Below, piece after piece: positions 1 to 37,607 of a stretch of DNA of 37,607 nt. A model generated the notes under the pieces. That model was not told the DNA's origin. It was given only the letters and a program-made list of their open reading frames with translations, and ran no database searches. Position numbers and translations under genes: made by a program. How positions within the stretch are numbered: the stretch's first letter is position 1; each line of letters starts with the position of its first letter. Origin of the DNA: a virus (taxonomy: Duplodnaviria > Caudoviricetes); IMG/VR virus record IMGVR_UViG_3300010362_000053, positions 1 to 37,607 of that record; one strand, written 5' to 3'.

Positions 1-17
1 GTCCCGAAGGGGTGCGG

Positions 18-35
18 TGGGGGGTCCACCCCCCA
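18..35. other. G/C palindrome beside the probable cos packaging site (window ends)
   Basis: TGGGGGG-TCCA-CCCCCCA lies between the HNH-containing operon and terS across the end junction. Such tracts are typical next to cos in HNH/terS phages. Confidence 0.5.
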
Positions 36-186
36 GGTCGTCGTGGTTGGGATTGGGAGCGTCTGTGCGGCGCTGTGCGTACGGTTGAGGGGGATTCTGT
101 CGGAGAGGGTGGGCTGGGAGAGTGAGAGTCGGCGTACTTTGATTCGGCCATCGGTGGGATCATCCGTACATCGTGGAGTAGTGTTG

Positions 187-372
187 TCATCGCAGATCAA
201 CGAACGATTGAACCAGTAGGTAGATCGTCTCAGCCATTTGCTGATTGCTGTCGCGCTCATCCTGATCTTCTGGTTCGAGATCTATTGCGGCGATCAGTAC
301 CTCGGCCTTGGTCAGCAGGTTTTCGCGCAACCGGGCAATGCGTTCAGCACTGATGACAGTGGGATCATCCAT
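187..372 (-). CDS. hypothetical protein (61 aa, MDDPTVIS...)
   Basis: 3' part of ORF 187..522. The ATG at 372 follows the upstream stop at 380. Helical, protein-like sequence. Confidence 0.6.
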   Translation of the reverse strand: MDDPTVISAERIARLRENLLTKAEVLIAAIDLEPEDQDERDSNQQMAETIYLLVQSFVDLR

Positions 373-379
373 AGTTCGA

Positions 380-562
380 TCACTGCTCAACTGCATAGAT
401 CGTCTCGAAGTCATCGGCATCAGTTCGATGAGCACGAAGCCAAGCATCCTTCGCTTCACTCTCACTGCTCGCCTCGATTGAGCCAAGCTCGACTGCTTCA
501 TCGCCTTCCTCGGCCTCGGCATCCCAGGCTGTCACGCCCCAGATCTCATAGCTCTTGGTCAT
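380..562 (-). CDS. acidic hypothetical protein (MTKSYEIW...)
   Basis: ATGA overlap with the HNH stop at 559-562; operon context. Confidence 0.65.
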   Translation of the reverse strand: MTKSYEIWGVTAWDAEAEEGDEAVELGSIEASSESEAKDAWLRAHRTDADDFETIYAVEQ

Positions 563-900
563 GCTCGCTCCCTGCCGCGCTTGGCTTCCTCGGCGCTCTT
601 GATGCGATGACATGGCTCGCGATGGATCGGAGCAAGGTTGTCATCATTGTCCGGCCCGCCCTCTTCAAGCGGGATGACGTGATCAACAATGGTGGCACCA
701 GGCCGATGACAGATATGACAAACGCCCTCGTCGCGATAGAGGATTCGCTTCGCGCGCCGCTGTTGCTCCCAACCTGAGACGGTGTACGTTCTGCGTCGGC
801 TTGACTCGAATGGCTTCGGTGCATGAATTGGACAGGGCTGATACTCGGCGCACTCAGGTGAGCTACAGATCTTGCGCAGTGCTGTCGCTAGTCTTGCCAT
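559..900 (-). CDS. HNH endonuclease, terminase-associated (HK97 gp74-like)
   Basis: CxxPxC...CPxH N-terminus, W...RILYRD..CHIC...VDHVIPL..GG.D.DDNL...H...CH..KS motif; position near cos/terS. Confidence 0.9.
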   Translation of the reverse strand: MARLATALRKICSSPECAEYQPCPIHAPKPFESSRRRTYTVSGWEQQRRAKRILYRDEGVCHICHRPGATIVDHVIPLEEGGPDNDDNLAPIHREPCHRIKSAEEAKRGRERA

Positions 901-1130
901 CAGCGAACCTTGCTGTGCTTCTCGTAGCTGATGTAGATCTGGATGTGCGGCTCGATACGGATGCGCTCTGCGTTTGCATCTACGTCGATCTCAAGCGGCT
1001 CATCAAGCGCGATCGTCGCCAGCACATCGCCGCGCTCGTCAAGCATGCTGATGTAGTGAATCGCGTCACCGGGTTCGAGCTTGCGCGGTAGCGAGTTCAT
1101 AGCGCTCAGTGCAGGGCGTTGAACGTCCAT
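900..1130 (-). CDS. hypothetical protein
   Basis: Tightly packed in the minus-strand operon; stop abuts the HNH start. Confidence 0.6.
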   Translation of the reverse strand: MDVQRPALSAMNSLPRKLEPGDAIHYISMLDERGDVLATIALDEPLEIDVDANAERIRIEPHIQIYISYEKHSKVR

Positions 1131-1444
1131 CCACGCTTGGTCTTAGTCACGGCATAGCGGCCATTGGGTAGATCGGGCTGGCCTGCGTTACTGAGATCAC
1201 GGTACAGATTGCACTCATGCAGCTTGCCATCCACGCGCTCACGCAACGGATGCTGGACTGTGAAGCCACTGTCACTAAGCGTGACGATATGGTCCTTTTG
1301 GTCCCCTATGAGGAGCTTGCTGACAGCTAAGGGATCAGGACACTTGTTGGTGCTGCACATGATCTGCCCGCCATCAGCGAGGTAGAGCGTCTCACCACAA
1401 CCATTGGGGCAGTAGCCGACAACAGTGGTGCGCTCATCAGTCAT
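1106..1444 (-). CDS. Cys-rich phage hypothetical protein (GYCPNGCGETL...C..CPDP)
   Basis: Probable Zn-binding motif; likely ATG start at 1444 within ORF 1106..1468. Confidence 0.7.
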   Translation of the reverse strand: MTDERTTVVGYCPNGCGETLYLADGGQIMCSTNKCPDPLAVSKLLIGDQKDHIVTLSDSGFTVQHPLRERVDGKLHECNLYRDLSNAGQPDLPNGRYAVTKTKRGWTFNALH

Positions 1445-1556
1445 GGCTCGATCGTCTAGCGTGAACACGCTTTACTTGCCGCCATGATCGATGCAGCCGT
1501 ACCGCTGCGGCCACAACTAGCGTTCCGTCAAGCGCAAGCTTCCACCACGGAGCCAT
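1437..1556 (-). CDS. small putative membrane peptide (39 aa, MAPWWKLALDGTLVVAAAVRLHRSW...)
   Basis: Not in the ORF track. Fills the gap between 1559 and 1444; GGAG upstream; hydrophobic segment followed by a basic tail. Confidence 0.4.
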   Translation of the reverse strand: MAPWWKLALDGTLVVAAAVRLHRSWRQVKRVHARRSSHD

Positions 1557-1558
1557 GC

Positions 1559-1774
1559 TCAGATCTCCATCGCCCGCACGCCGTAGCCGGTGCGCTCAAT
1601 CTCAAAGCCAGCTTCACGGAGCACTGCGGTAAACGCATCAGCAGCGCGCAACAGTGTTGTGCTCGCCTGCTCAGAAGCCATTGGCTGTCCGTTCCAGCGC
1701 CGCCGGGTGGTCGGGAAGTCGAGCGCCGTTACCTCAAGCTCGAACAGCGCGAACTGCTGAGTCGTTGTCTCCAT
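1559..1774 (-). CDS. hypothetical protein
   Basis: Start overlaps the upstream stop (TAATG). Confidence 0.6.
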   Translation of the reverse strand: METTTQQFALFELEVTALDFPTTRRRWNGQPMASEQASTTLLRAADAFTAVLREAGFEIERTGYGVRAMEI

Positions 1775-2148
1775 TAGCGATCGCGCCTCCGTCGTGGCCG
1801 GGGCTTGGGCGTGACAGCCTTCTTTGGCGTGACCAGCTTGGGCTTAGGTTTGGCAGGAGTCTTGACAGATCCTTCGAGCGGCACGGTGCCTTCCGGCTCG
1901 CTTGACTCGGGTTGCTCGCGCGAGTAGCCCTCGGCTGAGATCTCGTTTGCCGGATCAGCAGCGAATGGTTCGAGATCTTCGGGCCGACAGAGAACGTGAG
2001 CCTTCATGCCAACAGGGTTGACAATGATTCCGCTCGGGCCGACATCGATCACCGTGCCGCTGTCAAAGCTGATGCCGCGCTGCCGACCGTCTTGAATCGT
2101 GGTGATCCGACCCGCCGAGCGCACGATGTCTCCACTGCCAACAGTCAT
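1774..2148 (-). CDS. hypothetical protein with Lys/Pro-rich basic C-terminus
   Basis: AAGGAG RBS; ATGA overlap with the HNH at 2145. Confidence 0.7.
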   Translation of the reverse strand: MTVGSGDIVRSAGRITTIQDGRQRGISFDSGTVIDVGPSGIIVNPVGMKAHVLCRPEDLEPFAADPANEISAEGYSREQPESSEPEGTVPLEGSVKTPAKPKPKLVTPKKAVTPKPRPRRRRDR

Positions 2149-2615
2149 ACTGTCTCCTTGCTGGCTTGGTATCTGAGCGCAAGCCGATCTGTTTCACACT
2201 GACGACAGGCGCGATACCGCCGACCATTCCGCCGATGAATGATCGTGTTCTCGGGCGTGAACTCATGCCCATTGACACAGTGCGTCTTGGCGGCGTTGGC
2301 CGCAGGAATAGTGTCACCACGCATAACGTTCTCACCCCGGCTCACGGGTTCGAGGTGCGCAGGATTGACACACGCACGACTGGTGCAGCCGCGAGCGCGA
2401 ACGTGATCGATCGTCATGCCCTCGGGAATCGGGCCGATGCAGATCATGTAGGCCACGCGATGCGCCAGTTCGAGCTTGCCCTGGTACCAGAAGCGCCCAT
2501 AACCGGAATTGACGATGGTCGCCTGCCACAGCCAACACTCATTCCGCCCACGCACATCGACCTTCGACCAGAAGCGCTCACCGGGATCTTTGGGCGTGGT
2601 GGCCGATGTCGCCAT
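2145..2615 (-). CDS. HNH homing endonuclease (HNH_3 type) with C-terminal THCxNGH...CRxC domain
   Basis: RFWSKVD...CWLW...GYG...AHRVAY...IDH...C..RACVNPAHLEPV...EN motif. Confidence 0.9.
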   Translation of the reverse strand: MATSATTPKDPGERFWSKVDVRGRNECWLWQATIVNSGYGRFWYQGKLELAHRVAYMICIGPIPEGMTIDHVRARGCTSRACVNPAHLEPVSRGENVMRGDTIPAANAAKTHCVNGHEFTPENTIIHRRNGRRYRACRQCETDRLALRYQASKETV

Positions 2616-2640
2616 TAGTTACACATTTGCGAAGGGGGAA

Positions 2641-2696
2641 TACTGCCGAGCGCGGGGCGATATGCCGTATCTCCCATATGATCGCGCTCGGCAGCA
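2641..2696 (-). promoter_or_regulatory. strong 5' leader hairpin
   Basis: Perfect 12-bp inverted repeat CTGCCGAGCGCG (2643-2654) / CGCGCTCGGCAG (2683-2694). Confidence 0.55.
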
Positions 2697-2705
2697 GGGA
2701 GGTGA

Positions 2706-2734
2706 AGTATCTGCCGCCTGCAAGCCCGTGTCAA
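2706..2734 (-). promoter_or_regulatory. sigma70-type promoter, candidate late promoter
   Basis: TTGACA-17 bp-GATACT on the minus strand, at the head of the long minus-strand gene run. Confidence 0.55.
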
Positions 2735-2778
2735 ATCGGCCACCGGATAGCGGTCGATTTACCGTATGATCGCAGTAA

Positions 2779-3021
2779 CTAAGCTGCGGTCGGCAGTGCT
2801 GGCGCGGGGGTGAGCGGCAGCGCGATCACTTCTGCTGCCGCCCTAGTCTCTTGCCCGCGCTCGGCGTGCTCCAAGAGAACGCACTGCGCCTCGGTGTAGG
2901 CCAGCCGACGCCGAACGATCTCGGCTTCGCTGAGCCATTCCGGTTCGTCAGCAACGGCGATTTCGAGCACGGTACGCAGCGCGGCTGCTAGCCGTGCCTC
3001 TGTCGTGTCAATCGTGCTCAT
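2779..3021 (-). CDS. hypothetical protein (80 aa), probably leaderless, ends ...LPTAA
   Basis: Own promoter 7 nt upstream of the ATG; helical sequence. Confidence 0.7.
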   Translation of the reverse strand: MSTIDTTEARLAAALRTVLEIAVADEPEWLSEAEIVRRRLAYTEAQCVLLEHAERGQETRAAAEVIALPLTPAPALPTAA

Positions 3022-3028
3022 GGCGTTG

Positions 3029-3057
3029 ATGGTACTGACTTACCCGGTATCAGACAA
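3029..3057 (-). promoter_or_regulatory. promoter for a leaderless mRNA
   Basis: TTGTCT-17-TACCAT-7 nt-ATG(3021). Confidence 0.7.
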
Positions 3058-3161
3058 CGGCATTCACAGAAACCATACAAAGCGAGAGCGCAGGGCACGG
3101 CCTCCGCAGCACCGCACCCTGCCCTCCCACCTTAGCCCCCCAGGGCTGCCACTATTAGTGA

Positions 3162-3175
3162 CGAACAAGTGTTCG
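3162..3175. promoter_or_regulatory. LexA (SOS/Cheo) box
   Basis: CGAAC-AAGT-GTTCG matches the Gram-positive/actinobacterial consensus CGAAC-RNRY-GTTCG. It is intergenic and just downstream of a possible extended -10, TGcCACTAT (3147-3155). Confidence 0.75.
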
Positions 3176-3712
3176 GGGGTGCCACGACTTAGCGGACGAC
3201 GACAAACGCGGCTGTGGCACCCCCAGACGTGCGAAAGCCCCACCGGCTTGTGTTCCAGTGAGGCTCGCGCTAGCGTTCCAGTTTGTGAAAAGGGAACAGT
3301 GCAAGATCGTAGCAGTTAGCGGCCCAGTCGTCGCTACCCGAGAGTTCATTTGCAACGCCTCGGCCAGCGATCTGCCAATAGGAGAGCAGCGAAAGCCCTG
3401 AGCGCGACACATAGCCAGGGCTACCCGAGCGCCACCAGGGCACCTTGGCGACGAATAGCTGTGTTGAGCGGTGCTGGCTCCGCAACTAAGCCAGGTGGCA
3501 TCCCTGAATCCACTCGAACCCCCGCCCTGTATTTGGGAGGCTAGGAAAGCAGGACAACAGTCCTGCACGCGATAACGGCAGGCCAGGGCGCGTCTGATCC
3601 TAGTGTGCATCTGCACTGCGGCCATGCGGACAAGGCATGACAACACTCTTCCTACGGGGGGAGTGCGCCTTCGGCCAGGCATGAGGGCTTGCGTGCCGCG
3701 TTGGCGCACGTT
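3175..3712 (+). ncRNA. putative large structured RNA (unknown class)
   Basis: No credible ORF; more than 12 helices, long-range closing stems, UACG/UUCG/GAAA tetraloops, G-U pairs favouring the + strand. Confidence 0.65.
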
Positions 3713-3716
3713 GCAA

Positions 3717-3772
3717 GTGTATTGCTGACTGATTGTATTGCGGAGAAGTATGTGTATTGCTGAGTAAGCAAT
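3717..3772. promoter_or_regulatory. operator-like repeats upstream of the wHTH gene
   Basis: TGTATTGC x3 (3718, 3734, 3753), GTGTATTGCTGA x2, plus an ATTGC-N7-GCAAT dyad in an AT-rich patch. Confidence 0.6.
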
Positions 3773-3789
3773 GTTGAAAGAAGTAAATC

Positions 3790-4011
3790 ATGAACAGCGA
3801 AGTCAAGAATGTTGGCAAGACCAGGGATGAATGCGAGGCACAGATCGAGGCTGTGCTGAGAGAGCGCATGAGCACGATCACGGAGATTTCTGAGAAGACA
3901 GGCTTCTCGCGCGGCATGACGACAGGATTGCTGATGCACATGCGCTACTACGGCAACGTTGCTCGGCGCTCTGATGGCCGCTGGCATCTTGCGGGGAAAG
4001 GGCGGCGATGA
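3790..4011 (+). CDS. winged helix-turn-helix DNA-binding protein
   Basis: IEAVLRE...TITEISEKTGFSRGMTTGLL..M...G.V.R..DGRWHL pattern. Confidence 0.75.
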   Translation: MNSEVKNVGKTRDECEAQIEAVLRERMSTITEISEKTGFSRGMTTGLLMHMRYYGNVARRSDGRWHLAGKGRR

Positions 4012-4487
4012 GAACGATTGGAAACGAATCGCTCGGGCTGCGTATGACGCGCGGCAAGCTCGATCGCAGCGGCGTCTTTCACGATGACTGGCCGGACATC
4101 TTCGGTTTGTGGCGCAACCGGCGCATGGATGGCACAGAACTGCGCTACGAGACTGACAAGCGTATTGAGCGCTTCTGCATGTGGCTGGCGCACCGGATGC
4201 CCGCTCGTTTGCGAATGTGGGCGGTCGTGGACGCCACCAACGAAGCACGGCGTCTGTACCCGCATCCCACGGGCTATGCCGGTCCCGATGGCCTCGGCTA
4301 CGCGCACATCCACGACGGTGCACTCAGACGGCGTACAGGAGAGCGGGACGAGCCTCCGATTCCGCGCGGCATCCACATCGAGATTCACGACGACAACACA
4401 GTTCACTTCATTGGCAAGGGCGTGCTGCGCTATGGCCGCTACTTCCATGAGAACGAATGCGCTCACTATGACTCATCCGAATCGTGA
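4008..4487 (+). CDS. hypothetical protein
   Basis: ATGA overlap with the wHTH stop. Confidence 0.65.
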   Translation: MRTIGNESLGLRMTRGKLDRSGVFHDDWPDIFGLWRNRRMDGTELRYETDKRIERFCMWLAHRMPARLRMWAVVDATNEARRLYPHPTGYAGPDGLGYAHIHDGALRRRTGERDEPPIPRGIHIEIHDDNTVHFIGKGVLRYGRYFHENECAHYDSSES

Positions 4488-4833
4488 CGCTAATAGTGAT
4501 GACCCTCAGCATCATCCATTCGACGTGAATGATCGCTCAGTCGCAAATCTGTTGCAGATCTCTGAATGGCTGCGCTGGCGGATGACAGACCGCTCTTTGC
4601 CGCCAGCAGAACTATTGTTGATGGAGCTTGAGGTGCGCGAAGTCGATGCACTGGCGAATCTGCAAGACGCAGTTGACAAAGCCAAGGGCGACGACCTTGA
4701 GGCGAAGATGGCCGTGCCCGAACAGCGCGACAAGCTCAAGGCGCTCAGTATCCAATGGCTCGAAGCTCAGCGGCGGCTCATAGACGGCACCACAGCGGCG
4801 CTTACCAGAAAATCCCAGACAAACGGTCATTGA
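4468..4833 (+). CDS. hypothetical coiled-coil protein
   Basis: 3' half of ORF 4084..4833 from ATG 4468; amphipathic helical sequence. Confidence 0.6.
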   Translation: MTHPNRDANSDDPQHHPFDVNDRSVANLLQISEWLRWRMTDRSLPPAELLLMELEVREVDALANLQDAVDKAKGDDLEAKMAVPEQRDKLKALSIQWLEAQRRLIDGTTAALTRKSQTNGH

Positions 4834-4883
4834 ACGTATGATCCCGGTGCGCGTCAGACGACGAAGGACCGCTAGGGGAGAAC

Positions 4884-5201
4884 ATGATGGCCCAGCAGAA
4901 AGTCAGGATCAAAGCACCGGCCAACCCACAACCTGTCAATAATGGCGGCCCTGACATCAGGGAAATCCTGCGGAACCCGCTGTTGCTGCCATCAGAAGTG
5001 GCAATATTGCTGAGACTACCGCTTAGGGAAGTGCAGAAGCTCGCGCGCTACGGAATCCTGCCGTCAGTGATGGTTGGCGATCACCGGCGCTTCTTGAAAC
5101 GCGACATCTTGCTGTTCCTCACCGAGCAGCGAAACCACGGGCGAGAAGATCCGCATCCTGAGTCTGAGGACGAGCATGAAGATCAGTCCCCCGCAGACTA
5201 A
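4884..5201 (+). CDS. xis: excisionase-like HTH_17/MerR-type DNA-binding protein
   Basis: LLLPSEVAILLRL....V.KLAR.G.LPS..VG.HRRF...DI motif; GGGGAG RBS; near the integrase. Confidence 0.75.
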   Translation: MMAQQKVRIKAPANPQPVNNGGPDIREILRNPLLLPSEVAILLRLPLREVQKLARYGILPSVMVGDHRRFLKRDILLFLTEQRNHGREDPHPESEDEHEDQSPAD

Positions 5202-5231
5202 CCGATAGTCCTGTTGCAATATGTAGGATTA

Positions 5232-5260
5232 TTGACAGAGATTTTGTGCGGGACTACGGT
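5232..5260 (+). promoter_or_regulatory. strong promoter, leaderless transcript
   Basis: TTGACA-17-TACGGT, then 6 nt to the ATG at 5267. Confidence 0.75.
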
Positions 5261-5266
5261 GGGACA

Positions 5267-5575
5267 ATGCGAACACCTCAGCCGTACCGTAAGGCGCGGT
5301 TCATACTGCGCGTGCTCAAATACCTCGCCGGTCAAACGCGCACGAACCCGTGGGAGAACAGCTTCCGCGATCTCGGCCTCTCGCCAGCAGAAGCAGAGAG
5401 CATCGCGTGGGAGGTGACGGGCCTGATCTACGCAGCCGCCGCCAACCTCAACATTCACTACCGCGAGCACCCGCGCGAGCAAGTGCCCGACGAGTGGTAC
5501 GCCCTCGATATCGGGGAAGAACCAGTTCTCAGCTACGCGGAGAAAGCACCTGCCAACAGCGCCGCATCTGATTGA
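5267..5575 (+). CDS. hypothetical protein, independently promoted, convergent with int
   Basis: Own promoter; 3' end overlaps the integrase 3' end (5533-5575). Confidence 0.65.
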   Translation: MRTPQPYRKARFILRVLKYLAGQTRTNPWENSFRDLGLSPAEAESIAWEVTGLIYAAAANLNIHYREHPREQVPDEWYALDIGEEPVLSYAEKAPANSAASD

Positions 5576-6726
5576 AGGCTCTTGACGTGCAGATAGCGCC
5601 CTGTGGTGCGCAGGTCTGAGTGGCCCATCCATGCCTGCACTTGGACAAGCGTGGCGACTTGCACTGCCTGTGAACCGAAGTGATGTCGCAGGCTGTGAAA
5701 GGACAGATATCGGAGCTTGGCACGCTTGACGGTGGCCCTGTAGCGCGCCATTGACGCCGCAGGATCGGCCCACGCATTGCTATTGCGCGAGCGCGCAGGA
5801 TTGGCGAAGACGTAGCGAGCAGGAGCCTTCCTCAGCGGCTCTAGGCGTTCTGCCAGCGCCGGTATTAGTGGCACCACTCTTGACCGGCCATTCTTGGGTT
5901 TGACGATCTCGTCATAGCTCAGATTGCCACGCACCACGACCCTGCGGCCCTCGAAATCGATGTCTCGCCAAGTGAGCGCCAGCAGTTCGCCCTTCCTGAG
6001 TCCTGTCAATGCTGCTGTCGCGTACAAGGCGGCGTCGTACTCGTCGGCGGCATGCTCAATGAGCAGGTCGATCTCGGCCAGATCGTAGAAGTCGTAGCTG
6101 CCGTCATAGCCCTCGCCAGGGATCTCGACAGCAGTGGCGACGTTCTCCGAGACGAGATCCTCGGCCACGGCATAGGCGCAGATCGAGCGCACAATTCGCA
6201 GAATCTTGCGCTGCGTCGGACTCGGCTTCATGCCCTCGATCCAAGCACGCATGTCGTCTTTGCTGACAGCGAGCATTGGCTTGTGCGCGAATGGGCACGG
6301 TTTCGCGGCCTTCCGGGGCTTAGCTCCTCTCCCCCGCTTCTTGATGCCAAGTATGTAGGCATCGAGCACCTGCCTGTAGTTCTTGAGCGTGCCCTGCTTG
6401 CGCCCACGACGCTGCGCACGGCGATACCAGCGCTCTGCGGTCTGCGCGAACGACGGACAAGCTTTCTCTGCGGCTTCCTGAGCCTCCTGAGCGGCGTGGG
6501 CCGCGATCATGGCTCGTAGCGCCACCAGGGCATCTGGCTCGCTGAGAAAGCCTTCCTGAGCGCGGCCAGCACGCTTCTTCCAGATCGCATCCTTGCGCAT
6601 CAGCCACGCTGGCCCGATCTTGCGCCGGATCTGCACTCCCTGCCAGCGCCATTTGCCGTACCAGATCGGTTCGCCAGCAGTGTTGGCAAAGACCAGCAGT
6701 GCGCCGGTCGGAAGTCGTGTCATCAT
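5533..6726 (-). CDS. int: tyrosine integrase
   Basis: TGLRKGELLALTW.DID, K(PKNG), FHSLRH, MGHS....T..Y catalytic motifs; N-terminal arm-binding and core-binding domains. Start probably ATG 6726 or 6723. Confidence 0.95.
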   Translation of the reverse strand: MMTRLPTGALLVFANTAGEPIWYGKWRWQGVQIRRKIGPAWLMRKDAIWKKRAGRAQEGFLSEPDALVALRAMIAAHAAQEAQEAAEKACPSFAQTAERWYRRAQRRGRKQGTLKNYRQVLDAYILGIKKRGRGAKPRKAAKPCPFAHKPMLAVSKDDMRAWIEGMKPSPTQRKILRIVRSICAYAVAEDLVSENVATAVEIPGEGYDGSYDFYDLAEIDLLIEHAADEYDAALYATAALTGLRKGELLALTWRDIDFEGRRVVVRGNLSYDEIVKPKNGRSRVVPLIPALAERLEPLRKAPARYVFANPARSRNSNAWADPAASMARYRATVKRAKLRYLSFHSLRHHFGSQAVQVATLVQVQAWMGHSDLRTTGRYLHVKSLQSDAALLAGAFSA

Positions 6727-6813
6727 TGATACCGCCTTTGATACCGCTTCATCTAGGGGTGATCCTAGCAAGCCATTCGACAGCTAAGCCGAAAATCGCG
6801 TCAGAATGCTGGG

Positions 6814-6822
6814 ATCATACCA
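6814..6822 (-). promoter_or_regulatory. extended -10, candidate int promoter
   Basis: TG-G-TATGAT on the minus strand about 90 nt upstream of int. Confidence 0.4.
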
Positions 6823-6871
6823 GAACGAAGTCCTGGGACGTAGTAGTTCAGCGGTGATCCATGACCGGGCG

Positions 6872-6908
6872 AATGCCAGCCGAGGATTGTTGTCTTGGCT
6901 GGCATTTT
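6872..6908 (+). terminator. intrinsic terminator-like hairpin within attP
   Basis: 13-bp stem AATGCCAGCCGAG / CTTGGCTGGCATT with a short T run. Confidence 0.6.
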
Positions 6909-7151
6909 CGCCTTCTATGCAGGGCTTTTCTTACCGAGTGCGCCAGCGAACAATTTGGTCGCTCGGGTCAGCACACCTGCATCTTGATACCGCCAAATGA
7001 TACCCCGCCAGCTTCGATCGCCGCTGCCCCCGAAAGCCCTGAGTGCAGGTTTTGCCTTGGCTGTCGAGAGTGCCGCCACCATTGCTTGCGAGGTTCCTGC
7101 GTGCTGCGCAGGCGCAGGAGGACTGCTTGTAGAACTTGAAGTGTTACGCAA

Positions 7152-7727
7152 TCATGCCGGATGACGAGCCTCATTGGCATGCGTCATCACACTTGCTCTG
7201 AGCTTGGCAGCCGCCTTGCCAGCATCAGCTTCGTTCTCGTAGTAGCCAGCGCTGTAACGAACGCCCTTCACGCGAACTTCGGCCCGCCAGAGGCCCGAAT
7301 GGCGGTGGAACGAGACACCTCGATACTTCGAGCGCCCGTGCGCCGCAAGATTCTGCGACTGCTGCCTGGACGAGACGATCCGCAGATTTGAGCGCCGGTT
7401 ATCAAGCTTGTTGCCATCGATGTGATCGACCTCACGCGAGTCGCCGTACTCAAGACCCATGACGACGCGATGGACGAAGATGTTGATGTTCTTACCGTCC
7501 TGCCTCGCGTGACGCCAGGCATAGCCACCTCTGTTGAGTTGCCAGCGCCACTGACAGAGCAATGACAGCATATCCGCATCAACCAATGAGACAACACTAT
7601 TGGTAAGCATCAGATACGCAGCATTGGGGATTGCTGGCAAACGCTCAAGTCGTCGGCGCGCGATTGCCTCGCCAATTCCGTGCAGCGCTCTTGATCGCCC
7701 ACCAGGCAGTTGCACAAGTGCAGTCAT
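7152..7727 (-). CDS. HNH-AP2 homing endonuclease
   Basis: VHRVVM...VDHIDGNKLDNRRSNLR plus SKYRGVS...WRA....G......GYY..E..A AP2 domain; TAAAAT -10 located 6 nt before the ATG. Confidence 0.9.
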   Translation of the reverse strand: MTALVQLPGGRSRALHGIGEAIARRRLERLPAIPNAAYLMLTNSVVSLVDADMLSLLCQWRWQLNRGGYAWRHARQDGKNINIFVHRVVMGLEYGDSREVDHIDGNKLDNRRSNLRIVSSRQQSQNLAAHGRSKYRGVSFHRHSGLWRAEVRVKGVRYSAGYYENEADAGKAAAKLRASVMTHANEARHPA

Positions 7728-7754
7728 GGGCGCATTTTACCGCAGTACCGCTTG

Positions 7755-8060
7755 GGCGGGTTCCGTGGTTCCGTTTCTCAGCGTTCCACCATTGGTGGAA
7801 TGATTGCTGTCGGCTCAGCAGGATTGATGTCATCACTATTGATGTCACTATTACTGTCGATAAGCGTGAGTCGGGTGTGACGGTTCAGGCGCAGCTATTT
7901 CACGCTGGCTCGTTGGTAGCGACTACTCACTAACCTCGATATCCGGGTGATCCCAGCGACCTCTGCTGTCACGCTGCGGTTTGCGGAAGTGCAGGTGAAG
8001 TGTCACACCCGACTCGGAAACCTGCTACTGTGAACCGTCACAGTAACTTCGAGTGGCGTA
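7755..8060. other. candidate replication origin / repeat-rich control region
   Basis: 14-bp IR (7868-7881 / 8002-8015), 11-bp IR (7877-7887 / 8031-8041), many GTCAC motifs, GTTCC x3 and ATTGATGTCA x2, all upstream of the replication gene. Confidence 0.5.
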
Positions 8061-8152
8061 TTTTGGCTCCGCGTAGCCAAAAAGGAGGCCCCCGAGGTGG
8101 GATGAAGCCACCGCGAGGGCCGAAGCCACACCGGGCACAGGAGGTGCCCGAT

Positions 8153-8428
8153 ATGACCCACAACGAGACTACCGAACTGCCGACGCACGCGCCGCCACGT
8201 AGGCCGCGCACACGGACGCAACCCGTTCCCGCGCAGGAACACAAGATGCGCCCTATCGGCGCGACTGCGAACGGACCGACTGGTGATGACTGTTGTCACT
8301 GGTACAGAAGCACGACGCAGACGTTCTGCGGGATCATCCACGAACCGATCAAGGGCTTCCATCAGAAGCCGCCGTGCCCGAATGGCAACCCGCCGTGCTC
8401 GCGCTGCGTGGAGATTCACGATGATTGA
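8153..8428 (+). CDS. small Cys/His-rich (Zn-finger-like) protein
   Basis: CAGGAGGTG RBS before ATG 8153; CCH...FCG...CPNG..PC..C; overlaps the replication gene start. Confidence 0.65.
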   Translation: MTHNETTELPTHAPPRRPRTRTQPVPAQEHKMRPIGATANGPTGDDCCHWYRSTTQTFCGIIHEPIKGFHQKPPCPNGNPPCSRCVEIHDD

Positions 8429-9836
8429 TCCACGCGATATGCCTGATGAGGTGCGCAAGCTCTATGACGAGTACAACGGGCGTGCGAGTGAAACGCATCC
8501 TGACGGCTTCTTCTATGACTGCCCGGAATGCAAGGGTGCTGCCGTCTGCCGACTTGATCAGACGAAGCTCACCGACCGCTGGCTGACACATTGCCCGACT
8601 GAGGGTTGCAAGCACCACGGCGAGCAAGAGCATTGCGTGGTCGAAGTCGATGAGGATGAACTGGAACGGCGCAAGCATGACAGCAAGCGCTTCAAGCGCA
8701 ATCAGGATGACATTGCCGCTGAGGCACAGAGGTTTCTCACTCTTGCCACGCGGATGCGCGATCCCGAGAGTGACCACAGCGTTCTCCTTGACAACATTAT
8801 GGACATGCTGCGCAGGTACGTGTTCATCGGGCGCGAGGAAGCAATCATTACAACACTGTGGATCGCGCATACGCACTGTCTCCCGGCAGCACAGTTCACG
8901 CCGTACATCCATCTGCGCAGCGCGCTTCCCCGCGAGGGCAAGAGTGTTCTGCTTGAGCTAATGGAGTTCCTTGTCGCTCGCCCGCTCGTCGTGGGCGATC
9001 CGACACCTGCCGCGCTGGCCGAACAGACCACGCACCGCATCTACATGAGCGGCGAGGCTCCGACGATGCTGTGGGATGAGATCGATTCGGTGTTTGAGCG
9101 CCGCACCGAGTTGCGCGAATACCTCAATCTCGGCTTCAAGCGCGGTGCCGTCATCCGGCGCGCGAACAAGGATCGCTACGTGTGGGGACCGAAGATGATT
9201 GCGGGACTCACCAGTCTCACCGGCAAGCGTCTTGACACAATTCGGGATCGCTCATTCCGCTTCGATATGGTCGAAGCAATGCCCGACGAGCTTCCTCTCT
9301 CCATTGCTGACTACCGCACGGAGATTCAGCTTGAGGCAAACGAGATCAAGTATGCGCTCGGCGTGCTCGCCGAATACCACATCCCCTACCTCACCCACGT
9401 CAAGCCGGATATGCCCGACGATCTCGATCCCCGTGGGCGCGATATCTCTCGCCCGCTCATCGCCATTGCTGATCTTGCCGGTGGCAACTGGCCCGAACAA
9501 TCCCGCAATGCTGTTGTCACGATCAGGAGAAGGATGAACGAGAGCGAGCTTTCCAATGAGCGCCTGTTGCTGCTGCGCGACATCAGGCGCGCAATGGGGC
9601 TTATGCAGCGCATTCCCAGCGGCGAGCTTGTGCGCCGACTGAGTGCGATGCCGGAAAGCCCGTGGCAAACAATCACGCAGCGAAAGCTGGCACTACTGCT
9701 GCATGAGTTCTCCGAATATCCCGGGGGGCCACGAATTACGCCGCAACGTATGCGTGTCAAGAGTGAGCAGATGCGCGGCTATAACCGCACGCAGTTCCGC
9801 GATGTCTGGAAGCGCTACCTACCACGCTTGAAGTAG
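8421..9836 (+). CDS. replication protein: N-terminal Zn finger + P-loop ATPase + DUF3631-type wHTH
   Basis: CPECKG...CPTEGC; LWIAHTH...TPY...S..P..GKS; PT.AAL; WDEID; RPLIAIADLAGG.WP..R.A; LL.DIR...L...ESPW...RGY....F...W.RYL. ATG 8421 is the likely start. Confidence 0.85.
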   Translation: MIDPRDMPDEVRKLYDEYNGRASETHPDGFFYDCPECKGAAVCRLDQTKLTDRWLTHCPTEGCKHHGEQEHCVVEVDEDELERRKHDSKRFKRNQDDIAAEAQRFLTLATRMRDPESDHSVLLDNIMDMLRRYVFIGREEAIITTLWIAHTHCLPAAQFTPYIHLRSALPREGKSVLLELMEFLVARPLVVGDPTPAALAEQTTHRIYMSGEAPTMLWDEIDSVFERRTELREYLNLGFKRGAVIRRANKDRYVWGPKMIAGLTSLTGKRLDTIRDRSFRFDMVEAMPDELPLSIADYRTEIQLEANEIKYALGVLAEYHIPYLTHVKPDMPDDLDPRGRDISRPLIAIADLAGGNWPEQSRNAVVTIRRRMNESELSNERLLLLRDIRRAMGLMQRIPSGELVRRLSAMPESPWQTITQRKLALLLHEFSEYPGGPRITPQRMRVKSEQMRGYNRTQFRDVWKRYLPRLK

Positions 9837-9906
9837 ACAGTCCTGAACCGACTATGCCGCCCGCAAACCTATAAAGCCTTCCGTCAACTTTGCCGATAAC
9901 ACTCCT

Positions 9907-10638
9907 ATGATCAAACCTATCATCAGCGCCGTCCTCATCGTCGGCGCGCTCACCATCAGTACTGCGCCCGCCACTGCTGCGAACCCCGCTCCCACAAGCT
10001 CCTATACCTGCGGCGATGGCATCGACAACGACGGTGACGGCGGCATCGATTATGCCGACTGGGATGCCAAGGGTCCGCAGCCGTACGACTCCGTGAACGG
10101 CTGTGACAAGATTGGACCTGAATCAAGTTGTCTTGATGGCATCGACAACGATGCAGACAACAAAGTGGATATGAACGATGTAGAGGTGCGTAACGGATCT
10201 CCCATCAAGTGCGATGTCTACTTCAATGCTGACGGCGGTTCATGCGGCGATGGCATCGATCATGACGGCGACGGTTTCACGGATCACGCCGACGAGGACT
10301 ACACAACTCGCTACTGGTCCTCCTACACGTACAGCCCCGGTGGCAGATGGATTGAAGTGCCAGAGTGCGACAACTATGCTTCCATCTACCCGGAGCCTCA
10401 GACCGCGCCGGTAGCACAGCCAGCACCATCCATCACCCGAGGCATCGCGATCAGTCAGGCGCGGAAGTACCTCAGCCGTCGTTTCAAATCCTACCGGCAT
10501 GGCACCGCACGCAAGCTCCAAACGGTGCGCATCAGCACGACAAAGATGCGTGTGCAGGCAAGCTGGCGATACCGCGCTCAGGGTCATCGTAAGACGCTAC
10601 TAGTGACGAACACTGACCACGGCTACACGGTTCGCTGA
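9907..10638 (+). CDS. secreted protein with CxDGIDNDGDG (Ca/metal-binding-type) repeats
   Basis: Signal peptide ending ATA-A, three CxDGID(N/H)D.D repeats, basic C-terminal domain. Confidence 0.8.
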   Translation: MIKPIISAVLIVGALTISTAPATAANPAPTSSYTCGDGIDNDGDGGIDYADWDAKGPQPYDSVNGCDKIGPESSCLDGIDNDADNKVDMNDVEVRNGSPIKCDVYFNADGGSCGDGIDHDGDGFTDHADEDYTTRYWSSYTYSPGGRWIEVPECDNYASIYPEPQTAPVAQPAPSITRGIAISQARKYLSRRFKSYRHGTARKLQTVRISTTKMRVQASWRYRAQGHRKTLLVTNTDHGYTVR

Positions 10639-10640
10639 CA

Positions 10641-10865
10641 ATGGCTCGCTGCATCAAATGCGGTCGGAGAATCGACGGCGGCATCGGTGCCGACGAGATC
10701 TGCCAAAAGTGCTGGGATAAGCACAAGCACCACGTCACCATCGGTGTGACCTATCACAAGCACCAATGGTTCTGCCAGTGCGGTGCTCGCGGCCTTCGGA
10801 CAACTCACGCACAAGCCGTGATGGGTGGCCGGTTCCACGAATGGAAGCACAACCGGTCGTCGTAA
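10641..10865 (+). CDS. small Zn-finger protein
   Basis: CIKC...CQKC...CQCG...H motifs; starts 2 nt after the upstream stop. Confidence 0.65.
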   Translation: MARCIKCGRRIDGGIGADEICQKCWDKHKHHVTIGVTYHKHQWFCQCGARGLRTTHAQAVMGGRFHEWKHNRSS

Positions 10866-10877
10866 GTAGTAGTTACA

Positions 10878-10920
10878 GAAGCCCCGGAAGCGAGCCAAAG
10901 GAACTCACAACCGGGGCTTC
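10878..10920. terminator. hairpin between convergent transcription units
   Basis: Perfect 10-bp IR GAAGCCCCGG / CCGGGGCTTC. Confidence 0.55.
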
Positions 10921-11024
10921 CGTCTGCGCACCCGGAGCGCCAGGACCGTAGGGCGGCGAGTCCGTACGATCCGGCGCTCAAGACGGGCCTTGGGCCATAC
11001 TCCCGACGAGCTAGCCCAAGCTTC

Positions 11025-11405
11025 TCAATCGAGGATGCAGGTATAGATCGATGTCTGTCCGCCAGGATGGTTGATTACGAGCTTGCCGAATGTCGAGCCG
11101 GTCGGGCACGTCGTACCGCCTGGTGGTCCCTGCGGGCCTTGATCGCCCTTGGGGCCAGTCGGTCCGACAGCGCCAGCCGGTCCCGTGTCTCCGGTAGCAC
11201 CCTTGTCGCCAGTATCGCCCTTTGCACCAGCCGGACCAGCAGGACCGATTGGGCCGGGATCGCCCTTCTCGCCCGTACCGACATCAATCGTGACAGTCTT
11301 TGTCGGCTCTTGTGTCTGAGCGATCACGGCGGCTGTACCCAATCCACCTGCTGCCGTGAACCCTACGGCTCCGAGTACCGCGAGCACGGTGCTACTGCGC
11401 ATCAC
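11025..11405 (-). CDS. membrane-anchored/secreted collagen-like protein
   Basis: Hydrophobic N-terminus, about 18 Gly-X-Y triplets, C-terminal C...C pair. Confidence 0.8.
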
Positions 11406-11604
11406 GCATCCTGATTTCGTGTAGTTCGGCAGCCATCTTCTCTGAGTCGGCGCGACACTCCTTTAGCCGGGTCAGACAAGTTTGATGTTCTTCGCCATAG
11501 TTCTTGCGCAGCGCGAAGATCGTACTGGTGATACCGCCCATCGCAGAGATAATGGCAGCGATGCCAAGAAGAGTCGCCCCGGTATCGACAGCAAGAATCA
11601 ACAC
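11392..11604 (-). CDS. holin-like small membrane protein
   Basis: One TM helix plus a coiled coil; lysis-cassette position after the tail genes. Confidence 0.5.
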
Positions 11605-11636
11605 TCACTACGACTCCTGCTCCATATTAGTCACCA

Positions 11637-14231
11637 TTACGAGAACCCCAGGCTGACGATCGCCACCCCAAGACGTTCGAGCAGCGCATCAAGACCTTCC
11701 GGTGGCGCATCAAGATCCAGCGAGGCAGTGCGGGTGGACACGTCGTGATCAACCTTGACAATGCGCCGATAGCTTGTATCGCTGGCGTCGGTGAACGAGA
11801 TCAAGTCACCCGCACGAATGCGCCAATAGGGATGCACCGTGCCGCGATCATCCGTAACATAACCAACGATCCGCGCACGCCCTGAGCGGTCAAGCAGCTT
11901 CTGCTCTTCAAGAAACCGCCGCCCGACTTCGATGGCGGCAGCAGGAGTACTTACTCCCATCGTGAGCTTGCTACGCCTAATGATGCCAAGCTTGTTGGCA
12001 GGATTCTCAGGATCAGTGTCCTTCAATAGTGCTGACTCTGTATCGGCTAGCGAGCCCGGAGGACCGACTGTCTTCGGAGATCCGTCAACATCAGCAAATT
12101 GCACAACGACACTCTCCCACAGGCGATCAACCTGCGGGCCTGTCTCCTCTAGCTGAGCAGGAGCAATGCGCGCTCGCCACCGCCGCCCGCGCGTGTTGCG
12201 CTCATACCACTGAAACTCACGGCCCTCCCATACGCCCCAATCAGCAAGGTTGAAGCGCGTCGCCTGGCGCACAATCTCCGTGACCGTAGTGGACTCTACG
12301 AATGCCATCTGCGGGATGACGAAGCTTGACTGCTGAATTGACTCATCACCGATGACAAGCATTGGTGCGTACTTGGCGACTGCGTGAGCAATGATGTCAC
12401 TGGCATAGAAGCCCTGCGCCTGTGTGGCGCTTGCCGTACCGCGCTTCGTCAGATTGTGCGCGCCATAGACCGCGAGGCACGTCCAATAGACCGGGTACTC
12501 GGTGCTCTGATGGCCCGTAGAAGCAGCCGCGTAATACTGTTGAAGCGTCGCGTATTCCGTACGTACGTCGCCATTGTAAACCAGTGTGCCAGAGCCAGGA
12601 CCGGCAGCCCGCAGGTTGCCCGAATTGCCAGCAATCCCAACAAGCACATCATCAATCGTGAGCAGCACTTCCCACGCCCAGTTGCCATCAGCAGGCACGA
12701 TGGTTGAGCCGATCTTCCAGGCGTAGTAAACCGAGCCAATAGTGATGCCAGCGCTTCGGTAGAGCGCGGCGCTGAGCGGTTTGGCCGACCAGTCGCCATT
12801 GACCATCGACTGCAACACCGGTCGGCCAGTGGTGTCATCTGGCACCACCGATGTAGGGAAGCTCGGAGCATAGCCAGCCGCAAGCAGATTCAGTCGGCGC
12901 TGCGCACTCTGCTCGCCCCACCGGGACAGGTCGATGTCAACGTAGATCTCTTTGACATCCTTATTGTCGTCAAGATGCGCCTGCCAGCCGACCGCACTCG
13001 GAGACACAGCCATCTGATCGCCGCTCGTTCGTGGTGTCCGCTCAAGCCGGTACTCACCCGCGATATCACCACCAGACCCAAGAATGCGTAGTGTTGACAG
13101 TCGCTCAAGATCAGCCGTGATACCGGCTGGACCGGGGTTGCGCGCAAGTACGCAGTCCATCGACTCGAAGCCACCGGGCATCGTGGAGCTAAAACGCAGG
13201 CCGGTTGGCGCATTTTGAGGATCAGGTTCATCTGACCCCCATCGGTAGTGCCGACCGTTAGGAACAATCGCGTCAACGTGCAGGCGCAAGGGCGGGTATT
13301 GACGGAGTTGACTCCACCCACCAGGCACAGCAAGGAGATCCGAGAGAGAGCCGCTTACACCAATGCTGCCAGATGGCAAGTCGCTATAGATGACCGGCAA
13401 CCCAGCGTTCTCCACCACCGAGCCAGTCCACGCAATCCGGCCCGATGGCGAATCGCGATACGTCGGAGCCCACGATTCCATGCGCGTGCCGCTGAGGACA
13501 AGACTCCCGCTCGGAGAGTCTGCATAAATCTTCTTGCCAACTCCGGCGTTGTAGTGATCGAGCACTTGCGCCGGGGTCAATGCAACATTATAGATCGCAA
13601 CTTCATCGACGGTGCCGTTGAACGGCTCAACTGAGGCAGACACCGCACCGACCGCGATTGACTGAGCAGTGCCGGAACGCAAATTGGCATTCGGCGTGCG
13701 GTTTGGCGTCCCCAATGAAACACCGTTGACATACAGCTTGATCACGCCAGCAGCGTTATACGTACCGACGACGTGATAGACCTGCCCCGCGCCTCCCGAT
13801 GTTGGAGGCCCACCGCCGCCACTCAGATCGATATACGTGTCAGTTGTATTGGCATCACGCGTGTACCACCGAAAGGCATTCCCCGACGTGATCTCTAGGA
13901 ACCAGTTGGTAGAAGCCGACGACCGAGCGATAATCTTCTGACTAACCCCAGGAAGAGCGCTTGCCTTCATCCAGCACTCAAGGGTCATCTGCGCGCCTGT
14001 GTCATATGCAGCGTTGGAGGGAACAGAAATATAGTTGCCCGCCGTGCCAGGGAAGCCCGCAGCAGTATCAGCGTCGTTGGTCAGCAGGCCGGTGGCATCG
14101 CGAGTGACACTGCCGTTGTACGTACCGTTGACAAGCCCCTTCTCATCGGTCGCCGCGCCCGACGTATCAGACAGCCGCCAGTACGAGATCAGGCCCGACG
14201 TAGCGAGAATCAGATCGCTGTAGAGCGACAC
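11637..14231 (-). CDS. tail tip/Tal-like hub protein with N-terminal LamG (concanavalin-like) domain
   Basis: LISYWRL...TLECW...HVVGTY...LYVNG...FNGTVDEVAIYNVALT LamG motif, then LRFSSTMPGGF...IRAGDLI hub region; follows Dit. Confidence 0.8.
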   Translation of the reverse strand: MSLYSDLILATSGLISYWRLSDTSGAATDEKGLVNGTYNGSVTRDATGLLTNDADTAAGFPGTAGNYISVPSNAAYDTGAQMTLECWMKASALPGVSQKIIARSSASTNWFLEITSGNAFRWYTRDANTTDTYIDLSGGGGPPTSGGAGQVYHVVGTYNAAGVIKLYVNGVSLGTPNRTPNANLRSGTAQSIAVGAVSASVEPFNGTVDEVAIYNVALTPAQVLDHYNAGVGKKIYADSPSGSLVLSGTRMESWAPTYRDSPSGRIAWTGSVVENAGLPVIYSDLPSGSIGVSGSLSDLLAVPGGWSQLRQYPPLRLHVDAIVPNGRHYRWGSDEPDPQNAPTGLRFSSTMPGGFESMDCVLARNPGPAGITADLERLSTLRILGSGGDIAGEYRLERTPRTSGDQMAVSPSAVGWQAHLDDNKDVKEIYVDIDLSRWGEQSAQRRLNLLAAGYAPSFPTSVVPDDTTGRPVLQSMVNGDWSAKPLSAALYRSAGITIGSVYYAWKIGSTIVPADGNWAWEVLLTIDDVLVGIAGNSGNLRAAGPGSGTLVYNGDVRTEYATLQQYYAAASTGHQSTEYPVYWTCLAVYGAHNLTKRGTASATQAQGFYASDIIAHAVAKYAPMLVIGDESIQQSSFVIPQMAFVESTTVTEIVRQATRFNLADWGVWEGREFQWYERNTRGRRWRARIAPAQLEETGPQVDRLWESVVVQFADVDGSPKTVGPPGSLADTESALLKDTDPENPANKLGIIRRSKLTMGVSTPAAAIEVGRRFLEEQKLLDRSGRARIVGYVTDDRGTVHPYWRIRAGDLISFTDASDTSYRRIVKVDHDVSTRTASLDLDAPPEGLDALLERLGVAIVSLGFS

Positions 14232-14234
14232 GGC

Positions 14235-16301
14235 CTACGCCTCAGGCACAATCAAGTATGTTGGCCGGTACCGCACCTGAGCAGTCACGCGCGGGTAGCG
14301 CGATGTATCAGGAGCCTGCTCGAAATTACCCTCGCTGACCTTGAGCAATAGCTCCGTTGAGCGCCCTTCCAGTCCAGCAGGCGGCAAACGCGGCAAGTCA
14401 CCAATGACGGTGCTGACCGGACCAAAGTTGCTGCCGCCGATTGCCTCACGGAACATACCGTCATGACGCAATTCAGCCGACCGCAACGGGTAGAGGATCG
14501 CATCGACATCCGGCACCCACGCCGCAAAGTTGTCAAACAAGAATGGCGTCGCGTTGGGATTGGTTGAGGTCTGCGAATTGCCGACGCCAACCTTTCCCGA
14601 CGCCAATGCTCCGCCAGTTGCGAGCGCAGCATACGGAGCCGCTGTCAACTTCGGAGTTGCTCCGGGCTCTGAGCCTTGCGGATACAACCACACAGCGACG
14701 CTGCCATCTATCAGCACTACTGCGCGAAGAGTCCACAATGCCTCAGCGACGAACGGAACACCAACTGTATTCAGCGATGTCGGTGCTCCTCCAACCACAG
14801 CCGTGATATTCAGCATATAGGCGCCCGGAACATTGTAGACCACTGCGTATGCGTAATTGGCACTATCGACATAGCGAAAGATGACGTGCGCGGCCTGATT
14901 GCCACCGCCGTATTTCGCTGAAACGTAGAAGAAGAGGTCCGCTTGGACCGCGACTGTTGTCAATACTGGCGTTCCGGCGTAAATGGTCCGCGCGGGCAAG
15001 TAGCCATTGGGTAGCGCAATACCAGTGTCGGAGATCCCGGTTCGTTGAATGCGCGAACTGCTTCCACTCACCGCGTCGAACTTGAAATCTGTTGCTGATC
15101 CACCGCCTGTCCACACGCCGCCTACCGGCAACGCCGCAGCAGTAACATTCGTGCCGACTGTGTGACCATCAAAGCCGTCAAGCGCCGAGTAGCCGGTCGC
15201 ACCAACGCCAATCGCCGCGCCTACAGAGAGCCTGCCCGCGCCCTCATCGACCGGCTGAAACCAAAGACGGTCAATATAGATGTCAGGTGCATTGGCTCCT
15301 CGGACTTGCACTACACCTTGCCAGCGATGTACCCCAACCGGCGGCTGCACCAAGCGAACCTCGCCCAAGTCCACCATGAGGAACCCAGCGCCCAGCAAGA
15401 CGCTCGGATTCTCGACCGGCATCACAAGATCACCTACGTCCCAAACCAATCTGACAGAAACATCCGGCGTAGCTACAGCCGCGACATAGATGCGCGCCCA
15501 GACATGGTACGTACCAACATGCGTTAGGGAACCAACTCCTGCCAAGTCCGTTGTCAGGACAGCTAGCCAGTTGCCAGTGAGGGCAGTACCAGGCACTTTG
15601 ACTGCCATGCCACCAGAGGACGTACTGTCACTAGCAGTGACGGCTGGCGAGATCACCGTCAGCGCCTCAGCTTCATATGCGAGCCGTGCTGTTGCCGCGT
15701 TGGAATAGGTGCGGCTGCGCATACCCCACATCAACCCGCGTAGCGTTTTGCTATCCGGCTCAGTGAGGACAATCCGAGTTCTAGCTGAATGGTCGCCCTT
15801 GACACCACTGATGACCGTGATCAATTCTGCCGCTGTCGCTCCTTGAGTGACTGTGGTGCCAACTATCTCATTTGCGTACCAATCCGGCAGCGCAATGACA
15901 GTCAGCACAGCATCAGCGTCGATGCCCCAGAGCGCCTGCGCTGTGCTACCTCCGAACTTTAGCGTCGCGCTAGTGATGTCCGCATAGAGCGAACCGATGC
16001 TCGTCTGACGCTTGATCCAGCCGCCCTCGCGTTGAAACAATGCTGTCTTCTGCTGGATCTTGGCTCGAACCTGCTCAAAAGTTAGACCCGTACCACGATC
16101 TGTAAGCAGTAGTGGGATCGTAATCGTGCGGCTCGGAACGCGATAGTCCACCGGAAGCTGCCCCTCCTGCACATCAGCGAGGTACTGCTCAATCGCCGCC
16201 TCACCAAAGTCAGGCCCGGATTCTGCCACGTAAGGAGTGATGTCAAAAGACGTACGCGCAACAGCAACTTCAACAGGGTCAAGTATGAGTGTTTCAGCCA
16301 T
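14235..16301 (-). CDS. distal tail protein (evolved Dit with carbohydrate-binding-like inserts)
   Basis: Directly after the tape measure gene; RTITIPLLL N-terminal motif; ends V.YRPTYL. Confidence 0.7.
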   Translation of the reverse strand: MAETLILDPVEVAVARTSFDITPYVAESGPDFGEAAIEQYLADVQEGQLPVDYRVPSRTITIPLLLTDRGTGLTFEQVRAKIQQKTALFQREGGWIKRQTSIGSLYADITSATLKFGGSTAQALWGIDADAVLTVIALPDWYANEIVGTTVTQGATAAELITVISGVKGDHSARTRIVLTEPDSKTLRGLMWGMRSRTYSNAATARLAYEAEALTVISPAVTASDSTSSGGMAVKVPGTALTGNWLAVLTTDLAGVGSLTHVGTYHVWARIYVAAVATPDVSVRLVWDVGDLVMPVENPSVLLGAGFLMVDLGEVRLVQPPVGVHRWQGVVQVRGANAPDIYIDRLWFQPVDEGAGRLSVGAAIGVGATGYSALDGFDGHTVGTNVTAAALPVGGVWTGGGSATDFKFDAVSGSSSRIQRTGISDTGIALPNGYLPARTIYAGTPVLTTVAVQADLFFYVSAKYGGGNQAAHVIFRYVDSANYAYAVVYNVPGAYMLNITAVVGGAPTSLNTVGVPFVAEALWTLRAVVLIDGSVAVWLYPQGSEPGATPKLTAAPYAALATGGALASGKVGVGNSQTSTNPNATPFLFDNFAAWVPDVDAILYPLRSAELRHDGMFREAIGGSNFGPVSTVIGDLPRLPPAGLEGRSTELLLKVSEGNFEQAPDTSRYPRVTAQVRYRPTYLIVPEA

Positions 16302-16310
16302 CGATCCTCC

Positions 16311-19300
16311 TCAGCGGAGCACTCCCGCTTGTCCTGGCAGCCGCCGGTCACTGCTGCGAGCTTGTGTGCGCGTCGTCTTCTGGACACGCACATCGACAAA
16401 ATCTCGCAGCCATTCGGTTCCCGGCGCAAAATGCAGATGCACGCTCGAAGTCATGCGACTCTCGTCAGCAGTCATGACAGTCTCGCCGCCGTGAGCGACA
16501 ATCATGCGCGGTGCTCCTACCGGACCAGGCACCGTGCCACCCGCGCCAAACGAGCCGCCAAACGGGTAGTCCCTCAGCGCGTCGTACTGCGCCTGCGAGA
16601 CGGCGTAGCGGAGATTGGCCTGGCGCAGTAGCTCTTTCAGCAGATCATTGATCTGTTGCTGCGTCTGATCCTCTCCCGCCGCTGCTCCCTCAGCAGTAGC
16701 GTTGGCACGGAGTGGGCTCCGCAGCAGTTCGTCAATGCTCTGCTGCACACCGAGGATCGTTCCGCCCAACGTGCCGATTGGGAACTGTGTTGACGAGAAG
16801 AACTTGGTCATCGGCGAACCAAGCCCGTGAATCGTGCTGAGCGAGTCCGCAACGCCGTCGTACGCTTCCTTGATGTTCGGCAGGCTGACGACGCCATCGT
16901 CAGAGGAGTTGGTGAGCGTATCGATCGCGGCATTACGAGCAGCGTTGTCAGCACGCTCCTGAGCAAGATTGTCGTTGTACCAATAGTGACTGTGCTTGAA
17001 CGGATCACTGTCCTTGCCAGCAATCAAGCCAAGGCGAACAAGGTCGTCATGCGTACCTTCGCGCAACGCGATCTCATTTGCACGATAACGCTCTTCGCGC
17101 TGATGCAGGCGCGTGAGACGCGCTTGGCTTGGCTTCTTCTTCCCGCGTTCCCTCCTAATCTCCTCGCGCGTCTCCCTGAGCGCATCGTGGTACTGCTGCT
17201 GCTTGGTAGAAACACGCTCACGCTCACGTACATAGCGCGCGATGATCTTTTCATGCCTCTTGACGACTGTTTTCAGATCCGCAATCTCCTTCTCAACCTG
17301 CCTGCGCATCCGTTCGAGGATCGGCGGCTCATCAATGAGGAAGTTGCGTTCACCGAGAAGATCGGAAAGCTCGGTGTTGAGCCAGTCCACCTGTGTCCCG
17401 CCCTGGATACGCGGGAGCATCGACTGGATCATCGCGTCCTGCTGTGCGACAGGGAACAGCGCCGTAAGCTGTGCCTCCGTCATGTCTGTTGTTGCACCAC
17501 GCCGCGTCAGTTCAGCATCAAGCGCAGCCTGAATCGCATCGGTGTTGGCAATACCAGAAAGCCGCTGCGCGTAGTCATCATCAATAGCGACCTTATTTGC
17601 GAGCGCATCAAGCTGAGCCTGCTCCGCAGTAAAGCCGATCTTGGCAAGATGCTTAGCGATCCGCTGCTTGACCTTCTGGTTCGGAGTGCGATGACCCTCC
17701 TTGGGCGTAGCCGCAGCCTCAATCGCATCCGCGATATTCCTGTAGTACGCCGCACCTCGCCGCTTTGGCTCCTTCTTCGGATTCCCGCCGCGCGCCATCG
17801 CAAGAACACTGTCAACAATGCCACCGAGGCTATACGGGCTGTGCGTGACAAGCTCGCCGTACCGCTGCTTCTGATAGCGGATCGACGCCACGATGTTCTC
17901 GACGGGGTTGTACAGGCGCTCGAAACTGCCACCAACCTTGTCAAGCGTGACCTGCATCAAGCCACCAGAGGGGTTGCCTGCCTGCGCATTGCTATCCCAA
18001 GTGTTCAGAGCATTGACAACCCACCCAGACTCCTTCTTCGCCAGGGTGAGGATCTTCTCGATGTTTGCCGCCGTCGCCGGGAAGATCCTGGTGCGCTTGA
18101 GGGCTTCCGTCGCCCACCGCACCATTTCCGTACGAGACGCTGCGCCAGGAGCAGTACCACCAGGCTCAGCGCCCTCGATAGAGGACGCCATCTGATCTTC
18201 GATGTAAGCATTGGCGGCATGACGCATCGTGCGCTCGGCACCACGCACGATGTCCTTCAACATGCCATCAGGGCCTTCGATCCCGAGCGCCGGGATCTGC
18301 ATGGGGACACCGATAGCTCCCGCAGCACTCCTGTCATGGAGCCAGGAGAGGTGCAAGTGATTGCCACGACCATGCCCAGGATCACCGTCATAGCCGACCC
18401 AACGGAACGGGAAGCGCGGACGGTTCTGCTGCGGCTCGGCCCAATGCGCAAGCTGATCAACCAGATTCCACGATCCGCCAGCAGCCGGGACAAGATCAAC
18501 TGCGAGCCCGAGCGGATGCTCGCCGCCAGCCGCGTGCCCAGTCGCGGCGTAACCATCAGTGACACGAACCTTGTAACGCCTGATCAACGCGAGCACATCG
18601 CTCAGGATCGACTTCGCGATGAACTCCCCAGGCTGACCAGGGATCGGCACAATCCCGCCAGTTTGGAAACGCGGTGCATCCCCGAAGTTCAACTTATCGA
18701 GCGCAGCCTTGCCGACCTTGCCCACGGCCCTGCGATTGACGACGTACTCGCCCGGTTCCAGCAATGCAGGAATCTTGTCGCCAAGCCCTGTGCCGAAGAT
18801 CGCACCACCGCGCTGATGACCACCACCGGGAGCGCGTCCCTTGAACGCCTTGTCAATCTCCTTCGATCGTTTCAGCGAGAACTTGATCGTATCCGCGCCA
18901 AGACCAGAGAGCACCTGATTGGTTGCCGCGACGATGTAGGAAGCTGCGGTACTGACATCCCCGCCAAGACTCATGAAATTGAGTCCCATTTCCTTCAACG
19001 CCTGTTTGACATTAGGCGCGACATTGATCATGTCGATGAGGCGCAGGTTCGCCTCATGCTGAACACCCCGAAGATGCCGAGCCTCCCTGGAATAGTCCTC
19101 CGTGCCCTGCTTTAGACCACTGAGCTTCGTCTTGGAAGTCTCGGCATCCCGAGCAAAGGCGCTCAACTTCGGATGTGTACTGTCAACGCGCGCACGGAAA
19201 TCGTCAAAGACTCGCGATTCCTTAGTTGTCTTGATCAAACTCTGAACACGCTCGCGCGCTTCTGCGACGCCCTGCGGCGGATCAACCTTGCTGAACTTAT

Positions 19301-20888
19301 TGAGCATGTCATAGACACGCTGCAAGCCCGTCACATTGTTGGTACTAGCGAGTTTCCCAATTTGCTCATTGAGATCGCCAACACCCTTTCCCCCAGCGCC
19401 CGCACCTTGCGCGATCGCTTCCGCCGCAGTTATCGTGCCAGGCTTCGGACCGGTGAGCGGCTTGATCTTCGGTACCAATCCAAAGGTCAAATCATGAGCA
19501 GTGTTGACGACAGAGGAGATCAGGTCGCCCTTGCTGTCAACCAGACGAATGACCACATCCGCTGCGGCCACTGCACCCACGATCTTTGCTGCGCCTGTCA
19601 AGACTGGCGGAAGCTTTGGCTTCCCCTTGCTCGTCGTGCCAGAAGCGCCGGGGACACCGGGAGCACCGCCCAGAGCACCCACATTGGTGACATACACGGG
19701 CATTGGTGACGCCTTGCTGAGCAACGTGCCCTTGCCCGTCAGCATGCCTGTCAGTGTCTTGAAGATCGGTCCAGTGAGTCCGAGCTTCTGAGCCAGGAAC
19801 GCACCGCCACCGACCTTTGCCCATAGCGGTGCCGCCTTGAATCCCTCCCACACCGCGCTCGCTGCCTTAGTGCCAACATCCTTGAAGACATCGAGCACAA
19901 CCGGCGTTGCTGTCTTGATGGCCGAGTTGACCGCTCCACCGATGTGAGCTTCCTTGAGGGCGTCGATCAGGCCGTCAGCAAACGGCCCGAACCAATGCTT
20001 TGCGCTCCGAACGATCTTCTCGATCTTCTCGCCAAAGCTCAGGCGCTTGTCGGAGAAGGCAGCGTCAATGGTGCTGGCGACGTGTTGGAACGCCGGATTG
20101 ACCCTCTGGACAAACTTGTTGACAATCGGCAGAACGTTCTTGCCGATCGTGTCTTCAAGATTGCGGAAAGTCGTCCTCAGTTGCTCGATCGGTGTGGCCT
20201 TGACCTTTGGGAACTCCTTGCCAAGCTCGCGCAGAATGATCTTCTGCGCTTCCATCGTCTTGCCAGAAGCGACAAGAGCCTTGATCTGCTTCTTCTGCTG
20301 TTCGGTGAAGCTAACGCCAACACGCGACAGCGCGGTAATACCCTTGACAGGATCGTTCAGCGCCTTACCTAGCTGAATCGCAGAACTCTTCGTGTCCTGT
20401 CCCAGCGCCTTCGACATATTGACAACAGTGGAAGTTGCCTGGTCGAAGATCTTGTTGGTCTTGCCAAGACCATTGCGAACGTTGGTGAAGGTGAGCAGCA
20501 GGTTTGCGCCGCTCTGAACGAGATCGTTGTCAACACCAGTCTGCCGCTCAATCGCATCTGAGAGCGCACCAATATGCTTGGCAGAAGTATTGGCAAGATT
20601 GCCCGTGCTCTTGATCACAGCCTGCGTGCGCCGGACAACCGCCTGGTGCTCGGACCAGCCCTTCGTGGCCCTGATCACTTCTGTTGTCACAGCAGCGAGG
20701 CCAACAGCCGCGATCGGAGCGCCAGCACTGATGCCAGTGCCGATGCCGGTGCGAATCGAGCCGCCAAGCCTCTTGCCGAACGCCTTCCCCGACTTCGAGA
20801 TCTTGCCCAGGTGCGAGGCAACCTGCCGATTGAGCGCGGAGAAATCGCCCTCAATCTCAACGTAGGCGGTACCGGCCTTGGCAGGCAT
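16311..20888 (-). CDS. tape measure protein with putative peptidase and lytic transglycosylase domains
   Basis: AGTAYVEI start; AIQLGKALNDP.KGITAL.RVGV.F motif; 1525 aa; ESG...GLMQV SLT motif; follows the chaperones. Confidence 0.92.
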   Translation of the reverse strand: MPAKAGTAYVEIEGDFSALNRQVASHLGKISKSGKAFGKRLGGSIRTGIGTGISAGAPIAAVGLAAVTTEVIRATKGWSEHQAVVRRTQAVIKSTGNLANTSAKHIGALSDAIERQTGVDNDLVQSGANLLLTFTNVRNGLGKTNKIFDQATSTVVNMSKALGQDTKSSAIQLGKALNDPVKGITALSRVGVSFTEQQKKQIKALVASGKTMEAQKIILRELGKEFPKVKATPIEQLRTTFRNLEDTIGKNVLPIVNKFVQRVNPAFQHVASTIDAAFSDKRLSFGEKIEKIVRSAKHWFGPFADGLIDALKEAHIGGAVNSAIKTATPVVLDVFKDVGTKAASAVWEGFKAAPLWAKVGGGAFLAQKLGLTGPIFKTLTGMLTGKGTLLSKASPMPVYVTNVGALGGAPGVPGASGTTSKGKPKLPPVLTGAAKIVGAVAAADVVIRLVDSKGDLISSVVNTAHDLTFGLVPKIKPLTGPKPGTITAAEAIAQGAGAGGKGVGDLNEQIGKLASTNNVTGLQRVYDMLNKFSKVDPPQGVAEARERVQSLIKTTKESRVFDDFRARVDSTHPKLSAFARDAETSKTKLSGLKQGTEDYSREARHLRGVQHEANLRLIDMINVAPNVKQALKEMGLNFMSLGGDVSTAASYIVAATNQVLSGLGADTIKFSLKRSKEIDKAFKGRAPGGGHQRGGAIFGTGLGDKIPALLEPGEYVVNRRAVGKVGKAALDKLNFGDAPRFQTGGIVPIPGQPGEFIAKSILSDVLALIRRYKVRVTDGYAATGHAAGGEHPLGLAVDLVPAAGGSWNLVDQLAHWAEPQQNRPRFPFRWVGYDGDPGHGRGNHLHLSWLHDRSAAGAIGVPMQIPALGIEGPDGMLKDIVRGAERTMRHAANAYIEDQMASSIEGAEPGGTAPGAASRTEMVRWATEALKRTRIFPATAANIEKILTLAKKESGWVVNALNTWDSNAQAGNPSGGLMQVTLDKVGGSFERLYNPVENIVASIRYQKQRYGELVTHSPYSLGGIVDSVLAMARGGNPKKEPKRRGAAYYRNIADAIEAAATPKEGHRTPNQKVKQRIAKHLAKIGFTAEQAQLDALANKVAIDDDYAQRLSGIANTDAIQAALDAELTRRGATTDMTEAQLTALFPVAQQDAMIQSMLPRIQGGTQVDWLNTELSDLLGERNFLIDEPPILERMRRQVEKEIADLKTVVKRHEKIIARYVRERERVSTKQQQYHDALRETREEIRRERGKKKPSQARLTRLHQREERYRANEIALREGTHDDLVRLGLIAGKDSDPFKHSHYWYNDNLAQERADNAARNAAIDTLTNSSDDGVVSLPNIKEAYDGVADSLSTIHGLGSPMTKFFSSTQFPIGTLGGTILGVQQSIDELLRSPLRANATAEGAAAGEDQTQQQINDLLKELLRQANLRYAVSQAQYDALRDYPFGGSFGAGGTVPGPVGAPRMIVAHGGETVMTADESRMTSSVHLHFAPGTEWLRDFVDVRVQKTTRTQARSSDRRLPGQAGVLR

Positions 20889-21295
20889 CAGGTCATCCCG
20901 CCTTCACCTTCGCCAATATTGCTGGCAAACCACGCAGCAATGACGCGCGGATCTGTCTCAATCTTTGGCTTCGACGGCGGTTCCTCGCCAGGCCGCATGA
21001 TCTGGAACGGCGCAGGCATGTTGACGCGCTTGTGCCCGAGCATTGCTTGGAGGTGCGATCGCGCCCATTGATCATGGCGCTCAAGCAGTTGCACCAGCAG
21101 TTCCTCGGTGGGCGCGAAGCCGTCTCGCCGCCACACAGCAGCATCAGGTGGCAGCCCTTGAACGAGAACCCACACGCGCCGCGAGCTTGTGTGGTGAAAC
21201 TCATAACGCAGATCGAGCCGGTAGTAGTGTTGAAAATCTGCCTCCAAGGCATCCCAGCGTTCGACTAGGAGTCCTCGGAGGCTTCGGATTCCCCC
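20888..21295 (-). CDS. tail assembly chaperone, -1 frameshift extension
   Basis: The -1 frame from GGGGGAA reads GIRSLRGLLVERWDALEADFQHYYRLDL... Confidence 0.8.
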   Translation of the reverse strand, partial: GGIRSLRGLLVERWDALEADFQHYYRLDLRYEFHHTSSRRVWVLVQGLPPDAAVWRRDGFAPTEELLVQLLERHDQWARSHLQAMLGHKRVNMPAPFQIMRPGEEPPSKPKIETDPRVIAAWFASNIGEGEGGMT

Positions 21296-21663
21296 TCTTC
21301 TGTCCCGTAGGCTTCCATGACTGTTGACGCGAGTTCTGTGATCGCTTCGACCTGCTCCTCGGGCTTGAGCCGCCCGATCACGTTCCGCACCTGTGTAAAC
21401 TGTGCTGTCTCCAACAGCGTGTGGAACATGCGCATCAGCGACATCGCGGAGTCATCGCCCTCCATCGACACGAAGTCGAACATGAGGACGGGTGGGATCT
21501 CAGGCGGAATCGCGAGATCGAGATCCCGCCACTTGATCACCTTCGGGCCGTCACCATCAGCGACGACCTCACCGGCAGCAACGACTACCTTGTCAGACTT
21601 GGGCTTCTCTTCGTCCTTGTCGTCATTGCTGACCGGCTCTAGCTTGCGAGCCGGTTGTGCCAT
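21265..21663 (-). CDS. tail assembly chaperone
   Basis: Between major tail and tape measure genes; slippery site near the 3' end. Confidence 0.85.
   Translation of the reverse strand: MAQPARKLEPVSNDDKDEEKPKSDKVVVAAGEVVADGDGPKVIKWRDLDLAIPPEIPPVLMFDFVSMEGDDSAMSLMRMFHTLLETAQFTQVRNVIGRLKPEEQVEAITELASTVMEAYGTEEGESEASEDS
21289..21295 (-). other. programmed -1 ribosomal frameshift site G GGG GAA
   Basis: Same heptamer class as actinophage chaperone slippery sites; the downstream -1 frame is open up to the tape measure gene. Confidence 0.8.
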
Positions 21664-21672
21664 GTTGATTCC

Positions 21673-22239
21673 TTACGAGCCAGCCGTGAACGCAGCGGCA
21701 TCGCTGAGGAAGTACCCAGGCGAGGCACCGCTCTGCGCCAGCGCCTTGAACGTGATCGGCAGGACGGCGGGGCTTGAGCGCTGGAACTGCGCTTCGACGG
21801 CCTCGGTGACGTTGCCGCGCGGGAACACGAACCTGTAGTGATTGCTGCCATCGGCGGCATCGAGCACCAGGGCGCGCTCATCGATGGGGGCGGCGTCGGA
21901 CGGCAGGTCATAGCGCCAGGAGCCAGCCGAGCCCGAGATCGCGCCGCCACCGAAGGCAAGCGGCACGCTGTCCTCATCCCACTGCATCAGTTGGAAGGCG
22001 ACCTGAATCTCGACGCTCGTCTTCTCACGGCGAACCGGCGTACGTGACTGCCAGGCCATGAAGTCGGTCACATCCGGCGTGACCGTGAACGTGGCTCCAT
22101 CCTCGGTGATGTATCCGAGCCCGACCCAAGCGGCAGCGAGCGCACCGGTCGGAGCGGAGGGAAGCGCAGTACCCACCGGAGCAACGTACGCCTGACCGTC
22201 ACCTGCGACGACAAGCTCGTTTGCGTTATTCCACGGCAT
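21673..22239 (-). CDS. major tail protein
   Basis: AYVAPVGTALP...W..LGYITEDG...AWQS..PVR motif typical of actinophage tail tube proteins. Confidence 0.9.
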   Translation of the reverse strand: MPWNNANELVVAGDGQAYVAPVGTALPSAPTGALAAAWVGLGYITEDGATFTVTPDVTDFMAWQSRTPVRREKTSVEIQVAFQLMQWDEDSVPLAFGGGAISGSAGSWRYDLPSDAAPIDERALVLDAADGSNHYRFVFPRGNVTEAVEAQFQRSSPAVLPITFKALAQSGASPGYFLSDAAAFTAGS

Positions 22240-22331
22240 GTAACTACTCCTTACACAGTTGCTTGCTTATGGCCTTACGTTGATCTTGCGGTCCTGCTGG
22301 CCGTGCGGCCAAGCGGCAACTGTGCAGATGC

Positions 22332-22649
22332 CTACTGTGGATTCTCCTCAAAGTGCAAGCCTGCGGCTCGCGCGCCCCGCCGCAGAGGAGCGTGCGGCGG
22401 ATTACGTATGCTACCCCATTCGGCAAGATGACCCGCATAGTCAGTATTCACGACAGCGGTTTCATCGCCGGACGTACTCACTACCATCGTCTGTGCCTGA
22501 CGGCGCATCCACGGCTCCCCTGCCGTCCGTGCGAACACCGCAGCATGGTCACGGACCGTCTCAGCGGCATTTCTGACCGTTTCCCGGTACTCGGCCTGCG
22601 TGCGCAGATCATCGGCCAGGTTCGGGTTCTGTTTCGGGCGCTTAGCCAA
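22332..22649 (-). CDS. neck/tail completion protein (HK97 gp10-like)
   Basis: HLAEWGS..NPPHAPLRRGA motif; probable TTG start at 22649. Confidence 0.7.
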   Translation of the reverse strand: MAKRPKQNPNLADDLRTQAEYRETVRNAAETVRDHAAVFARTAGEPWMRRQAQTMVVSTSGDETAVVNTDYAGHLAEWGSIRNPPHAPLRRGARAAGLHFEENPQ

Positions 22650-23067
22650 GGTGCATCCTGATCTCAGCGTCCAGTACGTAGCGCTCTCGCGCCGGTTCCA
22701 TCGTTGTGTCAGGAATCCGTGCATGCGAGGTGAAGGCGACGTGCGTCACGACAACACCATCGATATCAACCTGCGGCAGAGCATGCAGCAGTGCCCTGAC
22801 AGTGCGAGAAAGATCGGAAGCCTGCAATTGCGGAGTCTGCGTGCCCTCGCCTGCATAGCAGTCCAGTTGCAGGTAGTAGTTGACAAGATGCTCGACAGGC
22901 CCGTTGGTGACATTCGTCGCGTCAAGCTGCGTGATACGAACCCAGGGTTTGACGAAGCTCGTCGGCAACTTGGAGGCCACTCGCGCATCCATCGCCATCA
23001 CGTCAGGACTGGTGCGGAGATACTGGCCGACAATCTGCTCAGCATCAGGGATCGTGACAACACTCAT
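22642..23067 (-). CDS. tail terminator
   Basis: PDAEQIV..YL...P.VRIT...QLDCYA...ARERY motif; ATG at 23067. Confidence 0.75.
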   Translation of the reverse strand: MSVVTIPDAEQIVGQYLRTSPDVMAMDARVASKLPTSFVKPWVRITQLDATNVTNGPVEHLVNYYLQLDCYAGEGTQTPQLQASDLSRTVRALLHALPQVDIDGVVVTHVAFTSHARIPDTTMEPARERYVLDAEIRMHLG

Positions 23068-23408
23068 GCCGCTTCCTCCCCTGACGTGCGACGCAGCGAG
23101 CATTCGACGTGATGCTGCTGGCCGGTGCGCGGATTGCGCGCATACCACGGCGGGCCTATTACTTCGTACTGCCTTCCGTCAACGATGACGACATCGTTCG
23201 TATCGAGAAGCGTGTCGGGAGGCAGGAACAGCACAAAGTCACCGACAGCGACAGCATCGCCCTCTTCGGTGCGGCGCTGTTGTTGCAGTTCGCAAACAGT
23301 GTTGAGGCGAGTTTCGCTCGGAATCTCATTGCCGTAGATATCCAGAATTGTGCCGTCAGATGAGCGCCTGACGATTGTCGCTGGCAGTGTCAGCAAGTCG
23401 CTAATCAT
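23064..23408 (-). CDS. head-to-tail stopper (head closure)
   Basis: DIYGN...LFLPP...D.V.VDG..YEV.G.P...HHVE..LRR motif. Confidence 0.85.
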   Translation of the reverse strand: MISDLLTLPATIVRRSSDGTILDIYGNEIPSETRLNTVCELQQQRRTEEGDAVAVGDFVLFLPPDTLLDTNDVVIVDGRQYEVIGPPWYARNPRTGQQHHVECSLRRTSGEEAA

Positions 23409-23815
23409 GACGTTGCCCTCCGCTTACGCCTGTCCTCACGCTGGCACCGTCGGCAGATGTAGGCGTTATCCGGCCGAATGTAAAGATTATCACCACTCAG
23501 CGGATGTCCATTCTTGCAGTGGGTCCGCCGACGATGGTTGGCGTCCTGCTGCTCGCGAGTCGCCCACTGGCAGTTGCTCTTCTCGTAGTTCCCATCGTTG
23601 TCGATGCGATCGAGCGTCATACCCTGCGGACGCTCGCCCATATCAGCGAGGAAGTTGGCAAACACTCGCCAGCGCTCACAAACAGTGATGCCGCGTCCAC
23701 CGTATGCGGGATACCTATGGTGAGCAACATAGGTGCAACGTTGGATCATGTTCTTCCACGTCACGTATGTTGGCGAAACGTGTCCGACCCGAGCGTGACC
23801 GTGGACGCTAGTCAC
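23405..23815 (-). CDS. HNH-family endonuclease with THCxNGH...CRxC tail
   Basis: W.NM.QRC...YGGRGI.VCERW..F.NFL.DMG.RP...TLDRIDNDGNYE..NC.WAT motif. Confidence 0.85.
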   Translation of the reverse strand: MTSVHGHARVGHVSPTYVTWKNMIQRCTYVAHHRYPAYGGRGITVCERWRVFANFLADMGERPQGMTLDRIDNDGNYEKSNCQWATREQQDANHRRRTHCKNGHPLSGDNLYIRPDNAYICRRCQREDRRKRRATS

Positions 23816-24507
23816 GTCTGCTCCAACGGTATGTCGAGTCCGAGATCATGCCGAGCCTCACTCACTATTTTACCCATGCGGTCAACATCGTGCCGAGCGT
23901 TCGCATAACGGTTACGCAGCCGCCAGTTTGCATCGCTGCCCTGGCGCCGGGAGACGCGCCATTGCGGTTCGTGCCACAGATGCACCAACGGCTCTCTGCC
24001 CCGCCACGGAGGCCCGAGGAGGCACCACAGCGCCATTGCATGCGACTCATCCTCATGCCCCCAGCCGACGAAGCGAGGATCGAGTGGGATATCCAGAAGC
24101 GTGTCGTGAGTAGTGACAATGATCCCGCCACCAGGCATCCCAACGTACTTCGAGCGCTCAAGATCCTGCTCAGTCCAATCCTCGCCGCGTAGTAGGGCCT
24201 CTGTGCCGGTCTGAGAGAGCCGATAGACCTCCCAGTGCGGAATTGCCCACGCCGCGCCGTCCTGCACGGCCTGGATTGCTTCTATGAGGCCATCCGTCCA
24301 GCAGTCGGCGTCGTGAAGAACAATGATGTCGGCTACCAAGCCCCTGACAGCAGGCATGATCGCTCGCGCTTTGATCCATTCCGGGCCGCTGTACGACGTG
24401 ATGATCGGCTTGATATCGAGCGCAGCAAGCTTGACGTAGACCCAATCGAGAGCGCGTAAACGTGCCCTAGAGGCTTGGAACCACGGAACCACTAGCTCTG
24501 TCGCCAT
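23812..24507 (-). CDS. glycosyltransferase, GT-A fold (GT2/GT7-like)
   Basis: LVVPW, DAD motif, DPRFVGWGHED, HLWH. Confidence 0.85.
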   Translation of the reverse strand: MATELVVPWFQASRARLRALDWVYVKLAALDIKPIITSYSGPEWIKARAIMPAVRGLVADIIVLHDADCWTDGLIEAIQAVQDGAAWAIPHWEVYRLSQTGTEALLRGEDWTEQDLERSKYVGMPGGGIIVTTHDTLLDIPLDPRFVGWGHEDESHAMALWCLLGPPWRGREPLVHLWHEPQWRVSRRQGSDANWRLRNRYANARHDVDRMGKIVSEARHDLGLDIPLEQT

Positions 24508-25163
24508 TCCTGTCTCCGCTGCTCGAACAGAGCCGCATCCTCATTCCAGCGCTGCTTTGCGCCTTCGGCATACGTGTCATCCATTTCACGCTTGCCCCAA
24601 TCCGGGTGATGGTGCTCAATCACGCAGGTGTCAACAAACTTGGCGACTCCACGATGCTCGGCAAGCTGCCACAGTTCCGTTTCCGCGAAGTTGTGGTGAT
24701 AGCCCTCATGCATAGCGACACCAGGCGGCTCCTGCCACGCCCCACCCGGATCATCGATATACGACCGGCGTACAATCGGCATCGTGCAGTTGTCATGATT
24801 CGCCGTACTGGGAGAGAGATCATCCGGCGCAACGACATCGACACCATCGGCAAAGGCGTCCATCACCGCTTGATACCAGCCATCGTGGAAACTCACGTCA
24901 TCATTAGTGATAGTGACGAATGGCTCCTCACCAGCGCTCACGCCTGTATTGACAGCAGGCGGATATCCGCGCCGCTTCGTCTCCACAGCCGTGAATGGTC
25001 CGTCAAGTCTCTTGAGAAACATGCCGGTCATATCGTCGGCCTGATCAACCACGAAGTAGATGTAGAACGCACCCGGTGGAGTAGTCTTGACAATGTTCCA
25101 AACCAGCCGCCCGAGCAGATGTGAGCGCCAGAGGGTCGGGATGACTATTGACATTTCCTTCAT
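24492..25163 (-). CDS. glycosyltransferase family 2-like
   Basis: SIVIPT..R, NDD motif, HNFAETEL, IEHHHP. Confidence 0.85.
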   Translation of the reverse strand: MKEMSIVIPTLWRSHLLGRLVWNIVKTTPPGAFYIYFVVDQADDMTGMFLKRLDGPFTAVETKRRGYPPAVNTGVSAGEEPFVTITNDDVSFHDGWYQAVMDAFADGVDVVAPDDLSPSTANHDNCTMPIVRRSYIDDPGGAWQEPPGVAMHEGYHHNFAETELWQLAEHRGVAKFVDTCVIEHHHPDWGKREMDDTYAEGAKQRWNEDAALFEQRRQEWRQS

Positions 25164-25171
25164 GGCACTGG

Positions 25172-25789
25172 TTACGTGGTTACGGTTTCACCTAGTACGT
25201 CTGTGAGGATGCGCTGATGCCAGTAGTGCCGTCCCTGCCACGCCACTCCTGCATGGTTGCGCGAGTCTCGGCGTAGATGCTGGCGATAGACCGCGCCCGT
25301 GATCGCCTCGAACGTCGCACCGGCTCTGTAGCACTTGAGCCACAGCGCCCAATCCTCATAGATCGGGTAGTCATCAAAGCCACCCACCGATCGCAGCAGT
25401 TCCGTGCGCGCTGCACCACCAATGACAATCCAGCCACCTTCTAGGAGGCAGTCAGGAGTGCAGACGTGCTGATGGCCGTGAACCTTCGGCATGAACATCT
25501 TGCGCACCGCTATGCCATCGCGGCAAAGCTGAACCAACGGCGCACGTACGTCGGCGGTTCCCTGCGCCATCGCCTCGACATAGCCGGGTTCCAGTTCGTC
25601 GTCGCCATCAAGGAAAATCGTGTACTCAGTGTTGACAGCAGCTAGACCATCGTTGCGCGCCTGGTGGAGATTGTCGCCGTGGATATGAATGACCGGCGCT
25701 TGGCTCTCTGCCGATGTTGCCGCACGCTCGCCTAACTCGGCCCAGGAGCGATCTCCGTACGTCGCTACGACAACAGTGAAGTCGCTCAT
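25172..25789 (-). CDS. glycosyltransferase family 2
   Basis: VVVATY, ARN.GL, FLDGDD, GGFD...EDWALWL; ATGA overlap at 25786-25789. Confidence 0.88.
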   Translation of the reverse strand: MSDFTVVVATYGDRSWAELGERAATSAESQAPVIHIHGDNLHQARNDGLAAVNTEYTIFLDGDDELEPGYVEAMAQGTADVRAPLVQLCRDGIAVRKMFMPKVHGHQHVCTPDCLLEGGWIVIGGAARTELLRSVGGFDDYPIYEDWALWLKCYRAGATFEAITGAVYRQHLRRDSRNHAGVAWQGRHYWHQRILTDVLGETVTT

Positions 25790-26424
25790 TCCAGATGCCA
25801 GATCCGTCGCGACTTCCACAGCCGCCGATCCTCACGAATCGTGCGACGGCCCTTGATGTACGTCTGATCCCAGGCAAGTTCACCCGTATCGGGATGAAGA
25901 TGCTTGACACAAGCGTCCTCGGCATAGGCATAGACGCCGCGCTTCTGTGCTGTGGCAATCAGTTCATCGTCAACACAGTTGTGGGCGTACAGCGTGCAGA
26001 GCGGTCCTTGCTCGCCTGTGATGACAGGCTGCTCGGCGTAGGAGCGCGTGATCAGGAAGTGCGTCGTGTGCTCACGCGAGCGCTTGATCAGATCGTTGAT
26101 ACCGACGACCTGAACGCCATCCTTGAGCAGCGCTGACGCCGCCTCAAACCATCCCGACTGCGGACTGAGATCATCCGCACCAAGGAAGATCAACGGCTCA
26201 TCTGTGAGCCTGACAGCGGTGTTGATCTTCTCGGCGTAGTTGACCTTGCGGACAAACAGGATCTCGCCGCCTGCTGCATGGATGGCCTCGATCTCCGCTT
26301 GATCATCGGGATCGGGGATGAAGTACAGGCTGTAGTCAGGAGTATTGTCAGCAAACGCCTTGAGCAACGGCACAACTCGCTCTGGTCGGCGCAGCACAGG
26401 AACAAGAACAGCGAGGCGACTCAC
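25786..26424 (-). CDS. glycosyltransferase family 2-like
   Basis: AVLVP..RR, FLGADD, HNCVDDEL, VKHLHP. Confidence 0.85.
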   Translation of the reverse strand: MSRLAVLVPVLRRPERVVPLLKAFADNTPDYSLYFIPDPDDQAEIEAIHAAGGEILFVRKVNYAEKINTAVRLTDEPLIFLGADDLSPQSGWFEAASALLKDGVQVVGINDLIKRSREHTTHFLITRSYAEQPVITGEQGPLCTLYAHNCVDDELIATAQKRGVYAYAEDACVKHLHPDTGELAWDQTYIKGRRTIREDRRLWKSRRIWHLE

Positions 26425-27590
26425 ACAAGCCCCACCAATGTCACGACAAGACGTTGGGCAGTGAGTGGCGCACCGCTAGCCCGAAGCGCAACGTCGAAAG
26501 CGGCATAGCCAGAGAACATCGTCGCCCTCGCGCCGACGTTGAAGCTCACGAACTTAGTTGAGTCGTCCTTGTCTTGGATATAGAGCACCTGCGGATCAGC
26601 CACCGAATCGATGTAGGTCGTCGTATCGATGCCATCAGCAGTCATGTCAGCGAGGTAGACGTGACGCACATCAGCGTAGGCCACAGCGTCAAACCGCAAT
26701 TGCCCATTAGCAGGCGGCGTGACTGTGTTCGTGTTGAACGTGTACTCAGCCGTGCCACTCATGCTCAGCGGCCCCGGATCGCCCTGCGGACCAGTAGGGC
26801 CAGCAGGACCGGGAGGCCCAGGCGGTCCCTCGACGTACACAATGTCACCATCACCGCCGTCGCCACCCGTACCGACCGTGATCGGAATGAGCGCGGTGTC
26901 GTAGCCCTTGATGAGCATGTAATCACTGGCGTCAGTGTCGGGACGGTAGGTTCCGGCATTCTGACCCCACACCGCGCGCCGGATCATCAATTCCTCAACT
27001 TCGGTGAGCATGATCCCGCTGCCCGGAAGCTCGCGCGGATACGTCGTGGTGCTGCTATACGCACCAAGGCTCTCCGAGATCTGCCCGAGCGCCTGCGGGT
27101 TTGCCATCGCGCGGCAGGCAAGCTCCACCGCCAGCATTGACAACAGCGGTTCGATCTCAGCCGGTGGTTGCCAGGAGGCATCCTTATCGGCGGCGTTGTA
27201 GATGTTCGTGGTGGCCTGACGCAACAGCGCATCAGCCTGTGCCGTCTGCCGCTCGGTCAGATCGCGACCGAGCCGGATCTCGACATCGCTGACTTCCGCC
27301 AACGCTCCTGTCGCGCAGCACTCGGTATCGATGGGCAACGTGGCGTCCTGATTGCCGCTCTGATCAACCCACACCAGGCGCAACCATTCAACAGTCGCGT
27401 CGTCATACGCGACCGTGAAATTACGGGTCTGCGGCTGACTCGGATCGTCATCGATGGGATCAAGCGGAAATGCCTCCACCTGCGCCCACGGGCCACTCTG
27501 CTCGGGAGCGCCCTCAATCCGCGCCACAGCCCATGCCTGACCGTCGTAGCGCGGCATCGGCTTGTAATCGGTCAGGCTAATCACGCTCAT
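26421..27590 (-). CDS. head-to-tail adaptor fused to a collagen segment and an extra C-terminal domain
   Basis: LA..SDVE.RLGR.LT...A..LL..A...ESLGAYS...LT..E adaptor motif; GPPGPPGPAGPTGPQGDPGP. Confidence 0.75.
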   Translation of the reverse strand: MSVISLTDYKPMPRYDGQAWAVARIEGAPEQSGPWAQVEAFPLDPIDDDPSQPQTRNFTVAYDDATVEWLRLVWVDQSGNQDATLPIDTECCATGALAEVSDVEIRLGRDLTERQTAQADALLRQATTNIYNAADKDASWQPPAEIEPLLSMLAVELACRAMANPQALGQISESLGAYSSTTTYPRELPGSGIMLTEVEELMIRRAVWGQNAGTYRPDTDASDYMLIKGYDTALIPITVGTGGDGGDGDIVYVEGPPGPPGPAGPTGPQGDPGPLSMSGTAEYTFNTNTVTPPANGQLRFDAVAYADVRHVYLADMTADGIDTTTYIDSVADPQVLYIQDKDDSTKFVSFNVGARATMFSGYAAFDVALRASGAPLTAQRLVVTLVGLV

Positions 27591-30034
27591 GCTCTCACTC
27601 TCCTACCAGGCGAATTACAGAGAACTCTACCGTTTTGCGCACACACGGCCCGTCCAATACTGCTGACGACCATGCGACCAGTCACCGACTCAAACCCAGG
27701 AGGCCGGGGCTCAATCGACCAACCCGTCAGACGCAAGCCGCCATCCGGGCCATCGCTGTAGTCAATCTCGCCATCCGAGAGGTAGGCATCGGATGCGCGC
27801 CCACGAAGGACGAGCGTACCCGTCGTGGTATCGATGAACACGCTTGCGCGGCTTAGGACACCTGATAGATCAAGCGTCCCGAGCGGATGATCATCACCAA
27901 CGACAACGTGATAATCATCAGTTGCATCACCGCTCAGTCGCAGCGCGCCCGAGATCTCTTCGTGGTAACGGAACTGCGCCGCGCAGGAGCCGGTAATGTT
28001 GATGACACCGCTGCATGCAACAGCCCTGCTATTGCTCTCAGCTAACGTGCCCGCTAGCGGGAGCCGTGCCGTAGGCGCATCCGCATGCGCTATCAGCGAA
28101 CCCGAGCAGACATCATGGAAAATGTGTTTATTAGCGCAGCTACCCGACAGCGGTAGTGATCCACTCGGCGTGGAACTATGAACCTGCACCGGCACCGGCT
28201 TGAACGCCAGCATCATTCCTGTCGAGCCAACAGGGCTGGTCGCCATCGGTGTGACCATGAAGTTCTGCGTCGGAACCAGGCCAGCTTGAGCCTTGACCAT
28301 ATACGCCCAGATTTGCAGCGCGTTATCGCCCGACCCAGTAAAGAACGCATTGCCGACAAGGCCGAAACCGGAGGGTGGGCGCGTGCTCGTATAGTTTTCG
28401 GGGTAGCGCCCACGCCCACCGATTGACATCACCAGCGCGTTGTCACTAATCGTCGTGATCGGTTGGCCGGTGGGCACGACCGACGTGGATTGAACCGTCT
28501 GCGGAAGCCCAGCGGCCTCAACCACCGAGGATAGATCGCGCAAGTCAAGATTCCTGAACGACGCCACACGCGCTGCAACTGGCGATCCAGCATCGCCCGG
28601 ACTCGTCCCCATGACAATGACAGGTGGAGCAACCTCAAGCGAGTCAGCAATCTTGCCATAAAGAAGAAGGTTTCCACCAACAGTGCTGACACCAGCAAGC
28701 TGAACCCAATCAGAAGATGGCGGTATCTGAACATTACTCTCTGACGCGCCGCCAACGAACAGCAGAAGTAGATCGCCAACGTCATAGTTCGCGAATGTGT
28801 CTGGGCGCAATACAGTCGGATTGGCAACCACATTTGCCGACGCCACACCATCACCAGGAATACCTACCGGCCTCGGCGTACCAGACGGAAGTGTCTCAGC
28901 AGGCCATCCCCACATCCGTAGCTTGCCCAAGACAGCAACGCTATTGGCATAGCGCTCGCCAGCAACACCACCAAAAGCTAGACGACCAGTTGGCACATCA
29001 TTACAGCGCCGGAACTCGGTACGAGTACCAGCAATGCCTATCGCGCCAGCAGCCGGTGCGTCGTTGTAAACCGTATGAACAGTGTGGATGCTCGTCGCCG
29101 TCCCTGCCAGCGCCAGAGCACCCATAGGAGCATCGGTGTAAAACTTCAGCCGTTGATCAACACACGCGCCTGAGAAAGCCATCCGCCCACTTGGCGCATC
29201 GCTAAACCCATGCGTAAAGCTGTCAACACAGGAGCCTGCGAGCGCGATGCTTCCAGCAGGAGCATCAGTATTGACAATACGCTTGAGATAGCTGTCTACA
29301 CAGCTACCCGTGCAAATAATGCTGCCAGAGCACGAATCATTGTAGGTCGGGCCACCAACCTTCTGCGCAACTGCTGCACCAACAGCAAAGGTCGTAGCAG
29401 TACCCGAAAACCGGCCCAGCAGAGCAACACTAGTGACTTGAGACGCACCAGTGTAATACAACATCCCACAGGAGCGGTTTGATGATCCCACACCACCAGT
29501 TGTAAGAACCTCTTCTATTGGTTCTGCCGAACCAGGGATAGATGCGCCAGTAGTCTCTCTGGCAAACGTATTTGAGCTTGCCTGAGTAAAGACGCCTATC
29601 CACAAGTCTGTTGCCGTATAGGTTGTACTCGCAGTATTGACGCCACCCGGAAAGGCATTAGCCGTTACTGCGCTGCCGCCGGTAGCGGTTCCAGTGAAGC
29701 GCGTATTGCCCACACCAGAGAACTCAGCCGATACTGCGGCGATGGTGGGGAAGACCGGAGACTGATCAATAGTAATGGCAGTGAGCGTGCCAGGATTGGT
29801 GATGTCGGCTCGATATAGCCGAGTGCTACCAAGCCCTGACAAAAGCCCAGCGGCAACCACCGAATAGGTATTACCGAGATTGTCGGACACTGTGACAGCA
29901 GTCGTCTGATCCGAAGTCACAAGGCCGACAAAGATTGTATTGCCAGCACTGACGACAGCGCTACCCGAGAGAACGAGAGAGCTACCCGTACCCTTAGCAG
30001 TTCCGCTGAACAGAGCCTTGACGAGTGCAGGCAT
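27587..30034 (-). CDS. large Ser/Thr/Gly-rich virion protein (head/neck fibre-like) with ~22-25 aa repeats
   Basis: 815 aa, between capsid and adaptor; beta-rich domains separated by repeat blocks. Confidence 0.7.
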   Translation of the reverse strand: MPALVKALFSGTAKGTGSSLVLSGSAVVSAGNTIFVGLVTSDQTTAVTVSDNLGNTYSVVAAGLLSGLGSTRLYRADITNPGTLTAITIDQSPVFPTIAAVSAEFSGVGNTRFTGTATGGSAVTANAFPGGVNTASTTYTATDLWIGVFTQASSNTFARETTGASIPGSAEPIEEVLTTGGVGSSNRSCGMLYYTGASQVTSVALLGRFSGTATTFAVGAAVAQKVGGPTYNDSCSGSIICTGSCVDSYLKRIVNTDAPAGSIALAGSCVDSFTHGFSDAPSGRMAFSGACVDQRLKFYTDAPMGALALAGTATSIHTVHTVYNDAPAAGAIGIAGTRTEFRRCNDVPTGRLAFGGVAGERYANSVAVLGKLRMWGWPAETLPSGTPRPVGIPGDGVASANVVANPTVLRPDTFANYDVGDLLLLFVGGASESNVQIPPSSDWVQLAGVSTVGGNLLLYGKIADSLEVAPPVIVMGTSPGDAGSPVAARVASFRNLDLRDLSSVVEAAGLPQTVQSTSVVPTGQPITTISDNALVMSIGGRGRYPENYTSTRPPSGFGLVGNAFFTGSGDNALQIWAYMVKAQAGLVPTQNFMVTPMATSPVGSTGMMLAFKPVPVQVHSSTPSGSLPLSGSCANKHIFHDVCSGSLIAHADAPTARLPLAGTLAESNSRAVACSGVINITGSCAAQFRYHEEISGALRLSGDATDDYHVVVGDDHPLGTLDLSGVLSRASVFIDTTTGTLVLRGRASDAYLSDGEIDYSDGPDGGLRLTGWSIEPRPPGFESVTGRMVVSSIGRAVCAQNGRVLCNSPGRRVRA

Positions 30035-30052
30035 TAGTCAGCCCAGAACGAC

Positions 30053-30089
30053 GAACCGGCCCACACTCTCCTGGCAGCATGAGCCGGTT
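30053..30089 (-). terminator. hairpin after the capsid/decoration genes
   Basis: GAACCGGCTCA...TGGGCCGGTTC stem on the minus strand; poor U tail. Confidence 0.45.
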
Positions 30090-30149
30090 CTAGTCATCGT
30101 CATGTGTGCTGTCGTAGTCCGCCGACGCTCTTGAGTGTCAGATCACCTC

Positions 30150-30563
30150 CTAGCCGACGTTGAGCGTTGGCGTGACGTTCTCAGTCGTGTTTGCACCGCT
30201 GAGATCGCGTGGAGCGCCACCCGGCTGCAAGTTCCACGCGCAGATGGCCTTGCCTGACGCAGCCGAGCCAGTGGCGAGGACGATGCTGCGGACAGAGGCA
30301 GGCCAGTTCGTCGCAGAGCCCGTATCCCACGACATCTGCGCGAACGTGACGACACCGTTGACAGGCGTCGGCTCGGCCTGGCTCTTGCGGGCGTATGCGG
30401 TGCCGGTGATCTCACCGAGATCACCAGCGGCCAGCGTCTCACCGGCTGTGTGCGCCGTCCCTGCGTCAACACCCTTGGTGCTGAGCAGGAAGTAGCAAGT
30501 GGCGGGCAGGCCGTTGGAGGCCATTTCCGACTTGCCTTCGTTGAACGCAATGAAGTCGGCCAT
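30150..30563 (-). CDS. virion structural protein (capsid-adjacent, EITGTAYAR motif)
   Basis: Immediately after the capsid gene; AAGGAG RBS. Confidence 0.7.
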   Translation of the reverse strand: MADFIAFNEGKSEMASNGLPATCYFLLSTKGVDAGTAHTAGETLAAGDLGEITGTAYARKSQAEPTPVNGVVTFAQMSWDTGSATNWPASVRSIVLATGSAASGKAICAWNLQPGGAPRDLSGANTTENVTPTLNVG

Positions 30564-30596
30564 GTGCTCGGCTCCTTTCTAGCCGTGGAGGCTTGG

Positions 30597-31619
30597 TTAG
30601 GAACCGGCTCCGAGATCGAGAGCCACCGCACCTTCGACGCGCGTCTTCGCGATCCCGTAGAGGAAGTCCACACTGACGACATCTTGCTTGTACTTGATGT
30701 CGTAGTCATAGACCACGCGCAGAGTGAGGCCCTTGTAGGACTCGATCGCGACTTGGCTGCTGGCCGCGCCAAGCGGGGCCTGCATCGCGCGGGAGGCGAG
30801 CGTCACGGCGGTGCGATGGAACGCAACACCGTCAGCAGTGCCGACATCGCCCGGTCCCGCACCGAACGCCTGCGACTCGTAGGTGTCGATACCGAAGACA
30901 CGCCCCACGCTGGCCTCGCGCAGCGCATCCGTGGAACCGCTCTTGTCGGCCTCCACAAACAGCGGATCGGAGAGCGCAACAGTAGTGCCCTCGGGCGAGA
31001 GGACGCCATAGCGCTGCGTGGTGGGGAGCTTGTTGCGCGTCAGCACCTCGCGCGCCTTGAGCATGGCGTCGGACCCCTTGGTGTCCATCGTGACGGTCCC
31101 GCCACCTCCGGTGTCGTTGGAGGCGTCCACCAGGGCAGCGGCGAGCGCTGCATCGACAGCCTGAGTGATGGCCTCCATCGCAGGCGTCAGGAGCCTCGCA
31201 GAGAAGTCATCAATGCTGAGGCTCAGTTCCTCCGACGTGACGGGGAACGAGACATCCGCGATGTGATCGAGCGCGACCGGCACGCCTTCCTCGGCGGCGT
31301 CCTGTAGCACAATACCGGTGGCACGGTTGAAGTCCTGCGCCTCGAAAACGGCGGGCTTGCGAACGGTGATCGTGTCGCCCTGCTTGCCGGTGAAGTCGGG
31401 ATCGAAATCCCGCCACACCAGACCGGCGAGCACCGTGGTGTTGTAGAGCGTTGCCAGTCCGACGCGAGCGATGAGGTTCGGCGTAAGAAGAGTGTTGTCA
31501 CCACCAGCCATCGGGGCGAGCCAACCCTCTGCACGGGCCTTGGCAAGCTCTTCGGGCGTCATCCGCTGAACTTGCGCCAGCGAGAGGACTCCCTGGAACT
31601 TCCTCGGGTACTGCGGCAT
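30597..31619 (-). CDS. major capsid protein (HK97 fold, P22-coat-like actinophage type)
   Basis: GDTITVRKP...GRVFG.D.YES...AFH..A..LA.R...LRV..DYD......SVDFLYG motif. Confidence 0.92.
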   Translation of the reverse strand: MPQYPRKFQGVLSLAQVQRMTPEELAKARAEGWLAPMAGGDNTLLTPNLIARVGLATLYNTTVLAGLVWRDFDPDFTGKQGDTITVRKPAVFEAQDFNRATGIVLQDAAEEGVPVALDHIADVSFPVTSEELSLSIDDFSARLLTPAMEAITQAVDAALAAALVDASNDTGGGGTVTMDTKGSDAMLKAREVLTRNKLPTTQRYGVLSPEGTTVALSDPLFVEADKSGSTDALREASVGRVFGIDTYESQAFGAGPGDVGTADGVAFHRTAVTLASRAMQAPLGAASSQVAIESYKGLTLRVVYDYDIKYKQDVVSVDFLYGIAKTRVEGAVALDLGAGS

Positions 31620-31722
31620 AGCCTACTTGTCCTTTCCACACAGTTGACACTTTGCTTGCCAGCTATGCAGCGGGCTTACTACAAACAGCAGGCTATGCAG
31701 CCCCGCTTGGGAGAAGGAGAGT

Positions 31723-32550
31723 TTACTCCTTCTTCTGAATCCGTGCTAGATGCTCCTCGACGGACATATCTTCAACGTTCTTGCTACCGCCGCCTGAGCC
31801 ACGGCCACCATCTGCGCCACCCTTCACCTTCTGACGGCCACCAGCAGCACCAGTGCCATTTCCGGCAGTGGCTTGCAGGTGTGGCTTGTCCTCCAAAAGC
31901 TCTTGCAGAGCCTCGGAGAGCGAGTCCGTGACAACCCTGTTCTTGTCATCAAAGATGTCATCCTCTTCGATGTCACCCCTGCGGATGGCGCGCTCGATGT
32001 ACGTCACAGCGTCGTCAGGGTCCGCGAACTTGATCGTCTTCTCTTCTTCCTTGTCGCCATCTTTGACCTTGATCTTGAAGCCCTTGCCCGCGAGCTTGAG
32101 CGTGGCGTTCTCAAGCCGGTCGGCGCGGCGCTCCTTCTCGGCCTCGGCCTTGGCCTTGTTTTCGCCCTCCTCGCGAGCGGCGTTCACGGCCTTCTCATGC
32201 TCAGACTGATCGAGCGCATCGCGATCAGTGACCTTCTTCTCAGCGGTGTCAGCACGCTTGCGCTGCTTCTTGGCCTCGCGCTCATGCTTGCGAGCCATTG
32301 CCTTCCAGTCGATCTTGTCGCCACTCTTGGCGTCATCGTCGTCGTCATCGTCATCATCATCGTCGTCATCGCCGCCCGACGAGCCACCAGCCCCGCCACC
32401 GTCTCCACCCCCGCTGCCACCCGAGCCGCCCCCTGAGCCACCTGTCTCATTGCGCGGATGCCAGTCAGGAATACTGGCAAGACGTTGTGTCCACTCCTCT
32501 TCCTCGATCTCCGCGAGTTCGAGAAGCAGATCAATGATGTTGTCAGCCAT
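31723..32550 (-). CDS. scaffolding protein
   Basis: Gly/Asp-rich linker, DWKAMARKHE.EAK motif, coiled coil, LL..KPHL; upstream of the capsid gene. Confidence 0.88.
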   Translation of the reverse strand: MADNIIDLLLELAEIEEEEWTQRLASIPDWHPRNETGGSGGGSGGSGGGDGGGAGGSSGGDDDDDDDDDDDDDAKSGDKIDWKAMARKHEREAKKQRKRADTAEKKVTDRDALDQSEHEKAVNAAREEGENKAKAEAEKERRADRLENATLKLAGKGFKIKVKDGDKEEEKTIKFADPDDAVTYIERAIRRGDIEEDDIFDDKNRVVTDSLSEALQELLEDKPHLQATAGNGTGAAGGRQKVKGGADGGRGSGGGSKNVEDMSVEEHLARIQKKE

Positions 32551-32569
32551 GCGGCAGTTCTCCTGTTAG

Positions 32570-32887
32570 CTATGCAGCCAGTCTCAGAAGAGAGTCAGGC
32601 GGGGTTTCCTTGAGATCATTCCTGTAGATGCGTATGAGCGAGCGAGCAGCCTTCTGCTTCGCCTCAGCCGGTGCCTGAACGCCGCCACGGCCTCCTGCCA
32701 GCACTGCTGCGGCAGCATGAACGGCTCCCCGATTGATCGCACCACCAGGGGTCTTGATCGGGAGCTTGCACAGCGCCTTACTCTTGGTACCGGTGTTGAG
32801 ATCGATCAGACAGGCTGCGCAATAGCGCTCTGGCGTGGCGTAATCAGCAGGAGTAATGTCACTCCACGGCTTTTCTGAAACAGCCAC
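32570..32887 (-). CDS. conserved head-module protein (PWSD...CLID...KLPIK.P.G..N..AVHAAAA)
   Basis: Motif familiar from actinophage head modules; function unknown. Confidence 0.7.
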   Translation of the reverse strand: MAVSEKPWSDITPADYATPERYCAACLIDLNTGTKSKALCKLPIKTPGGAINRGAVHAAAAVLAGGRGGVQAPAEAKQKAARSLIRIYRNDLKETPPDSLLRLAA

Positions 32888-32898
32888 GACAGGACTCC

Positions 32899-33054
32899 CT
32901 ACTCGCTCTCCTCGGCCTCAGCCTTCTTCTTCTTGCTGGCCTTCTTCTCGGCCTTCTCGGCACCCGGACCGGGGGAGCCGACCTTGCTCACCGGCTCCAT
33001 GTTGGCCTTCATATCCTCGCGTGAGAGGACTCCCTGCGGTGCGTCATCAGTCAT
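32899..33054 (-). CDS. small Lys/Glu-rich protein (51 aa, MTDDAPQGVLSREDMK...)
   Basis: Not in the ORF track; ATGA overlap with the MuF-like stop; GAGGA upstream. Confidence 0.6.
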   Translation of the reverse strand: MTDDAPQGVLSREDMKANMEPVSKVGSPGPGAEKAEKKASKKKKAEAEESE

Positions 33055-33773
33055 GCTGCAATTTCCTCCTCTGTCGTGAATCCGTACTTTGGATCTCCGA
33101 TGTATGCGCCCAGTTCACCGTGCTGATGGATGGCATAGTCGTCAGTCTTGACGGTTTCGCCTGACGGCAGATACCGAGCGCGCGGATGCGGTCTGGTCAG
33201 CGGTTCCAACCCGCAGCCACAGCGATTATGCAGCGGCGAGGCATCAGCAGATTTGACGTAAGCACCATTGACAGCCACGCAGAAGGGACAGGCTCCTGCG
33301 TCGGCAACGCGCTGATAGCCATAGATGCCATCGTCGGCGGTCTGCACGGCCTGATAGGTGGCACGCGAGGACAGTTGGATGTCCATCTGCGCCGTCGCAT
33401 CCGCTCGCGCTCGACCGGCGTTCACGGCATCCACCCAATCAACACCCTTGCCAAGCGCCGTCCAGACGTTGATGAACGGCCTACGGTAGACCTCATCAGG
33501 CGGCGTCCCGGCACGCACGGCTGCCCCTACCAACTCGTCGGGAGCGATGCCGAGCGGAGGCCGACGCAACATGCGTGCCAGGAACGCCTCAGTCAGCGCG
33601 ACGGATTGACGCTGACCAGCCAGCACGACCGGGACAACAATCGCTACAAACTGATCCACGGTCGTCTCGTCGTACGTCGGTAGGTTGTCCCATGCGAGGA
33701 GGACGGCAGCAGCCACGACACCGCGCAAATGGGCTTGTGCGCGGATATGGGCCGCAGTCAAGGCTGCTGCCAT
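33051..33773 (-). CDS. MuF-like minor head/capsid maturation protein
   Basis: GYQRV....ACPFC...H.RCGC motif; follows the portal gene. Confidence 0.8.
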   Translation of the reverse strand: MAAALTAAHIRAQAHLRGVVAAAVLLAWDNLPTYDETTVDQFVAIVVPVVLAGQRQSVALTEAFLARMLRRPPLGIAPDELVGAAVRAGTPPDEVYRRPFINVWTALGKGVDWVDAVNAGRARADATAQMDIQLSSRATYQAVQTADDGIYGYQRVADAGACPFCVAVNGAYVKSADASPLHNRCGCGLEPLTRPHPRARYLPSGETVKTDDYAIHQHGELGAYIGDPKYGFTTEEEIAA

Positions 33774-35237
33774 CTAGCGCCCTCCCCCTCCATTGAGAAC
33801 CGGCACAGGCAGCGTGGGTGGTGCTGGCATCGTCCGTGTCGCGGCGCTCAGAAGTGTGTTGAGCACATCACCCGAACGCTCAGCCTGCCAGCGATTCATC
33901 TGCTCAGAGGTAGCATTCAGGACGTACTCAATGATCGCACTCTGCGGCAGAATGTCCTTGAGCTTGACGGCGGCATCGGCGCGCTCAGCCAAAGAGCGAG
34001 TTTCGTGATCACCCCATGTCAACTCTGCTGTCTGCGGCAGATCGACAGGCTCGTCCAGCATCAATCCTGACAGCCGCAGAATCTCCTCATACCCCTCACC
34101 GAGACTCGCCTGGTGCGAGGGGATCTTGGCGATCAGTGTGCCCTCGGAAGCGCGAATCGCGTCTGCTGACAGGTTGGTCATCCCCTGCGCGAGCGGCAGG
34201 TAGTGACGCGGCGTATGCGTCAGAGCGGCGAACTGATCAAGCTCGGCGTAGATCGACAGGTTGCTCCTGTCAGCAGCCTTGAACTCTGCGAGCGCCGCCT
34301 GCGGGTTCTCAAGCTGGAACATGCCACTGGCCTGCGCATCGAACAGCGGCACTTGGCGTGTCAGTGCTTCGCCGGTTGTCTCATCGATGATTGGCTGACC
34401 GTCATCAGTCTTGAGAACCTCGCGGCGGATCTTCTCCCCGATCACACCGCGCAGTGGAAAGCCCATATAGAAGGCGACGACCAGGCCCAGGAACGTCAGC
34501 AGGTTGATGCGATCGATCAAACCGGTGCAGGACTCGAACTCGCCCCGCGCATAGCCGAACTGCCCCGGCTTGAGCCTGCGATTGACCGGAAGCTCGACCA
34601 CCGGCACGACTTCGTACGGATTCTCAAGCGGCCAGTCCTCATCCTCGCCTGTGCGCTTCTGCCAATCAATATTGGCGACACCCTTGCGCGAGTCCTCAGG
34701 GCCGATGTACTTATAGATGCCGTCAGCCCGGTACAGCGTGGCGTAGGGGCGATTCTGCTCCACCCAGTAGCGCATCGCCGCCTGACGCCGACGCCGACTC
34801 CCCGGTGCGTACATCACAGCCATCTGTGAGGCATTGTCCAGGGAGATCTCGGGATAGTCGTTCTCGTCGGGCCACACCAGGGCGAACGACCGTCCAGAAA
34901 CCAGCGCGGCGTTGTTGGCTAGCTGGCTCTCGGCGTCCATGCCGTTCGTCTGCCACACCTCCCACAGCGCATTGTCCACAGTCTTGTCACCACTGCTGAT
35001 GCCAGTCACTTGCAGGCGGTTCAGCACCGAATCCACGGCCACAGCACCCCAAGGGGCGTCAGAGAGGCCGACCAGCATTCGATACGCCTTCGTGACCTTG
35101 GCCTTGGTGACGGCCTCGGGTAGCGGGCAGTCGCCTTCGTAGTAACGGTCCAGCCGATGCTCGGTCCTGGCGCGCTTGGCGATTACCGCGCCGATGGTTG
35201 CAAGCTGCTCTTCGAGAACGGAATCATCGACTGGCAT
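33774..35237 (-). CDS. portal protein (SPP1 gp6-like)
   Basis: LDRYYEG...W..N.MD...GRSF..VW...VPVV...N...NLSADAIRA.E motif. Confidence 0.92.
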   Translation of the reverse strand: MPVDDSVLEEQLATIGAVIAKRARTEHRLDRYYEGDCPLPEAVTKAKVTKAYRMLVGLSDAPWGAVAVDSVLNRLQVTGISSGDKTVDNALWEVWQTNGMDAESQLANNAALVSGRSFALVWPDENDYPEISLDNASQMAVMYAPGSRRRRQAAMRYWVEQNRPYATLYRADGIYKYIGPEDSRKGVANIDWQKRTGEDEDWPLENPYEVVPVVELPVNRRLKPGQFGYARGEFESCTGLIDRINLLTFLGLVVAFYMGFPLRGVIGEKIRREVLKTDDGQPIIDETTGEALTRQVPLFDAQASGMFQLENPQAALAEFKAADRSNLSIYAELDQFAALTHTPRHYLPLAQGMTNLSADAIRASEGTLIAKIPSHQASLGEGYEEILRLSGLMLDEPVDLPQTAELTWGDHETRSLAERADAAVKLKDILPQSAIIEYVLNATSEQMNRWQAERSGDVLNTLLSAATRTMPAPPTLPVPVLNGGGGR

Positions 35238-35269
35238 AGCGGGACTTTACACCAGAAATCAAGCCATGT

Positions 35270-36955
35270 TTACTGCCATGCCGCGTGTTCGTAGGATGGT
35301 TCTGAAAACTCGTCTTCCTTCAAGGCATCGTCGCGGGCACGTCTAGCCAATATTGCTGACGGGGCTGAGTCGATCTTGAGCGGGCTGCCGGTGCGGTCCT
35401 TGCGAATCACAAACGCCTCTTCCGCCTTGTCTTCGAGCTTGATCTTGACCTTGCGCGTGCGGGCGTTCTGCAAGTGCCAAGCGACAAGCGTCTTGCCGTC
35501 CCGCTTCTGCTCTGAGGTACGCAGTGGAATCGGATCAATGGTGACTCGCTCATCAGGATTCTCGCGCCGAATCGCCGTCCTCAGTGCGCCGGTTGCGATC
35601 GCCATCTTGTAGTCCTGGTTTGTCCAGAATGCTGTCACTGGCGGGCTGCCATAATCCCGCGCCCAGGCCGACATTTCGTCCTGCCAATATGGGGGATCTC
35701 CGTAGAAGCGCACAACGGCAAAGTTGTCCATCGTCCACTCGACAGCATCATTGACATCCTCGCGCCACCGAAGCTGCCCCGGCTCGGGCGTCCAGTAACC
35801 GATCGTGAACAGATCGCCGTTCTCGCGGCAGCCGAAGAGCGCCGTGTGGTCGTCTGACTCCGAGCCATCGAAGCCAACACAGATGCGCTCACCGGGGACG
35901 GGATCGACATCACCGAGACAGACCGAGATCTCCTCGGGATAGAGCCATTGCGCTGAACCGGCGCGCGGGATGTTCAAATAGAAGCGGAAGCCCTCTCCTT
36001 CCGGATCTTCGGCGTCACGGATAATTCTGACAATCTTGTTGAAATCCGTCCACGAATCCTTGTATGGCGCGTAAGCAGTCCTGAGCGCCTTCTTCAAGCT
36101 CGCGTCTTGATTGAAGATCTTCGGCGGCTCGCCACGCTTATGATCGAACAAGACGCCATACTTGACAACTGCCTCCTCGTAGTCCACCTCGGCGTACTTC
36201 TCAGCCATCTGCTCGATCACGGAGTTCTCTCCGGGCTGCCAGGCGGTTGAATACGAGGCCACCCACGGATCGGCCGCAGCACGCTTGCCGGTGTTTCTGA
36301 CAACAGTGCGATGCATGTTCCGCAGCTTCTTCGAGTACATCAGATGCTCTTCATCACTAGCGACATGGCTCTCCTTGCCGCCGTCCTTCGAGGCGTCACC
36401 ACTAGTGCTCGGCACGATCTCGCCACCGAGCGGTCCCTTGAGGTAGATCCTGGTGCTGGACTGCGCTGATCGCCCCAGATCGAAGGCGTAGTTATTCGCG
36501 ACATCGCCATTCTCAAGCATGTACGTCACGTTGTCGTACACGTTCGAGCTTTGATCCTCCTCCGTAGCCATGATCCGCACGAACGGATATGTGACAGCAA
36601 TGCCGACAGGCTCACCGTTGGCATCGAAGCCGTCGCAGCGGACCGGCCCGAGTGCCTCGGCGCAGCACACCATCCCGGCAATCTCGCTCTTGCGCATGCC
36701 CTTGGAGCGGCAATAGACGGAGCGATGAACCAGTCTGCGACCGGCGTCAGGGTTAGGAGTCTTGTCGTCGTCTAGGAACTGCGGCTGGACACGATAGGCC
36801 CAGCACAGCCAGGCGTACTCCTCAAGATCAAGCCGGATCGTGTCACCCTGGATGTCTCCGGGGCCGTGGCACAGCATCGCCTCAATCCAGTCGATCACCT
36901 GTGGCCCAAGCGTGGGAAACGTCACCGGATACTTGACAAGCGGCGGAAGTGTCAT
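35270..36955 (-). CDS. terL: terminase large subunit
   Basis: TLGPQV.DWIE..L.HGPGD..G, RSKG.RKSE, DEEH, GFDGS..DD.TAL, KID..P motifs. Confidence 0.95.
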   Translation of the reverse strand: MTLPPLVKYPVTFPTLGPQVIDWIEAMLCHGPGDIQGDTIRLDLEEYAWLCWAYRVQPQFLDDDKTPNPDAGRRLVHRSVYCRSKGMRKSEIAGMVCCAEALGPVRCDGFDANGEPVGIAVTYPFVRIMATEEDQSSNVYDNVTYMLENGDVANNYAFDLGRSAQSSTRIYLKGPLGGEIVPSTSGDASKDGGKESHVASDEEHLMYSKKLRNMHRTVVRNTGKRAAADPWVASYSTAWQPGENSVIEQMAEKYAEVDYEEAVVKYGVLFDHKRGEPPKIFNQDASLKKALRTAYAPYKDSWTDFNKIVRIIRDAEDPEGEGFRFYLNIPRAGSAQWLYPEEISVCLGDVDPVPGERICVGFDGSESDDHTALFGCRENGDLFTIGYWTPEPGQLRWREDVNDAVEWTMDNFAVVRFYGDPPYWQDEMSAWARDYGSPPVTAFWTNQDYKMAIATGALRTAIRRENPDERVTIDPIPLRTSEQKRDGKTLVAWHLQNARTRKVKIKLEDKAEEAFVIRKDRTGSPLKIDSAPSAILARRARDDALKEDEFSEPSYEHAAWQ

Positions 36956-37066
36956 GACTTATGACACGGACAGAGGCACTTTGCGTCGCAGAACTTGCAT
37001 ATCCTGCGACACTTTTCATGCAAACCGTGCTGACAAGCCGTCGAGATATAGAGGTGGTTTGTCATC

Positions 37067-37531
37067 CTAGCCACCGTGCTTCAATCCCTTGAGCCGTTCA
37101 TCCATGCTGACGACGTTATCCGGCAGCTTCGTTTCCTTGGTGGCCTCCTTGCCGATCCCAAACGTGATCCTGAACCGCAGATTGCGCTTTCCTGCCGGGT
37201 TGAGGCCGAGCAAGGTCAATCGCTGGCGCAATTCCGGCGCTGTCTTGATGGTGACACCTTCCTCATCGATGAGCCAGAGGGTTTCGAGCGCAAAATCGAT
37301 GTCTCCCTCTGTCCAGTATGTTGTCACCGGATCGAGTCGCCACCGCTTCCAGCGCTTCTGCGCGCGAATGCCAAACGATGAGCGCCCGCGCTTGAATGGT
37401 GGCTTCTCCGGTAGCACCGGCTCTGACAGCACTGGTTCATGGATATCAATCCATTCGCCGCGCGTTGGAACATTGTTACGCCGTCGCTCAGAGGGTTCTT
37501 TGGGCGCAGGACCGCTAGCAGGCATTGTCAC
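37067..37531 (-). CDS. terS: terminase small subunit
   Basis: GPAPK...RRRNN...W..W...ELR.....LG..P..R..LR motif of actinophage TerS; upstream of terL. Confidence 0.85.
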   Translation of the reverse strand: MTMPASGPAPKEPSERRRNNVPTRGEWIDIHEPVLSEPVLPEKPPFKRGRSSFGIRAQKRWKRWRLDPVTTYWTEGDIDFALETLWLIDEEGVTIKTAPELRQRLTLLGLNPAGKRNLRFRITFGIGKEATKETKLPDNVVSMDERLKGLKHGG

Positions 37532-37607
37532 TATTCCTTACAAGCTTCCAGAGTCATACTGCTCCGCACAGACCGATTCCGACAACCCGTGCGAGTTGCG
37601 GCTTACA

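Follow-up and report, generated by a model that had tools for sequence, protein, structure and literature searches.

A probable EGFOA RNA, extended by a structured 3′ domain, downstream of a conserved LexA box in the gene-free gap of an uncultured phage

A gap of 768 nt (3022-3789) in the genome of an uncultured phage, in which no ORF has a family match, raises the question whether it gives rise to a functional RNA and, if so, of which kind and under which control. In the window, that is, the whole 37,607-nt stretch of DNA analysed here, the gap lies between a leftward gene for an 80-aa protein and the first rightward gene, which begins at 3790. The first-pass annotation had described 3175-3712 as one ornately folded RNA of about 540 nt that starts at a LexA box and represents a new class, acting in trans, as a ribozyme or as a cis antiterminator or switch of the early operon. 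The virus record comprises these 37,607 nt and is complete to an estimated 62%. The listed holder of its sequence is one soil metagenome, with none of RNA, and no variants were seen in the one DNA run that is possibly its source. Terminase, portal, capsid, tape-measure, integrase, excisionase-like and several HNH genes are present. From these genes the phage is taken as a temperate siphophage. The best of the terminase matches listed were to Actinomycetota phages at about 30% identity, which makes an actinobacterial host group likely.

The coding status of the gap was examined with a codon model. The six ORFs overlapping the gap scored between -0.23 and +0.02 and the flanking genes +0.06 and +0.09, on a scale where two other real genes of the phage also fall slightly below zero. 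None of the six matches a family, and the stretch is thus non-coding, as had been proposed. A reading in which the region codes for a 184-aa antisense ORF (3155-3709, -), its stems being a chance product of GC richness, can point to the long open frame and to the unremarkable folding z of the entire region. Against this, the codon score of the ORF is -0.18, it has neither a family match nor similarity to the antisense ORF in the corresponding slot of a sister phage (L010, described below), and the region holds an EGFOA match with compensated helices. The antisense coding reading is hence largely refuted and deserves next to no credence.

The genes on the two sides of the gap were also characterised. 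The 80-aa gene (2779-3021, -) runs divergently from the putative RNA, is predicted to encode a two-helix protein and is an alternative target of the LexA box. Its counterpart at the same position in L010 is 40% identical; 13 matches including itself were found, and searches with Pfam, PHROG and the fold of the two-helix model gave none. A near-consensus sigma-70-type promoter (10/12) is located at 2706-2734 (-), ahead of the leftward HNH-to-terminase genes, and because of it the 80-aa gene may form a short unit of its own. The first rightward gene (3790-4011, +; 73 aa) shows a weak winged-HTH match (PF13693, E 0.0075) that is below the cut-off.

To what extent does the flagged region fold as one RNA? 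All 13 helices that had been listed are fully complementary, but in the ensemble of the full-length sequence the mean pair probability of nine of them is no higher than 0.12. The 11-bp 5′ hairpin (3175-3224, +) formed with a pair probability of 1.0 and is above chance, a local Watson-Crick helix as long being found in 0/150 shuffles. The long-range nested closing stems did not stand up to the same comparison, as a helix of at least 8 bp joining the initial 110 nt to the final 60 nt appeared in 113/150 shuffles. Because such helices are common in shuffled sequence, the closing stems provide no evidence for a single fold. The loop motifs C(UACG)G, C(UUCG)G and two GC-GAAA-GC are all present, but the stem of the C(UUCG)G loop is interrupted. 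The folding z against shuffles, a check that the first-pass annotation had suggested, was modest (-2.09 on the + strand and -1.90 on the - strand). Among control windows of the same length from the same genome, 5/34 reached -2.09 or lower, in a run of 12 shuffles in which the flagged region itself scored -1.48 and one control overlapped it.

The stability was concentrated in the 3′ half. In sub-windows of our own choice, z was -0.3, -0.3 and +1.1 for the three within 3226-3500, the middle (3317-3475) folding no better than shuffles (-0.3 and +1.1), and -2.5 and -3.05 for 3533-3610 and 3610-3720 respectively; 3495-3610 as a whole gave +0.1 under a model that cannot draw pseudoknots. A structured 3′ domain (3605-3715, +) with the 9-bp hairpin capped by C(UACG)G had a z of -2.4 on the + strand and -0.2 on the - strand, an asymmetry that fits an RNA on the + strand. 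Thus, the 3′ half (3495-3715) has support as a structured + strand non-coding RNA, but the proposal of a single ornate fold of 540 nt is not supported, with closing stems at chance level and a middle and 3′ part that align with L010 no better than chance. Beyond the 3′ domain, three 12-nt direct repeats occur at 3717-3763 in a spacer of 38% GC just before the HTH-like gene at 3790. They are absent from the repeats found in the L010 slot. The repeats are operator-like and likely mark a separate control region of the rightward genes.

The identity of the 3′ half was addressed by Rfam search. EGFOA (RF02955) was matched at 3507-3605 (+) with 44.7 bits against a gathering cut-off of 37.7 (E 4.5e-5), across the full model (positions 1-108) and as the sole match in the window above its gathering score. 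The first-pass annotation had itself named an Rfam match as what would speak against novelty, and the idea of a new class is refuted by it. The match sits in a large intergenic gap that holds no protein gene, a setting expected of EGFOA. The three-way junction of the earlier description (3541-3603) was recovered, since the minimum-energy fold of 3533-3610 equals the EGFOA model structure (z -2.5). At E up to 5, the 5′ part of the window gave no match approaching the cut-off of any Rfam family. The ROOL, GOLLD and OLE models did not match the window, and ARAGORN called 0 tmRNA or tRNA genes in the window and in L010. No model of RNase P, group I/II introns or self-cleaving ribozymes matched either.

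Classic members of the family were fetched for comparison; 5/5 loci (among L004-L008) were confirmed, giving three distinct sequences. In each of these, two strands lying upstream, unpaired in the printed Rfam model, can pair with the conserved loop, and the same holds in the window. Pseudoknot 1 would form here between 3502-3506 and 3584-3588 (+; CCCUG/CAGGG). It is CCCAG/CUGGG in L007 and CUCAG/CUGAG in L005 and L006, and four of the five pairs are possible in L004 and L008. Pseudoknot 2 would join 3524-3530, with C3527 bulged, to 3578-3583 (+) and also shows double-sided changes. At pseudoknot 1 an A-U pair becomes U-A in the window, and L005 and L006 show another change, from C-G to U-A. 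At pseudoknot 2 a U-A pair of the family is C-G in the window, and one pair has gone from both strands. Three double-sided changes in total preserve both non-nested helices, and membership is thereby supported independently of the Rfam score, though four distinct sequences are too few for a formal covariation statistic. By sequence and predicted pairing, 3507-3605 very probably belongs to EGFOA.

The window shares with the classic members the full-model match, the three-way junction, the loop pairing with two upstream strands and the large gene-free gap. It differs in its GC-rich, divergent core with compensated helices, in its likely actinobacterial temperate siphophage, and in 330 nt of unrelated 5′ sequence with a perfect LexA box upstream. 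EGFOA-assoc-1 (RF02970; 250 nt) stops 11 nt before the EGFOA core in L005 and L006, and a stable structured 3′ flank is present in two of the three distinct classic members. These two features make it probable that the Rfam model is confined to the central part of longer RNAs. The domain at 3605-3715 is a probable 3′ extension of the EGFOA RNA. A cryo-EM preprint describes 3′-terminal P5/P7 helices in EGFOA (10.64898/2026.07.01.735769). As in L005 and L006, where EGFOA-assoc-1 occupies that place, a structured region of a few hundred nt lies directly 5′ of the core, but neither RF02970 nor any other associated model matched the window at E up to 5. ROOL and GOLLD are likewise large orphan phage RNAs with pseudoknots and self-assembly, as far as the accessible parts of PMC12286853 and PMC5737381 describe them; the window differs from them in having no match to their models, no tRNA and no support for ornate structure along the whole region.

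Relatives of the whole region were searched for in several ways. With the region as a BLASTN query, annotated phages and plasmids yielded short chance pieces or nothing, and the same was true of L004 and of the L010 slot. Pattern scans gave 0 matches in one case and two loci in another, neither of them EGFOA; of 12 loci in a further scan one was real, the L010 contig, and of 17 in the next none. The 24 loci of yet another scan showed no similarity by nhmmer, with 0 Rfam matches in the 20 put through cmscan. Of three protein-led searches, one gave no locus, one only the L010 contig, and one the window's own contig with a weak short match. GTDB genome samples had matches in 0/101 and 0/401 genomes, and in a third sample in 3/401 compared with five control matches; these samples centred on Bacillota genomes plus one other genome and did not knowingly cover the likely actinobacterial host group.

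L010 is the one locus among 11 with related terminases that reaches and matches the slot; its terminase is 75% identical. At and beside its slot (4950-5356, -), L010 keeps the 80-aa gene, the AT-rich segment and the perfect LexA box. A 5′ module is shared, which in the window occupies 3269-3315 (+) and consists of an inner stem (3275-3279/3293-3297) capped by a GUGA loop, an outer stem (3269-3274/3309-3313) and a linker of 11 nt. The local alignment of this 45-nt module with L010 was beaten by 3/500 shuffles, for a segment picked after the match had been seen. Two of its pairs are altered on both sides, as read by eye from the two sequences, and this favours pairing of 3293-3297 with 3275-3279 over the stem 3251-3256/3293-3298 drawn in the first-pass annotation. 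An 8-nt motif (3479-3486, +) lies at an offset of 324 from the LexA box in both phages. Near-diagonal exact matches between window and L010 were reached by 9/2000 shuffles, and a chain of short motifs collinear across both slots up to the 3′ end by 13/1000.

The remainder of the slot is less alike. Shuffles aligned as well in 59/500 cases for the whole slot, in 203/500 for the middle (3317-3475) and in 375/500 for the 3′ part, and the comparison of co-located helices between window and L010 was too noisy to use. L010 carries a different hairpin where the window has the 11-bp 5′ stem, and a stable hairpin domain of its own at 5212-5310 (z -3.8). No EGFOA match, nor any other Rfam match, was obtained in the L010 slot. 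A helix resembling pseudoknot 2 of EGFOA can be formed there (89/5000 shuffles), but without the conserved loop and junction it is no more than a hint. The slot stops about 30 nt before the next start codon, and the first downstream genes of window and L010 differ. On present evidence the slot looks modular, because L010 keeps the box and the 5′ module while it has no EGFOA match and its middle and 3′ portions are unalike. The same box without an EGFOA core also suggests that the core is dispensable or exchangeable.

What controls this slot? The LexA (SOS) box of the Gram-positive/actinobacterial type (3162-3175) is, as had been noted, a perfect palindrome (CGAAC-N4-GTTCG) and the only one in the window. 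L010 likewise has a single perfect box in its record, in the same place at the 5′ edge of the slot. The accessible text on S. venezuelae gives the actinobacterial consensus as tCGAAC-N4-GNNCGa (PMC9380542); the 14-bp core fits it, with the weak outer t/a positions unmatched in the window. The AT-rich segment next to the box (3150-3161), common to L010, is a putative -10 region and a candidate for either direction. No sigma-70 promoter was called next to the box in the window or in L010, and within the window slot no promoter, terminator or U-tailed terminator was called. The leftward 80-aa gene begins only about 140 nt from the box, and beside the L010 box the best TANNNT-like hexamer points leftward. 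A CI-type repressor was not detected in the scanned ORFs; with a record only 62% complete, such a gene could be missing. For phage GIL01 the accessible text describes direct control of promoter P1 by host LexA (PMC4551915). Both cases have in common host LexA boxes that couple, or in the window would couple, phage lytic expression to DNA damage, but in the window a single perfect box precedes a non-coding region and a small divergent gene, and its phage is an integrating siphophage in which no gp7-like co-repressor was identified. In a literature search on LexA-controlled ncRNAs of actinobacterial prophages, nearly all of the papers listed were judged by title and abstract opening, and none of these showed such a phage RNA. 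No perfect box was seen beside the classic EGFOA loci, the nearest being about 58 kb off in the one whole record searched. Control of the RNA by LexA is, on balance, slightly favoured. A single transcript of about 540 nt has somewhat less than an even chance.

The EGFOA match, the compensated non-nested helices, the strand-specific 3′ fold, the conserved box and the non-coding status are direct observations. The explanation preferred, only tentatively, from among those considered is that an EGFOA motif, lengthened by a structured 3′ domain and placed downstream of the conserved LexA box, forms a damage-induced, self-assembling, trans-acting phage ncRNA. In the lysogen, host LexA would repress a promoter overlapping the box, as suggested by the fit to the consensus, the lack of a CI-type repressor among the ORFs and the GIL01 precedent. 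RecA-driven cleavage of LexA upon DNA damage would open this promoter, and a + strand transcript would begin at about 3165-3175, cross the shared 5′ module and end at about 3715. The EGFOA domain would then assemble into oligomers made of RNA alone; in the accessible text of the preprint two other members do so in vitro, one as a trimer or hexamer and one as a strand-swapped dimer (10.64898/2026.07.01.735769). The assembly could serve as scaffold or decoy during lytic growth, as proposed for ROOL and GOLLD. The oligomers in vitro, and the rise of GOLLD during lysis in the part of PMC12286853 available, are the grounds on which a self-assembling RNA acting in trans is preferred. Several observations weigh against this explanation: no promoter is called at the box and its direction is not settled, the middle (3317-3475) resembles L010 only at chance level and has no fold beyond shuffles, L010 has the box with no EGFOA match, no perfect box was seen adjoining the classic loci, and the oligomers are those of other members and in vitro only.

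The serious competitor, somewhat less probable, is a composite slot in which the box controls mainly the 80-aa gene or a short 5′ RNA, and an EGFOA RNA of about 220 nt (3495-3715), acquired separately, has ends of its own. Retention of the box, the 80-aa gene and the 5′ module in L010 without a detectable EGFOA agrees with it, as do the chance-level closing stems, the leftward hexamer of the L010 box and the published EGFOA constructs, which are below 200 nt in the accessible text (10.64898/2026.07.01.735769). The failure to call a promoter or terminator within the slot argues against it, and so do the motifs that stay collinear through the 3′ end (13/1000 shuffles). The first-pass proposal of a cis antiterminator or switch, here a leader of the rightward early operon leading to the excisionase, is improbable. 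RNA and downstream genes are on the same strand, no U-tailed terminator is called, and the L010 slot ends about 30 nt ahead of the next start codon; but the AT-rich spacer with its three repeats separates the RNA from the next gene and suggests another control region, which makes a switch less likely, the first downstream genes are not the same in window and L010, and the classic EGFOA loci precede unrelated genes.

Catalysis and packaging rank below these. The compact double-pseudoknot core with its conserved unpaired residues and two non-nested helices could be imagined as a self-cleaving or splicing ribozyme, which was also among the first-pass ideas. A resemblance of the L010 sequence to P4 of group I introns was a lead only. 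Apparent likenesses to motifs of RNase P and of group I and group II introns found no support in cmscan. No ribozyme, intron or RNase P family matched the window or the L010 slot at E up to 5, and in the accessible preprint text full-length EGFOA RNAs are imaged as assemblies with no mention of cleavage (10.64898/2026.07.01.735769); a ribozyme is thus very improbable. A role in DNA packaging is rated lower still. The phi29 pRNA is a packaging RNA, and on the joined map the terminase genes follow the slot after about 4 kb. A hexamer is among the oligomers of EGFOA in the same preprint text (10.64898/2026.07.01.735769). Against such a role, this phage encodes a small terminase subunit (PF25673), and L010, with a terminase 75% identical, has no detectable EGFOA.

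The locus thus likely represents a known orphan RNA in an enlarged form that is induced by DNA damage, and not a new class; what it adds is the link to LexA and a sister slot without EGFOA. In the literature on EGFOA (RF02955) the cryo-EM preprint was the sole relevant paper found, the original description being located in the supplement of PMC5737381, outside the text covered. The accessible texts give a structure for EGFOA, yet no function and no expression condition. Its position behind a conserved LexA box predicts when it would be made, namely upon DNA damage and prophage induction, and the compensated pseudoknots define exact mutations. A bolder and rather doubtful extension of the preferred explanation is that the LexA-boxed slot is a modular SOS-induced RNA, in which a previously undescribed 5′ scaffold (the GUGA-loop module and the motifs at fixed distance) carries an exchangeable 3′ cargo. 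That this cargo is EGFOA in the window and a different fold in L010 is equally speculative. If this were true, host LexA would directly time an RNA-only assembly at prophage induction, and the slot would offer the first regulatory handle on EGFOA together with a natural domain swap. The gain is limited by an uncultured phage and a single relative that reaches the slot.

Other features of the record were observed. Four HNH endonuclease genes are present on the 37-kb record (559-900, 2145-2615, 7152-7727 and 23405-23815). Four glycosyltransferase-like genes stand in tandem within the head-to-tail connector region (23812-26424, -), a row that suggests virion glycosylation. The gene at 4462-4830 (+) encodes a protein of about 121 aa, with a conserved NGH at its end, from a family without a Pfam match; its 13 matches, including the window's own and that of L010, make it a good marker of the phage group. 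A second gene-poor stretch (7730-8140, +), upstream of a DUF3631 gene, has a predicted fold more stable than that of the flagged region (z -4.1, 0/100 shuffles). It gave no credible Rfam match and no match in three related records. A perfect 14-bp inverted repeat (7868-7881/8002-8015) lies inside this stretch, which could represent an origin of replication or another RNA.
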